Shown here piece by piece: positions 1 to 64,000 of a DNA stretch of 64,000 nucleotides (its first letter is position 1; every line of letters begins with the position of its first letter). The DNA lies in assembly GCA_041937175.2 (NCBI GenBank), contig CP166615.1:2656001-2720000 (forward strand), written 5' to 3'. Source of the stretch: Limnothrix sp. BL-A-16 (GTDB lineage: Bacteria > Cyanobacteriota > Cyanobacteriia > CACIAM-69d). The translations under genes and the position numbers were made by a program. The notes below the pieces were generated by a model. The model had not been told where the DNA came from. It ran no database searches and was given only the letters and a program-made list of their open reading frames with translations.

Positions 1-271
<271 letters not shown>

Positions 272-361
272 TTACTTGAATCGTTGAGGGGGGAGGGGCA
301 GGTAGCTTGGGCGATCGACCGGATCACATCCGGCTGAGGGGAGATCGTTAGCCTCTTGCAG

Positions 362-668
362 GTCAACTCAATCAGTGTATCAACTTCGTAACCTTGTGAC
401 CGGTTGCCAGGGTTTAGGATCGCCCTCAGAGCGCGGAAAACAAGCTAAAGCTGCTGAAATGGAGGCCCAAATGGCAACAGCAGTGGCGATCGAACCACTG
501 ACGCTCCATGATCTCGAACAGCGGTTTGGTCTCCAGCGCAGTGCTGATCCAGATTTCTTTCGAGAATGGCGCGATCGGTTGCCGGAGTTGGGGGCGATCA
601 AGCGCGATCGGCGGCAACGAATCCAAGCCAGCTATGCGAACTTAGCGCGGCGATCGGTGCTCGAAAAT
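362..668 (+). repeat. Direct repeat copy 1 (~306 bp): upstream region plus truncated 5' end of a small cyanobacterial 'restriction endonuclease subunit R'-like gene
   Basis: Aligns by eye along its whole length with 13787-14092. Encodes MATAVAIEPLTLHDLEQRFGLQRSADPDFFREWRDRLPEL...YANLARRSVLEN, then breaks off. Family label is from recall. Confidence 0.85.
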
Positions 669-679
669 CCGATCAAAAA

Positions 680-703
680 TTTTGAACCGTATACGGTTCA
701 AAA
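680..703. repeat. Perfect 24-bp palindrome TTTTGAACCGTATACGGTTCAAAA
   Basis: Read directly; identical to its own reverse complement. Confidence 0.9.
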
Positions 704-739
704 AGAGTCTGGATCGCCTCCTGGGTAGCAACAGTCTGA

Positions 740-870
740 GAGGATGTCTGAAAAGCCAAAATCGATACTCTGCACGCCTCATCGATCGACGAAGACAAGA
801 GGCTTAAGCCCCTTGCCCCCACGACTATTGGTGCATTGCCCGTGCCAAAAGACACTTTTCAGACATCCTC
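740..870 (+). mobile_element. MITE, 131 bp, IS5/IS1031-type ends, internal REP-like hairpin
   Basis: TIRs GAGGATGTCTGAAAAG / CTTTTCAGACATCCTC; flanked by TGA on both sides (737-739, 871-873); core CAAGAGGCTTAAGCCCCTTG at 796-815. Confidence 0.85.
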
Positions 871-890
871 TGAGACCATCCTGCTTAGTT

Positions 891-1982
891 TCATTTATTT
901 TGAATCCAGGCATGGCTCAATTGAGTAGTGGTCTCATCTTGCGCAATCACCTGTCCCTGACGGTTAATCAAAATAGTTCCAATCTTGAGGAGAACATTTC
1001 CATACTTTTTCACATAGGCTTGAGCTTTCTGAGAAATGGTTGTGGCTAATACTTGAAACACGCGATCGGCTAATTTGAGTTCCACTAAACTTTTATAAGC
1101 ATCATCTGCCGTCTTGGCTTCCAACACGGTCTCTATGGCGGATAGACCACCACCCGTACGGGCAACCGCTGCACTAATGATTTCCAATTTGGCATCAGCA
1201 AGGTGACTAGAAGTATTAAAAATACCGCCTGCCAGCTTCACCAACTTTCCTTGATAGCCCAGCAGGATGACTGATTCTGCACCATGCAAAGCCGCTTCGA
1301 TGAGTAATGCACCCACCCAATTGCCCGTTTGGACAATAGCGGTTTCTGGAAAACCCATTTGTTGGGCAACGTGGATCCCATGACTGCCAATGCAGAAAAC
1401 CAAGTTAGTGTGTAATTTCACCTTGGCTTGCAAAATCTGACGCAGATCTTCTAAGTGATCTTCAGCAGAAAGGGGCTGAGCAATACCACTTGTGCCCAGT
1501 AATGACAGTCCTTCCAAAACCCCGAAGGCTTCATTGGACGTTCGTTGAGCCAGTTGCCGACCTTCAGGCATGATGATGGATACCGTGACGCTTTGATCGG
1601 CAGCAATCAACGGTAGCAGGTTAGCTTCAAACAAACGGCGAGCATACCGGTAGATGGCTGGATCCCCGGATGCGGTTTTGCCAATCCCTTCTCCAGCCTC
1701 TAAAATCAGTTGCTCAGCTTGGCGAGGTTGAAGTTTAATCCAAGCCCAAATGGGCGTATTGCGAGTTAAATCTAAATTGTCACCAGGATCGCTGATGGTA
1801 ATTGCCAGGGCGCTGCTGATGTCTAGGTGAGCGACTTGCTGAATGGGAATGGTTGCTTCGCCGGGCAACAAATCCAGAGCAACGGTTTGTAAGGGATCAG
1901 GGCGGTTGTATTGGAGATGAAGCAACGCGGCTTTGGCGGCGGCAACTGCAAATACAGGCAGGGTGTAACCGGAACGGGCCAT
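891..1982 (-). CDS. cbiD: Cobalt-precorrin-5B C1-methyltransferase
   Basis: RSGYTLPVFAVAAAKAAL, DPGDNLDLT, GLSLLGTSGI, GKLVKLAGGIFNT motifs; cob context. Confidence 0.95.
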   Translation of the reverse strand: MARSGYTLPVFAVAAAKAALLHLQYNRPDPLQTVALDLLPGEATIPIQQVAHLDISSALAITISDPGDNLDLTRNTPIWAWIKLQPRQAEQLILEAGEGIGKTASGDPAIYRYARRLFEANLLPLIAADQSVTVSIIMPEGRQLAQRTSNEAFGVLEGLSLLGTSGIAQPLSAEDHLEDLRQILQAKVKLHTNLVFCIGSHGIHVAQQMGFPETAIVQTGNWVGALLIEAALHGAESVILLGYQGKLVKLAGGIFNTSSHLADAKLEIISAAVARTGGGLSAIETVLEAKTADDAYKSLVELKLADRVFQVLATTISQKAQAYVKKYGNVLLKIGTILINRQGQVIAQDETTTQLSHAWIQNK

Positions 1983-2041
1983 TGAGGTGAAGAACTTGAG
2001 ACGATCGGGAATGGACTAAGACAGAAGCAGCAGGGTGAAAC

Positions 2042-2803
2042 ATGCACGATCGCAAGCGAGTGCTGATCTTGGGCGGAACCGGAGACGCAACCGCATTGGC
2101 GGCTCGGATCGCCGAAATCCCTAAAGTGGAAGTTATCACATCGCTGGCAGGGCGAACTCGTCAGCCCCTAGTGACATCCGCAAACACCCGAATTGGCGGA
2201 TTTGGCGGTGTGGCAGGACTCACAGACTACTTGCGAGAACAGCAAATTGATGGGCTGATTGATGCAACTCATCCCTTCGCGGCTCAAATTTCCTTCCACG
2301 CGGCGGCGGCCGCCACCGAGGTTGGCATTCCCCGCTTACTGTTGATGCGTCCGGCCTGGGAACGGGCAGAGGGCGATCGCTGGATTGAAGTGGACGGTCA
2401 TGAGGCTGCTGTCACAAACCTGCCGGGCCTCGCTGAGCGCATTTTTCTGACGATCGGGCGGCAAGAGCTGGCCGTTTTTGCTGCTTTGAAAGATCTTTGG
2501 TTCCTGATGCGGATGATTGATCCGCCTGGGCCAGATGCGGTAGTTCCTCCTGGAAAACTGCTCCTGGAACGAGGCCCGTTTTCATTAGAAAATGAGCGAT
2601 CGATCCTGCAGCAGTACGACATTGGAGCGATCGTCAGCAAAAATAGTGGTGGGGATGCTACCTACGCCAAAATTATTGCGGCCCGGGAGCTAGGAATTCC
2701 GGTGGTGATGATCCAACGTCCACTGATTCCGCCAGGAGACAGCGTGACGGAGATTGAGAGTGCTTTAGCGTGGCTCAAAAAGACATTGACACTCCACGCC
2801 TAA
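2042..2803 (+). CDS. cobK: Precorrin-6A/cobalt-precorrin-6A reductase (CobK/CbiJ)
   Basis: ILGGT, SLAGRT, GGFGG, IDATHPFA, KNSGG motifs. Confidence 0.95.
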   Translation: MHDRKRVLILGGTGDATALAARIAEIPKVEVITSLAGRTRQPLVTSANTRIGGFGGVAGLTDYLREQQIDGLIDATHPFAAQISFHAAAAATEVGIPRLLLMRPAWERAEGDRWIEVDGHEAAVTNLPGLAERIFLTIGRQELAVFAALKDLWFLMRMIDPPGPDAVVPPGKLLLERGPFSLENERSILQQYDIGAIVSKNSGGDATYAKIIAARELGIPVVMIQRPLIPPGDSVTEIESALAWLKKTLTLHA

Positions 2804-2928
2804 CGCCGTTGATTGATCCCATACCTGATACTCCATGCTTGCCGGACGACACACCGCTTATCGGTGGATGCCCATCAGTTATTTGCAGCTATTTGCAGCC
2901 TTGGTGCAGATTCATGGTTATCAATGGG

Positions 2929-4167
2929 TTAACCTTTGATCACGATCCACTGAGTCACGGGTGCCATTGCTTTCCAGCCCAGAAATTTGCCGACGGGCGC
3001 TGCCCGCTGAATGGCAATTCGGGTCAGGGTTCCGCCAAGCTTACTCTGCCACTGAAATAGCATTTGTTCACTTTCGACGGTGACCGCATTGGCAACCAGG
3101 CGACCACCGGGACGCAGTGCTTGCCAGCAAGTCTCCAATAGATTGGGCGTGGTGAGTCCACCGCCAATAAAAATCGCATCGGGTTCTGGGAGATCCCTGA
3201 GTGAATCTGGGGCAACTCCCGCCACAACGTGGAGTTGGGGAACGCCTAAAGCATGGGCATTGTTGGCGATATATTGCAGGCGATCGGGGTGCTGTTCAAT
3301 GGCGATCGCCCGACATCGGCGATCGCACCGCAGCCATTCAATGGCGATCGACCCACAGCCAGCCCCCACATCCCACAGCAGTTGACCGGGTGATGGCGCA
3401 AGGGCCGATAAAGTCACTGCACGAACTTCCCGTTTGGTTAACTGTCCATCGTGGTGATAGGCAGTGTCGGGCAGTCCAGGGGTACGAGGCGAGAGGAGCG
3501 CTGGGGACGTTCGGGACGTTGGGGGCAAAGTCAGGGCAATGGTATTGAGATCGGCCAACTCGGGAGCCGTCCAGGTGGCAGCCGTCCCCGTCGTGATCCG
3601 TTCATGAATACCGCCCATACGTTCCAAAACCGTGATTTGACTGTCGCCGTAGCCCTGCTGGGTCAGGCGTTGGGCGACCGCTTTGGGAGTCGTTTTGTCA
3701 GCGCTGAGGATCAAGATTTTGGCAGCGGGGTACAGCACGGCGTTCAAGAGCGCCGGATCGCGTCCACAGAGGCTGAGGGTTTCCACTTCGGTCAGTGACC
3801 AACCCAGACGGGCACAGGCCAGGCTAAAGGCAGAGGGAGCGGGAATGATCGTCATTTCCCCGATCAAAATGTGGCGGATCAGGGTTACGCCAATGCCACA
3901 ACACATTGGATCACCGCTGGCCAGAACACAGACCGCTTGCCCCCGACGTTGCACGATTTGCTGCACTGAGTCAGCGATCGGGGAAGTCCAGAGTAGTCTT
4001 TCACATGGCTTGTCGGATTGACCCCCTTGCTCGTCTGAGGGCAACAGCGCAAGATGACGCGCTCCGCCCACAATCACGGTTGCTTGGGCCAGGAGCGATC
4101 GCCCCACTGGACTCACTCCCTCCCAGCCATCCTCACCAATACCGATGATCGATAGCCACTTTTGCAT
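2929..4167 (-). CDS. cobL: Bifunctional precorrin-6Y C5,15-methyltransferase (CbiE-CbiT fusion)
   Basis: IIGIGEDG, LASGDP, GQLTKREVRAVTL, WDVGAGCGS, FIGGG, GGRLVANAVT. Start moved to ATG 4167, which follows a GGAGGAGG RBS. Confidence 0.94.
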   Translation of the reverse strand: MQKWLSIIGIGEDGWEGVSPVGRSLLAQATVIVGGARHLALLPSDEQGGQSDKPCERLLWTSPIADSVQQIVQRRGQAVCVLASGDPMCCGIGVTLIRHILIGEMTIIPAPSAFSLACARLGWSLTEVETLSLCGRDPALLNAVLYPAAKILILSADKTTPKAVAQRLTQQGYGDSQITVLERMGGIHERITTGTAATWTAPELADLNTIALTLPPTSRTSPALLSPRTPGLPDTAYHHDGQLTKREVRAVTLSALAPSPGQLLWDVGAGCGSIAIEWLRCDRRCRAIAIEQHPDRLQYIANNAHALGVPQLHVVAGVAPDSLRDLPEPDAIFIGGGLTTPNLLETCWQALRPGGRLVANAVTVESEQMLFQWQSKLGGTLTRIAIQRAAPVGKFLGWKAMAPVTQWIVIKG

Positions 4168-4253
4168 TCCTCCTCCTTGCATTCAAAAAGCGGTTGATTT
4201 TTGCAAATTTTACGAGTCCAATGTTGAGCACTCTCCATGTGATACGCTGCATT

Positions 4254-4409
4254 GGCTTGAAGTTGGGAAAGTTCGGTAAGATCCCGACACTGTGCCGCAA
4301 CTGTAATGCGATTTTAGATTGGCAATTTTAGATTAGAACTTCAGAATTCAATCCAAAATTCAACCTCCAAAATTTGAAATCGAGCAAGTCAGAATGCCAA
4401 CCTCAAGTC
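4254..4409 (+). ncRNA. Cobalamin riboswitch upstream of cobG
   Basis: GGGAAAGTTCGGTAAGATCCCGACACTGTGCCGCAACTGTAA core and AAGTCAGAATGCC B12 box; CTTGAAGTTGG pairs with CCAACCTCAAG (P1). Boundaries approximate. Confidence 0.88.
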
Positions 4410-4480
4410 TGTTCTAACGAAGTTAATTGGCAGAACAATACCCTGTGAATTCTCTGCGGCGCACGGAGAAGGAGGATCCC

Positions 4481-6049
4481 GTGACTTGGCTAATGGAACC
4501 GAATCGCTGTCCAGGGCTGTTCTATGGAACTCCAGCCCAAGATGGATTTCTAATGCGGATTCGCATTCCTGGTGGGTTCTTGAATTGTCAGCAAGGACAG
4601 GCGATCGCCACCCTCGCGGAACAATGGGGCAGTGCAGCAATCCAAGTGACGAATCGAGCCAACTTACAAATTCGAGCCGTCCACAATCCACCAGCCGCCG
4701 AGGTTTTTCAGACCTTACAGACGCTGGGACTGGCGGCTCAAAATCCCAAGATTGACCATCTCCGCAATGTGATGGCTAGCCCCACGGCAGGAATCGATCC
4801 CCAAGAGTTAATTGATACTCGTCCTTGGATACAAGCCTTAGATGCCTATATTCAAACCCATCCAGAGCTGGCTGATCTGCCTGCTAAATTCAGCATTGGA
4901 ATTGACGGTGGCGGCGCAGTCGGAATTGGTACGCGCTACTCCTGTGGCAATGCTTCGCCCACGGAAATTCCCTGGGAACATCGTTACAACGAGATTCAGC
5001 TTTCGGCTGTTGCGGGCGGTGGGCAATTAGGAAACGGGAAGGAGGCGGTGTTTTTTCGGTTGCACTTAGGAGGAGATAAGCAATTACGAGATCCAAAAGT
5101 GTTAATTCAGCCGGATCAATGTATGCCCGTCATATCAGCTTTGACCAGGGTTTATCTGGATTATGTGCATCAGAATTCGCACCAACAAAATTCGCACCAA
5201 CAAAACTCGCACCAACAGAAAAAGCCCCGAATGAAACACCTGCTGCAAGATTGGGGCATGGAGCGCTATCTCCGGCAGGTGAATCAGTATTTAGCCTCTC
5301 CACTCCGGTTAGGTGCTACCTGTCCTACGCCTCGCCCAACTCAGCGGTATGCCCATTTGGGGGTTCATCCGCAACGACAATTGGGATTGTCTTACGTTGG
5401 CATTCATCTGAGCTTGGGACAACTGACCGGAGCGCAATTGCGGGAATTGGTACAACTCTCCGCAACTGTTGGGAGTGGCGAACTGCGACTAACCCCCTGG
5501 CAAACGGTTGTGCTGCCGAATATTCCCGATCGCCAAGTGGCTGAGGTACTGCAACACCTTGAATCATGGGGATTGTCCATATCCGCCAATCGGGTTGCGG
5601 CGGCGATCGTGGCTTGTGGCGGAAAACCGGGCTGCGCTGCCTCAGCAACCCAAACGCAAACCGATGCGATCGCCCTAACCCAAGTCCTCAATCAACATTT
5701 GGTGCTAGAGTCGCCCGTCAACATTCATCTCACAGGCTGTCCAAAATCTTGCGCACAACCCAGTCCGGCTGAAATTACTCTGTTGGGTGCGATGATCGAG
5801 CAGTCCGGTGAAATCGTGGAAGGCTATCAGATCTATGTCAGCACAGCGCAATGCTCGGGTGATGTCAAAGAAGCCGTGATGCAACATCATCTGGGGGGTG
5901 TTATTGCTTCTGAGCTGCCTTCAAAAATTGCCAAATTACTGGTGCTCTATCAACAACACCGAGCAACATTAGATGAGTCTTTTGGAGCATTCGCCGCTCG
6001 GTTTTTAATACCCACAATGCAACCCTCGATCGCGTCCTCAAACCTTTAA
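4481..6049 (+). CDS. cobG: Precorrin-3B synthase (nitrite/sulfite reductase-like Fe-S protein)
   Basis: CPGLFY...DG..MRIRIPGG, TNRANLQIR, LPAKF, ACGGKPGC, HLTGCPKSCAQ. GTG 4481 follows a GGAGG RBS. Confidence 0.9.
   Translation: MTWLMEPNRCPGLFYGTPAQDGFLMRIRIPGGFLNCQQGQAIATLAEQWGSAAIQVTNRANLQIRAVHNPPAAEVFQTLQTLGLAAQNPKIDHLRNVMASPTAGIDPQELIDTRPWIQALDAYIQTHPELADLPAKFSIGIDGGGAVGIGTRYSCGNASPTEIPWEHRYNEIQLSAVAGGGQLGNGKEAVFFRLHLGGDKQLRDPKVLIQPDQCMPVISALTRVYLDYVHQNSHQQNSHQQNSHQQKKPRMKHLLQDWGMERYLRQVNQYLASPLRLGATCPTPRPTQRYAHLGVHPQRQLGLSYVGIHLSLGQLTGAQLRELVQLSATVGSGELRLTPWQTVVLPNIPDRQVAEVLQHLESWGLSISANRVAAAIVACGGKPGCAASATQTQTDAIALTQVLNQHLVLESPVNIHLTGCPKSCAQPSPAEITLLGAMIEQSGEIVEGYQIYVSTAQCSGDVKEAVMQHHLGGVIASELPSKIAKLLVLYQQHRATLDESFGAFAARFLIPTMQPSIASSNL
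5171..5215 (+). repeat. In-frame 15-bp tandem repeat x3 (QNSHQ) inside cobG
   Basis: CAGAATTCGCACCAA CAAAATTCGCACCAA CAAAACTCGCACCAA. Confidence 0.9.
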
Positions 6050-6072
6050 AATTCGCCTATCTCAAAAGTCAA

Positions 6073-6702
6073 ATGATTGACTACATTCGCAACGGCGATG
6101 ATATTTATCGCAAATCATTTGCCATCATTCGTGCAGAAACTAACCTAGAGCATTTATCCAATGGTTTAGCGCTAGTTGCCGTGCGGCTGATTCATGCTTG
6201 TGGCATGACTGATATTGTGCAGGATCTCGCCGCTTCATCCCATGCGGTCCAAGCTGGACGCGAGGCACTCAAGGCCGGTGCGCCCATTCTGTGCGATTCG
6301 CAAATGGTAGCCAATGGCATTACTCGTAAGCGACTTCCGGCGAATAATGCGATTATTTGCACCCTGAATCGCCCGGAAGTTGCGGAGATTGCCCAACGGA
6401 TCGACAATACGCGATCGGCTGCGGCCATTGATCTTTGGCAACCTCACCTCGCTGGGGCAGTCGTTGCGATCGGGAACGCCCCAACGGCTCTTTTCTATCT
6501 CCTAGAACAATTAGATCAGGGCTGGCCGAAACCTGCTTTGATTTTGGGTTTCCCCGTCGGCTTTGTGGGAGCTGCTGAATCCAAGGCCGAATTGGCGGCC
6601 AACAGTCGCGGCGTGCCCTTCATCACGCTTCAGGGTCGGCGAGGGGGAAGCGCGATCGCCGCCGCTGCCATTAATGCCTTAGCGAAGGAGAACGAACTAT
6701 GA
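6073..6702 (+). CDS. cobH: Precorrin-8X methylmutase (CobH/CbiC)
   Basis: IYRKSFAIIRAE, RLIHACG, TRSAAA, IGNAPTAL, PVGFVGAAESK. Confidence 0.96.
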   Translation: MIDYIRNGDDIYRKSFAIIRAETNLEHLSNGLALVAVRLIHACGMTDIVQDLAASSHAVQAGREALKAGAPILCDSQMVANGITRKRLPANNAIICTLNRPEVAEIAQRIDNTRSAAAIDLWQPHLAGAVVAIGNAPTALFYLLEQLDQGWPKPALILGFPVGFVGAAESKAELAANSRGVPFITLQGRRGGSAIAAAAINALAKENEL

Positions 6703-7400
6703 ACATGGGTAAACTCTATGGACTCGGCATTGGGCCAGGAGACCCGGAGCTGTTGACCCTGAAGGCACACCGGATTTTGACCACTGTTCCTGTGATTGCT
6801 TACCCCACTTTGGAAAATGGCAAGGTTTTGGCGCGGGCGATCGTGGCTGATTTCATTCGTCCCGACCAAATTGAGATTCCGATGCCGTTGCCCTTTAGCG
6901 TGGAGCGATCGTCCCAACCCTACTACGACAGGGCTGCTGAGAAAATCGCTGAGCATCTGAGCCAGGGACGGGACGTGGCGGTGCTGTGCGAGGGAGAACC
7001 GATGCTGTATGGCACGTTTATGTATCTGTTTCAGCGGTTAGCGCCGCGATTTCCGACCGAAGTGGTTCCGGGCATTTCTTCGACCATGGCCAGTGCCGCC
7101 ATGTTGGGTGCGCCGATCACCTTTCGCAATGATGTATTGAGCATTATGCCGGCCACGTTGGATGCCCAAACCCTGCGCGATCGCCTCGCGGTGGCGGATG
7201 CCGCAGTCATCATTAAACTGGGCAGACACTTTGCGAAAGTCCGCACCATTTTGGATGAACTGGGACTCCTCGATCGCGCCCTTTACATTGAACGAGCGAC
7301 TCAACCCACTCAACGAATTGTTGCCATTACCGAGATTGATTCAGCCGAAGTTCCCTACTGGTCCCTGATTCTGATTCCCAGCCAAACTCAACCCCAATGA
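6699..7400 (+). CDS. cobI: Precorrin-2 C20-methyltransferase (CobI/CbiL)
   Basis: LYGLGIGPGDPELLTLKA, CEGEPMLYGTF, VVPGISS; ATGA overlap with cobH. Confidence 0.95.
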   Translation: MNMGKLYGLGIGPGDPELLTLKAHRILTTVPVIAYPTLENGKVLARAIVADFIRPDQIEIPMPLPFSVERSSQPYYDRAAEKIAEHLSQGRDVAVLCEGEPMLYGTFMYLFQRLAPRFPTEVVPGISSTMASAAMLGAPITFRNDVLSIMPATLDAQTLRDRLAVADAAVIIKLGRHFAKVRTILDELGLLDRALYIERATQPTQRIVAITEIDSAEVPYWSLILIPSQTQPQ

Positions 7401-7426
7401 AACTGCTAATTAACTGCTAATTAACA

Positions 7427-8899
7427 ATGAGTTCACTTGCGATCATTATTTTAGGAGAAGCCAGTATTCCCATTGCTCGTCAGATCCAAACAGCTAATCC
7501 GGATGCCGTGATCTATGGATTAGCCAACCGGACTCAATCGGCAGATTTGATCTACGACGACTTTGGCGATACGGTGCGGGAGCTGTTTCGATCGGGCACT
7601 GCCATTCTTGGGATTTGTGCCGCTGGCATTTTAATCCGGACGATCGCTCCCCTCCTGATCAACAAATGGCAGGAACCACCCGTTTTAGCGATCGCCGAAG
7701 ATGGTAGTGCCGTTGTGCCGTTATTGGGTGGCTTGCAGGGCGTGAATCAGTTAGCGCGTCAAATTGCCGCTGTTCTTCGCGTTTCTGCGGCCATTACCAC
7801 AACGGGCGAGCTACGATTTCAAGCCGCTTTGTTGTCGCCACCACCAGCCTATCGCTTAGTCAATCCTGAGGATGCAAAGACCTTTATTGCCGACTTACTG
7901 GCAGGCGCAACCGTCAAGCTGATTGGGGAAGCGCCTTGGCTCACCATGAGTCGATTACCGATCGCGACAGAGGGGAATGAAGAAAGCAAAAACATTCCTG
8001 ACGGGCGATCGCTCACAATTGCAATCTGGCCCAAAGATGGCGCTGAACCGGCAAAAATTCCCAGCACAGATTGCTTAGTCTATGAATTTGACCCGGAATC
8101 GATCGCACCCGATTCTCTACTGTCAACACCGAATCGCCACCCGGGAAAATTAGCGATCGTTGGTACAGGCCCCGGCTCCGCCGCCTGGATGTCTCCTGAA
8201 GCCCAAGCAATCTTGCGATCAGCCACAGATTGGGTAGGCTACAAAACTTATCTAGATCTAGCAGCACCATTGCGGCAACCTCATACCATTTGCCATGAGT
8301 CGGATAACCGAGTGGAACTCGATCGCGCCCGCACTGCTTTAGATTTAGCCGCAACCGGACGAACCGTAGCGATCGTATCCTCAGGTGATCCGGGTATTTA
8401 TGCGATGGCAGCGGCCGTATTTGAAGTGCTAGACCGAGAGGCCAAACCAGAGTGGGAACCAATTAACATTCAGGTCTATCCTGGCATTTCAGCCATGCAA
8501 GCCGCCGCCGCTCAAGTGGGCGCACCCTTGGGGCATGATTTTTGCACCATTTCCCTCTCCGACATTCTCAAACCTTGGGACGTGATTGCCCAACGGGTCA
8601 CCGCCGCCGCCCAAGCTGATTTCGCGATCGCCTTTTACAATCCTGTTTCCAAACAGCGCACTTGGCAACTCGCAAAAGCCAAGGAGATTTTGTTGCAGTG
8701 GCGATCGCCCCAAACACCTGTCGTATTAGCCCGGAACTTGGGCCGGCCCGGACAAACAGTGGCGGTTAAATCCCTGGAACAATTGGCGATCGATGACGCT
8801 GACATGCGAACGGTGATCTTGATTGGATCTAGCAAAACTCGAATGATCCAACAGCGATCAGGAAAACAATGGATCTATACCCCGAGACAATACTCGTAG
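7427..8899 (+). CDS. cobJ: CbiG N-terminal domain fused to precorrin-3B C17-methyltransferase (CobJ/CbiH)
   Basis: N-terminal CAAGILIR...EPPVLAIAEDG..VVPLLGG (CbiG_N); C-terminal VGTGPG, SSGDPGIY, GAPLGHDF, ISLSD, YNP, YTPR. Confidence 0.92.
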   Translation: MSSLAIIILGEASIPIARQIQTANPDAVIYGLANRTQSADLIYDDFGDTVRELFRSGTAILGICAAGILIRTIAPLLINKWQEPPVLAIAEDGSAVVPLLGGLQGVNQLARQIAAVLRVSAAITTTGELRFQAALLSPPPAYRLVNPEDAKTFIADLLAGATVKLIGEAPWLTMSRLPIATEGNEESKNIPDGRSLTIAIWPKDGAEPAKIPSTDCLVYEFDPESIAPDSLLSTPNRHPGKLAIVGTGPGSAAWMSPEAQAILRSATDWVGYKTYLDLAAPLRQPHTICHESDNRVELDRARTALDLAATGRTVAIVSSGDPGIYAMAAAVFEVLDREAKPEWEPINIQVYPGISAMQAAAAQVGAPLGHDFCTISLSDILKPWDVIAQRVTAAAQADFAIAFYNPVSKQRTWQLAKAKEILLQWRSPQTPVVLARNLGRPGQTVAVKSLEQLAIDDADMRTVILIGSSKTRMIQQRSGKQWIYTPRQYS

Positions 8900-8997
8900 C
8901 GCGGCTGCCTTAATTCACTGGGTCAAATTTGTGAGTCAGTCGTCGTAACAAGGGGCTGGAGCATCTTGCTGCCTAACGATTTGGCAACGCCAACAGC

Positions 8998-9018
8998 CTT
9001 TGATATAACCTATCAAAG
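8998..9018. terminator. Hairpin between convergent cobJ and cbiO; a variant REP lies at 8949-8968
   Basis: CTTTGATA-TAACC-TATCAAAG stem-loop; CAAGGGGCTGGAGCATCTTG nearby. Confidence 0.45.
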
Positions 9019-9021
9019 CTT

Positions 9022-9876
9022 CTAGGATGCGTCCTCGGGGTTAGTCGCAAGGTGAGCACGCAACTCCGAGATTGTCTTCGGTAGTGTCTGGCGCGGATGG
9101 CGCAAGGCCGCGGGCAGGGCATTCCAAACCGCTAAAACCGTTGGGATTTCAAGCTGCAATTGCTGGAGTAGCTCAACATTGTTAAAAACGGTCTCGATCG
9201 GCTGAGACAACACCAGGCTTCCCTCATCTAACACAATCGCCCAATCGGCCCAGGCATAAGCCAGGTCTAGATCGTGGGTTGCCATGATCATCGTCGTCCC
9301 CCGATCGTGAATCCGATCGAGTTCCTGAAACAGGTTACGAGTTTGTCGGGCATCCAGATAGGCCGTCGGTTCATCCAGCAACAACAATTCCGGTTGCAGC
9401 GCCATCACTCCAGCCAAAGCCACCCGGCGCTTTTGACCTAGGCTCAGATAATGGAGCGGGGTGTTAGCAAGTTCTGTTAAGCAAAAGTCCGCCAGCGTTG
9501 CCTGAAGTCGTCTGCGGATTTCTGCCTCAGGCAACGACAAGTTACAAAGTCCATAGGAAATATCCTCAGCAACCGTCGCCGCCACCAATTGTCGTTCTGG
9601 ATTTTGAAACGTCAGTCCAATTCGCTGTCGCCACAAATTGAGTGCAGTGGCACGATAGTTTAAAGGCTGACCTTGCCAAGTGATGATTCCTGAAGTGCAA
9701 CGATACAATCCAGCAATCAAAAACAACAGTGTTGATTTACCACAGCCATTGTGGCCTAAAATCACAGTCTTTTGACCCACAGGCACCTTGAAACTGAGTT
9801 GCCGAACAGCAAAACGATCGCAATGAGGATAGGCATAACAAACTTCATGAAGTTCCAACAGCACATCAGCCATCAA
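9022..9876 (-). CDS. cbiO: Cobalt ECF transporter ATPase
   Basis: Walker A GHNGCGKST, FQNPERQL, LSLGQKRR, LLLDEPT; downstream of cbiQ. Confidence 0.93.
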   Translation of the reverse strand: MMADVLLELHEVCYAYPHCDRFAVRQLSFKVPVGQKTVILGHNGCGKSTLLFLIAGLYRCTSGIITWQGQPLNYRATALNLWRQRIGLTFQNPERQLVAATVAEDISYGLCNLSLPEAEIRRRLQATLADFCLTELANTPLHYLSLGQKRRVALAGVMALQPELLLLDEPTAYLDARQTRNLFQELDRIHDRGTTMIMATHDLDLAYAWADWAIVLDEGSLVLSQPIETVFNNVELLQQLQLEIPTVLAVWNALPAALRHPRQTLPKTISELRAHLATNPEDAS

Positions 9877-10679
9877 ACACCTGGAAAAAGTCGAATCTTC
9901 AGCTCCAAAATCATTAATCCAACACAGCCAGCAATCGCCTCAATGGCGTAGCGTTTCGAGTAAAAATAAGATTGACCAGCTTCAACTCGAAAACTACCAT
10001 TGAAGCCGCGGGCTGCTAAGGCCAGTGAGAAATGTTGATAATGTTGTAGCGATCGCACCAGTAACTGACTAACCAGCAGCCCCACACTGTAAATCCACCG
10101 TTGCCTTGTCCGATACCCTCCTCTTGCACGCTGGGCCAGTTGTAATTCAGTCATGACCGCTAACAGCAAGAAAATAAATCGATACATCAGCAACAACAGT
10201 TCAGTTAACAAAACCGGAACTCGCCATTGTCTGAGGACTTGCAGTAAATCGGTAAACGGCGTAGTCAACAACACAAACAGCAAGCAAGAGGTACAGGCGA
10301 TCGACCTCATTCCAATCTGCAATGCTTGCACCAGTCCACTGCGGCTGACCCAAAGATAGCCATTGGCGATCGCCACCCCACCCACCTGATCCTGCTGAAC
10401 AGATACCATCTGCTCAATTGAGACCAAATTCAGGACTAAAGCCAGCAGGCTAGTGACCAAAAACAACCCAGCAGCCATCAAAACCTGCAAGTACACCTTG
10501 ATGGGAATGCGGGCATAGCCCACCGTCCAAACAGCCAGCCACAACACAATCAGCAGTTGGGTACTGATCTGTGCCATCAGAGCAATCAGAAGGGTGGCGA
10601 TCGCAAACCACAGCTTTTGTTGGGGTGAAATGCACCGTAACCGATTAGTGCAGGCGTAGACATCTAGGTGATGAGCCAT
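9873..10679 (-). CDS. cbiQ: Cobalt ECF transporter T component
   Basis: Multi-TM protein with LTTPF, YRFIF, AQRARGG, LAARGF motifs. Confidence 0.92.
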   Translation of the reverse strand: MAHHLDVYACTNRLRCISPQQKLWFAIATLLIALMAQISTQLLIVLWLAVWTVGYARIPIKVYLQVLMAAGLFLVTSLLALVLNLVSIEQMVSVQQDQVGGVAIANGYLWVSRSGLVQALQIGMRSIACTSCLLFVLLTTPFTDLLQVLRQWRVPVLLTELLLLMYRFIFLLLAVMTELQLAQRARGGYRTRQRWIYSVGLLVSQLLVRSLQHYQHFSLALAARGFNGSFRVEAGQSYFYSKRYAIEAIAGCVGLMILELKIRLFPGV

Positions 10680-10703
10680 AAACCGCCGCAACCTCGCGCG
10701 CGT

Positions 10704-11006
10704 TCAATCTTCTCGGTGATCTTGCCCCTTGCTTTTGCCGCGATAGCGCCCAATCACAAAACCAATAGTCCCGGCTCCCAGTGCAGCTTGGGAAGCAAAT
10801 AACAGACTTTCAATTTCACCGCTGGGCGGCTCAAACAGCGGCTGAAACCAAGGTTGATAGCCGGGTTGAACTTCCCCGATCATCTCCTCCGCCTTTACAT
10901 CAGCCCCCTCATAGTCACCCTTCACCCAGAACAAGGGCAGCACTGCCAGCGCCAGCACTGCAATCACCAGCAGCCCGTTTTCGTATTTCTTTAGTGGATT
11001 ATTCAT
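10704..11006 (-). CDS. cbiN: Cobalt transport protein CbiN
   Basis: GAD..A...I......YQPWF.PLFEPPSGEIESLLFASQAALGAG signature. Confidence 0.95.
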   Translation of the reverse strand: MNNPLKKYENGLLVIAVLALAVLPLFWVKGDYEGADVKAEEMIGEVQPGYQPWFQPLFEPPSGEIESLLFASQAALGAGTIGFVIGRYRGKSKGQDHRED

Positions 11007-11010
11007 TGTT

Positions 11011-11763
11011 TTACGCCTCCTGCTTCAGTACCCTCAGTGTTTCCAGATCTGGGCGAGCGTAGGCTTGTAGCCAGTTCCAGACCAGAACCGTCAGCAACCC
11101 TTCAGCGATCGCCAAGGGAATTTGCGTGATGGCAAAGATCCCAGCAAACTTCAAAAATGCCGCCATAATCCCCCCTTGGGCAGCCGGGAAAGCCAGGGCA
11201 AGCTGAATAGAAGTCACGATGTAGGTCAACAAATCGCCCAACGCAGCCGCCAGAAAGATCGCTAATTTTTGAGAACCTAGCTTCAACAGGAGATAGTAAA
11301 TTCCATAGGCAACATAGGGCCCCACGATCGCCATCGAAAACAAGTTGGCACCCAGCGTTGTTAGACCCCCATGAGCCAGTAACAATGCCTGAAACAGAAG
11401 GACGATGCTGCCCAACACTGTCATGACGGAAGGTCCAAACACAATTGCACCCAAGCCTGTTCCTGTTGGGTGCGAGCAACTCCCCGTGACTGAAGGAATC
11501 TTGAGCGCAGAAAGGACAAAGGTAAACGCACCCGCCAAGGCCAGCAGCGGCTTTAATTCAGGGTTTTGCCGCGCGATTTGAGTCAGCGATCGCCAGCCCA
11601 CAATCAAGAAAGGTAACGAAACTGCCCACCAAAATACTGCCCACTGCACTGGCAGAAACCCTTCCATAATGTGCATCGCCTGGGCAGGGGCTGGGCAGCT
11701 AACAACCCCATAGAAACTTAGCCCTGCCATGATGGCAAGGCTCAATCGTTTAGATAACTTCAT
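11011..11763 (-). CDS. cbiM: Cobalt ECF transporter S component with signal peptide
   Basis: [12 protein letters not shown] mature N-terminus, [24 protein letters not shown]. Confidence 0.96.
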
Positions 11764-11804
11764 GTTTGTCTGTTGCCTCGCAGACAGGTTCGTAAAACAT
11801 GGAT

Positions 11805-11930
11805 TCTTAAATCGGCGGGCATCCTGACTCAGAGATTAATTTCTCATCACAGTTGCGGGACAGCGGCAGATTCGCACTGCACTTTCCCCCTTGCGTTTGA
11901 TGGCTGTTCCCCATCAAAACCGATCGCATC
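11805..11930 (-). ncRNA. Cobalamin riboswitch upstream of cbiMNQO
   Basis: Minus strand: ATCGGTTTTGATGGGGAACAGCCATCAAACGCAAGGGGGAAAGTGCAGTGCGAATCTGCCGCTGTCCCGCAACTGTGA...GAGTCAGGATGCCCGCCGAT, with P1, P2, GGGAA, GCAACTGT and B12 box. Confidence 0.92.
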
Positions 11931-11940
11931 CAACAATAAC

Positions 11941-11974
11941 GTAGGGGCGGCCCAACTCGGCAGGCTACCCCTAC
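11941..11974. repeat. GTAG-type REP-like hairpin
   Basis: GTAGGGGCGGCC...GGCTACCCCTAC. Confidence 0.6.
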
Positions 11975-12073
11975 ATTTCTTTATGGCATCTCGAATGATT
12001 AGTCGTTGTTGCCGTGATCAGTCATGGTGCAAACACAAGCATTCCGAGCGAAGAAGTTCGACCACGGCAATGA

Positions 12074-13327
12074 TTAAGCCGCCGTCAACACCCGTTCAAT
12101 CCGCTCTAGGGCCCAATCGAGCTGCGATCGCGTAATCACCAGCGGCGGCGCAAACCGAATAATATCTTCACGGGTTTCCTTCGCCAGCACCCCTTCTTGC
12201 ATCAGGGCCTTGCAGAACCGTCTTGCTCCGCCCGCTTCCGGTTTCAGCTCCACCCCAATCAACATGCCTCGCCCTCGCACTTCTTGGATGTGAGGACTGG
12301 TAATTTCACGCAATCGCATCATGAAGTAAGTACCCAACTCGGCAGCATGATCGGGCAATTGTTCTTCCACAATTACATCCAATGCCGCCATCCCTACGGC
12401 CGCAGCCAGGGGATTCCCCCCAAAGGTACTGCCATGATCTCCAGGATTAAACACATCCATCACTGCATGGGTACTCACAAAAGCAGAAATGGGATAGAAC
12501 CCACCCGACAATGCCTTACCGATGGTAATTCCATCCGGCTTCACGCCTTCATGTTCAAAAGCAAACATCTTACCCGTGCGCCCCAATCCCGTTTGAATTT
12601 CATCAAACACCAACAGCACATTATTCTGGCGGCACAGACGCTCGGCCTGCTGGAGATAGCCATCGGGGGGAATCATAATGCCACCTTCCCCCTGAATCGG
12701 CTCTAAAAAGAAAGCCGCCGTATGCGGCGTAATCGCAGCTTCCAGGGCTGCCACATCGCCATAGGGCACCACTTTAAATCCCGACGTAAATGGGCCAAAT
12801 CCAGACTGATACTGCTCCTCGGTGGAAAAGCTGATAATGCTAATGGTGCGCCCGGCAAAGTTATTGCTACACACAATAATTTCCGCTTGGTTAGCAGGCA
12901 CGCCCTTCACGGTATAAGCCCATTTACGGATGGCCTTAATCGCCGTTTCAACAGCTTCTGCACCCGAATTCATCGGTAACACCTTGGGCAGTCCTGAAAT
13001 CTGACATAGCTTTTCGTAGAACCGTCCCAACTGATCATTACGGAAGGCGCGAGACGTTAGCGTCACTTTAGCGGCTTGTTCCACCATTGCCTGGAGGATA
13101 CGCGGGTGACAATGACCCTGATTGAGAGCAGAATAGGCGCTCAAGCAATCCAGGTATTTATTGCCATCAATATCCCAAACCCAAACCCCCTGTCCCTCGG
13201 TAATCACAACATCTAATGGATGGTAGTTATCCGCTCCATAGGTGGTTTCTAGATCGATGTAGTCCTGGTTTGTGAGATGAGAAGGGCTAGAGGGGGCCGA
13301 CAAGGCAGTAGGCGAGATCATTGGCAT
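12074..13327 (-). CDS. rocD: Ornithine--oxo-acid aminotransferase (class III PLP)
   Basis: [74 protein letters not shown]; these fit OAT better than ArgD. Confidence 0.9.
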
Positions 13328-13738
13328 TATCTTTCTCAAACTTGATAAAAGGCTGATGGATCTTCTGAGTTCTAGAATTCAACACCACCAATCCCAACCG
13401 AACGGCCGCTTACAGATAGCCTGCAAACGGACATGTCCAGATAGACGATGACGTTAAATTGGAATAGGAAACGACAAGCCTGAACCCAAGTTCAGGGGTT
13501 GGATGTCGATCAAGAGGTTTTTGAGCAGATTGCAGGTTGCTGCACTATCGGCATCGGTTCAGTGTCTCTGTCACTGGATGCGCAGCTAAATCCTGCTGAT
13601 AAAGCCTGTTGCCCATTCAACTTGGGCATGGAAGTTAGAGGGAGAAAAATTTCCCATTGGTAGTGGCTGGTATGTCAGCACAACGCCTGGTTAATTAGCA
13701 CTATACACCCAAGAAACAGGGAAAGCGTGGCTGAAACT

Positions 13739-13752
13739 GTAAAAATAGATAC
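13739..13752. promoter_or_regulatory. Candidate NtcA box (GTA-N8-TAC) upstream of rocD
   Basis: GTAAAAATAGATAC; a TATAGT -10-like hexamer lies 33 nt downstream on the minus strand (non-canonical spacing). Confidence 0.4.
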
Positions 13753-13786
13753 GAATCTCAACAACTTTTGCGCCTGAATGCTACGT

Positions 13787-14092
13787 GTCAACTCAATCAG
13801 GGGATTAACTTCGTAACTTTGTGACCGGTCGCCAGGGTTTAGGATCGCCCTCAGAGCGCGGGAAACAAGCTAAAGCTGCTGAAATGGAGGCCCAAATGAC
13901 AACAACAGTGGCGATCGAACAACTGACACTTCAAAACCTCGAAGAGCGGTTTGGCCTCCAGCGCAGTGCTGATCCAGAGTTCTTTCGGGAGTGGCGCGAT
14001 CGGTTGCCGGAATTGGGGCGATCGAGGGCGATCGGCTGCAACGAATCCAAGCCAGCTATGCGAACTTAGCGCGGCGATCGGTGCTCGAAAAT
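13787..14092 (+). pseudogene. Direct repeat copy 2: same truncated gene start as 362-668, with a 1-nt deletion frameshift
   Basis: Matches 362-668; TTGGGGGCG in copy 1 is TTGGGGCG here; breaks off at the same SVLEN position. Confidence 0.85.
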
Positions 14093-14114
14093 ACGGTCAT
14101 GCGGAATTGGCTGC

Positions 14115-15401
14115 TCAGTCTGTGATTGGCAGTCGAATGCAGAACTCGGTGCCTACACCTAGGTTGGACTGTACTTCTAAACTACCACCATGTTTTTCGA
14201 CCACAATTTCACGGGCGATCGTCAGCCCCAATCCCGTGCCCTTGCCCACGCCTTTTGTCGTAAACAAATGATCAAAAATTCGTTCTCTCACCTCTTCTGT
14301 CATACCTTTGCCGTTATCAGAAATCTGAATCTGTACCTGGTTGGCATCGGCGGTGGTGCGAATCGTAATCTCTTGGGGGTGAGCTTGTAGCTGCTCGAAA
14401 GACTGCCCTTGGGCGATGTCGTCAAACATATCGATCGCATTCGCCAAAATATTCATAAATACCTGATTCAATTGCCCTGGAAAGCAATCAATCACTGGAA
14501 TATCACCATAGTCTCGAATTACCTCGATCGCCGGTCGAAATTCATTGGCCTTGAGACGATATTTCAGAATCAATAAAGTACTGTCAATGCCTTCGTGCAG
14601 GTTAGCGCTGACTTTGTAGACCACATCAGCCCGAGAAAACGTCCTGAGGCTGGTACTGATCGATGTAATCCGCTCCGTAGCTCCCTGCATCGAGACCAAC
14701 ACTTTCGGTAAATCCTCGCTCAAGAATTCCAACTCAATATCATTGGCATGTTCTTGAATGAGTTGATCAGTTTGGGGATACCGCTGCTGGTATAGGCGCA
14801 AATGCTCCAGCAAGGCTTCTACATAGTCTTTGGTGTTGTGGATACTGCCACTGAGGAACCCAATTGGATTGTTGATTTCATGAGCAACTCCGGCCACCAA
14901 ATTACCCAGAGAAGCCATTTTTTCAGCCTGGATCAGTTGCAGTTGCGATCGCGAGAGTTGGTCTAGGGTCAATTGCAACTCAGCCGTTCGCTCTTCAACC
15001 CGACGTTCAAGCTGTTGGGTTAAAGAACTGAGTTGCAGATGGGTATTCACCCGCGCCAACAGCTCTGCTTCTTGAAATGGTTTGGTGATGTAATCAACAG
15101 CCCCCAGCGCAAACCCTTTGACTTTGCTGTCTACAGCCGTTAGGGCAGTCATGAAAATAACGGGGATGCGAGCAGTTCCTGGATCAGCTTTCAACTGCTG
15201 ACAGGTTTCAAATCCATCCATCCCAGGCATTTGCACATCTAGCAAAATCAAGTCGGGGATGTAGGTTTGCAGCCGCTTGAGGGCGCGCTCACCACTGATA
15301 GCTGTAGAAGTGGCATATCCTGCCAAGGACAGGGTTTCGGTAATTACTTCTAGATTGGCGGGTGTATCATCCACCACAAGAATCTTGACACTATCCAGCA
15401 T
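14115..15401 (-). CDS. Receiver-histidine kinase hybrid (REC-HisKA-HATPase)
   Basis: [26 protein letters not shown]-box; [19 protein letters not shown]. Confidence 0.93.
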
Positions 15402-18024
15402 GAATTATCCCCCCATCAACATTCTCTAAATCTGCTAAATATTGCTGTAGCAAGTCCTCAATTTCTTCAGCCTGAAACTGTTGAGCAAACTGAAGCAGCG
15501 GTTCGGCAAAAGGGATATACCGTTGGTCGGTATGGACTAAATGCTCCAACTGCTCACGTAGGATTTTGATGTTAGCTTGTCGAGCTAGGGCCAACAAGGC
15601 TGATAGGGTTTCATAGGGGGGCGCAACCCAATCCGTGGGGGCAGTCACCACCAAATCTGAAGCGGCGGTTGGAGGTTCGTAGATCCACTCCACCTGTAAG
15701 TGCTCCGACAATAGTTCAAACAATGCTGTGGCATCCACAGGCTTGCCCAGGAAGTCATCACCACCGCTATTGAGGGCCATCTCTTGATCCAACTGAGCGA
15801 CGGAGGCAGAGGAGACAATCACCTTCGTCTGGTGCAACTTGTCGTTGGTGCGAATTTGCTTCAAGAACTCAAAACCATCCATCACGGGCATTGCCAGATC
15901 GGTCACCACAAGATCGGGTTGCTCAGATTGAAGGGAGGCTAACCCCTCTTGTCCGTTTTGGGCTTCGATCACCCTAAAGCCCAGAGGTTCTAAGAGGTTC
16001 AGCAAGACCGCTCGGTTCTCCCAGCGATCGTCCACGATCAGGATCGTCTGCCGATCTCCGGCATAGCCCATAATGCGATCGCACCCTTCTAGTCCCCCTT
16101 GCTGTCTAGCCCAGTCTTTCACTAACAGAAGGTCGAGCGTAAAGGAAAACTCACTGCCAGCCCCCAATTGACTCTTGACCTGGATTTGTCCTCCCATCAA
16201 CTGCACAATCCGCTGACTAATGGCCAGACCCAGACCGGTGCCCTCAGATTGCTTGTGGCGATCGCCTACTTGCTCAAAGGCCTGAAATAGTTTCGTGCAG
16301 TCTGCCTCAGCAATCCCCACCCCCGTATCAATGACCTGAAAAGTCAGGGACACCTGGGTCTCAGAGCAATGCAACACATCAACCCGTAGTGTTACCGTCC
16401 CGTGATCCGTAAATTTGATGGCGTTGCCTAACAAATTAATCAGCACCTGACGCAACCGCTTTTCATCGGTGGAAACGCCATCGGGCAAACGAGAACTGGG
16501 CTGATAGACAAATTCGATGCCCTTTTGCTCAGCCCGAATCTTGCACATTTCCACCACGCTTTGGAGCAAGGAAGGTAAGTGCACTGCGGTTGGAGCCAGT
16601 TCTAGTTTGCGGGCTTCGATTTTGGACAGATCCAAAATGTCGTTGATCAGGGTTAGCAGATGGGAACCACATTGGTGGATGATGTTCACCCCCCGCCGCT
16701 CTTTATCGGGCAAGGCTTTGGAACGTCCTAGAATCTGGGCATAGCCCAAAATTCCGTTTAATGGGGTGCGCAATTCATGGCTCATGTTGGCCAAAAAGTC
16801 ACTCTTTGCCTGGTTCGCCGCATCCGCTTGCTCCTTCGCCTGGGCCAGTTCAGCAGTGCGCTCTGCCACACGGTGCTCCAAGGTGCTAAACGATGCCTTG
16901 AGCTGACCCGCCATTTGATTAAAGGTCTGGGCGAGCTTACCCACTTCATCCTCGGTGAGCACAGGCACGGTTTGGGTTAAATCCCCTGCCGCCAGATGGG
17001 TGGCTGCGGTGCTAATGGCCAAAATCGGACGGGTAATACGTCGAGACAGAAGATAAACCGCAATCAGAAGCACCCCAGAAGACAGAAACCCAATCAGCAG
17101 AATATTTCTGGACAATTGTTGAGCGGGCAAGAAGGCCTGATCTTGGCTAATTTCAGCCATTAAGACCAAATTTTGCTCCGGTAGCCAACGATAAACGCCG
17201 ACCACGGGCACTCCTTGATAGTTGGTATAGCGGCCAAAGCCACTTTGTTGGTTGATCGCAGATTCAATGCCGTCACTGCTGATGCCTTCGGTATCGGGCA
17301 CGGCACTCGTCTCTGCTGATGCGGCTTGCTTTGAGATAAAGACTGTTTTGCCTTTGGCGCGACCCACCAGGTAGGTTTCTGCGGTCTCGCCTAAACCCGT
17401 ATTATCGCGAATCAGCGTATCTACTTCTTCGAGATCTAAATCGACCACGAGAGCAGCCATCCGATCGCCCCGACTGTCCATAATTGGGGTCGCAACAGTA
17501 ATGGCTGCCTTTTGAGTTTTGGGGGAGATGTAGAAGTTGGGAACCACCACATTCAGGCGATCGCGGGTGAAGTAGGTTGCTGGATCGCCTAGGGGGCGGT
17601 ATCTGCCCTCAAGGGTGGGGTCATCGGAAGCAAAGACCACAAACCCACTGTTGCGGGTAATCCGAATGCTGCGCAGATTGGGTTTAATCTGGGTCAGCTC
17701 AGCAATATATTGGTCAAGGGCCTTGCGGGCTTCTGGATAGGCTGGCTGGGTTGGATCCGTGGTCAGCAAAGTATTAATCGCTGTTTGAACTTTACTTTCG
17801 CGACTGACCCATAGGATGTCGCGTAATTGATCCTTAACCCATTTGTTTAGCTGATAGTTTTTGAGCTGTGCAGCGACTGTGAGCCGGTTAATAACTTCCG
17901 CCTCTAATGAGGCCCGAGCTTGGAAGTATGAACCGATCGCCACAGCACTAACGGTGACAATCGACAGCAATGAGAAGTAGCTGACTAACTGGGTTAGCAG
18001 GCTATGAGTTAGCCAGCGTTTCAT
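15391..18024 (-). CDS. Membrane hybrid sensor kinase (Cache-like periplasmic domain, HAMP, HisKA, HATPase, REC)
   Basis: Two TM helices around a ~280-aa extracytoplasmic region ([24 protein letters not shown]), [31 protein letters not shown]-terminal REC (TDLAMP). Confidence 0.92.
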
Positions 18025-19445
18025 ACGGCTTTCTCCCATTCAGTCCAAATGGTTTTGATCTGATTAATTGCCCAGTCACTGGCTTCAGTGGCAGAAGTGT
18101 TATCTTGCACAACTTTGAGGACGGTCTTTGCCCAGAGTTGTTGACTTTGCACTTCACTAAAGACAGGGTGAATAACTTCGTAGGGAATCAAGCTGGGGCG
18201 ATTGTAAATCTTTAAGGCCGCTGCCAAATGAGGATCAGGAGTATTGCTCCAGAGGGAATTCTTAAACAACTGGGGCATCACGGGCATGACTCGTCCCTTA
18301 AAGCCTGTGATCAACTGATTAATATTTTTCGGCTCAACTAAATAAGCCAGGAAATTTTTGGCCGCTTCTGGATGTGGACAGGCTTTCGGCACGATGGCCT
18401 GTTTGATGCCCTTTCGGGTGAATAAGTCAGTACCATCTGGTTTTTGAGGCCGCCCGATCGTGACCATTTGTTGATACCGTGTCGCTGCATCCTGGTTATA
18501 TTGGTTGGCGGGCAATTGCTGCGTCAGCGGAATCGAGAGGGTCAGATTTTGGGTCATTAAAATACCCCCATCAATGAAACTACTATTGTTACCTCCTCCA
18601 GTCCATTCCAGGGCAGCAGGGGGGACGTAACCCTCTTTGAAAAAGCGAGTAAATTGGTCTAGGGCAGCAATCATTCGTTGTCGATTTTGGGGATCTTCGA
18701 GGGAAAATTCACCCTCACGGGTGATGACTTCAACATTATAGGCATCGAGAAACATCATCAATGAAGTATAGGTGTCGAACCCAGTGGATGACATGCATAG
18801 CCCGATGCCATAAATGTCAGGATGATCTTGCGATCGCAACTGAGTTTGTGCCGTTTTCCAAAACTTCCAAAAAGGATCCCAAGCCATAGGCACATCAGTT
18901 GGGCCAAACCCAATTGCCTCCACTAAGTTTCCCCAGTAGTGGATGTAATCTTCCGCCTGCCACAGGGGGAGGGCATAATAGCTGCGTTCTCCTCTCGCTT
19001 GGCTCCGGTAGTTCACCTGGGAAAGGGCAATGGGGGTGTAGCGGTCTTTAATGGGCAGAATCACCTCTGATAGATCAAGTAATTGATCTTGCCATGCCAA
19101 TTTCGGTGCTAGGTTGGTATCAAGTCCAACGGAATAGACAATATCAGGAATTTGGGGGTTACCCGGTTCAGTCACCAACTGAGAAAGTTGCTGATCAATT
19201 AGATCTACGGGTAAGAGCTTCAAGTTCACGGTCAAACCAGATAGCTCCTCCCAATCTTGAACAATCTGAGCAACTCCCTTGTTTTCTTCTGGTAGAAAAC
19301 CCTGCTCCCACCAAATGGTTAGATCAGTATCGGAGCGAGATTTAACTGAGTTAGTAGGGGAAATTTGGGTAGGGGCAGTGCAGTTGGCTAATCCCAACCC
19401 CAAGCCAAATAGAGAGAGTCGAGTGAAGTCGCGTCGGTTCAGCAT
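18021..19445 (-). CDS. Extracellular solute-binding (lipo)protein, SBP family 1-like
   Basis: Tat-like NRRDF plus lipobox-like [37 protein letters not shown] overlap with the kinase. Confidence 0.85.
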
Positions 19446-19638
19446 GACAACTAATCTGAGGTGGATGGTATTTGAGAACTGAGCGGATAGATGGCGGTGT
19501 TGACTATCACGAAATATGAGGTCAACAATCGATCATGGTTGACTTTTTGAGAACCATCAAACCAAAACCTAGATGAACAGCGGTTGAATAGAAACATCCT
19601 GCTTTAGAATAAAGAGTCTCGATCGCCCCGCCAGAGCC

Positions 19639-20994
19639 ATGAGCAACCAACCCCGCCGCTACCACATCACCACCTTCGGCTGTCAGATGAACAAGGCCGA
19701 CTCCGAGCGGATGGCCGGCATCCTCGACACCATGGGTTTTGCTTGGACCGAAGAACCCGAAGAAGCGGATCTGATTCTCTACAACACCTGCACGATCCGC
19801 GACAACGCCGAGCAAAAGGTCTATTCCTACTTGGGGCGGCAGGCCAAGCGCAAACAAACTAACCCAGACCTGACGATCGTGGTGGCCGGCTGCGTGGCCC
19901 AACAGGAAGGCGAGCAACTGTTGCGGCGCGTACCCGAGGTGGACTTGATCATGGGGCCGCAGCACGCCAACCGCCTCGAAGACTTGCTGGAGCAGGTGTT
20001 CAACGGCAGCCAGGTGGTGGCCACGGAACCCGTCCACATCATGGAAGACATCACCAAGCCCCGCCGCGACAGCCAAATCACGGCTTGGGTGAACGTGATC
20101 TATGGCTGTAACGAGCGCTGCACCTATTGTGTCGTTCCCGGCGTGCGCGGTGTGGAGCAATCGCGCTATCCCGAGGAAATTCGCCGGGAAATGGAAGAAT
20201 TGGGTCGCCAGGGCTACAAGGAAGTGACCTTGCTGGGCCAAAACATCGATGCCTATGGGCGCGACTTGCCCGGGAGCTTGCCCGACGGACGGCACAAGTA
20301 CAACTTCACGGACTTGTTGCGGGAAGTGCATGACGTGGAAGGCATTGAGCGGTTGCGGTTTGCCACCAGCCACCCGCGCTACTTCACAGAGCGGCTGATT
20401 CGCACCTGCGCCGAGCTGCCGAAGGTTTGCAAGCATTTCCACATTCCATTCCAGTCGGGTGATAACGAGGTGCTGAAGGCCATGTCGCGCGGCTACACCC
20501 ATGAGCGCTACCGGCAAATTATCGACACGATTCGCCGCTACATGCCCGATGCGTCGATTAGTGCCGATGCGATTGTTGGTTTCCCCGGCGAAACGGAGGC
20601 GCAATTCCAAAACACGCTGAAGCTGGTTGAGGATATTGGCTTTGATCAGCTCAACACGGCGGCCTATTCGCCCCGACCCGGTACACCCGCGGCCCTGTGG
20701 GACAACCAGTTGGATGAGGAAACCAAGAGCGATCGCCTGCAACGGTTGAATCATTTGGTGTCCGTTAAGGCGGCGGAGCGATCGCAGCGCTATTTTGGCC
20801 GCACGGAATACGTGTTGGTGGAAGATGTGAACCCGAAAAATTCGAGCCAGGTGATGGGCCGCACCGATGGCAATCGGTTGACCTTCTTCGCGGGAGATTT
20901 TGCAGAACTGCGCGGCAAAATTGTCCCCGTCAAAATTACGGAGGTACGGGCCTTCAGTTTGACCGGCGAGGCTTTGTTGCCCGCTCTTTGCTAA
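19639..20994 (+). CDS. miaB: tRNA-2-methylthio-N6-dimethylallyladenosine synthase
   Basis: [32 protein letters not shown] radical-SAM motif, C-terminal TRAM domain. Confidence 0.97.
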
Positions 20995-21086
20995 GACAAC
21001 CGATTCATGTTGGGCGGCGATCGCCCTGAGGTGCGAATTCCCTGGGAACGCAACCCACATTAGTTCGCCAAAGCTAGTTAAGCCAG

Positions 21087-21920
21087 TTAGGCCAAGGCCG
21101 CTCGCGGCGCATTCGTGCTGCTGGTGGCCTTCTGGTTGAGGGTTTCCAGGGCAGCGGCGGCGGCGGATTTTTCGGCTTCTTTTTTGGAGCGACCTTGGCC
21201 GGTTCCTAAAATCCGAGACCCCAATGAAACTTGGCAGGAAAAGAGGGGATTGTGATCCTGGCCGGCAATCTTTTGGGTGTTGTATTTCGGCAAGGAAAGA
21301 CCACATTTGTGGGCCCATTCTTGCAATTGATTTTTCACGTCGAGGCTCGATCGGGCCTGGAGTTCTTCAAGAGGCACTGCGTCAAACAAGGCTTCCACAA
21401 AGGGACGAACAATCTCCACATCCCCATGTTGATCGAGATAGTAAGCCCCAACCAAGGCTTCAAAAGCGCTGCTGAGTAAGTTGGGATTATGGCGACCTCC
21501 CATTTGCTCAACCCCTCGGCTCATTCGCAGTTGCTGACCCAAATTCAAGGCGATCGCAAACTGAGCCAGTTGCTTTTCATCAACGAGGGCCGATCGCCGC
21601 CGGGTCATTTCATCCTCGCCCAAATTGGGAAAACGGCGATACAAATAAGCCCCACTCACAAAGGTCAAAATCGCATCACCCAAAAATTCCAGTCGCTCGT
21701 TATCCTCACCCAGCCGTGGATTTTCCCGCACGAGCGATCGATGGGTGAGGGCCTGAATCAACAGGCTTTGGCAATTAAACCGAGGTAGCTCCGGCACCAA
21801 ATGGGGCATCAACGACGTTTGGGCGATCGACTCCTGAACAGCAAGGGATTTGGCAGGTCGCGGCCAGGTAACCACCCTAGGGCGTTCGGAACCAGACGGC
21901 TGTTGAGCAAAGGCGGTCAT
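21087..21920 (-). CDS. rnc: Ribonuclease III
   Basis: ALTHRS, NERLEFLGDAIL, FEALVGA, C-terminal dsRBD (GRSKKEAEKSAA). Confidence 0.95.
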   Translation of the reverse strand: MTAFAQQPSGSERPRVVTWPRPAKSLAVQESIAQTSLMPHLVPELPRFNCQSLLIQALTHRSLVRENPRLGEDNERLEFLGDAILTFVSGAYLYRRFPNLGEDEMTRRRSALVDEKQLAQFAIALNLGQQLRMSRGVEQMGGRHNPNLLSSAFEALVGAYYLDQHGDVEIVRPFVEALFDAVPLEELQARSSLDVKNQLQEWAHKCGLSLPKYNTQKIAGQDHNPLFSCQVSLGSRILGTGQGRSKKEAEKSAAAAALETLNQKATSSTNAPRAALA

Positions 21921-22425
21921 AACGGCGTTGAGTCCTTGGATTGGGAGATTTTGGGCATTGGCAATGGGCCAGTGATCCTAAATAGGCAAGAGGCACAACA
22001 GCAAAACAGCCAGAGTTGGGAGCGCCAGCCACCCAATGCAATCACAACTACGGCGCAGCATCTGATCTTGAATCTCAACCGAGTTGCTAACTATGTGGAC
22101 TGCGAGCCTCAGGACTTTGGCGACTATCGGCGTTCTTGCATATCAAACCTTTACCAGAGCTAGAGCAGAGCTTAAACCCCTACTGGGTTTGGCAGATTAT
22201 GAGTAGAGATTGTCTTATATGGCTAATACCGTATCGATCAATCGTGAAAAACTCGGGAAAGCAATTCTTCAATTCAAGCCTGCTCCAAGGGTAGTTTACC
22301 GCGCTCGAATAGTTGCAGGTCAAAGCATTGGGGGCTTTTTAAAGGTTTCATCAAGCCCCTTAAGCATGAGTGACAGATATCAAATTGGCACGCGATCGCC
22401 CAAAGGACTCTCGCCCCCCATCTGA

Positions 22426-22556
22426 GAGGATGTCTGAAAAGCCAAAATTGCTATTCTGTACGCCCCAGAGATCGATGTAGACAAGGGGCTTAAGCCCCTT
22501 GTTCCTACGACAATTAATCTTCAGCCCATATTGAAAGATACTTCTCAGACATCCTC
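22426..22556 (+). mobile_element. MITE, same family as 740-870
   Basis: GAGGATGTCTGAAAAG ... CTTCTCAGACATCCTC, 131 bp; perfect core ACAAGGGGCTTAAGCCCCTTGT at 22481-22502; preceded by TGA, followed by TAA. Confidence 0.85.
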
Positions 22557-22559
22557 TAA

Positions 22560-22685
22560 GAGGATGTTTAAAAAGTATTCTTTGGCACGGGCAAGCACCA
22601 ATAGTCGTGGAAGGGGCTTGAGCATCTTGTCTCAGTCGATCGCTGGGACATCCAGAACAGCCATTTTGGCTTTTCAGACATCCTC
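22560..22685 (-). mobile_element. MITE, same family, inverted and abutting the previous copy
   Basis: GAGGATGTTTAAAAAG...CTTTTCAGACATCCTC; internal TTTGGCACGGGCAAGCACCAATAGTCGTGG matches the reverse complement of the right arm of 740-870. Confidence 0.8.
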
Positions 22686-22703
22686 TAGGAGGACAGATTC
22701 GTG

Positions 22704-24563
22704 CTAGGAATGGGCGCGATGGATCGGTAACACCACAAGAATTTCCGTTCCTCGATCGAGGGTCGATCGACAGATCAGTTGTCCCCGATGATGTTCCACC
22801 ACAATTTGATAGGTAATGCTTAGTCCCAAGCCCGTTCCCATCCCCACGGGCTTGGTGGTGAAGAACGGATCGAATAATTTGGGTTGAATGGCTTCGGGAA
22901 TTCCGGGGCCATTATCCGCGATCGTGATGGTGAGGTGCTCAGAATCAGACAGGGCTGTGGCAATCCGAATTTGACTTGGTTGATTGAGGCATTCTTGATA
23001 GCTTCGTGAGCGATCGCGCTCATCCAACGCATCGATCGCATTCGTCAGCAAATGCATCAACGCTTGATTGAGTTGTCCTGCAAAACAGTCGATTGGGGGA
23101 ACGGAGCCATAATCACGAACAATTTGAATTTCCGGGCGTTCATTCTGCTCCCGCAATCGATAGCCCAAAATTGTGAGAGCACTCTCGATCGACTCATGCA
23201 AATCAATTGTTTTGAATTCCGCCTCGTCCAGCCGTGAAAACACCCGCAGGGATTTCACAATGTCGCGAATCCGACCAGTGCCCACTTCCATTGAAGAAAA
23301 CACACGATCTAAGTCACCTTGAATGAATTCCAGATCGCTTTCTTGAATCGCCTCTTGCAAATGCTGGGGAGGGTTGGGATAGGCTTCTTGATAAAGCGCC
23401 ACTAGGGCTTGCAACTCCTGGGCATAGTTCTTGGCATGGTAGAGATTGCTATAAACAAAACCCGCTGGATTATTAATTTCATGGGCAATGCCTGCCACCA
23501 TTTTGCCCAAACTAGACATTTTTTCCGAATGGACGAGGCGACTTTGAGCCTGGTGTAGCTCACTCATATACAAATCGGCCCATTCAACCAGTTGATTAAA
23601 TGCCATGGATAAATCGGCAGTGGTTTTATCCTCTTGAGTGATCGGCGCTCTTAACTTTAAGTTGTTTTCCGTAGTGACTTTTTGGACTGTTTTAGTCAGC
23701 TCCAGCAAGGGTGTTGTGATCGTTTTGCCAGCCATTAACGATAGGAAAATTCCCAACAACAAACTCACGAACAAACTGCCGCCCACAATCAGCGCTTGAA
23801 TTTGTCGAATTTCCTGGAGTTGATCCGTGCCAATATTTTCCTGTTCTTCTACTTTTTCAGCCGTATCTAGAAGTTCCTGATGAATGCTATTCAGTTCTAA
23901 ATAGAGCGATCGATAGGAATCACTCACCAGAAAATTCACCAGGGTTTGATGGGCTGCTTCATATTCCTGAGTCGTGTATCCCGGTCGAAGGGTCAATGAC
24001 TGTAATAGGGGAAAAGCAAAGCGCTGATAGTGGCGCATGGACTCATTAAGGCGACTCATTAATTGTTGCCACTGAGCCGCATCAATTCCATCTTTCTGAT
24101 CTTTCATGGTGACCGAGAATTCCACCAACTCCCGGCGCAACTCCGCCAATTTATCGAGGTGTTGTCGTTGGCGATCTTGGAACTGTGATGGATAGCGCAA
24201 TAAGTACAAAGACTCGAATGGGTAATTGAGAATCACCATCCAGTCATCTGCAAAATGGGCTAATTCCTCTTGGCGAATATCAGCAGCCCGAATTTCTGCG
24301 ACGGTTTCGACCGCATAACGGTTGCCCACAAATAGGCCAACACTGGTTCCCAAAATGGCTGTGAAAATTGCTGTTCCAGAAGCTAAACACACTTTCCGCG
24401 CAATGCTCCAATCGCGCGAAAAATGATTCAAGAGTCGTTGATATTTCCCGATCGTGAGGTCTGCCAAACGCCGTGACCACTTTCCTCGGGCAGTCGATTG
24501 AGGACGCGACCAAGGATCCTGTGGAGGGGATGATTGCAGCACGGTACGAGACTTGGCGATCAT
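22704..24563 (-). CDS. Membrane sensor histidine kinase (2 TM, helical sensor, HAMP, HisKA, HATPase)
   Basis: AHEINNP, GQLNQ..M.LL.NAIDAL, DNGPG, FFTTKPVG.GTGLGLSI. Confidence 0.92.
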   Translation of the reverse strand: MIAKSRTVLQSSPPQDPWSRPQSTARGKWSRRLADLTIGKYQRLLNHFSRDWSIARKVCLASGTAIFTAILGTSVGLFVGNRYAVETVAEIRAADIRQEELAHFADDWMVILNYPFESLYLLRYPSQFQDRQRQHLDKLAELRRELVEFSVTMKDQKDGIDAAQWQQLMSRLNESMRHYQRFAFPLLQSLTLRPGYTTQEYEAAHQTLVNFLVSDSYRSLYLELNSIHQELLDTAEKVEEQENIGTDQLQEIRQIQALIVGGSLFVSLLLGIFLSLMAGKTITTPLLELTKTVQKVTTENNLKLRAPITQEDKTTADLSMAFNQLVEWADLYMSELHQAQSRLVHSEKMSSLGKMVAGIAHEINNPAGFVYSNLYHAKNYAQELQALVALYQEAYPNPPQHLQEAIQESDLEFIQGDLDRVFSSMEVGTGRIRDIVKSLRVFSRLDEAEFKTIDLHESIESALTILGYRLREQNERPEIQIVRDYGSVPPIDCFAGQLNQALMHLLTNAIDALDERDRSRSYQECLNQPSQIRIATALSDSEHLTITIADNGPGIPEAIQPKLFDPFFTTKPVGMGTGLGLSITYQIVVEHHRGQLICRSTLDRGTEILVVLPIHRAHS

Positions 24564-25376
24564 GGAAAATCAGTCCTGCAAGGAGATTGAAGCACGACTG
24601 GCACAATAGGAAACATGGCTCGTGAAACTTCACTGAGAAAAGCTGGCTCAATTGATCCTGAAGGCTCAACGAAGCTGGATCAATTTCCCAGGCTAATTTC
24701 AGTCTTGATTAAGCTTCACTTTCGAGGAATTGAAAAATTATGGATTAATGGCCACTATGGTTTGGGCGATGATTTGGGCGATCGCTCTGCGGAACAATTC
24801 AGACAGGAATTTTTTTAGGAAACTGAAATTCAGATCTGAAATCCAAATTTGTCAATTCACGATCAAAATCAACATTCAAGATCAACACTCAAAGGTTAAT
24901 GTTGATGATTTAGACAAAAAATCATCAGCTAAACAATCAAAAAAAGCTGATAATTTCTATCTAGAATTGCCGCCCAGATTTAGCTAAAGCAATTTTATCA
25001 AGTGGGATTCATCAGTGTAGGCCGATTCAAGGTAGACCGATTCAAATTGATGCAAATCGACTCAAGTGATTTAACTTGGGTGAATTAGTGAATCAGGTGA
25101 GTCGGGTAAATGAATTGAAGCGGACTAGGTAGTGACGATTCAGCAACAGCCAAGATTTAGCAATCCATTCAGGCTTGTTGTATTTGACTTTACTTGCCAA
25201 GTGTAAAAATCTAGGGAAGACAGAGGAAAATTTACATCAAACCTAGGAAAGGTGGGCTTTCTGAAGGATTCCGCTGGGAAATTTTGGCGCGGAGGTCGAT
25301 CGAGAGGTAAAGCCTGTCGTCGTTTTCTGAAGTCAGGCGAAAACGGTTGATTTTCGATACCCCGATCGCCGCAACG

Positions 25377-25450
25377 AGGGGCTTAAGCCCCTTGTCTACA
25401 TCGATCCCTGGGGCGTACAGAGTAGCAATTTTGGCTTTTCAGACATTCTC
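25377..25450 (-). mobile_element. Half MITE (left arm only) of the same family
   Basis: AGGGGCTTAAGCCCCTTGTCTACATCGAT...TTTTGGCTTTTCAGACATTCTC is the reverse complement of the left arm of 22426-22556; followed by TAAGCCCCTTGTC. Confidence 0.75.
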
Positions 25451-25662
25451 TAAGCCCCTTGTCTTCCCGATCCACTAGGGTTGGAATCGGGGTTTTGAAC
25501 GATTTGCCGACATGCCCTGATGCCCTTGGGAGTGGATGGCCAGGGAATGGTGGGCTAGGCACAACCTAGACACAACTCTTAGCAACCTGTGATTAACTGG
25601 TAGCTACGTTGACCATTGCTGGCAAACGGGTCTTAATTTGGGTGAATGGAACAATTGGCAAC

Positions 25663-26751
25663 ATGAGCAATCCCTTGCGTATTGGACTGTTGTTTGGTGG
25701 GCGATCGGGCGAGCATGAGGTGTCGATTCGATCGGCGGCGGCGGCGGCTCGGGCCCTGCAAGCAGACAGCAATCGCGATCGCTATCAGGTGTTGCCGTTC
25801 TATTTGCAAAAGGATGGGCTTTGGCAAGGGCCAGCGGTGGCCCAAGGGGTGTTGGAGTCAGGGCAACCCTTGCCGAGTGACGATCGACCGACCGATCGCG
25901 CGGCGCTTTGGCAATTCCCCCCCGAGGCCACCACGGTGGATGTCTGGTTTCCGACGCTGCACGGGCCCAATGGGGAAGATGGGTCAGTCCAGGGGTTGCT
26001 GCAACTAATGCAGGTTCCCTGGGTCGGGTCGGGTGTGCTGGGGTCAGCGGCGGGCATGGACAAAATTGCCATGAAGATGCTGTTCGCCCAGGCGGGATTG
26101 CCGCAAGTGGCCTATCGACTGGTGACCCGATCGGAAGTTTGGTCCAATCCTTGCGTGTTTCCGAAGCTCTGCGATCAGCTTGAGGCGGATTTGGGCTATC
26201 CCTGCTTTGTGAAACCGGCGAATCTCGGATCCTCCGTGGGCATTGCCAAGGCGCGATCGCGTGCTGAATTGGAAGCGGCCCTGGACAGTGCAGCCAGTTT
26301 CGATCGACGGCTCATTGTGGAAGCGGCGGCGGGGGGCAAACCACGGGAGGTGGAATGCGCCGTGCTGGGCAATGATCAGCCGATCGCCTCGGTGATTGGG
26401 GAAATCACCTTCGAGAGCGAGTTTTATGACTACGACACCAAATATTCCGACGGGGCGGCGGACTTGGTGATTCCAGCAGCCTTGCCCGCCCCGGTGGTCG
26501 ATCGTCTGCAAACCATGGCCAAGGAGGCTTTTTTAGCCCTTGATTGTGCCGGGTTGGCGCGGGTTGATTTTTTCTATGTGGAAGCGACGGGCGAGATCTT
26601 TTTGAACGAGATCAACACCCTGCCGGGTTTCACCGCCACCAGTATGTATCCCCAATTGTGGGAAGCGACCGGAATTCCCTTTTCGGAATTAGTACACCGA
26701 TTGGTAACGCTGGCAATTGAACGTCATACCGTGGCACAAGGGGCGCAGTAA
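25663..26751 (+). CDS. ddl: D-alanine--D-alanine ligase
   Basis: [47 protein letters not shown]. Confidence 0.97.
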
Positions 26752-27711
26752 ATGACGGCTGGAGCATCGCGATCATCTTCTTTACCGGATGGGGAATCGA
26801 ATCCTTTTGATGCGGCCCTGAAGCGAGGATCGCCCCAGTTGCCGGCCTTGCCGCCGCGCCCGATGCCGCCGGCCGCGCCCGCTCCGTTGCCACGTTATGG
26901 GCCGCCACCGCCGCTATCGGCTCCGTTGCCGCGATCGCCCCAACCGCTGCCAAAACCCGCCCCAAAGCCTGAACCAGCACCCAGAGAAGAGGCGCTGCCC
27001 CAGCACGGCGATCTTGATCGCAACGGCTCGATCATTGGTGCAAATCGCCCTCGATCGATATCCCTAGGTCGCAATGGACTGGATCGCAATGGACTAGACC
27101 GCACTGATCAACCCAGTCAATCTAGATCCGCCGACCAGGATTCAGCACAGCCCAATCCTGCCTTCGGAAATCGCGGGCGATCGCGCTATCGTCGGCCCGG
27201 GCGATCGAGTGACGGGGCCCCGACTTCCTCAACGGCCCTTGCTCCGATCGGGCGATCGCGCCGTCGCCGGCCGTCACCCACCTGGCTGGCCCAAATGCCA
27301 ACGGTGGTAACAGCTCTGGAGCGCCTGTTGCGGGGACGGGTCTTAATTGGGCTATTTGTGTTTTGGGCTTTGTTTTGGCTGGTGGGCGGCGTGGCGATCG
27401 TCCGCTTGCTGAAGATGGATCGCCCAGCGGAAGTGATTCCGTTGCAAGTGGGTCAAAACCCAGAGGGTTCAGGGGCGATCGGGAACACCGCCAGCCCCAG
27501 CCCCGCGCCGCCTCCCCTGCCCACCGACAGTGAGCGCCGTTTTCAACAAAATTCCACCACCGCCAACGCTCCGGCCAACGGCTTTGGAGAGTTGCAACCC
27601 ATGGTGCGCCCGCAGCGATCGGGCCCCCCGTTGGGATTATTTGCCGGAGTGGTGGTGCTCTGTAGTTTGGGCGCTTGGGTGCGCTTACAACAAATGAGTC
27701 GCCGGCCCTAG
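26752..27711 (+). CDS. Hypothetical Pro/Arg-rich membrane protein (2 TM)
   Basis: Starts directly after the ddl stop; low-complexity N-terminus and two hydrophobic segments. Confidence 0.65.
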   Translation: MTAGASRSSSLPDGESNPFDAALKRGSPQLPALPPRPMPPAAPAPLPRYGPPPPLSAPLPRSPQPLPKPAPKPEPAPREEALPQHGDLDRNGSIIGANRPRSISLGRNGLDRNGLDRTDQPSQSRSADQDSAQPNPAFGNRGRSRYRRPGRSSDGAPTSSTALAPIGRSRRRRPSPTWLAQMPTVVTALERLLRGRVLIGLFVFWALFWLVGGVAIVRLLKMDRPAEVIPLQVGQNPEGSGAIGNTASPSPAPPPLPTDSERRFQQNSTTANAPANGFGELQPMVRPQRSGPPLGLFAGVVVLCSLGAWVRLQQMSRRP

Positions 27712-27888
27712 GGCAATCCATAGAATGAAAAACGAGAGCGATCGACCGGCAAAGCCTAACGCCCCCCATCCATTGGTTTGATGACCTTTGGGGTTGAGTT
27801 TGGGGTGAATTTCGGTTTAGACCAAGGGTTGGGCAAAATCAAAAGTTGCGAACAAAGCCGTTGCGATCGGGCAACAGGAGAACTGAAT

Positions 27889-28710
27889 TTGGCCTTGCGC
27901 ATTCAACAGCTACAGCAATGGAAACAACAGGGTCGCCCGATCGCAGCTCTCACGGCCTGGGATTGGCTGTGGGCCCGTCTGCTCGATCGCGCGGGGGTTG
28001 ATCTGCTGCTGGTGGGCGACTCCTTGGCCATGGTGGCCCTGGGCCACAAAACCACCCTGCCCCTAACCCTCGACCAAATGATTCACCACGCGGCCGCCGT
28101 TGCCCGTGGGGTGGAGAGCGCTTTGGTGGTGGTGGATTTACCCTTTTTGACCTACCAAGCCAGTGCAGCGGAAGCCATCACCTCCGCCGGTCGGATTTTG
28201 AAGGAAACCGGGGCACAGGCCGTGAAGCTCGAAGGGGGCTATCCGGAAATGGCCGCCACCGTGGCTCGATTGGTGCGATCGGGCATTCCCGTCATGGGCC
28301 ATGTGGGCCTCACCCCCCAATCGGTGAATCAACTGGGCTATCGACAACAGGGCCGCAGCCCGGCCGAGGGCGATCGCATCCTAGCCGAAGCCCTCGCCCT
28401 AGAGGCCGCCGGGGCGTTTGCCATTGTTTTGGAGCATGTACCCGCCACCCTGGCCGAGCGCATTACCCGACAGCTCGCCATCCCCACCATCGGCATCGGG
28501 GCGGGCACAGCCTGCGATGGTCAGGTACTGGTGACCGCCGACCTATTGGGCTTGAGCGACCAAACCCCGCCCTTCTCCAAAACCTACGCGGATTTGGGAG
28601 CAGCGGTGATTGCGGCGGCGGAAACCTACTGCCAAGAGGTGCGATCGAGACAATTTCCACCGGCTTCCCTATCGGCCGCTTCCCAGACTCACCAGTCGAT
28701 CGGCTCCTGA
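27889..28710 (+). CDS. panB: 3-methyl-2-oxobutanoate hydroxymethyltransferase
   Basis: [48 protein letters not shown] 27889 follows AGGAG. Confidence 0.96.
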
Positions 28711-28783
28711 TTCGCGCCTCCTCATTGGCTTCTGATTGGGAACCACATCAAGCCCAGTGCCCGGCATCTTGGCTACCAGCCCC

Positions 28784-31700
28784 TCAAGAGGGCGCATTGG
28801 GCTGCCAAAGCGGAATCGTAATTTCAAACGTGCTGCCTTCCCCAGGGGCTGACTCGCAAATCAGCGTGCCCCCGTGCTTCTCCGTCACAATTTGGTAGCT
28901 AATTGACAATCCCAGCCCCGTGCCTTTGCCCACGGGCTTGGTGGTGTAAAACGGGTCAAACAGCCGTTGCTGCACCTCCTGCGGAATTCCCAGCCCATTA
29001 TCTTGAATCCGAATCACCGCTTGCTCACCCCGGCGTTCCGTCATAATCCGAATTCGGCTCGGGTTCGCTTGCATTTCCGCCATCGATCGCTGCTGATCTC
29101 GTTCCTCCAAGGTGTCGATCGCATTGACCAAAATATTCATAAACACCTGATTGAGTTGCCCCGCATAGCACTCAATTTCTGGCAATGTTCCATAATCTCG
29201 AATCACCTCAATACCCAACCGATTATTCTTCGGTTTCATCCGCCCATTCAAAATTGTGAGGGTGCTATCCAATCCCTCATGGATATTCACCACCTTCATT
29301 TCCGCCTCATCCATGCGGGAGAAAATTCGCAGTGATTGCACAATTTCCTTAATTCGCTCTGCCCCCAATTTCATCGAATCAAGCATTTTGGGCAAATCAA
29401 TCATCAAAAAGTCCAGATCAATTTCCTCAATGAGGTCAGCGATCGGCTGTTCTAAATCAGGATAAAAGTCGCGATATAACGCCACTAATCGCAATAGATC
29501 TCTGCTGTAATCTTCCGTATGAGCTAAGTTGCCATAAATAAAGTTCACGGGATTATTAATCTCATGGGCTACCCCAGCCACCAACTGCCCCAAACTCGAC
29601 ATTTTTTCCTGTTGCACCAATTTGGTTTGGGTCAGGCGCAGTTCTTGTAACGCTTGCTCTAGGGCGATCGCCTTGGCACGGGCTTCGGCGGCGGCCATTT
29701 CGGTTCGCTCAAACAAATCTGCCTGATTTTTCGCGATCGCCACCTGATTCACCACAGCCTGCACCAACGCCACCTCATCCGACTGCCACTGATGCTGATG
29801 GGATATCTGCGAGCAAGAGATCACCACCATGCGGGAACTGTGGATCCGCACCGGCACAATCAAGAGCGATCGCACCTTCGTGCGAGACAGGGCCAGCCGC
29901 TCTTGGGCAGGTAGTTGTTTCACGTCGTCAATTTGCACCACTTCCATCCGAGCAACCTTCGCCGCCAACGAGCCAAATTGAGACTCGTGGTAAGTACCAA
30001 TTGCCGAAGGAATAGCGGGATCTCTCGCTTCCGCCACAACCGTCCAAGCCCCATCTGCCAGTCCCTCGGTTGCTGAATTGGTCGCCGATTCCGCTTCCAA
30101 GGTCGTTTGGTTAATTGGTTGGTCAGTTAGTTGATCAGTGGGTTGGTCAATTGGTTGGTCAACGGATTGATTACTCGGTTCCTCAACTCGTTGATTCGCT
30201 TGTTCACTAACCTGCTGGTCATACAAGGCGAAGGTGGCTAGATCGACCCCCAAGGCCAGGCGAATTTCCTCCAAGGCAAACCCAATCACCTGTTCCTTGG
30301 AGCCATGGATGCTTTTGCGAATTTCCGTTGAAAGGGTATTAATCAGCCGTTCCCGTTCCACCTGTCGTTGCAAACAGTGCTGGGAATCTCGCAGGGCCTG
30401 TTCCACCTGCTTCAGGGCTGCAATGTTTCGGGCCACGTTGGACAGATATTCCACCTGTCCATTGCGCCCGTAATGCACCAAAGCCACTTGGGACACGGGA
30501 ATCGGATTCCCGGCTCGATCGCAAAATAAGCTTTCCCCTTGCCACACCCCTTCCTGCAACAACTGGGGAAACTGCTCTTGAATCCGGTTCCGCTCCGAGG
30601 GGTGCAGCAACTGGGCAATGTTCAAGCGCAAAATCTCCTCGGCGCTGTAGCCCAACATGGCGCAACCAGCGGGGTTGACATAGGTTAAGTTGCCGTGAAT
30701 GTCGGTGGTTCCCACAAAGTCCGTGGTCGCCTCCAAAATGGCTAGCAGGCGCTGTTGTTCCCGTTCAATTTGCTTGCGTTCCGTGGTGTCGATCGCCACC
30801 AACAGCAATCCGGTAATGGCCCCCGTGTGATCTCGCAGCGGTGTTTTAACCACATCAAAATCACGCAATTCGCCGGCCGCATTGGGGAACTGCTCTTCAA
30901 CTTGAATCGTTTTCCCGAGGGTAAGGCAGCGTTGATCGGACAGCAGACAAACGCGGCAGGACTCTTCTCCCAGCACGTCTTGATAGTGATTGGCCGCCAG
31001 CAGGGTAGATTCTTCGATGCCAAAGGTTTGACAGAGGGGCCGATTGGCCAAGCGCACTCGCCCTTGGGCATCCGTGAGCCAAATCAGCAGTGGGGCCGTG
31101 TCCAGCACGGTGCGCAGGGTGCGCTCCTGTTCCATCAGGCGAATTTCGGCCTGTTTGCGTTCGGTAATGTCCGTGTCCACCCCCACCCACTCGCGGATGG
31201 TTCCATCGGCTTCCAACACGGGCACACCCCGCACCACCATGTAGCGATATTCACCATCGGCACGACGCAACCGATGCTCAATTTTGTAGGGCTGTTGTTG
31301 TTGGCGGGCCGTTTGCCAAGCTGCTTGGGTATAACCGCGATCGTCGGGGTGAACGGCCATCAACCATCCTTGGCCGCAATAGTCTGCAAAGGATTGGCCG
31401 GTGAAGTGGGCCCAGTGGGGCATGGGTTCGGTGACTTCTCCATCGGCGTTGGTGTGCCACAGGGTTTGGCCCATGGCTTCCACCAGGCAGCGATAGCGTT
31501 CTTCGCTTTGGCGCAGGCGATCTTCGGCCACGATGCGGGCGGTGATGTCGGTGGCAATGGACAGACAGCCAATCATGTCCCCCTGCTCGTTGCGAAGGGG
31601 GGCGTTTTGCCATTCGCAAAGGATGATGCGACCGTCGCGGGTGCGGTTGTAGTTGCGGAACCGGCTGCCGCCACGACCGGTCATCAGATCGGCAATCAGG

Positions 31701-33133
31701 GCATAAACTTTGGGCTGTTCGTTTTCGGGCAGGATTCGATCGAACGGTTGATTGATCATGTCTTCGGCGGTGTAGCCGAAGAGTTCGGTGGCGGCGCGGT
31801 TCCAGGTGATGATGCGCCCATCGGAGAGCCATTCAATGATGGCAACGGGAATGCGTTGCACCAGAGATGACCAGCGCTTTTTTGAGGACTGGAGGGCCTG
31901 TTCGGTGGCTTTGCGATCGGTTACGTCAAAAATCACCCCATCCAGCCACATCAGTTGTCGGTTGTGGTTGAAGCTGGGTTGTCCCTGTTCCACCACCCAA
32001 CGCAGTTCGCCGCTGACATGGCCGAGCCGATACTCGACGCGGTAGGGTTGCTGCTGGGCGATCGCGGCTTGAATTTCCGTCCACACTTGATCGCGGTCTT
32101 CGGGGTGGGTGAGGTCTTGCAGGGTGCGATTGCGATATTGGACGAAGGTTTCAGCCCGGTAACCGGTGAGATGTTCGATCGCCTCGCTGGCAAACAGCAA
32201 CGTCCGTTCCCGATCGCCCAAACAGCGATAGATCACGCCGGGGACGTTGGCCACCATGGTGCGGAAGCGTTCGTTGTTGTCTCGCAAGGCGGTGTCGGCC
32301 TGTTCTTGGGCCAAGCGCAACACGCGCCGCTCGGTGATGTCTTGGGCAACGGCGTAGATCAAATCCTGGGCCCGATCCCAAAAGAAATTCCAGCGAAACC
32401 AACGATAGGTGCCGTCTTTGCGCCGGTAGCGATTTTCCAGGACGCGGGTGGGAGTTCCTTGGGGTGAAAAGTGAGTTTCCGCCTGGGTGCGGGTGCGATC
32501 GTCCGGGTGAACGTAATCGGTGAAGGGCCGCCCGATCGCCTCTTCCCGCCAGCCCAAAACCTGATCCCAGGTTTCGTTGAGAAATTGAAATTCCCCTTGA
32601 CTGTTGATCGTGCAAAGGCAACTGCCCGATTGGATAAAAAGCTGTTTCCAGGCTTGCTCCATCACCACCCGATCGCTCACCACCCGCAGGGAAATGCAAA
32701 CCAGATTGCGTCCGGCATCGTTCGGCCCCAAGCCGCCATTGCCCCAGGGAGCCACCTCCCATTCCAACCAAAGGCCCGGATGGGTTGACCGTTCCAGCCA
32801 ATGGGGCTGTTCTGAGCGCACGGTTTGGCCCTGGCTGGCTCGGGCAATGGCCGGTCGCCAGAGGGCGGCCAGTTCTGGACAAAGGGTCATCACCGATTGG
32901 CCGGGGGGGGCTTCCGGCAGCGATAGGGCCGTTAACCAGGCTTGACTGGCAGCCCAATAGCTCCCTTGGTTGTCCACCAGGGCGATCGGCAGGGGCAACC
33001 CGGCCACAAGCTGTTGTAAAACTGCCTCAGGGGTTACGGGAGGTTCCAACGGTTGCGAAGTCGCCGTCACACAACCCTCCTTGCCACCGGCGGGTTGCGG
33101 ATCGCTAGATTGCGGAGCGTCGGGGTTGGTCAT
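28784..33133 (-). CDS. Cytoplasmic multi-PAS/GAF sensor histidine kinase
   Basis: About seven PAS/PAC repeats (VHPDDR, DITERK), a GAF domain, AHEINNP, HATPase; no TM segment. Confidence 0.92.
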   Translation of the reverse strand: MTNPDAPQSSDPQPAGGKEGCVTATSQPLEPPVTPEAVLQQLVAGLPLPIALVDNQGSYWAASQAWLTALSLPEAPPGQSVMTLCPELAALWRPAIARASQGQTVRSEQPHWLERSTHPGLWLEWEVAPWGNGGLGPNDAGRNLVCISLRVVSDRVVMEQAWKQLFIQSGSCLCTINSQGEFQFLNETWDQVLGWREEAIGRPFTDYVHPDDRTRTQAETHFSPQGTPTRVLENRYRRKDGTYRWFRWNFFWDRAQDLIYAVAQDITERRVLRLAQEQADTALRDNNERFRTMVANVPGVIYRCLGDRERTLLFASEAIEHLTGYRAETFVQYRNRTLQDLTHPEDRDQVWTEIQAAIAQQQPYRVEYRLGHVSGELRWVVEQGQPSFNHNRQLMWLDGVIFDVTDRKATEQALQSSKKRWSSLVQRIPVAIIEWLSDGRIITWNRAATELFGYTAEDMINQPFDRILPENEQPKVYALIADLMTGRGGSRFRNYNRTRDGRIILCEWQNAPLRNEQGDMIGCLSIATDITARIVAEDRLRQSEERYRCLVEAMGQTLWHTNADGEVTEPMPHWAHFTGQSFADYCGQGWLMAVHPDDRGYTQAAWQTARQQQQPYKIEHRLRRADGEYRYMVVRGVPVLEADGTIREWVGVDTDITERKQAEIRLMEQERTLRTVLDTAPLLIWLTDAQGRVRLANRPLCQTFGIEESTLLAANHYQDVLGEESCRVCLLSDQRCLTLGKTIQVEEQFPNAAGELRDFDVVKTPLRDHTGAITGLLLVAIDTTERKQIEREQQRLLAILEATTDFVGTTDIHGNLTYVNPAGCAMLGYSAEEILRLNIAQLLHPSERNRIQEQFPQLLQEGVWQGESLFCDRAGNPIPVSQVALVHYGRNGQVEYLSNVARNIAALKQVEQALRDSQHCLQRQVERERLINTLSTEIRKSIHGSKEQVIGFALEEIRLALGVDLATFALYDQQVSEQANQRVEEPSNQSVDQPIDQPTDQLTDQPINQTTLEAESATNSATEGLADGAWTVVAEARDPAIPSAIGTYHESQFGSLAAKVARMEVVQIDDVKQLPAQERLALSRTKVRSLLIVPVRIHSSRMVVISCSQISHQHQWQSDEVALVQAVVNQVAIAKNQADLFERTEMAAAEARAKAIALEQALQELRLTQTKLVQQEKMSSLGQLVAGVAHEINNPVNFIYGNLAHTEDYSRDLLRLVALYRDFYPDLEQPIADLIEEIDLDFLMIDLPKMLDSMKLGAERIKEIVQSLRIFSRMDEAEMKVVNIHEGLDSTLTILNGRMKPKNNRLGIEVIRDYGTLPEIECYAGQLNQVFMNILVNAIDTLEERDQQRSMAEMQANPSRIRIMTERRGEQAVIRIQDNGLGIPQEVQQRLFDPFYTTKPVGKGTGLGLSISYQIVTEKHGGTLICESAPGEGSTFEITIPLWQPNAPS

Positions 33134-33347
33134 GGGTGGAAATCTCGGAAGGCAGGCAAAACAGGCGAACAAAAACAGGCAAGCACAGGGCGGCATGAGC
33201 GGCCAACTTGACATTCTCTGTCGCGCAAGCCCCAGCAGCGATCGCTAGGATTGGGTCTAGCATAGAAAAGCTCGCAGGGATTGCCAGTGATCCGCAACCT
33301 TGCTGCTTTAGTCCCCCGCTGCTCTAGTCCCTGCACCGCCAGCCGTC

Positions 33348-35189
33348 ATGAAAAGTTTTTTACAACAAACAATCGCGAGCATTCTGGGAACGCTGGTTGG
33401 CCTCACGATCTTCGCAGGTGGCAGCCTCCTGGGACTCATTGGGTTGATTACTTTTTTGGCGGCCCTGTCCAGTTCCTCGGAGCCGGTGGCCCTCAAGGGG
33501 CGATCGATGTTGGCATTGGATCTATCGCTGGCGATTCGGGATGAGCCGGGCCAAGCAGAGGACTCGATCGATCGCTGGCTGAGCGATCGCCCGCGAACCA
33601 TTCCCCTTAGGGTGTTGCTAGACACCTTGGCCCAGGCGGCCAAAGACCGCCAAATCACCGGTCTTTACCTTTACGACAGTGCCGGAACGGGCCCGATCGC
33701 GGGCTATGCCACTCTCCGGGAAGTGCGGGAAGCCATTCTGGAGTTTCGGAAAAAAAAGCCGGTCATTGCCTATGGCACGGATTGGGACGAGCGTACCTAT
33801 TACCTAACATCCGCCGCCAATGAAACGCGGTTGCATCCGGCGGGAGGGCTGGAGTTCAACGGGTTGGCCGCCGAAAGCACCTTTTGGAGCGGGGCCCTTG
33901 AAAAATACGGCATTGGGGTGCAGTTTGTGCGGGCCGGAAAGTTCAAGTCGGCGGTGGAACCCTTTGCTCGTCGGGATTTCAGTCCTGAGAACCGGGCCCA
34001 AACGGCGGCATTGCTTCAGGATTTGTGGCAAACGGTGCTGACGGCTGCGGGTCAAAGTCGCAAACAGTCGATCGCCCAGTTGCAAGCGATCGCTGATCAA
34101 GGAGGATTGCTGCGTTCCGATCAGGCGGTGAAGCTGGGTTTGGTCGATCGCCTGGCCTATGACGACCAGGTGATTGAACGGGTGCTGAAGCTGGCCGATC
34201 GAGAAGACAACAAGCCCACCTTCCAGCGGGTTTCGGTCGCTGACTATGCGCGCCAGGTGGGAACCGTGGAAGCGGCCCAAAGCAAACTGGGCGATCGGCG
34301 CAAAAACGCAACGGGCCAGGAAATTGCCTTGCTCTATGCCACGGGCACGATGGTGACCCAAACCACGGACGGCGATCGGGATTTGATGAATGGCTCCGCG
34401 ATCGCCACGGAACTGCGGAAGTTGCGTAAAAACGAGGATGTCAAGGCGATCGTTTTGCGGATTGACAGTCCCGGCGGCAGCGCCACCGCCGCTGACATCA
34501 TTGCTCGGGAAGTGTCCTTGGCGGCTAAAGACAAGCCGGTGATTGTCTCCATGGGAGATGTGGCCGCCTCTGGCGGCTATTGGATTGCCGCGCCGGCCAC
34601 GGAAATTTGGGCAGAACCCACCACCATTGCCGGATCGATCGGGGTGTTTGGCCTGCTGCCCAATATTCAAAAACTGGGCGAGAACAATGGGGTGAATTGG
34701 GATTCGGTCACCACGGCTCCCTTTGCCAACATCGGTTCCGTGACCCGCAGCAAAACACCCGCCGAGCTGGCCCTGCTGCAATCATCCGTGGACTGGACCT
34801 ACGATCGATTTTTGGATCATGTGGCCCAGTCCCGATCGCTCGATCGGGCCAAGGTGGAAGAGTTGGCCCAGGGGCGAATTTGGTCGGGCAAGGCCGCAGC
34901 GGATTTGGGCTTGGTCGATCAGTTAGGGGGCTTAGATCAGGCGATCGCCGCCGCCGCCAAGGCCGCCAAGCTGGGGAAAGACTGGGTGTTGGCGGAATAT
35001 CCGCGCCGGGAACCCTTTGGCCTCAGTTGGTTAGAGGATAAAAGCCAAGCCCTTTGGAGTCAGTTGGGCTGGAGCCAGTCCCCCTTGATTGCGCGATCGC
35101 TGGCTCAGTTACCGTCGCAATTGTGGCTCTTGAATGACGATCCTCGATCGACCTACGTTTGGTGGCCCGATCGGCTGGAGATTCGCTAG
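33348..35189 (+). CDS. sppA: Signal peptide peptidase SppA, long (67K) type
   Basis: GKFKSAVEP, LRIDSPGGS, SMGDVAASGGY, GSIGV, AQGRIWSG. Confidence 0.95.
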   Translation: MKSFLQQTIASILGTLVGLTIFAGGSLLGLIGLITFLAALSSSSEPVALKGRSMLALDLSLAIRDEPGQAEDSIDRWLSDRPRTIPLRVLLDTLAQAAKDRQITGLYLYDSAGTGPIAGYATLREVREAILEFRKKKPVIAYGTDWDERTYYLTSAANETRLHPAGGLEFNGLAAESTFWSGALEKYGIGVQFVRAGKFKSAVEPFARRDFSPENRAQTAALLQDLWQTVLTAAGQSRKQSIAQLQAIADQGGLLRSDQAVKLGLVDRLAYDDQVIERVLKLADREDNKPTFQRVSVADYARQVGTVEAAQSKLGDRRKNATGQEIALLYATGTMVTQTTDGDRDLMNGSAIATELRKLRKNEDVKAIVLRIDSPGGSATAADIIAREVSLAAKDKPVIVSMGDVAASGGYWIAAPATEIWAEPTTIAGSIGVFGLLPNIQKLGENNGVNWDSVTTAPFANIGSVTRSKTPAELALLQSSVDWTYDRFLDHVAQSRSLDRAKVEELAQGRIWSGKAAADLGLVDQLGGLDQAIAAAAKAAKLGKDWVLAEYPRREPFGLSWLEDKSQALWSQLGWSQSPLIARSLAQLPSQLWLLNDDPRSTYVWWPDRLEIR

Positions 35190-35202
35190 GCAAGCCACCG
35201 TT

Positions 35203-35271
35203 AACCGGGCAGATCACCGGGAAAAGAATGAACCGGGAAAATAACTAACCAGGAGAATAATTAACCGGGAA
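35203..35271 (+). repeat. Degenerate direct-repeat array, ~16-bp period
   Basis: ACC(G/A)GG at 35204, 35216, 35232, 35248, 35264. Confidence 0.6.
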
Positions 35272-35452
35272 GCAGCCCCAGCAACCTTGCCACCCAACGG
35301 CTCAACTTCAACATTTTGTTGCTAACTGCAACCGAGACAGACATCTGCACAGGCCGCCCGCGATCGAGATGGAATAATGGAGCCGGGCTAGGCAGCCCGA
35401 CCCAAACGGGAGGCCGCCACAAGCGAACACCAAAAAAGGGCGAGCGAGAAGC

Positions 35453-37264
35453 ATGAAGGGGCGCGCGTTTTTTTCAATTTTGGCGGCGATCGCAATTTCG
35501 CTGGTGGCGGCCGGGGCCGCCGGAGCCGTTTGGATTGCCACCCACAGCCCCCTGGGCTTGTTGGACGGTGTGGCTAATGCTCAGCCCGAAGCCGCTGTCA
35601 TGATCCCCAAACAGGCTCCGGCCATGGTTTCGTTGTTGGTGAACCCCGATCGCGTGGAGGCCCTGCGCCAAGCGATCGCGCCCTTAGGTCGGCGGAGGGC
35701 AGCCCGCCACGAATGGCAACAGGCCCGCGATGCCTGGCTCACCAGCAGCGGCCTAACCTACGATCGCGATGTGCAGCCCTGGTTAGGGGATGAAGTGACC
35801 CTGGCAGTGACCACCGTGGACATCGATCGCGATCCCAACAATGGCCGAGAACCGGGCTATTTGCTGGCGGCGGCGGCTAACGACCCCGATCGGGCCCGGG
35901 AGTTCTTGCAACTGTTCTGGCAAAAGCAAGCCCTGAACGGCATTAACCTGATTTTTGAGCAATACAAGGGCGTAAAAATCGTCCATGGGGAAGCGTTAGA
36001 TCTGATTCCGCGCGGTTGGGCCAAACGCCTGGCCCAGGGCGGCCGAGTTTCGACCCAAACGGACTTGGCCACGGCCCTGGTGGCCGATCGCTTCGTGCTG
36101 GCCGCCAACGATCCCAAAGTCCTGCGGGATGCCATCAACAACATCCAAGCGGCTGACCTGAGCCTGTTGCGGGAACCAGACTATCAACGGGAACTGGCAG
36201 CGCTCCCGCCCGATCGCCTGGCGATCGCCTACGTGAACCCCATGGCCTTGGGTGAACTCCTGGAACCCGCCACCGCCACCCGCCGCCGATCGAAAGCACT
36301 GTTACCCGCCGAGTGGTTGGCGGCCCTGCCGGCCCACAGCGCCACTTTGTCCCTGAAGGCCGAGCGATCGGGCTTGGTCACGGAGGCCGCTTGGGTGGCG
36401 GCCGATGGTCTGACCCTGGTGGCGACCGAATCTCCCCTGACGGAACCCGCCACCGCCACCCGCTACTTGCCCAGCACCGCCACCATTGCCCTCAGCGGCA
36501 AAAACCTGCAACAACTCACCCAACAGTGGCAGCAAATCTTGGGCGACGGCCCCATCGCCCAGGCGATCGCCCCGCTACTGAGTCAGGTGGAAACCAGTTC
36601 GGGGCTAAATTTGCAAAACGACCTTTTGGCCTGGAACACCGAAGATTTTGCCCTGGGCTTAATTCCCGTGGAAGTGGGCGATCGGGCAGCGGAGCGGGCC
36701 TTGGGTGAATTTCCCGGCGATTGGGTCTTTGTGGCCCGCCGCACCCCCGAAACCACCGCCGCGCTCGATCGGATTGATGCCCTGGCCAAACAACAGGGCC
36801 TCACCCTCGGAACCCTGAACTTGGACAGCGACCAACTGGCCACCGTTTGGACGCAACTGATCGCACCGTCCAGCGCCGGTCTGATGGGTTGGCGCAATGC
36901 GGGTCAAGTTAGCACCCAAGTGCAAGGGGCCCGGGCCACGGTGGGAGACTACGAAATTTTGGCCACCTCCGTGCCCGCCTTGGCCGCAGCAGTGCAAGCG
37001 GGGCGCGATGAAACGACCTCCCTCCTGGGCGATCACCTCTGGCAATCGGTCACCACCACCCTGCCTGTTCCCAACGATGGCAACGTCACCCTGAGTTGGC
37101 CGGCTGCCCGCCCGGTGGTGCGCCGCTTGATCCCCCTGTTCCGGTTGGTGGAAGTGCCCCTGCGGCCCCTGTTCGATCGCCTCGATCGCCTGAGTTTCAC
37201 CAGCGAAGGCGGCCCTGAAAATCTTCGCCGCTTCTCCCTGTTTGCTCACTGGACGAGCTGGTAA
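35453..37264 (+). CDS. DUF3352-like cyanobacterial exported protein
   Basis: N-terminal TM, P.AA..IPKQAP..VSLLVNPD, Y.RDVQPWLGDEVTLAVTT.D.DRDP.NG..PGYL. Confidence 0.8.
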   Translation: MKGRAFFSILAAIAISLVAAGAAGAVWIATHSPLGLLDGVANAQPEAAVMIPKQAPAMVSLLVNPDRVEALRQAIAPLGRRRAARHEWQQARDAWLTSSGLTYDRDVQPWLGDEVTLAVTTVDIDRDPNNGREPGYLLAAAANDPDRAREFLQLFWQKQALNGINLIFEQYKGVKIVHGEALDLIPRGWAKRLAQGGRVSTQTDLATALVADRFVLAANDPKVLRDAINNIQAADLSLLREPDYQRELAALPPDRLAIAYVNPMALGELLEPATATRRRSKALLPAEWLAALPAHSATLSLKAERSGLVTEAAWVAADGLTLVATESPLTEPATATRYLPSTATIALSGKNLQQLTQQWQQILGDGPIAQAIAPLLSQVETSSGLNLQNDLLAWNTEDFALGLIPVEVGDRAAERALGEFPGDWVFVARRTPETTAALDRIDALAKQQGLTLGTLNLDSDQLATVWTQLIAPSSAGLMGWRNAGQVSTQVQGARATVGDYEILATSVPALAAAVQAGRDETTSLLGDHLWQSVTTTLPVPNDGNVTLSWPAARPVVRRLIPLFRLVEVPLRPLFDRLDRLSFTSEGGPENLRRFSLFAHWTSW

Positions 37265-37377
37265 ACCCGATCGGGCGATCGGGTCGCGGCCCCATCCCGC
37301 CCTGGTCTTGTCTCGAAACTCAGTTTCCGAGCAACGGCCAACCGGCCAACAGGAAAAAATCAACACACAAAAATCAT

Positions 37378-37416
37378 GGAGGGGCGATCGATTAGCTCGA
37401 TCGCCCCTCCTCTTTT
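37378..37416 (+). terminator. Rho-independent terminator after the DUF3352 gene
   Basis: GGAGGGGCGATCGA-TTAGC-TCGATCGCCCCTCC followed by TCTTTT. Confidence 0.8.
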
Positions 37417-37444
37417 CACTGAGTCAATAGACCTCTTGCACGAA

Positions 37445-37900
37445 TCAAATTGGATGTGCCGCTTGGTAGTTGAGCAACCCAGCTAACAGATGGAGCCTCA
37501 AGCCAAAACGGCGACGACGATTGCGATAGCGTTCTGAGAAGATCCGAAATCGCTTCAAGCGACGAATGGCGTGCTCAATCCGAATGCGCACCGCCGCTAA
37601 CGCCTGATTGCAAGCTTTTTCCTCGTCAGGCAGGCACTTTCGAGGTGGTTTCCGTTTCGGAAGGATCGTGGCTTCATGGTGACGAGCTAGCCCTTGATAC
37701 CCACTATCCGCTAGACACAGCCGGTCTGGGGCTAGGCGAAACGCGCTCTCACGCCAAAGTCGCAGGTCATGGGTGCGACCTCGACCGATTGCCACCGCTA
37801 GGAATTGACCGGAGCGCCAATCAATCACCAATTGCCCTTTCAACGTATGCCGCTTTTGCTTACCGCTGTAGTAAGCTCGCTGTTTTTTTTGGGCGTTCAA
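37445..37900 (-). CDS. Transposase orfB (rest of the DDE domain), reached by frameshift
   Basis: YYSGKQKRHTLK, HDL, ADSGYQG, RIRIEH, ERYRNRRRRF. Confidence 0.85.
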   Translation of the reverse strand: MNAQKKQRAYYSGKQKRHTLKGQLVIDWRSGQFLAVAIGRGRTHDLRLWRESAFRLAPDRLCLADSGYQGLARHHEATILPKRKPPRKCLPDEEKACNQALAAVRIRIEHAIRRLKRFRIFSERYRNRRRRFGLRLHLLAGLLNYQAAHPI

Positions 37901-38273
37901 TGGCGACTTCGGTCACATCAATCACCACCACTGACTCGTCGGTTTCGGGGTCTAAGAGACGGCGTTTGCCGGGCAAGGCAAACCGACCACTTTTGACCAA
38001 GACGGTCTCAACACGGTTGATGATCCGACAGACGGTGGCTTCTGAGACCCCGAAATCGAGACCGATGTGGAATTGGGTGCGATACTCGCGCCAGTATTGC
38101 AGGGTTAGCAGAAGCTGATTCTCAACACTCAGACTATTTTGGCCCCCGCGTTTGCCACTCCGGTCTAGGGCGGGGCGGAGGACTTCCAGCATGGCTTGGA
38201 AGGTGGAGCGACTGAAGCCACAGGCACGGCGAAACTGTGATGGGGGCAGCGAGGCGAGGCTTTTGTAGAGCAT
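37860..38273 (-). CDS. Transposase orfA (HTH and first D of the DDE motif)
   Basis: LLLTLQYWREYRTQFHIGLDFGVSEATVCR, VVIDVTE. Confidence 0.85.
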   Translation of the reverse strand: MLYKSLASLPPSQFRRACGFSRSTFQAMLEVLRPALDRSGKRGGQNSLSVENQLLLTLQYWREYRTQFHIGLDFGVSEATVCRIINRVETVLVKSGRFALPGKRRLLDPETDESVVVIDVTEVAIERPKKTASLLQR

Positions 38274-38343
38274 CTCCCGATCAGGGTGACGACGACTTTC
38301 TACACTACTGCTTTATTCGTGCAAGAGGTCTAATTACTCATTA

Positions 38344-38570
38344 CACCTCTTTCACGAAAACCCCTTTCCTCCAGATCGGCCAATCAACGATCATTTTGTA
38401 GGTTGGGTTGAGGCACGAAACCCAACAACAGCAAGGTTCGTAGTGATCAAGTTGGGTTTCGCAAAGCTCAACCCAACCTACCGGAGAACCAAGCATTTGA
38501 GCGTTTTGTCAGTCAATCAGCAATCTTGGAAAGGGATTTAGGATCAGAATCGTGATTGATGCAAGAGGTC
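38344..38570. mobile_element. Composite MITE with ends related to the adjacent IS, containing a REP doublet
   Basis: Degenerate left end TACACCTCTTTCACGAA; right end TGCAAGAGGTCTA; inner CCCTTTCC..AGAT / ATCTTGGAAAGGG arms. Confidence 0.6.
38398..38481. repeat. GTAG-family REP doublet (REPIN-like)
   Basis: GTAGGTTGGGTTGAGGCACGAAACCCAAC ... GTTGGGTTTCGCAAAGCTCAACCCAACCTAC. Confidence 0.85.
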
Positions 38571-38615
38571 TATTGATTCAATCAACCCGCGCTCACTCAA
38601 CCCGCAAACATTGCC

Positions 38616-40022
38616 CTAGGACAACGCTTCCAGATAATCCCGTACCTGGTTGCGATGGCGCGGTTGGCGCAGTTTTTGCAAGGCCTTCGCCTCAATTTGC
38701 CGCACCCGCTCCCGTGACAAGTCCAGCGCCCGCCCAATTTCCGCCAAGGAATAGGGGCTGCTGTGGCCCAAGCCAAACCGCATTTGAATCACATCCCGCT
38801 CGCGGCTGGTCAGTTGTGCCAACAGTTGTTGCAAATCCCGTTGCAACGACTCCCGCATCAGGTTCTCTTCCGGCGAAGCGCTATCCGCCTCCAGCAAATC
38901 CCCCAACTCGGTGTCCTTATCCTTGCCCACCTTCGTTTCCAGCGAAACGGCCCGGGGCACGCGCATCAACACCTCGCGCACCTGGGCAGGGGTCATATCC
39001 AACTCAGCGGCCACATCATCAAGGGTGGCCGTGCGGCCCTTGGCTTGGGAAATTTTCCGTTGGGCCTTCTTGATTTTGTTCAGCTTCTCGGTGATATGCA
39101 CCGGCAGCCGAATGGTGCGGCTTTGGGTGGCGATCGCCCGAGTAATGCCCTGGCGAATCCACCAATAGGCATAGGTGCTGAAACGATAACCCTTGGTGGG
39201 ATCAAACTTCTCAACGGCCCGCTCCAGGCCCAAGGTTCCTTCTTGGATCAAATCCAGCAGTTCCAAACCCCGGTTTTGATACTTCTTGGCCACGGACACC
39301 ACCAGGCGCAAGTTGGCCTTGATCATCCGCTCCTTGGCCCGCGTGCCTTGGGTTTGGATGTCTTCCAACTCCGCCAGGGTCAGTTGGGCAACGGCGGCCC
39401 AGCGGTTTTTGCCCTTGTTCAAATCAGCCTTCAGTTCCGGCACTGTCACACCGGCTTCGCGGGCCCAACGCTCGATCGAGGGGCGATGGCCCAGGGTGGC
39501 GCAAAGGCGATCGCGCACAGCCACCAAGTTCACCAACCGTTCCAGTTGCGGTTCCTCGGGGCAGGCGGCCGTTTCCCGCAGCCGCAACAGTTGCATGTAT
39601 CGCTGCACCTTTTGGGCTTCGGTCACTTCCTCGTCCCGACCCAACAGCCGCACACGCCCAATTTCTTGGAGATACAGACGCACGAGATCGGTGGTTCTGC
39701 GGCGATCGCGCCGGCCATCCTGGGCCAAGGCCGCCTTTACGTCCTCATCCTCTTCCTCAAGGCGATCGGCCCCGAGGTCATCTGTGCCCAACTCTTCAGC
39801 GCTCAAATCATCTACGCCCAAATCTTCAACCTCAAATCCCGAACCACTCAGCTCACTTTCCAGGGTCGTTTCGTCAAAATCCTGGTCTCCGGAATCAAGG
39901 GATTCTTCGGAGCGATCTTCTTGATCATCCATCAGGCCACTGGACAACTCAGGCGACAAATCGATCGGCGATTTACTAAAGAATTGATCTGAATCGAAAA
40001 AGTTGATAGGCATAGCAGTCAT
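38616..40022 (-). CDS. sigC: Group 2 RNA polymerase sigma factor SigC
   Basis: TDLVRLYLQEIGRVRLLGRDEEVTEAQKVQRY, ANLRLVVSVAKKY, DLIQEG, FSTYAYWWIRQ, SRERVRQIE; long acidic N-terminus. Start uncertain. Confidence 0.85.
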   Translation of the reverse strand: MTAMPINFFDSDQFFSKSPIDLSPELSSGLMDDQEDRSEESLDSGDQDFDETTLESELSGSGFEVEDLGVDDLSAEELGTDDLGADRLEEEDEDVKAALAQDGRRDRRRTTDLVRLYLQEIGRVRLLGRDEEVTEAQKVQRYMQLLRLRETAACPEEPQLERLVNLVAVRDRLCATLGHRPSIERWAREAGVTVPELKADLNKGKNRWAAVAQLTLAELEDIQTQGTRAKERMIKANLRLVVSVAKKYQNRGLELLDLIQEGTLGLERAVEKFDPTKGYRFSTYAYWWIRQGITRAIATQSRTIRLPVHITEKLNKIKKAQRKISQAKGRTATLDDVAAELDMTPAQVREVLMRVPRAVSLETKVGKDKDTELGDLLEADSASPEENLMRESLQRDLQQLLAQLTSRERDVIQMRFGLGHSSPYSLAEIGRALDLSRERVRQIEAKALQKLRQPRHRNQVRDYLEALS

Positions 40023-40781
40023 AGTCTCTACCGCTCCGAAGATGCGCATGAATCAAGCGAGTCCAACACCCTCAATGCGCCAGTTGCTGCATAGCTATCG
40101 ATCTATCGCCGCATGGGTTCGTTTTTAAGCCTGGATCGCCAGTGCGCGCGGCCGGAATAGGGATCGATGGGAAGCTGCCCTGATGCTAACTATCGTAGTG
40201 AGGCTCCTCTGAATGCTCAGTGACCGAAGCGGCGTTCTCGAACAATCTTCGTCACGGAGCGCTAGTTAGCCGGATCGCCATTACGGTCGATAATCGATCG
40301 CCATCCTGTGTGATCTCGATCGCTGGTAGGAACCTCCGTCCACAAATTCACCCCTAAGATGTAGTTATCGTGGATTGTTCCCGGGATGACGGTCTCCCAA
40401 GAATGTCTTAAGACTTCTTTGGATTTTGTCTGAACTTTTACAAAAAAAGATAAATTTTGTAAATTGCAATACCAGCAATTTTAGGAATTAATTAGGAATT
40501 AATACTGATCAACTATCAATTAAAGACTAATGCCCATAACCCTGAAATTCGATTGAGCCATAGGGGTTAAGACTCTGATTTCATCATAATTGTCAGTCAT
40601 AGGTCAATGAATGGTTGATGAATGACCCCTTGATTATTGATTGATGATGATTCTCAATTTCAAAAGACTTCATTAACTTGAGTGAACTGGCTTTGGCTGA
40701 CACGATCAGGGTTATGGATTTTTGTATTGATTTTTAACTAATTTTGATCGAACCACAAAGAATTTATAACCCCAAAGTCAT

Positions 40782-40807
40782 GGGGTGATCTTGACCCAGA
40801 TCACCCC
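40782..40807. terminator. Hairpin downstream of the BCD transporter gene
   Basis: GGGGTGATCT-TGACCC-AGATCACCCC. Confidence 0.55.
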
Positions 40808-40829
40808 TCGCCGGAAGACAAGCCCCGGT

Positions 40830-42332
40830 TTAGTCCATTTCCACCTGTAAAACGTTGGCAATCGCCTGTTGGGAATCGGTTTTGAACTCTCGCACGTTCA
40901 CCCACCACAACAGCCCGATCGCGATCGCCATCATCAACGCTTCCACCGCAAACACCGTAATGAAGCCATAGATCGGTTGCCCAAACAGCGCCAGCCCAAC
41001 CCGTTGGTAAATTAAGCCACCCAACCAGGTAGACAGGGCCTTAGCCAAGGCCTGAGCCAAACCCCAAGCCCCAATGAACGTGCCGGCCGTTTCCGCCGCC
41101 GTTAGATCTAACATCAGGGTCAAGGCCCCGGTGGTGACAACGCCCGAGGTGAGGCCAAAAATGCCCACGGCCGCTTGCAAAGCGGTGGGATTCGCCCCGA
41201 TCGCCCCGGGATTGGGATTGCTGGAAAATCCCGCCAAGATGATTAGCCCCAGCGCCGCGATCGTTAGCAAACAACCGAGCTTTGTGGTGCGCTGTTTGCC
41301 CAAGCGGGGAATGAGACCAAAGCCCGTGGCCACCAACCCCAAGAGGGTTCCCGTGCCAAAGAATGCATTCAAGCTCGTGGTAGCCGAAGGGGGCATGTTG
41401 AACACTTCACCGCCGTAGTTTTCGAGAACGGCTTCTTGCAAAAACAGGCCCAAGGTCATGGCCAGCAAGAATGCGAAAAAGATGCCCGTTTGCCGACTGG
41501 CGGTCAAAATTCGCAGGGCCCGCCCGAGGGTAATTTGGTCTTCCCGTTCCGCCAAGTGCGATCGCAGGCCATAGCGCGAAAACCGTTTTTCCACACCCCA
41601 GGTGGCCACAAAGGCCAACCCAACCACAGTCGCGGGCACGATGATGAACAGTTGGTTCAAGGCCCCTTGCAAAGCGGCGAGGCTGTTGGCCGCTTCGGCC
41701 CGTTTCAGGAGAATCGAAGTCAGGATGGCTCCGATGATGATCCCCACCATCAGCATTGACCAAACCACACCCACCAGGCGCGATCGATCATCTTCGTCTG
41801 ACACATCCACCAACAAAGCCGCAAAGGGTGTGGAACTGGCACTGATGGAGAGGCCATAGCCCGCAAACAGCAACCCAAGGGCGATCGTCCAGAGGCCCGT
41901 GGTTCCCTCCCAAGACCAACCGCCCGCCTGCGCCACGGCCGCGCCCAATTGCCACATCACCTGCACAATCAAAAACGAGAGCACCGCAAAACACATGGCC
42001 CCCAGCCAGACATAGCCCGATCGATGCAATCGGAACAGGGGCTTGGCATCGGACAGTTGCCCAAACCAAACACGGGCGGGCGCAATGAACTGGTGCAGGG
42101 CGATCGCCCCCGCCGCCACATCCAGGGGAATGGCCAACTCATTGCCCATTACCCGGTTCAGCAGCCCCAAGGTCAGCACCGACATCATGCCCAGACCCAT
42201 TTGAAACAGGCCCAAACGCAACATCACCGGCAGGGAAAGCTTAGGGGGCTGTTGGGGCAAGTCATGGTGCGGGGGCAACTCCAATGGAGGAGACAACGGA
42301 TTCAAAGTTGATTCGGGAGACTCTGGAGGCAT
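40830..42332 (-). CDS. BCD-family (PucC-like) MFS transporter
   Basis: RLGLFQMGLGMMSVLTLGLLNRVM, APARVWFGQLSD, TPFAALLVD, MLDLT..ETAGTFIGAWGLAQA. Start moved to ATG 42332. Confidence 0.9.
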   Translation of the reverse strand: MPPESPESTLNPLSPPLELPPHHDLPQQPPKLSLPVMLRLGLFQMGLGMMSVLTLGLLNRVMGNELAIPLDVAAGAIALHQFIAPARVWFGQLSDAKPLFRLHRSGYVWLGAMCFAVLSFLIVQVMWQLGAAVAQAGGWSWEGTTGLWTIALGLLFAGYGLSISASSTPFAALLVDVSDEDDRSRLVGVVWSMLMVGIIIGAILTSILLKRAEAANSLAALQGALNQLFIIVPATVVGLAFVATWGVEKRFSRYGLRSHLAEREDQITLGRALRILTASRQTGIFFAFLLAMTLGLFLQEAVLENYGGEVFNMPPSATTSLNAFFGTGTLLGLVATGFGLIPRLGKQRTTKLGCLLTIAALGLIILAGFSSNPNPGAIGANPTALQAAVGIFGLTSGVVTTGALTLMLDLTAAETAGTFIGAWGLAQALAKALSTWLGGLIYQRVGLALFGQPIYGFITVFAVEALMMAIAIGLLWWVNVREFKTDSQQAIANVLQVEMD

Positions 42333-42425
42333 GGTGCTAGGAGGAACAGAAAATTCAAAGATAGATGGGGATCGTAGCTGGAGAGCTGTGATTCGGATTC
42401 GTGAGCCTCTGATCCTGCCGTCGCG

Positions 42426-42517
42426 AGATCCTAGGGAGCAACGCCAGATCCTAGGGAGCAACGCCAGATCCTAGGGAGCAAGGTCAGATCCTAGGGAGCA
42501 ACGCCAGATCCTAGGGA
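42426..42517 (+). repeat. 20-bp tandem repeat (AGATCCTAGGGAGCAACGCC) x4.6
   Basis: Units start at 42426, 42446, 42466 (variant), 42486; partial unit at 42506. Confidence 0.95.
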
Positions 42518-42538
42518 CAAGGGGCTTAAGCCCCTTGT
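42517..42538. repeat. Stand-alone REP-like palindrome ACAAGGGGCTTAAGCCCCTTGT
   Basis: Perfect 22-bp palindrome, identical to the MITE core at 22481-22502. Confidence 0.9.
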
Positions 42539-42615
42539 TTGAAGCGGTTAGGCTAGGAAAATTAGCCATTTTCGCCTCAATCGATCGAATTCGATGACAA
42601 GCCCTGACTCCTGGG

Positions 42616-42655
42616 TTGGATCTGGGTTGAAATTTTTGGATCTGGGTTGAAATTT
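42616..42655 (+). repeat. 20-bp tandem duplication TTGGATCTGGGTTGAAATTT x2
   Basis: Read directly. Confidence 0.9.
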
Positions 42656-42894
42656 AAGCTGGTTGATAAAAGGTTTTGACCCAAATTTTGCGGCCGATTC
42701 GCCGGGGGCGATCGCTCTCCAATTTTAAAAGGCACACCGGAACTTCCCCTTCAGTCCCGAAATCCTGACGGAATTTTGGGGAATGTCCAAATTTCTTGAA
42801 GAATAAATCCTTATAATTGGTTCACAGAAATTAATGTTTTGTCTAAAATTTCTCATCAACTCCAGCCCAAACCTTTAGAGAACGAGATCCAACC

Positions 42895-43230
42895 ATGACC
42901 GGATTCATTCGTGGCCTGTTCGGCGGCAACAAAAAAGAAGAAGCACCCGCGCCCCAACCCGCTCGCCAAAAGGAAACCCAGGATTTCTTCTTGGATTTTG
43001 ACAGTGCTCGCACCTTCGGGGACATTGAGCGGATGCGCAAGGAAGTGGAAGTCCACAAGACTTTCCCCAAGGGAACTACGCCCGTTGAACAACCGGCCAA
43101 ACCCAAGGCCAAGGCTGCGGAACCCACCAGCAGCGCTCCGGCCAGCACGGCCGGCGAAACCCTGGAACGCCGCAAGGCTGATCGCAACTTGGATGCGTTC
43201 CGCAGCATGGCTAAAGACCTGAAAAAATAG
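42895..43230 (+). CDS. Small hypothetical protein
   Basis: MTGFIRGLFGG...FFLDFDSARTFGDIERMRK...RRKADRNLDAFRSMAKDL; plausible codon usage and a downstream hairpin. Confidence 0.75.
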   Translation: MTGFIRGLFGGNKKEEAPAPQPARQKETQDFFLDFDSARTFGDIERMRKEVEVHKTFPKGTTPVEQPAKPKAKAAEPTSSAPASTAGETLERRKADRNLDAFRSMAKDLKK

Positions 43231-43278
43231 GCGGGGTCTCAAAACTGGGATCGCAAAACGAATCCAGTCGATCGCCAC

Positions 43279-43312
43279 GGGAGGGAGAGCAATGTTGAGT
43301 TGTTCTCCCTCC
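43279..43312 (+). terminator. Hairpin after the 42895 ORF
   Basis: GGAGGGAGAGCAA-TGTTGAG-TTGTTCTCCCTCC; a 16-bp tandem duplication follows at 43321-43352. Confidence 0.6.
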
Positions 43313-43535
43313 TGTGTGTTGATGGGTTCTGATGTGGATGGGTTCTGATGTGGCTTAACGCTGGCTGGTTAGTTCCGGCGGTGATTGATTCTTGTGCTGG
43401 TTCATTTTGCGAGCGATCTCTGGGCAGTTAAGCTGTTGATTGCCACTTCAAGCTAGGGCGATCGCACCGCTGATGGCTTTGAAGGGTGGCTGCCCGGTGC
43501 AAACTCCTGATCAACGAGACAACGAGATCTGGCCT

Positions 43536-45065
43536 ATGACCTACTTGCGGACTGACGACCCATCCTCCCAGCGGCCGAAAATTAGTCCCGGTCGGTTACG
43601 GGAAATTCAGGAAGAGGCTGAACGGCTGCAATGGTTGCTGGCCTCGCTGCTGGTGTTGCCGGGAGTGTTGGATAACGAGGTGGGCAAGGCGTTTGCACAG
43701 TTTTTGGGGACGGTGCTGGAGCGGTCGCGCGATGCGACGGATATTACGTTGGCCTATGGGCGCTGGTTTCGGGCGCTGATGACGGCGGGCCAAAGCTGGG
43801 GTGATTATTTGCTCGATCGCCTGGTGACGGTGGACACGGTGTTGGCTCCGGTGCTCAAAGGCAAGACGATCGAGCAATTGCCCTCGGCCACGATCGCGGC
43901 GATCGACCATGATTTACGAGCATTTCAGCAACTGTGGCAGTTTGAGCCGGCCTTGGCTTGTCAGTGGGCCCAGGAGTTGGCGGGTGGGGCGATCGAGCTA
44001 GTGGCCTGGAGTGGGCCCGGTGCTGACTCGGAAACGAAATCCGATTCATCTGATTCATCTGATTCATCTGATCAAGCCGCACCTGATCAATTGGATACGC
44101 CTGATCTCGTTAATCAACAAGATCAACAGGATCAATCTGACGCATCTGATCAACAGGAAACCAAACCCAATCCCAAAGCCGCACTCCGGGCGCAGTTGCG
44201 CAACCTGGATGACTGGGCAACAGCCACACCAGCTTTGGTGCGTTATTTGGCAGCGGCCGATCGGGGACAGTTCAGCGAGTCCCGAGCTTTTCGTTGGCGA
44301 TCGGGGCAGCTTGTGTCGGTGACCCATCCTGACCCGATCGACCTGCCCGACCTGGCCGGCTATGACGGCCCCAAGGCGCAACTGATTCAAAACACGGAAT
44401 TTCTGTTGGCCGGTCACCGGGCGCTAAACGTGTTGCTGTATGGGGCACGGGGCACGGGGAAATCATCCCTCGTGAAGGCGCTGCTGTCGGCCTATGGCGA
44501 TCGGGGGCTGCGATTGGTGGAGGTGGCCAAGCAAGAGCTGGATCATCTGCCGGAGATTGTGGACTTGCTGCGGAGCGCGTCCCAAAAATTCATCTTATTT
44601 GTGGATGATTTGTCCTTTGAGGAGGATGACGAGGCCTTCAAGGCACTGAAGGTTTGCCTGGAGGGCGGCATCACGGAGCGGCCAAAGAATGTGGTGGTCT
44701 ATGCCACATCAAACCGACGACATTTGGTGCGGGAATATTTTGCCGATCGCCCCCGGCCCAGCGATGCGGATGAGGTGCAGTCCTGGGATACGGTGCAGGA
44801 AAAGCTCTCCTTTGCCGATCGCTTTGGCCTGACGTTGACCTTTGAGGCGGCCGACCAAGACACCTATTTAGAAATCGTGAATCATTTGGCTGATTTAGCC
44901 AATCTCGGGATTGATCGGGCAGAATTGCGGTTTCGAGCTTTGCAGTGGGCCACGCGCCACAATGGGCGATCGGGTCGCACGGCTCGCCAGTTCATCGACT
45001 TCCTCACTGCTGAGCAGGCCTTGGCGGCCAAGGCCACTCCCAGCACTGAGGCTGCGGAAGCTTGA
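43536..45065 (+). CDS. DUF815-family AAA+ ATPase
   Basis: NVLLYGARGTGKSSLVKA, FILFVDDLSFE, YATSNRRHL, EKLSFADRFGL, RSGRTARQF. Confidence 0.88.
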   Translation: MTYLRTDDPSSQRPKISPGRLREIQEEAERLQWLLASLLVLPGVLDNEVGKAFAQFLGTVLERSRDATDITLAYGRWFRALMTAGQSWGDYLLDRLVTVDTVLAPVLKGKTIEQLPSATIAAIDHDLRAFQQLWQFEPALACQWAQELAGGAIELVAWSGPGADSETKSDSSDSSDSSDQAAPDQLDTPDLVNQQDQQDQSDASDQQETKPNPKAALRAQLRNLDDWATATPALVRYLAAADRGQFSESRAFRWRSGQLVSVTHPDPIDLPDLAGYDGPKAQLIQNTEFLLAGHRALNVLLYGARGTGKSSLVKALLSAYGDRGLRLVEVAKQELDHLPEIVDLLRSASQKFILFVDDLSFEEDDEAFKALKVCLEGGITERPKNVVVYATSNRRHLVREYFADRPRPSDADEVQSWDTVQEKLSFADRFGLTLTFEAADQDTYLEIVNHLADLANLGIDRAELRFRALQWATRHNGRSGRTARQFIDFLTAEQALAAKATPSTEAAEA

Positions 45066-45117
45066 TGGCGCTCATGGCTCTGGGTTCACCGTTGATGTTG
45101 ATTTGGACGAGCCAACT

Positions 45118-45921
45118 ATGCATGGGCCCATTCCGGAACACCGCTTTTTTGCTTATCTAACTTGGCAAGAGATCGCGACCTTGCCCGATCGGGAGCGGGC
45201 CGTGGTGATTTTGCCGGTGGGGGCGATCGAGCAACATGGGCCCCACTTGCCCCTGAATGTGGACAGCGCGATCGTGAACGGAATTCTCGGGCGATCGCTC
45301 CAATGGCTCGATCAACAACGGCCCGACGTGGTGGCCTATGCCCTGCCACCGTTGTTCTACGGCAAATCCAACGAACATCTGGCGCTGCCGGGAACCATTT
45401 CCCTCAGCGCCACCACGCTCCTGTCCTTGGTGATGGACATTGGCCACAGCCTCTATCGATCGGGCTTTCGGAAGTTGCTGTTGCTGAATGGCCATGGGGG
45501 ACAGCCCCAGGTGTTGGATGTTGCCGCCACGGATCTCCATGAGCGATATCCCGACTTTTGGACCTATTCCTGTTTTGTGTGGCGATCGGCCAATTACAAA
45601 CCCCTGTTGAACCCGGCGGAAACCCTGGGAATGCACGCGGGTGATGCGGAAACCTGCGTGATGTTGGCCCTTGATCCCGATCGGGTGCGGATGCAACGGG
45701 CCCAGGCAGAGATGCCCCTGATCCATCCGGGCAAGCGACTGGGGCCCAAGGGAGCCTTAACCTACGCCTGGACAATTCAAGATCTGAGCCAAAGTGGCGT
45801 GATTGGTGACCCAACGGCGGCGGCGGCCGATCGGGGCGAACAGATTATTGAACTGCTCGCCCGCAACTGGGCTGAGATCCTGGCCGAAATCTACGACTAC
45901 TACCCGATCGCCCAGCCCTAG
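45118..45921 (+). CDS. Creatininase family protein
   Basis: LPVGAIEQHGPHLP...D, GKSNEH...PGT, NGHGG, HAGDAET, SGVIGDP. Confidence 0.9.
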   Translation: MHGPIPEHRFFAYLTWQEIATLPDRERAVVILPVGAIEQHGPHLPLNVDSAIVNGILGRSLQWLDQQRPDVVAYALPPLFYGKSNEHLALPGTISLSATTLLSLVMDIGHSLYRSGFRKLLLLNGHGGQPQVLDVAATDLHERYPDFWTYSCFVWRSANYKPLLNPAETLGMHAGDAETCVMLALDPDRVRMQRAQAEMPLIHPGKRLGPKGALTYAWTIQDLSQSGVIGDPTAAAADRGEQIIELLARNWAEILAEIYDYYPIAQP

Positions 45922-47516
45922 CCCAGGATGGCCCAACTGTTGAAACTACTGGACAAGTTGGCAGGCGCATTGGGGAAGGTAGCGATCGTTTGCACGCCGG
46001 ATCCGTTGTTGAACTGCAACGCTACCCCCGTACCGCTACTGACAAAGGCAAACCCGCCCCGCTCCGGATCCACCGAAAACACCCGCAGGGTCGTAATTCC
46101 CCCAAATCCGGTGCTCCGAATCACCAATTTGTCCAACGTGGGGTCAAAGTCCGTCAGCACATCACCCCCTTCAGCGGGCGTGTTGTAAATAAAGAAATCG
46201 CTGCCCCCCGTGGCCAGCAACGTATCAGACCCCACGCCCCCTTCCATGGAGTCATTGCCCTCGCCGCCATCAATCAAATCGTTGCCGCCACTGCCCTTCA
46301 GCAAATCTGCACCGCCCAAACCAGTGATCGTATCGTTGCCATCTAGCGCATCGATCGTGTCATCCCCAAACGTGCCTTGAATATTGTCATTGCCGGTGGA
46401 GGGCTGGGTGGAACCGGTGCTGCCCGTGCCGCCCGTGCTGCCGCTCACGCCGCCCGTGGTGGTATCTGTGCCCACGGGGGTGAGGAAACTGAGGCGTTGA
46501 CTATTCTTCACGATCGCAATCAGCCGCTCCGTGTTGTTGGTATCCACCAACGTCAGGAACGTATCGGCCGCATTCAGCCCCGTTCCCGGAACCACCACCA
46601 CCCGCGAGGCAATGTTGCCCTCGAACCCAATCAGGTCTTGGGTGAAGTCATAGTCAGCAATGATGTCAACGCCGCCTGCTTGTCCTGACACGATGAAGGT
46701 ATCGCCGCCATTGCCCCCAATCAGGGTGTTGCTGCCCTGGTTGCCGTACAGGGTGTCGTTGCCGTTATCCCCGGACAGGCGATCGTCTCCGGTACCGCCG
46801 AAGATCACATCTTCGTTTTCGCCGCCGTTGATCGTATCCGCATCGCCGTTGCCGTTGAGGGTGTCGCTGCCTTCGCCGCCGTTGATGATGTCAAGGTCGC
46901 GGCCGCCCAGAATCAGATCAGCACCGCTGTCACCATTGAGATCATCGTTACCATCGCCGCCATTGATGGTGTCGGCTTCCCGGCCGCCAAAGACAACATC
47001 ATCTCCTCGACTGCCATCGATTCGATCGTTCCCTTGGCTGCCAAAAATCAGGTCATTGCCTTGGCCACCAAAGATCACATCGTTGCCCAAATCTCCGAAC
47101 AGGATGTCTTCGCCCTCGTTGCCTTGCAGCAGGTCATCGCCCTGGCCACCGTAGAGGGTATCGGCTCCCACGTCGCCCCATAGGGTGTCGTTCCCTTGGC
47201 TGCCTCGCAGGATGTCGGGATCTTGGCCACCGAAGAGCAGATCGTTGCCATCGTTCCCATCCAGCAAATCGTTATCTTCGTTGCCGTAAAGGGTGTCGTT
47301 TCCCTTGCCGCCAAAGAGTTGGTCGCTGCCAAACCCCCCTTGCAGGAAGTCGTTGCCGTCGTTGCCATTGAGAATGTCGTTGTCGCGGCCCCCTTGGAGG
47401 GCATCGTTACCGGCTAAGCCAATGAGGGTGTCGCTCCCTTCGTTGCCAAACATTTGGTCGTTGTCATTGGTTCCGGTGAGGAGGTTGGGAAGGTTGTTAC
47501 CGTTAATGATGGCCAT
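45918..47516 (-). CDS. RTX/hemolysin-type calcium-binding repeat protein
   Basis: About 30 GGxGxDxLx nonapeptides, a G/S/T-rich linker and a second short RTX block; no N-terminal signal peptide. Confidence 0.92.
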   Translation of the reverse strand: MAIINGNNLPNLLTGTNDNDQMFGNEGSDTLIGLAGNDALQGGRDNDILNGNDGNDFLQGGFGSDQLFGGKGNDTLYGNEDNDLLDGNDGNDLLFGGQDPDILRGSQGNDTLWGDVGADTLYGGQGDDLLQGNEGEDILFGDLGNDVIFGGQGNDLIFGSQGNDRIDGSRGDDVVFGGREADTINGGDGNDDLNGDSGADLILGGRDLDIINGGEGSDTLNGNGDADTINGGENEDVIFGGTGDDRLSGDNGNDTLYGNQGSNTLIGGNGGDTFIVSGQAGGVDIIADYDFTQDLIGFEGNIASRVVVVPGTGLNAADTFLTLVDTNNTERLIAIVKNSQRLSFLTPVGTDTTTGGVSGSTGGTGSTGSTQPSTGNDNIQGTFGDDTIDALDGNDTITGLGGADLLKGSGGNDLIDGGEGNDSMEGGVGSDTLLATGGSDFFIYNTPAEGGDVLTDFDPTLDKLVIRSTGFGGITTLRVFSVDPERGGFAFVSSGTGVALQFNNGSGVQTIATFPNAPANLSSSFNSWAILG

Positions 47517-47943
47517 GGGGCGCTCCAAGGTGGGCTACAGTCCTGCGGGCGAACCGATGCGTGAGAAGGCTGAAGATGGGGTGATGGTGGGTGTGGCTCG
47601 CGCGAATCGATGATGGTCGATTTGTTCTGGGGTTGTCAAATGGGGGATGTGCCGGAAATGGCGGGTTTTGGGCGGGTGCGAAGCGGAGAACTTGGGCAAG
47701 TGGGGTCAGGAATTGGCTGGGATCCCTGGGGCGATCGGGAGGGGGCAAACCCGATTGTTAACATAGGCTTGCGTGGGGTGACCCCGCACGGCGTTGGGGT
47801 GGGGTGGTTCAGGAAATCCGGAAGGGACGGGGCGATCGATCAGTTCGGTCAAAGCAGCCCAGGGCCGATCGGCCCCAGTCGTTTGCGTCCTAGATTCCCA
47901 ATCTGAGCGGTATTGCAGCGCACAAAGCAGAGGTTTTTGATTC

Positions 47944-49416
47944 ATGAGTCAATCGTTGAGAGCGGCGGCGGCCAACCCGATCAAGTTTGGAACGGATGGT
48001 TGGCGGGGGGTGATTGCGGCGGACTTCACGATCGAGCGGGTGGCCCGGGTGGCCCCGCTGGCGGCGGAAGCCTTGGCCCAGGAGTTTGGGGCTAGCACCG
48101 GCAGCCGCACCATTTTGGTGGGCTATGATCGCCGGTTCATGGCTGAAGATTTTGCGCGGGTGGCCGCTGAAGCCATCCAGGCGATCGGCTATCGGGTGAA
48201 GCTGTCGGACTGCTATGCCCCCACGCCGGTCTTTAGCTGGATTGCCCACCATGAACAGGCCCTGGGGGCGATCGTCCTGACGGCCAGCCACAATCCTGGC
48301 CGCTATTTGGGTCTGAAGGTAAAAGGAGCCTTTGGGGGTTCCGTATCGCCGGAGGTGACCCAAAAGATTGAGACGATGTTGGCGGCCGAAACGGTTCCGG
48401 CCGAGGTGGAGCATCCGGAGCCGATCGAGTCGTTTAATCCTTGGGAAAGCGGCTACTGTGAAGCGTTGCGGCAGTTTGTTGATCTTGCTGCCATCCGAGC
48501 TGCCATTGCCGATGGCAAGCTAGCGGTGTTTGTGGATGCGATGCATGGCGCTTCGGCCGGCGGTCTCAGCAAGGTGCTGGATGTTGCCGTGCAGGAGCTG
48601 AACACCAATCGCGATCCGCTGTTTGAAGGGGGCGCACCGGAACCGTTGCCCAAATACACCACCCGCTCGATCGCCCAAATTCGCGACCACCAACAGGCCC
48701 ATCCCGACCAGTTGGCCGTGGGGTTGGTCTTTGATGGCGATTGCGATCGGATCGCCGCGATCGATGGGTCTGGGGAATTTCTCACCTCCCAGATCTTGAT
48801 CCCGATTTTGATTCAGCACCTAGCCGTGGTGCGCGGGCAAACCGGCGAAGTGGTTAAAACCGTCAGCGGCTCCGACCTAATGCCCAAGGTGGCGGAACTG
48901 TATCAATTGCCGGTTCATGAAACCGCCGTGGGCTACAAATACATCGCCGATCGCATGTTGAGCGTGCCGGTGTTGATTGGGGGCGAAGAGTCCGGCGGCG
49001 TGGGCTATGGCAACCACATTCCCGAACGGGACGCGCTGCTCTCGGCTCTGTATGTGTTGGAAGCCGTTGTGAAAGCGGGCAAAAGCTTGAACGAACTTTA
49101 CGGGGACTTGCAAACCAAAACCAATTTTTTCAATGCCTACGATCGCATTGATCTCGCCCTGGCCAGCATGGCCGCACGCGATCGGCTGTTGGGACAATTG
49201 CAAACCAACCCACCCCAAACGATCGCCGGGCAAGCGGTCACCGACTGCCAAACCACCGACGGCTACAAATTCCGCCTGACCAGTGGCGATTGGTTAATGG
49301 TGCGCTTCAGCGGCACGGAACCCGTGCTGCGGCTCTATTGCGAAGCCGTCACACTCGATCGAGTGCATGAAATTCTGGAATGGGCCCGCCAATGGGCCGA
49401 GGCTGCCGCCGCCTAG
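47944..49416 (+). CDS. Phosphoglucomutase/phosphomannomutase family protein
   Basis: FGTDGWRG, TASHNP, FDGDCDR, GEESGG, RFSGTEP. Confidence 0.95.
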   Translation: MSQSLRAAAANPIKFGTDGWRGVIAADFTIERVARVAPLAAEALAQEFGASTGSRTILVGYDRRFMAEDFARVAAEAIQAIGYRVKLSDCYAPTPVFSWIAHHEQALGAIVLTASHNPGRYLGLKVKGAFGGSVSPEVTQKIETMLAAETVPAEVEHPEPIESFNPWESGYCEALRQFVDLAAIRAAIADGKLAVFVDAMHGASAGGLSKVLDVAVQELNTNRDPLFEGGAPEPLPKYTTRSIAQIRDHQQAHPDQLAVGLVFDGDCDRIAAIDGSGEFLTSQILIPILIQHLAVVRGQTGEVVKTVSGSDLMPKVAELYQLPVHETAVGYKYIADRMLSVPVLIGGEESGGVGYGNHIPERDALLSALYVLEAVVKAGKSLNELYGDLQTKTNFFNAYDRIDLALASMAARDRLLGQLQTNPPQTIAGQAVTDCQTTDGYKFRLTSGDWLMVRFSGTEPVLRLYCEAVTLDRVHEILEWARQWAEAAAA

Positions 49417-49574
49417 GGTCTCTTGTCCCTCGCCAAACTTGCTGGACTTTGCTCACCTGGGCCGATCCCCGGGTGATTTTTTTGGGTGGTCATTGCCGCC
49501 CGTTGCCCTTTGCTAAACCACCCCCGATCGGGACAATTGGGAAGTTCTGTCCATTCTGAAATTTCTTTTTCGCC

Positions 49575-50144
49575 ATGCCCCGTTTAGTTGTTGCCACCGG
49601 AAACCCCGGCAAACTCAAAGAGCTACAGGCCTACTTGGATGATTTGGGCTGGGAGCTGGCCCTGAAGCCCCCGGAGCTAGAGATTGAAGAAACGGGCCAA
49701 ACCTTCCTCGAAAATGCCCGCCTAAAAGCCACCCAAGTGGCCCTGGCAACCGGCGAATGGGCGATCGCGGACGATTCTGGCCTGGCGATCGATGCCCTCA
49801 ATGGTGCGCCGGGTCTCTACTCCGCCCGCTATGGAGTCACCGACGCTGATCGGATCAACCGCGTTCTCACCGAACTGGCCAACCAGCCCGATCGCCGCGC
49901 CCAATTTGTCTGCGCGCTGGTGGTTGTGCGGCCCGATGGCACGGTGGCCGCCGAAGCCGAGGGCATTTGTCCCGGTGAAATTACCACAGCTCCCCGGGGA
50001 TCGCAGGGTTTTGGTTACGACCCCATTTTTCTGATGCCCGAGTTAGGCCTCACCTATGCGGAAATGTCTGCCAACCAAAAACATGAACTGAGCCACCGTG
50101 GCCGGGCGATCGCCCTGTTGCGGCCCCAACTGACGACCCTGTAA
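49575..50144 (+). CDS. rdgB: Non-canonical purine NTP pyrophosphatase (RdgB/HAM1)
   Basis: ATGNPGK, ADDSGL, APGLYSAR, GFGYDPIF, SHRGRA. Confidence 0.96.
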   Translation: MPRLVVATGNPGKLKELQAYLDDLGWELALKPPELEIEETGQTFLENARLKATQVALATGEWAIADDSGLAIDALNGAPGLYSARYGVTDADRINRVLTELANQPDRRAQFVCALVVVRPDGTVAAEAEGICPGEITTAPRGSQGFGYDPIFLMPELGLTYAEMSANQKHELSHRGRAIALLRPQLTTL

Positions 50145-50392
50145 CCCCTGCGCCAAGCCATCACCGCAACCTAGCCAGCAGCCTTCGTGCAGATCTTAGT
50201 CAAAACTGCAATGTTGCTTGATTTTGGTGCTGGTTCTGGTGCTGGTTCTGGTGCTGATACTGTGGCTAATTTCGGAACTAATCAAAGCGCTTGGAGTGAC
50301 ACCTAGACTGTCAGTGATCGCTGCCCTTTTTGGTCACGACAAACTGGGTGTCACCGCAATAGATTGCAAGGGCAAATTGCCACGATCAAGAC

Positions 50393-50821
50393 TTAGGGAC
50401 AGCTATTCACTAAATCGGGACGGCGTTGATCAAATTCATGCCAATAATCCTGAAACGCGGCTTGTGAGCGTTCACGAGCTTGGCTCAATCGATCGGAAGA
50501 GCGCCCATGTTGCTGAATATAGATCTTGGCGGCTTCGGCTCCTCGCAACCTGGCTTCCGCACCGGCCACGCCACAATCGCGTAAGACAGGATCAGACAAC
50601 CCAGCCGCCGCATTCAAAGACCGGCGATAGTTAATGATTGCAGTATCAAAATCTCCCTGCTGCTCCGCTTGGTAGCCCGCATTTTGAGGATGCTCCACGG
50701 CGGGGCCGTAGGGCGTGGTTCCCTGGGCTGTTTCAATGGTTAGGCCGATCGAACTGGTGATCGTTAAAGTCAGGGTACTGAGACCGATCGCCCAGCGTCT
50801 CGCAAACAAAAAAAGAGCCAC
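50393..50821 (-). CDS. Hypothetical exported protein with one TPR-like repeat
   Basis: GTG 50821 follows GGAGG; signal-peptide-like N-terminus ending AQG; GYQAEQQGDFDTAIINYRRSL; two Cys. Confidence 0.65.
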   Translation of the reverse strand: MALFLFARRWAIGLSTLTLTITSSIGLTIETAQGTTPYGPAVEHPQNAGYQAEQQGDFDTAIINYRRSLNAAAGLSDPVLRDCGVAGAEARLRGAEAAKIYIQQHGRSSDRLSQARERSQAAFQDYWHEFDQRRPDLVNSCP

Positions 50822-50843
50822 AAAACCTCCAATAGAAAAATTT

Positions 50844-50951
50844 AATTGAATCGACATTCAATTCACATTCAATTCAAATTGAATCGACATTCAATTCACA
50901 TTCAATTCAAATTGAATCGACATTCAGTTCACATTCAATTCAAATTGAATC
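50844..50951. repeat. 33-bp tandem repeat x3.3 made of 11-bp subunits
   Basis: AATTGAATCGACATTCAATTCACATTCAATTCA at 50844, 50877, 50910 (one substitution); partial at 50943. Confidence 0.95.
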
Positions 50952-51092
50952 CATGTTCAAGACCCAGTATTTAGGTCTTAGCACAGGATGACTTCCCAAG
51001 AGCTGGTGTATCATCCAGCAATTTTTCGGGGCGGTAACCGTTAGGATTAGCAGTGGTTTTCTCCTTGATGCATAGCAGATGCATGGTTGCCT

Positions 51093-51950
51093 ATGTCTTC
51101 GCTCGATCGCCCGTCTGAAATCCTGGAAGCTTTGCAGCGTTTGATCGATGTGGTAGCCCAGTTGCGCGATCCGGTGCGGGGCTGTCCTTGGGATTTGGCA
51201 CAAACGCCCGAAAGCCTCGTGCCTTATATCTTGGAAGAAGCTTACGAAACCGTGGCGGCAATTCGCAGTGGCGATCGCGCAGAAACGGCGGCGGAATTGG
51301 GCGATTTATTGCTTCAGGTGGTGTTGCAATCGCAACTGGCCAGCGAGGCGGGGGATTTTGATTTGGGACAGGTGGCCAACGGCATTGCTGATAAGTTGGT
51401 GCGTCGCCATCCCCACGTATTCGGCGAGGCCGAGGCCACCGATGCGGCGGCGGTGCATCGACAGTGGGAACAGATCAAGGCGGCAGAAAAGGGCGAGCCG
51501 ATCGACCAACCACCGCCCCTCAGCGCCAAGCTCGATCGCTATGTCAACCGCTTGCCGCCCTTGATGGCAGCCCTGAAGATGTCGGAAAAGGCAGCGGCAG
51601 CGGGCTTCGAGTGGGACAGCCTGGATGGGGTTTGGGAGAAGTTTCACGAGGAGTTGGCGGAACTGCAAGGGGCGATCGCCCAAGGCGACCCGGAACACCA
51701 GGCTTCGGAGTTGGGCGATTTGCTCTTCACGGTGGTGCAATTGGCCCGCTGGCAGGGCATTGATCCTTCAGCGGCGCTCCATGGAACCAATCAGCGGTTT
51801 GTGCAGCGGTTGCAAATGATGGAGGCCCTGAGCGATCGCCCCTTGGAACAGTACAGCCTTGAAACCCTGGAAGCCCTTTGGCAGAAGGCGAAGGCTCAAT
51901 TGGGCCAAGGATCCGGTCAAGGGTCAAGTGCTCAACATCAGAACTTGTAA
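51093..51950 (+). CDS. mazG: Nucleoside triphosphate pyrophosphohydrolase
   Basis: LRDP..GCPWD..QT, EEAYE, ELGDLLLQV, KLVRRHPHVF, second ELGDLLF. Confidence 0.96.
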   Translation: MSSLDRPSEILEALQRLIDVVAQLRDPVRGCPWDLAQTPESLVPYILEEAYETVAAIRSGDRAETAAELGDLLLQVVLQSQLASEAGDFDLGQVANGIADKLVRRHPHVFGEAEATDAAAVHRQWEQIKAAEKGEPIDQPPPLSAKLDRYVNRLPPLMAALKMSEKAAAAGFEWDSLDGVWEKFHEELAELQGAIAQGDPEHQASELGDLLFTVVQLARWQGIDPSAALHGTNQRFVQRLQMMEALSDRPLEQYSLETLEALWQKAKAQLGQGSGQGSSAQHQNL

Positions 51951-52202
51951 TTTCCCGATTGAGTTCAAAAACTGCCCATTGGGGCCACTGCCATTCAAAA
52001 AATCTGGAGCCAAAAAATCTAAAGCCAATCTGAAGTTATGGCCGGGATCAACGGAAGCGTCATGATCAGGGCGGGCGATTCCTGAAACCCGTGGCAGCAT
52101 GAGGATGTGGCCCCGATCGCGCGAAGGCGAGGCCACCCTCGCGGCCCCAAACGGGCCTCGGGGAGCTGTTTCGCCAGTGTGAGTTTCGCACTGCTCTCGG
52201 CC

Positions 52203-52460
52203 ATGTCCTACCATGTTTCCCTCCTCGGCCCCGTCAGCGGCCAAATTCAGCACTGTTCCGACTTGGATGGTTGGGTTCCTGAACCCGGCGATCGGTGGCA
52301 AAGTTTCCGTTGGGATCGGCGAACCCTCCGTCAACTGAGTGATCCGAACCTTGGCCGACAACAGTGGATTCAGTGGCTGGGCCACGCGGAGGCGGCCACG
52401 GCAGAAGCGGTGAAAAGCTTGATGGTGTTGGAAGGCTGGGATCGCTGCCAACACCCCTAG
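52203..52460 (+). CDS. Small hypothetical protein
   Basis: MSYHVSLLGPVSGQIQHC...; fills the mazG-gshB gap; no recognised motif. Confidence 0.4.
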   Translation: MSYHVSLLGPVSGQIQHCSDLDGWVPEPGDRWQSFRWDRRTLRQLSDPNLGRQQWIQWLGHAEAATAEAVKSLMVLEGWDRCQHP

Positions 52461-52488
52461 TCCTTCGGGGGGTTGGGCCGATGAAGCC

Positions 52489-53460
52489 TTACTGAGCTGG
52501 GGAATTTTTGGCCAACCAATCCAAGACCCGATCGCCCAAACGCACCCCATCGAGCCGATCGATCTCGCGCATTCCCGTGGGGCTGGTGACGTTCACTTCG
52601 GTTAAGTAGCCGCCGATCACATCAATGCCCACAAAGATCAACCCGTCGCGCTGGAGAGTGGGGGCCAAGGCGGCCGCAATTTCCCGATCGCGATCGGTCA
52701 CGGCTGCCCGCACGGCCGCCCCGCCCACGGCCATGTTGCCGCGAAACTCACTGCCGGTGGGAACCCGATTCACCGCCCCGATCGGCTCGCCATTCAACAA
52801 AATCACCCGCTTATCGCCGGCCTTGGCTTCCGGCAAAAACTGTTGCACCATCACCGGCACTTGACCCCGCAGGGTGCTGATTTCCACTAGCGAATTGAAG
52901 TTGCGATCGCCCGGCTCCAGGAACAAAATGCCCTCGCCCGCTTTGCCGCCCAAGGGTTTCAACACCGCCGCGCCCCGCCGCTCCACAAACGCCCGAATGA
53001 TTTCCCGATCGCTGGTGACGATCGTTTCGGGAATCACTGAAGTGAATTGCAGGGCGTACATTTTCTCATTGGCAGCCCGAATCCCGCTGGGACGGTTGAT
53101 GACCAGGGTTTTAGCCGGATTGACATAATCCAGCAAATAGGTGGCGTAAAGATAGGGCACGGTTACGGGCGGATCGGTGCGCATAAAAACCGCATCCATG
53201 GCCTCCAGAGGCTGCCACAGCGCTTCGCCCAAGCTGAACCAGTCTTCAACGGCTAACCAGCGTCCTTCGCCCAGGGTCACGGGGGCCAAGGTGACCGGCA
53301 ACAACTTGGCCCAGGCTTGGGAATCCCGCACACTCAGATCCGTGGCTTGGGTGATGAAAACCTGGTGGCCCGCCAGTTGGGCCGTTTCCATCAGGGCAAC
53401 ACTGGTGTCGTGGGTCGGATCCAGTCGTTCGATCGGGTCAATGATAAAAGCCAGTTTCAC
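52489..53460 (-). CDS. gshB: Glutathione synthetase
   Basis: MKLAFIIDP...HDTS, FMRTDPP, NEK, KPLGGKAGEG, GDKR, RGNMAVGG, TEVNVTSPTG. Confidence 0.97.
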   Translation of the reverse strand: MKLAFIIDPIERLDPTHDTSVALMETAQLAGHQVFITQATDLSVRDSQAWAKLLPVTLAPVTLGEGRWLAVEDWFSLGEALWQPLEAMDAVFMRTDPPVTVPYLYATYLLDYVNPAKTLVINRPSGIRAANEKMYALQFTSVIPETIVTSDREIIRAFVERRGAAVLKPLGGKAGEGILFLEPGDRNFNSLVEISTLRGQVPVMVQQFLPEAKAGDKRVILLNGEPIGAVNRVPTGSEFRGNMAVGGAAVRAAVTDRDREIAAALAPTLQRDGLIFVGIDVIGGYLTEVNVTSPTGMREIDRLDGVRLGDRVLDWLAKNSPAQ

Positions 53461-53557
53461 GAGGTGCTCCCGAATGTTGATTGAAGAATGGCGCTCATGA
53501 ATCTTGGTTCAAGCGCAGTTATGAGTCCAGCGCGTTCGATCGCCGTTTCCAAACCAC

Positions 53558-56500
53558 CTAGCGGGCCCCTAGCTCGCCCCGTTGCCAAGCGGCAAACAGT
53601 TGCTCAAAGGCTAGCCCCATCAGTGTTGAGTAGCGGCGACTGTCAAAGAAAACCGGGTTGGCCGCCATAGCCCGCTGGATGCGATCGCTCAAGGATTGCC
53701 GCCAGTCACGGTTTTTAGCCAACCGCACCGCCAATTGCAGATAGTCCGCCTCATCGGCCGCAATCAGCTCCGGAATGCGCAGCGATTGCAACAGGGCCGA
53801 GGCCATCCGCGATCGGAACGAAACCCCTTCCACCACCACGGGCGGCATTCCCACCAGCAACGGATCGATCGTGGAGTTCACCCCGGCAAAGGGGAACGAA
53901 TCCAAATAAACATCCCCCAACTTCAGACATTCGCGAATGTCAGCAATGGTGGGCAAGGGATTCAAAATCACCAGGCGCTGCGGATCCACACCCACGGCGG
54001 CCAAGTCCGATCGAAACCGATCGATGAACGGTTGCGCGGGATAATTTTGCCCCCAATTGGGATTGAACGGATAGAGCACCAACACCGAATCCGCCACCTG
54101 TGCCAGCAGTTTCACCCAGACCGATCGCAACTCCGGCACAATTTTGTTGAAATTGGCCCCGGACATATAAACCGTGGTTTGATCCGTGGCTCCCCAAGAA
54201 GCCCGCGAGGGTTGAATCGTCGCCGTTTGGGGCAACACGTCATAGTTAAAGGCATGGGCCGGCCCTTCAAGGGCCAACAGCTTTTCCGTGTAGCGCGCTT
54301 GGGCATCGGTCGTCTCCGTCAGCGACCCGGAAATATAGGCATCTACATGGGTCATCCCCGTGGTGACCGGTGCTGAGGTGGACATCACCTGCACTCGGGC
54401 CAGGCGCTGCACCGCCAACACCGTAATCGGATTGGTCACCATGGTGACATTCGTGCCAATCAACAGCAGATCCAGGTCATCGGCCCGCATCCGGGCCGCC
54501 TGTTGGGCCAAGCTCCCTTGCAAATGCACGAACTGATCGGCACGGCTGGCGCAATATTGCTCCAGGGGATGGCCGGTGGCAAAGACGCTATAGAGAATGA
54601 TCTCAAAGCGCGATCGATCTAAATATTCAAAGGCCGGCAGGGTGGTGAAGGTTTCCGTTTGGGGCGTGAAGTGATCCTTCAAAATCCCTACCCGCAGCTT
54701 TTGCCGCTGGGGATCCCTGGGCCCAAACCGATAATCGACCATTTCGCCCTGATCCTTCAGGGTTTTCGCAATCAGGAACGCTCGCTTGCGATAGATATCC
54801 GTTGGGCTGTCGGCAGTGAAATACAAAGGCGTAAAAGTGCCGCGATAGGCCAGCCAGCGGGCCAGTTTTTGGGAAACCTCATCTTCAGGACGCGTTTCGT
54901 TGGTGCGATAGACCTGGTTAGTCCAGCGGGTGATGTGCTGGGCAAAGCGATCGGCATCGCCCACCTCTTGAAAATAGAGGGGGGCTTCCTGCATGTAGAG
55001 GGCATAGGCCTCTAGGAACCATTGGGGCAAGTAGATCGCGCCATATTCCAAGGGCAATTGATAGGCCCGGCAATACATCATCAGGATGATGAAGTTGCGA
55101 AGCTGGCTCAGGGTTTTGATGCCGCCCTGGAGGCTGCTGATCAGGGGTTCAATGAACGATCGCTCGTCCGCGGTCCAGGGTTCATAGCGCAAGTCCGTTT
55201 CCACCAGGGCCTTGCTCGCTTGACCCAATCGGGCCAGGTAGGCCTCATCGAGGCGATCGAACGGAATTCGCAACCATTGTTCCGCCAATTGGCGACGGGC
55301 ATTTCGCAAGCGTTTGATCGCCTTGGGATCGGTGGAACGCTGGCGATAGGCGGCCACGGCCTGTTTCACCTCATTCACCAGGGGCACAAACAGCACCACC
55401 ATGGAAGCCAGAGGGGTAATCTCCCGCACTAGGGCTTGGGTCTCCTCGGTTGTGGCAGTGGTGGTAGTTGTGGCCAAGGGGGCGATCGGGGTCGGATCCG
55501 CCGGAGCGGTTGAGTCCGGGGCCTCGGGATCCATTTGCACCAGGCAGTTAATGACGGCCGAGCGGATCTCGATCGAGTCTTCACAACGGAGCGCTTCCCG
55601 CAGTTGGGTGATCGCCGTTTCCCAATCGGCCCGCTTCAGGCTGTCTTGGGCCACCCCGATCGCGTATTGGGCATAGTACTGGAGGGCACGGCGAGCCAAG
55701 CGATCGCGCCGATCGGCGGGGAGATAGGCTCGGGCCAAGTCAATGGCGCGGCGGGTGTCGGCAATGTTGGCCCCGGTGCGGGTGAGTTTGGAGGTGGTGG
55801 AGCCGTCATGCCGCCGAAACACCGCCAAGGGTTCTGGCTCAAACCACAGGCCCCAACGACTGGCTAGGCGCTGCCACATTTCCCAATCGGCCGCCGAGGC
55901 CGCCGCCGGGTCAAAGCCTCCCAATTCCTCATAGGCCGCACGACGCACCACGATCGCGGAAAATTGCACCCGTTGGCACTGGGCAATCCGATCGACCCAA
56001 TCACTCACCGGCCCAGCCGTTTCCCGTTCCAGTTCAGAAGTCCAAATAATCCGCCCTTGCTGATCGATATGGTGATGCCGACAGAGCACCATCCCCACCC
56101 GATCGCCCACCTGCTCGATCGCCCGGGTCATCCGCTCCACAAATCCCGGCAGCAATCCATCATCCTGGTGCAACAGCAGCACCCATTGGCCAGACGATCG
56201 GCTTAAACAATCCTGCCAATTGCCCAGCAGTCCTCGATTGTTCGGCTGACGAGTGTACAGCACCCGATCGCCTGCCATCCGCTGCACGATCGCCCGCACA
56301 TCCACCCGATCGGACGCATCATCCAGCACCTCGATCTGCATTCGATCGGCCGGCAGCGCCTGATCCAACACACTTTGCAGCGCGAGGGCAAATTGCTGCG
56401 GATCGGGGTTATAAACCGGCAGCATCACCGACCACAGGGGCCGCTCCGTTCCCGCTGATACCGGAGCCAGATGTGGCCGCTCGGATTTCAGCAGCCGATC

Positions 56501-59161
56501 CATATGTGTGGTCATCGCCCGAGCAATCTGTTGCGATCGGGAATGGAGCTGATCAAACCAGGGAGCCGCCACCAGCTTGTGATAAAACCGGCGAGCATCG
56601 GTTTCCAGCTCCTTTTCCGCCGAATTTAGCTGGGTCACCTGCTGGGCATGGATCCGCCGACTGGACAGGGGGCGGGAAATAAAGCCCACCTTATACTTGG
56701 CCAACAGTCGCAACCAAAGATCCAAATCCACCAATTGCTTCAGGGCCGGATCAAAACCACCCACGGCCAACAGGGCATCGGTACGCACCAAAACCGCGCT
56801 TGGTTCGCCAATTTTGTTAATTTGCCCCACCTTTTCCACGGGATCTACCGGATCCTGAAACAGCTTTTTTAGCTTGTCCAGCTTGGTTGGATCCGTGGGG
56901 GCCAGCAGCAGGCGCGGATCTCGCAATAGCTCCACCCCCGGTTGCACCGCCTGCAAGTGCGACCAACCATGGTGCAAGTTCTCACTGCCGGCCGCCAACC
57001 GTTGGGACGCGGGATCCTGGGCCGCCGATGGATCCAGCAACAAACGCCGGGGGGCAAACACCAGGGCAATTTCCGGGTCGCTTTCCGCCAGGGCCACCAT
57101 GGCCTTCAGACAGTCGCGATCGAGCAAATCATCCTGGTGCAAAAACTTCAGATATTTGCCCCGTGCAAACTCCGCACAGTGGTTCCAGTTGGCCACCATG
57201 CCCGCCCGCGGCCCCGCCACCAGTTGAATGCGTTGGGGATCCTGGGCCGCTGCGGTTTGCAGTTGCTCGATCGTCCCGTCGGTGGAACCATCGTCACTGA
57301 CAAACACTTCCAGGTGGGGATAGCTCTGCTGGAGCGCACTGGCCAGGGCTTCATCAATGTAGCGCCGTCCGTTATAGGTGGGAATGGCGATCGTGACGAG
57401 GGGCTGTTGGCTATGGATGGTTTGGGCCTGCAACCGTTCGTAGTCCCGGCGAAATCCCGGGCGATCGAGCAGACCGGCCAGGGCGGGACTATAGCAAAGG
57501 TCATAGCGCAACTGGAGATCCCACTTGGTTTCCAGAACCCGCAATGCTTCCTGGCGCTGGGTTTCCGGATCCGTGAGCTGATGTTGCCAAGCGAGGGGAT
57601 GGTGCTGGCGCAGGCGCGATTCGGGCACAAAGATATGGCGATAACCGGCCGATCGCAACTTCAAACAGAAATCTAAATCCGCCGCAAAAATGCCCAACCG
57701 TGGATCCACACCGCCCACCCGCGCCCAGGTCGATCGGCGGCAACACATCCCCGTCCAGCGAACGGCCGAAACGTTATTGGCCAGGTCTATGTGGGCCAAG
57801 TTGGCGTAGTTAGACACCTTGGTGTCCAAACCCTGATAAAGACAAAGCCCCTCGGGATTGAGGCCCAAGGTCAGGCCCGCCTGTTCAATGTGCTGCTCTG
57901 GATCCAACACCATGGGGCCAGCCACGCCAATGCGCGATCGCTGAACCTGTTCCACCAGCCGGGTTAACCAGGCGGTTCCCATCGGCTCCATGCTGTCTTC
58001 TAAAAACACCAGATAATCACCCCGGGCCTGTTGCGCCGCGTGATTGGCAGCAGCGGCCCAGTTGAAATCCTCACCGGGCAAGACCCGCAGCCGATCGGTG
58101 CCTAACTGGGTTTGCCACCGTTGCAGCACCTGCAAGAGGCCCGGCTCCGGTTGGGTGGTTCCCAACACCGCCAGCAACTCATAGGGGCCATAGTCCGTGT
58201 GGCGAACAATTCCGTTCAGGCAGCGATCGAGATCGGCGGGGCCATTACCCACAAAGATCAAAATGGAAACCAATTTGCGCTCAGCAATTTGGTAGCGCAT
58301 TCGATAGTGGCCTGGCCGTTTGGCGATGGTTTCCACTTGCCCCGGTTCCCCGCGCCGCTCGATCGCCTCCCGCAAAGCCTTTTGCGCCGCCTCGTAGGCA
58401 TAGGGCTTGGCTTCGGTGGAACCCGCCGCCGACCCGGAGTGAATCCGCCAGTGATAGAGCACTCGGGGAACGTGATAGACCCGATCGGTCTGCTCCGTAA
58501 ATCGCAGGGCCAAGTCATAGTCTTGGCTGCCCTCAAACCCCGCCCGAAACCCACTCACCTGGGTCAGGATCGATCGCCGGTAAACGGTCAAGTGGCAGAT
58601 ATACATCCGCGTCAAAAACGAGTCGGGACACCAGGCCGGCTTACAGGTGGGTTCCGACAAAATCCCCTTTTCGTCGATTTTGTCCTCGTCGGTGTAGATC
58701 ATGTCCGCATCGGGATGCAGTTGCAGCAGCGAGACCACCTCAAATAGGGCATCCGGCGTGAGCAAATCGTCATGATCCAGCAGAGCAACATATTCACCCG
58801 TCGCGATCTCTAGAGCAGAGTTGGAAGCGCGGGAAATATGACCGTTTTCGGGGCGGAAGGCGACTTTAATTCGCGGATCGCGCCGTTGATATTGCTCAAG
58901 CAGCGGCCGCATGTGGGGGGCGGTGGAACAGTCGTCCGCGATGCACAATTCCCAGTCTGGATAGACCTGAGCCAGCACTGACTCGATCGCCTCAATCAGC
59001 AGTTGCTCCGGTGTGTTGTAGGTGGGCATCACAATGCTGATGGTCGGCCGGTAGCGGAATCCTTGCCGCACCGTGGTGGCCATGCGATCGAGGTCGGCAG
59101 CGTTGGGCCGGTTCGCGATCGACCATTGGTGGTAGGTGCGCGGCGGGGAATTGTCGGCCAT
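53558..59161 (-). CDS. Giant multidomain glycosyltransferase: four GT2-type domains, a helical module and a GT41 (OGT/HMW1C-like) domain
   Basis: ISIVMPTYN..LDHDD; degenerate second GT2; VTIAIPTYN..LHQDD; WSVMLPVYN..LHQDD; C-terminal RLARVQ, PVTTG, GANFNKI, DVYLDSFPFAGVNSTID. Confidence 0.88.
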   Translation of the reverse strand: MADNSPPRTYHQWSIANRPNAADLDRMATTVRQGFRYRPTISIVMPTYNTPEQLLIEAIESVLAQVYPDWELCIADDCSTAPHMRPLLEQYQRRDPRIKVAFRPENGHISRASNSALEIATGEYVALLDHDDLLTPDALFEVVSLLQLHPDADMIYTDEDKIDEKGILSEPTCKPAWCPDSFLTRMYICHLTVYRRSILTQVSGFRAGFEGSQDYDLALRFTEQTDRVYHVPRVLYHWRIHSGSAAGSTEAKPYAYEAAQKALREAIERRGEPGQVETIAKRPGHYRMRYQIAERKLVSILIFVGNGPADLDRCLNGIVRHTDYGPYELLAVLGTTQPEPGLLQVLQRWQTQLGTDRLRVLPGEDFNWAAAANHAAQQARGDYLVFLEDSMEPMGTAWLTRLVEQVQRSRIGVAGPMVLDPEQHIEQAGLTLGLNPEGLCLYQGLDTKVSNYANLAHIDLANNVSAVRWTGMCCRRSTWARVGGVDPRLGIFAADLDFCLKLRSAGYRHIFVPESRLRQHHPLAWQHQLTDPETQRQEALRVLETKWDLQLRYDLCYSPALAGLLDRPGFRRDYERLQAQTIHSQQPLVTIAIPTYNGRRYIDEALASALQQSYPHLEVFVSDDGSTDGTIEQLQTAAAQDPQRIQLVAGPRAGMVANWNHCAEFARGKYLKFLHQDDLLDRDCLKAMVALAESDPEIALVFAPRRLLLDPSAAQDPASQRLAAGSENLHHGWSHLQAVQPGVELLRDPRLLLAPTDPTKLDKLKKLFQDPVDPVEKVGQINKIGEPSAVLVRTDALLAVGGFDPALKQLVDLDLWLRLLAKYKVGFISRPLSSRRIHAQQVTQLNSAEKELETDARRFYHKLVAAPWFDQLHSRSQQIARAMTTHMDRLLKSERPHLAPVSAGTERPLWSVMLPVYNPDPQQFALALQSVLDQALPADRMQIEVLDDASDRVDVRAIVQRMAGDRVLYTRQPNNRGLLGNWQDCLSRSSGQWVLLLHQDDGLLPGFVERMTRAIEQVGDRVGMVLCRHHHIDQQGRIIWTSELERETAGPVSDWVDRIAQCQRVQFSAIVVRRAAYEELGGFDPAAASAADWEMWQRLASRWGLWFEPEPLAVFRRHDGSTTSKLTRTGANIADTRRAIDLARAYLPADRRDRLARRALQYYAQYAIGVAQDSLKRADWETAITQLREALRCEDSIEIRSAVINCLVQMDPEAPDSTAPADPTPIAPLATTTTTATTEETQALVREITPLASMVVLFVPLVNEVKQAVAAYRQRSTDPKAIKRLRNARRQLAEQWLRIPFDRLDEAYLARLGQASKALVETDLRYEPWTADERSFIEPLISSLQGGIKTLSQLRNFIILMMYCRAYQLPLEYGAIYLPQWFLEAYALYMQEAPLYFQEVGDADRFAQHITRWTNQVYRTNETRPEDEVSQKLARWLAYRGTFTPLYFTADSPTDIYRKRAFLIAKTLKDQGEMVDYRFGPRDPQRQKLRVGILKDHFTPQTETFTTLPAFEYLDRSRFEIILYSVFATGHPLEQYCASRADQFVHLQGSLAQQAARMRADDLDLLLIGTNVTMVTNPITVLAVQRLARVQVMSTSAPVTTGMTHVDAYISGSLTETTDAQARYTEKLLALEGPAHAFNYDVLPQTATIQPSRASWGATDQTTVYMSGANFNKIVPELRSVWVKLLAQVADSVLVLYPFNPNWGQNYPAQPFIDRFRSDLAAVGVDPQRLVILNPLPTIADIRECLKLGDVYLDSFPFAGVNSTIDPLLVGMPPVVVEGVSFRSRMASALLQSLRIPELIAADEADYLQLAVRLAKNRDWRQSLSDRIQRAMAANPVFFDSRRYSTLMGLAFEQLFAAWQRGELGAR

Positions 59162-59290
59162 CGGAGTTGCGGGCTGGTTTAGGGTTTTGGGGCGATCGAG
59201 TCGAGAATAACGGTTTTCTGGAGCGGTTCCAAGTTGGTTACGGTTGATCGTGCGGATCAGTACTGATCAGCGTTGATCAGCTTTGATCGC

Positions 59291-61039
59291 TCAGGTCAAC
59301 GCGCCCAAACGATCGAGCAGTTGCACCAAGTCCGCCACCTCTACCCAAATATCTTCGTGATTGGCGACGGCCCGGGATTGTTCGATCGACAGACCCAGCC
59401 CCTCCGGGTCTGCCCCCAGCAAATAGCCGTAATGCAGGTGCATGTAATGGCTAATCACCCAAAACAAACCCGGGACGGATTTGGGCGAAAATAGCTCAAT
59501 CACGCGAGTTTCGGGCGCACAGAACACCAGGTTAATCAACCCAGCGCCGTGGGGCGCAACAATTACCTTAGCCCGCTGAAACAGCGCGATTTGCTCTGCC
59601 AAGGACAGACGACTGAGAACAATGGTTTGAAACCCGAGGGGTTCTAGGATGGCCAACAGGGCTTCCTCGTTGGCCACACGGCGATAGTTGGCATCTTGGC
59701 GGCTGATGTAGAGTCGATCGCCCCCCAGATTCGGGGCCGCTCCCTCGCCCAGCCCAGCAAAGTGATCGCACAAAAACTGACAGCCCCAACGCGGTGGCTT
59801 CCAGTTGCCGTAGCGACAGGCGATCGAGGGAACCACCAGGCGATCGGCTGTGAGATGCGGTTGCCAGGTACTCTCGATCGTTTTGTCAGCGGGAATACCC
59901 AGCCAATCAAGGGTTTCCTGCTGAAAGGGAGTCAGCGATCGGCTAAACACCACAAACCAATCGATTTTCGTCAGCCCCTCGGCACTGCGCCGCAACAACT
60001 CAAATCGCGGCAGAAAATCAATCATCCAGTGAAAATAATTGGTTCCCCCCGCGATCGGCAAAAACGCCACGGTTCCCGGTAGCGCTTTGCAGGGTGGCAA
60101 GGTTTCAGATGCCGCCACCAGGGCCGCGCTGTGGCCCGACAGATCATCCAACAGTCGCCCATCGGGGCCCATCACCACCGTATTGGACCAGTCACTCCAG
60201 GCCCGACCACCGGTAACCCAAGCCAGGTAAGGATTGAGATCATCGGCTCGATTGTCGTGCCAGATGGGATGGTCGTTGGGGCCAATCGTTGGGGGTGGTG
60301 GCAGAATCAGTCCCTTAGCCTGGGTTTCGAGGGTGATTAACTCCAGACGCACCGCCGGATGGGCAGCGGCAATGATTTCGCAAAAGGGCCTGTGAGGTGA
60401 AAAATCGCGCACCACCGTGGCAGGGATGGCGCGATTAAAACAATCCGTGGCTTCTCGAGGGCGATCGATCGCTTGCAAGAGATGACCCAATAACCCGTAA
60501 AGCGGCCACAGGCGAGGTTCTGCCTGTAATGCAGCCAGGGTGTGGGTGAGGATCGATCGCGTACGATCCAGGGCCAACCAGCGATCGGCCAGCCCGCGTA
60601 TGGCCGCCTCATCAATGACCAAGGGATGGCTCAGGTACAGTGCCTTCAATCGCTCGATTACCCACCCATCTTGATCCAGCTCGATCGCCGATCGGATCCA
60701 AGCCAAGTGCAAATCTGGACGGTGGGGCGCAAGGTCGATCGCTCGATCATAGGCAGCAATTGCCGCTTCCCCCTGATTCAGATCGCCGTAGAGCTTTGCC
60801 AACCGCCCCCACAGATCACCATCTTTTGGGTCGAGGGCGATCGCCCGCTCCCAAGCTGCGATTGCTGCCATCGGTTGTTCCCGAGCCACCAGCACCAACC
60901 CTAGCGCCCGATAGCCGTCCGGCCGCTCCGGTTCTGCGGCAATCCACCGCCGACAGGCGGCGATCGCCGTCGTCCAATTTCCCCGTTCAAAGGCTGCTTG
61001 GGCCTGCTGTTCAATGTCGCCTAGGGTCTGTTGACTCAC
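59291..61039 (-). CDS. TPR protein with C-terminal GT61 (DUF563) domain
   Basis: N-terminal TPRs; NYFHWMIDFLPR, LYISR....RR..NE, EQIALF..A..IVAPHGAGL.N..FC, VIELF. GTG 61039 follows a G-rich RBS. Confidence 0.88.
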   Translation of the reverse strand: MSQQTLGDIEQQAQAAFERGNWTTAIAACRRWIAAEPERPDGYRALGLVLVAREQPMAAIAAWERAIALDPKDGDLWGRLAKLYGDLNQGEAAIAAYDRAIDLAPHRPDLHLAWIRSAIELDQDGWVIERLKALYLSHPLVIDEAAIRGLADRWLALDRTRSILTHTLAALQAEPRLWPLYGLLGHLLQAIDRPREATDCFNRAIPATVVRDFSPHRPFCEIIAAAHPAVRLELITLETQAKGLILPPPPTIGPNDHPIWHDNRADDLNPYLAWVTGGRAWSDWSNTVVMGPDGRLLDDLSGHSAALVAASETLPPCKALPGTVAFLPIAGGTNYFHWMIDFLPRFELLRRSAEGLTKIDWFVVFSRSLTPFQQETLDWLGIPADKTIESTWQPHLTADRLVVPSIACRYGNWKPPRWGCQFLCDHFAGLGEGAAPNLGGDRLYISRQDANYRRVANEEALLAILEPLGFQTIVLSRLSLAEQIALFQRAKVIVAPHGAGLINLVFCAPETRVIELFSPKSVPGLFWVISHYMHLHYGYLLGADPEGLGLSIEQSRAVANHEDIWVEVADLVQLLDRLGALT

Positions 61040-61067
61040 GCCCCCTCCCAAATTTTGAGGCAGATCC

Positions 61068-62222
61068 TCAACGCCGCTGCCATGCTGCCAAAGCAGCCGT
61101 TACCACCGGAGCCAACCAATCGGGCAACTGAGGATAAATGCGCTCCCAAACTGAGCGATCGACCGCTGGAATTGGATAGGCCATGGCCACCAATGCTGTT
61201 CGGATCGCTGATTCGGGTTCCGGCAGACCACTGCAATATTCCACAAAATCTTGTAAAAATTCCCAATCCGAAGGCAGAATTGGCCGCTTGGAAAAATGAC
61301 TAGCAATCAGCCGCTGATAGAGTTGGCCTTTACGGGTATGCCAGGCCGTTTCCAACTCCGTTGCTGGAGTCTCGTACCACTGTTGGGAATATTGAGCACG
61401 GGCATTGCTCAGTTCTGCCAAAGCTCCCCGATGTTCAGGCGATCGCTCGTAAAGATCCAAGCAGCTATCCACCCAGTTCAACCAAAACTCATCCCATTCT
61501 GGCAACCCCGGTTCTCCCAGTTCGCGCGGCGGGAATGAGGGAGCGATCGCCCCGGCGGCCGTCCGTTTGCGAAGGAACCCATTCAGGCACCAGGTCATAT
61601 TCCGTTCGTAGAAGTCACAGAAATAGGTGTCAATGTCGTATTCATCCCCACAAACCATCAGAAATTCTTCCAAGGCCTGCAACGGTTTCCCGGCACTGAG
61701 ACTATCTTCCACAATCACATAATCGCCCTGCTCAAGCCAGCAATGGAAAAACTCCAACACCGCAATGGTCGTTCCGTAGGAGTGATCCGCATCCTCAATC
61801 ACCAACCAAGGGCGCGGTAGGCTGGCCAACCAGTCCGGCGAAAGGGTTTGCCCCAAGTCTCGGCCATCCCCTGCCAAAAAGGTCACCCTTGGATGGCTCA
61901 CATCGGTCACGGGGTTGATGTCGATCGAGTAGATCTGCCCGTCAATTCCAAAATTATTCAGGTGATCTCCCAACCAGAGGGCACTTCCCCCGGCGAAGGA
62001 ACCAATTTCAAAAATAGTGCGCGGCTTTAGCTCCCAGAGCAGCAGGGAATAGAGTGCCCAGTCAAAGGGATTTTTGATTGTCTGAATGCCCCGATAGCTG
62101 TAGTTGCGAGCGGCCATCTCGATCGCCACAGCGTCGCTACCGGTCAAAAAGGAGGTTTGGATGGGGCGCACTGAATCCCAGGGGCGATCGCGCCAGTGGC
62201 AAAACCGGCTCGCATCATTCAT
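61068..62222 (-). CDS. CmcI-like SAM-dependent O-methyltransferase with C-terminal helical module
   Basis: YRGIQTIKNPFD, LKPRTIFEIGSFAGGSALW, VIEDADHSY, GDYVIVED, NGFLR. The frame is open upstream to 62375. Confidence 0.82.
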   Translation of the reverse strand: MNDASRFCHWRDRPWDSVRPIQTSFLTGSDAVAIEMAARNYSYRGIQTIKNPFDWALYSLLLWELKPRTIFEIGSFAGGSALWLGDHLNNFGIDGQIYSIDINPVTDVSHPRVTFLAGDGRDLGQTLSPDWLASLPRPWLVIEDADHSYGTTIAVLEFFHCWLEQGDYVIVEDSLSAGKPLQALEEFLMVCGDEYDIDTYFCDFYERNMTWCLNGFLRKRTAAGAIAPSFPPRELGEPGLPEWDEFWLNWVDSCLDLYERSPEHRGALAELSNARAQYSQQWYETPATELETAWHTRKGQLYQRLIASHFSKRPILPSDWEFLQDFVEYCSGLPEPESAIRTALVAMAYPIPAVDRSVWERIYPQLPDWLAPVVTAALAAWQRR

Positions 62223-62344
62223 TAGCCCAGAATTTGGGTCTGAGGCTGACGGTGTAGCAGGCTCTGCCCGATCGCCGGCCCCCGATTCGGAGCCAGCAAC
62301 CTTCGTTAATTCAGGTAATTGAGGACTACCAGCCTCACCGTTCC

Positions 62345-64000
62345 CTAGGAAGTCATTTTTTTTTGAGCCTCTGACTCAAATACCGCCGCATACAGCGGGA
62401 ACAGCCAACCGGGCAAACGGGTTGCCGCGTCCTTCACCTGCATTTGTCCCGGCGCGTAGTACATCATTACGCCCAAGAACGCATTCAAACTACCGGGTTG
62501 ATCGAAACCACGCGCTACCGTCTCCGCCAGCTTCACCAACAGTTCCCGCTCCCCATCCGTCAACGGCTCCCGTTGGAATCCTGATTTCAGATACATGCCA
62601 TAACGGCGGCCCAGTTCACTATTGAACGCAGCCTCCAGTTGAGACGTGGGAACCGTCAGCCAAAACTCCGCCACCCGTTGACGCAATTGGCGCAATTCCG
62701 CCACCGTTTCCCCATCTTCCGGGTCAATTTCGTAGAGATTGGAGCAACCCAAGAAGCGGTTCAGAAACACCATGTCCTCGGCTAAATTGGGAGGCTGGCT
62801 CACGGAGGGTGGAGCAGCAGCCGGTGCAGCCATGGGGACAGTTGGTTGCGGTGACGGCACTAAGGGAGCAGATGTCGCTTGGCCCGCTTCAAAAATTCGC
62901 TGATAGTCCGGTAGCAACCAAGCCGGTAAACGATTGGCTGCATCCCGTACCTGCATTTTGCCCGGCGGCAGATACATCATGATGGCCAACAGCGCATTCA
63001 GCCCCGGGTAGCGATCGATTCCCTGACTGATCAGCCCCGTCAACTCCTGCACAACGGATTCCTCTTCGGGGCGCAGGGGATAGTTTTGATAGCCACTGTC
63101 AAGCAATGCCAAGTAGCGGCGGCCAAACTCACTCCTATAGAGGGATTCCAGCTCCTCGAAAGGGGTCTGGGCCCAAATTTGCCCCACCTGTTGACGAATT
63201 AATCGCAGCTCTTCCGCGATCGAGGTTTCTTCGGGGTCGATGTAGTAGAGATTGGCACAACCTAACAACCGATTCAGGAAGGTCATGTCCTGATGCAGCG
63301 GCACGGTTGCTGAGGTTGGCGGGGCAGTTGGTGACGGGGTTGCGACTGGCTGGGGTGGGGCGATCGGCTGTGGCGCATGGGCCGTTCCCGAAGACCCATG
63401 GTGTTCAAAGACCGATCGATAGTCCGACAGCAACCAAGCCGGAAGCTTTGCTTGGGCCTGGTCAACCTTCATCTTGCCAGCGGGGAGATACAGCATCACT
63501 CCCAAAAATGCCTGCAATCCAACCGGATGCTGGACGGTATGCTGACTCACTTGATTAGTGAGAGATTGAAGGTAGTTGGCTTCTTCATCCGTGAGGGGTT
63601 GGGATTGGAAGCCGCTGTGCAGTAAAGCACGATAGGCCTGGCCCACAGAGCCTTGATACAGGGCTGAGAGTTGCTCCGCTGGCGCAGCCTTCCAGAACTC
63701 AGCAGTCTGGCGGCGCAGTTCCCGCAGGAGGTTAATCGTGCTTTGATCGTTGGGGTCGAGACCGTAGACCCGTACAACGTTCGTGAGGCGATCGCACAGC
63801 CACTGGGTGTAGGGATCGGTGGCAGGGGAGGTGGGAATGGAAAGGGCCATAGGGCTGCTGAGTTCGGCTTTTCGGCGCAATAGCTCCTCGAATTTTAGTT
63901 CGAGTTGGTCAATCGATCGCTCAATGTCAAATTTGGCAAAGGCTGCTGCTTGTCCCGTGGCGGCCAAGCGTGCCCAACGTTCCGGATCCTGCGGCAAACT
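62345..64000 (-). CDS. 3' part of a probable GT4-type glycosyltransferase ending in three tandem ~130-aa helical modules (start beyond the window)
   Basis: Frame open to the window edge; first ~40 aa (DPERWARLAATGQAAAFAKFDIERSIDQLE) resemble the last helices of a GT-B/GT4 domain; three internal repeats separated by P/A/T linkers. Confidence 0.75.
   Translation of the reverse strand, partial: SLPQDPERWARLAATGQAAAFAKFDIERSIDQLELKFEELLRRKAELSSPMALSIPTSPATDPYTQWLCDRLTNVVRVYGLDPNDQSTINLLRELRRQTAEFWKAAPAEQLSALYQGSVGQAYRALLHSGFQSQPLTDEEANYLQSLTNQVSQHTVQHPVGLQAFLGVMLYLPAGKMKVDQAQAKLPAWLLSDYRSVFEHHGSSGTAHAPQPIAPPQPVATPSPTAPPTSATVPLHQDMTFLNRLLGCANLYYIDPEETSIAEELRLIRQQVGQIWAQTPFEELESLYRSEFGRRYLALLDSGYQNYPLRPEEESVVQELTGLISQGIDRYPGLNALLAIMMYLPPGKMQVRDAANRLPAWLLPDYQRIFEAGQATSAPLVPSPQPTVPMAAPAAAPPSVSQPPNLAEDMVFLNRFLGCSNLYEIDPEDGETVAELRQLRQRVAEFWLTVPTSQLEAAFNSELGRRYGMYLKSGFQREPLTDGERELLVKLAETVARGFDQPGSLNAFLGVMMYYAPGQMQVKDAATRLPGWLFPLYAAVFESEAQKKMTS

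Follow-up and report, generated by a model that had tools for sequence, protein, structure and literature searches.

A run of nine A residues near the 3' end of a glycosyltransferase gene in the cyanobacterium Limnothrix sp. BL-A-16 very probably marks, to judge from the sequence, the point at which part of the output of that gene passes into the -1 frame and thereby reaches a sugar methyltransferase. We consider it reasonably probable that this run (A9) is a conserved programmed frame-transition site that gives rise to a glycosyltransferase-methyltransferase (GT-MT) fusion, with slippage of RNA polymerase as the most likely means. The proposal of a first-pass annotation of this DNA, that a recoding site here yields a short glycosyltransferase together with a longer product in which it is fused to the methyltransferase, finds support in all six orthologous loci that we compared, two of which lack a canonical start codon ahead of the conserved methyltransferase domain.

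Organization of the junction and the flanking ORFs

The junction lies close to one end of the window, by which we mean the whole 64,000-nucleotide stretch of DNA analyzed, and it is encoded on the minus strand, as are all the features described below. There the upstream gene ends in GCT CAA AAA AAA ATG ACT TCC TAG, with A9 at 62356..62364, precisely as first reported. The 0-frame reading across the run is cAA AAA AAA Atg, with A_AAA_AAA suitably placed for a -1 shift; the upstream ORF terminates as ...AAVFESEAQKKMTS at a TAG stop (62345..62347) situated three codons past A9. On the 5' side the -1 frame is closed by a TGA (62376..62378), which sets the upstream limit for a productive shift. The -1 ORF thus opens 11 nt upstream of A9, with the 0-frame stop 9 nt past it, such that a homopolymer of about nine A/T residues is found at the overlap of two ORFs, the arrangement sought in a slippage site. 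The earlier reading that the -1 frame continues without a stop from 62375 into the CmcI ORF holds good; it reads VRGSKKNDFLGNGEAGSPQLPELTKVAGSESGAGDRAEPATPSASDPNSGLMNDASRFCHWRD..., and a scan of the frame recovered no ATG, GTG or TTG before the ATG at 62222, again as claimed. Likewise, the 20 bases preceding this ATG are devoid of a GGAG/GAGG-type motif, in agreement with the reported want of a clear ribosome-binding site, and a crude scan of the minus strand between the ORFs using the sigma-70 consensus found no promoter-like or terminator-like site.

The window contains the 3' part of the upstream gene (62345..64000), whose full ORF of 889 aa, starting MVRRF..., extends over about 65014..62345. 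The gene had been described as a glycosyltransferase on the strength of the window, and a GT4 domain (Glycos_transf_1, PF00534; 110.8 bits against a cut-off of 26.4) is indeed present at residues 191-354 of the ORF, but it falls outside the window, beyond 64000. The last 550 aa, which constitute the in-window part, match no Pfam family above the cut-off and are made up of three copies of a ~140-aa all-alpha module that has no Pfam family. By alignment, copies 1 (63428..63853) and 2 (62903..63334) match the C-terminal module of the CmcI protein, and copy 3 (62378..62830) ends in ...LPGWLFPLYAAVFE directly before the A run. The structure model of copy 3 has a pLDDT of 85; searches with the module against the PDB using Foldseek gave a best E of 0.19, and the top Z in a wide VIA-align search was 6.7, short of what is meaningful for helical proteins.

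Past the run, the -1 frame encodes a linker of 50 codons (N...S; 62208..62357), which is predicted to be disordered (pLDDT <50 over residues 1-49 of the 435-aa -1-frame read) and whose sole in-frame start is the ATG at 62222-62220; NDFLGNGEAGSPQLPELTK is an example of a peptide that it encodes. Its supposed likeness to the internal linkers of the upstream protein extends to low complexity but not to proline content, which is 5/50 residues as against 10/38. The internal linkers, which are certainly translated, are also highly variable between lineages. The linker leads into a CmcI/rhamnosyl O-methyltransferase-type domain (61560..62207) that is conserved from RFCHWRDR onward and matches PF04989 (55.4 bits against a cut-off of 23.2) over residues 90-234 of the 435-aa read. 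The family name and the surrounding glycan gene cluster suggest that this protein is a sugar O-methyltransferase; the flanks examined contain no ABC transporter genes. Its C-terminus is a fourth copy of the helical module (61086..61547), with query residues ~277-430 matching the upstream modules, and the ORF closes with a stop codon at 61068..61070, where the predicted ~1315-aa fusion would end as well.

Conservation of the junction across orthologous loci

We compared six orthologous loci, namely the present one (G000), L021 (=G002), L022 (=G001), L023, L024 and L025, which represent three lineages, with third-codon-position identities of 0.52-0.64 in the methyltransferase domain, and amount to about three independent observations. 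Such an alignment of orthologues, which the first-pass annotation had put forward as a check, shows that all six keep A9, the frame disjunction and the open -1 linker: the run is exactly nine A's long and in the same codon register throughout, the 0-frame stop is always three codons on, and the linkers of 50, 50, 46, 51, 51 and 43 codons differ solely by whole codons. These loci thus display the combination adopted as a criterion in PMC1088944, in which homologues that are not identical share both the ORF organization and the 9A run. Moreover, the -1-frame Leu codon lying over the 0-frame TAG is CTA, as here, or TTA in every locus; together these account for 12.6% of Leu codons, and their retention in all six despite this rarity suggests that both frames are under selection. 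A is likewise kept at three synonymous third positions across the loci, with AAA:AAG usage standing at 51:49. The first and ninth A's of the run are constrained by Q/E and N codons respectively, and the constancy of exactly nine is thus not purely a nucleotide-level signal.

The loci vary in their potential start codons. Only G000 and L021 have an ATG in the linker, five codons ahead of the conserved domain; in L022 and L025 the choice is limited to GTG/TTG. The linkers of L023 and L024 contain no ATG, GTG or TTG, and the first of these codons to appear is a GTG that lies 26 codons into the conserved domain. For L022 and L025, the first A of the run forms part of a -1-frame TGA, which confines any entry into the -1 frame to the stretch from the run to the TAG. 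The junction remains constant while the catalytic domains that precede it differ between loci: GT4 in G000, GT2 in L021 and L023, two GT2 domains with a GT4 in L024, and GT4 with Methyltransf_24 in L022. Phyletically, all the loci belong to one genus-level clade, and no further orthologues were found in a collection of 185,579 species. A contig scan of genomes recovered junction orthologues in two same-genus relatives only, and other genera of the family have the helical modules with no CmcI orthologue at the junction.

How much of this might arise by chance can be gauged from the genome itself. Its 4.56 Mb contain 9 A/T runs of at least 9, where an iid model predicts about 9.5. Among random genomic windows of 41-50 codons 31-36% are open, as are 14-33% of spacer shuffles, bearing out the caution voiced at the outset that an open frame of ~45 codons is not rare. 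Given this ordinary run count and open-window frequency, the pattern in one genome alone is not beyond chance; as far as the compared loci go, it is the conservation across them that exceeds it. Of three control A9/T9 runs in open frames of G000, one of the two alignable in G002 is kept and neither of the two alignable in G001. Among the nine long A/T runs of the genome, only the present one sits where two long same-strand open frames overlap, and the junction A9 is the only homopolymer of at least 8 in the 13.7-kb loci L021-L023.

Proposed mechanism and alternative explanations

Under the reading that we favor, standard decoding would produce the 889-aa glycosyltransferase, comprising the GT4 domain and three helical modules and ending three codons after the run, and within the run a fraction of the expression would switch to the -1 frame. 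The most likely route is slippage of RNA polymerase on the nine template T's, here presumed along with its mechanism and efficiency, which would yield an mRNA with ten A's. Such an A10 message would read ...AQKK and then NDFLG..., proceed through the disordered linker of ~50 residues and continue into the CmcI-type sugar O-methyltransferase with its helical module, giving a GT-MT fusion of ~1315 aa. The purpose of this may be to keep enzyme with and without the methyltransferase at a set ratio in the making of a surface glycan.

Several explanations dispense with a frame transition at the level of expression. That the true sequence is A10 in a single gene, or that an ancestral frameshift has left a decaying pseudogene, is scarcely credible: homopolymers are indeed prone to error on some sequencing platforms, but six assemblies produced by different projects agree on A9, as do two contigs from independent runs, one of DNA (X1) and one from an RNA library (X14), which disposes of the early worry about a miscalled A10, and the downstream ORF is free of stops in all three lineages and under strong purifying selection (pN/pS 0.08 in the methyltransferase domain and 0.17 in the module, with pS up to 0.64). 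The A9 in X14 is the majority species expected under any model. Another RNA-library contig, X15, ends at the run edge (62356), which may reflect a graph branch due to length heterogeneity or just low depth. A phase-variable contingency locus, in which slipped-strand mispairing of DNA toggles between A9 (off) and A10 (fused, on), would have good precedent in that homopolymer tracts in glycosyltransferase genes are classic switches, as with LgtA/lgtD in a supplementary table of PMC3711429, where poly-A is described as slippery for DNA polymerase too. Nevertheless, we hold it to be very improbable, since all 8 sequences have A9 and none A10 or A8 (contigs of this kind being unable to exclude minority alleles), and the phase-varied glycan methylation initially entertained was accordingly not borne out. 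Nor is there a fused orthologue of at least 70% identity among the 126 longer homologues from the best 8000 word-sharing candidates scored, the closest reaching 41% identity at >75% coverage and 60% at about 45%. More serious is the view that these are two ordinary, separately translated genes, with the methyltransferase using its own start (the ATG at 62222 here), A9 merely an inherited Q/E-K-K coding stretch and the linker incidental. The ATG does make independent initiation possible in this genome, and L021 has one as well; L014 and L026 are CmcI paralogues that stand alone and begin with a Met of their own; open frames of this size occur in 14-36% of shuffles or random windows; and the linker is near neutral, with a pN/pS of 0.67 in the -1 frame and of 0.80 and 1.26 in the two others, values that do not separate coding from non-coding sequence. 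What makes separate translation unlikely is that two of the six loci have no canonical start ahead of the conserved domain and two more are restricted to GTG/TTG, together with a frame relation and whole-codon linker indels that hold in all three lineages, three synonymous third positions that stay A in spite of the general third-position divergence and the even AAA:AAG usage, and control runs that are mostly not kept.

If a frame transition does take place at A9, it might also be effected by the ribosome, through a -1 shift on A_AAA_AAA in which tRNA-Lys(UUU) re-pairs perfectly, at the same site and with the same two products. We regard this as possible rather than probable. An X_XXY_YYZ heptamer is present in the correct 0-frame register in all six loci, A_AAA_AAA is among the heptamers implicated in -1 frameshifting in the account of PMC3711429, and the 0-frame stop that closely follows is conserved. 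Against this, structure near the run is neither conserved nor unusually stable, with MFE z-scores of -1.8 to +1.7 downstream (60 and 100 nt) and -2.0 to 0.0 upstream in predictions of nested structures, and the downstream sequence is not alignable past about 15 nt across the loci. An SD-like GAGG lies just 3 nt before the run in four of the six loci, is absent in L022 and L025 and does not qualify as a stimulator. Further, the run is conserved at nine A's although seven would suffice, and the genome encodes tRNA-Lys(CUU) in addition to tRNA-Lys(UUU). The presence of two tRNA-Lys species has been linked to the use of RNA polymerase slippage at the Thermus dnaX run, and runs of 9 A/T are said in the same account to slip in vivo with high efficiency, the RNA polymerase hybrid being 9-10 bp (PMC5009743). 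The absence of a conserved stimulatory RNA structure and the presence of both tRNA-Lys species favor transcriptional slippage from A9 to A10 over a ribosomal -1 shift; the evidence thus appears to lean to the transcriptional route.

Significance

Programmed frame transitions conserved in non-mobile bacterial genes are few, and this would be a rare case in an ordinary cellular gene; as presented in a 2005 survey that used the same criterion, the yield was six groups of IS elements and one non-mobile cellular candidate (PMC1088944). We found no mention of this CmcI frame junction in the limited body of literature searched, and it is absent from the two searchable files of the three supplementary files of PMC3711429. 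If the proposal is correct, it adds a cyanobacterial surface-glycan enzyme pair to the known cases of recoding, implies that a single functional unit has been annotated as two 'genes', and offers, in a non-pathogenic organism, a simple and testable system for how slippage sets isoform ratios.

Comparison with known systems

The -1 ribosomal shift of E. coli dnaX at A_AAA_AAG resembles the present junction in its Lys-Lys heptamer and in the two products that come from one gene. The E. coli site is accompanied by an upstream SD and a downstream stem-loop, neither of which is conserved here. A closer parallel is dnaX of Thermus thermophilus as described in PMC5009743, which shares with our locus a run of exactly nine A/T in a non-mobile cellular gene of a fairly GC-rich genome, nearby stops in the other frames, two tRNA-Lys species and two products per gene. 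However, it belongs to an unrelated gene family, its long product is that of the 0-frame and slippage gives the short one, whereas slippage would here give the long one, and slippage has been shown there and is presumed here (PMC5009743). The orfA/orfB pairs of IS elements and mapW of Staphylococcus aureus likewise have overlapping ORFs that are fused via a conserved 9A run, the IS pairs differing in being part of mobile elements, as opposed to the non-mobile setting and the predicted sugar methyltransferase of the downstream ORF here (PMC1088944). In spa13 and mxiE of Shigella, too, slippage leads to a C-terminally extended product in a fraction of the output (25-30% for spa13), but on T-runs, in other proteins and in the plasmid-borne secretion system of a pathogen (PMC5009743).

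In terms of domain architecture, cyanobacterial proteins encoded by single ORFs combine GT4, CmcI, the module and GT41 (P0001, 2170 aa; P0003, 1455 aa; P0009, 1706 aa), and L005 is also a single-ORF GT4...CmcI fusion. The GT4-CmcI-GT41 proteins have the domain order of the predicted fusion (GT4, CmcI, helical module), and their existence therefore indicates that such a fusion is a viable architecture. They differ in that only 38-41% of residues are identical in the CmcI part, and about 26% in GT4, and in being a single frame, taken on a comparison of proteins as one without the junction A run.

Functionally, the nearest analogs are WbdA-WbdD, WbbB and ORF6-O7, in which glycosyltransferase modules and a terminating methyltransferase occur in one polypeptide with a helical spacer or separately, and in which glycan size is influenced by how much of the polymerase is bound to the terminator (PMC11231755). 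These systems have a coiled-coil spacer in place of the compact helical module and involve no recoding, and the methyltransferase is a terminating one there, while the role of CmcI here is read from sequence (PMC11231755). We tentatively suggest that the last module, A9, the linker and CmcI could form a portable recoding cassette that has stayed intact as the catalytic glycosyltransferase domains preceding it were exchanged, with slippage of RNA polymerase fixing the ratio of glycan-building enzyme that has a tethered capping methyltransferase to that which lacks one. Were this so, glycan methylation or chain termination would be controlled at transcription through stoichiometry, by a logic like that of WbdA:WbdD.

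Architecture of the two open frames and their junction

The upstream glycosyltransferase gene, followed past the window edge in the whole genome sequence, encodes 889 aa counted from its first Met, with a GT4 domain (Glycos_transf_1; 110.8 bits, residues 191-354) that lies outside the window. No Pfam family scored above the cut-off in the 550 aa within the window; these comprise three copies of a ~140-aa module (62378-62830, 62903-63334 and 63428-63853, by sequence match and alignment) with Pro-rich linkers between them. On the minus strand the gene ends GCT CAA AAA AAA ATG ACT TCC TAG, in which the A9 run occupies 62356-62364 and the 0-frame TAG 62347-62345. A TGA at 62378-62376 closes the -1 frame, which is stop-free thereafter via ...SKKNDFLGNGEAGSPQLPELTKVAGSESGAGDRAEPATPSASDPNSGLMNDASRFCHWRD... 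into the downstream open frame (listed from the ATG at 62222 to 61068, minus strand), which carries a CmcI/rhamnosyl O-methyltransferase domain (PF04989, 55.4 bits). ATG, GTG and TTG are all absent from this frame upstream of 62222. In every element that it described, the first-pass annotation, which had proposed that the run can fuse the two genes in the -1 frame, had read the sequence correctly.

Unexpectedly, a fourth module copy (61086-61547, again by match and alignment) follows CmcI at the C-terminus of the downstream frame, and the module alignment places the A run exactly at a module end, where an inter-module linker of the upstream protein would start. The module is all-alpha, lacks a Pfam family and is common in many cyanobacterial multi-domain glycosyltransferase/methyltransferase proteins; its structure model, though confident (pLDDT 85), gave no informative PDB match, the lowest Foldseek E being 0.19 and the highest VIA Z 6.7. 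A weak copy occurs at 55070-55369 in a 1867-aa glycosyltransferase protein.

Conservation of the junction

A search of 61 related genomes recovered orthologues from the other two congeneric species and from none of the rest, and scans of genome and metagenome collections added three further loci. With L002 counted within L021 and L003 within L022, the final set comprised six loci, namely those of this genome (G000) and of its relatives G002 (L021) and G001 (L022), together with L023, L024 and L025; they form three lineages, with third-codon-position identities in the methyltransferase domain of 0.73-0.90 within and 0.52-0.64 between them. Alignment of orthologous loci, a check proposed in the first-pass annotation, shows the A run and the frame disjunction to be kept in all six: each has exactly nine A's in the register cAA/gAA AAA AAA Atn, a stop in the 0 frame three codons past the run (tails KKMTS*, KKMLS*, KKIPS* and KKILS*) and a -1 frame that is stop-free up to a conserved RFC[HS]WRD. 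The intervening linkers measure 50, 50, 46, 51, 51 and 43 codons, and every indel is of whole codons in a sequence otherwise barely alignable. Since AAA:AAG usage is 51:49, the retention of A at three synonymous third positions across three lineages would be unlikely without selection. Moreover, the 0-frame TAG is overlapped at every locus by a -1-frame Leu codon, either CTA or TTA, with GGG after it (62345-62350 and the equivalent positions in L021-L025). These two codons together account for just 12.6% of Leu codons, and their recurrence suggests maintenance of the early 0-frame stop itself. The TAG/Leu/GGG patch can also be viewed as a small dual-coding stretch, conserved in both frames.

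A single genome proves nothing here, as had been cautioned from the start: windows of 41-50 codons are stop-free in 31-36% of random genomic windows, the figure for shuffled versions of the real spacers being 14-33%. At a genomic GC of 55%, the nine A/T runs of at least nine are about what an iid model predicts, and only this one has two long same-strand open frames overlapping. As controls, three other A9/T9 runs in open frames of G000 were compared with G001 and G002: one (G000:C1:1465601-1465609) is interrupted in both, another (G000:C1:3333134-3333142) is not retained in G001 and without a match in G002, and the third (G000:C1:3577473-3577481) is retained in G002 and without a match in G001. 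None of the three is overlapped by a second long same-strand frame.

The proposed fusion as a protein and its genomic setting

A glycosyltransferase-methyltransferase fusion is plausible as a protein on both sequence and modeling grounds. Many cyanobacterial multi-domain proteins combining GT4 and CmcI are among the longer homologues listed, such as P0003 (GT4 15-346, CmcI 520-700, then GT41) and the similarly laid out P0001 and P0009, with the helical module coming after CmcI and GT41 in P0001; a single frame of another locus, L005, encodes an N-terminal domain followed by CmcI, the module and GT41. When the 435-aa -1-frame read is modeled, residues 1-49 have pLDDT <50 and the fold begins at about residue 50, which fits a flexible tether.

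The last module, A9 run, linker and CmcI are constant across loci, and the enzymes in front of them vary: GT4 in G000 (window 62345 to beyond 64000), GT2 in L021 (L021:3595-6444), despite a CmcI 93% identical to that of G000, GT4 and Methyltransf_24 in L022 (L022:3472-6459), GT2 in L023 (L023:4066-6429), and two GT2 plus GT4 in a 1976-aa frame in L024 (L024:502-6429). The junction apparently behaves as a conserved cassette behind swappable enzymes, and these differences between close relatives suggest that recombination at the repeated modules has exchanged domains.

The junction sits in a long same-strand glycan cluster, with GT61, two hexapeptide acyltransferases, an oxidoreductase, two DegT aminotransferases, an epimerase/dehydratase, an FkbM methyltransferase and a 1153-aa multi-GT protein upstream, and a TPR-GT61 protein and the 1867-aa protein (four GT2 domains and one GT41) downstream. 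In ABC-transporter-dependent O-antigen systems, as described in PMC11231755, a methyltransferase caps the chain by terminal methylation, and polymerase and terminator modules can share a polypeptide or occupy separate ones. Here, the flanks examined showed no transporter genes. By analogy, slippage could set the share of enzyme bearing the methyltransferase.

Several further features were noted. The TPR-GT61 open frame (59291-61051) overlaps the CmcI frame end in G000, L021 and L023 (window 61051-61070), its listed, putative start being a TTG 16 nt past the CmcI stop. About 3 kb upstream of its junction, G001 has a second, standalone CmcI paralogue (L022:2499-3233, L014; 53% identity) with its own Met start and no module. 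A CmcI homologue of 42% identity (L004, G027:C1:1680705-1681340) follows a second methyltransferase-like domain within a 345-aa frame; in the search output the match contains one TGA. Unrelated to the junction, a 536-aa ORF at 45921-47528 has 12 stretches of RTX calcium-binding nonapeptide repeats (PF00353, 272 bits).

Alternative explanations and mechanism

The run is A9 in six assemblies, in a lake-metagenome DNA contig (X1, 62056-62782) and in an RNA-library contig (X14, 62171-62431), the last two gapless, so the suspicion of a miscalled A10 was not borne out. Downstream pN/pS is 0.08 in the methyltransferase domain and 0.17 in the module, pS reaching 0.64, and this frame is, judging from sequence, expressed as protein in all lineages. 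Uniform A9 and low pN/pS rule against a sequencing error or pseudogene, which is scarcely credible. Phase variation, also raised at first, is very improbable: no A8 or A10 was seen among these loci and contigs, which cannot exclude minority alleles, and no fused orthologue was found among the longer homologues listed, so this is not obviously a phase switch. A metatranscriptomic contig (X15) stops exactly at the run's edge, 62356, which could reflect shallow coverage or a branching of the graph where run length varies. Two separate genes, the downstream one initiating independently, are somewhat less improbable, and G000 and L021 do have an ATG; L022 and L025 have only GTG/TTG in the linker, and their -1-frame TGA overlaps the run's first A, making the run itself the sole productive entry point. 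The linkers of L023 and L024 lack ATG, GTG and TTG altogether, their earliest canonical start being a GTG 26 codons inside the conserved domain, within a predicted helix.

Transcriptional slippage and ribosomal frameshifting would yield the same protein. Ribosomal -1 frameshifting is a real if distinctly lesser possibility: A_AAA_AAA is a recognized ribosomal motif (PMC3711429), and the run's first and ninth A's are also fixed by Q/E and N codons, which counts against a preference for slippage. We nevertheless favor RNA-polymerase slippage, because nine A's are retained where seven suffice for the ribosomal heptamer, because no conserved or unusually stable RNA structure was found up- or downstream of the run at the six loci, and because an SD-like GAGG lies too near the run and is absent in two of the six. 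According to PMC5009743, runs of nine A/T slip efficiently in vivo, the RNA-polymerase hybrid being 9-10 bp, and the use of polymerase slippage at the Thermus dnaX run is linked to the presence of both tRNA-Lys species; this genome likewise encodes tRNA-Lys(UUU) and tRNA-Lys(CUU), which further favors that route.

The A9 junction is thus a conserved candidate recoding site with good support; slippery A9 runs are a known kind of element, and what is new here is the gene context. In G000 a one-base deletion (A8) leads to an immediate TGA, so that both non-fusion outcomes would terminate at once, as they do in Thermus dnaX.
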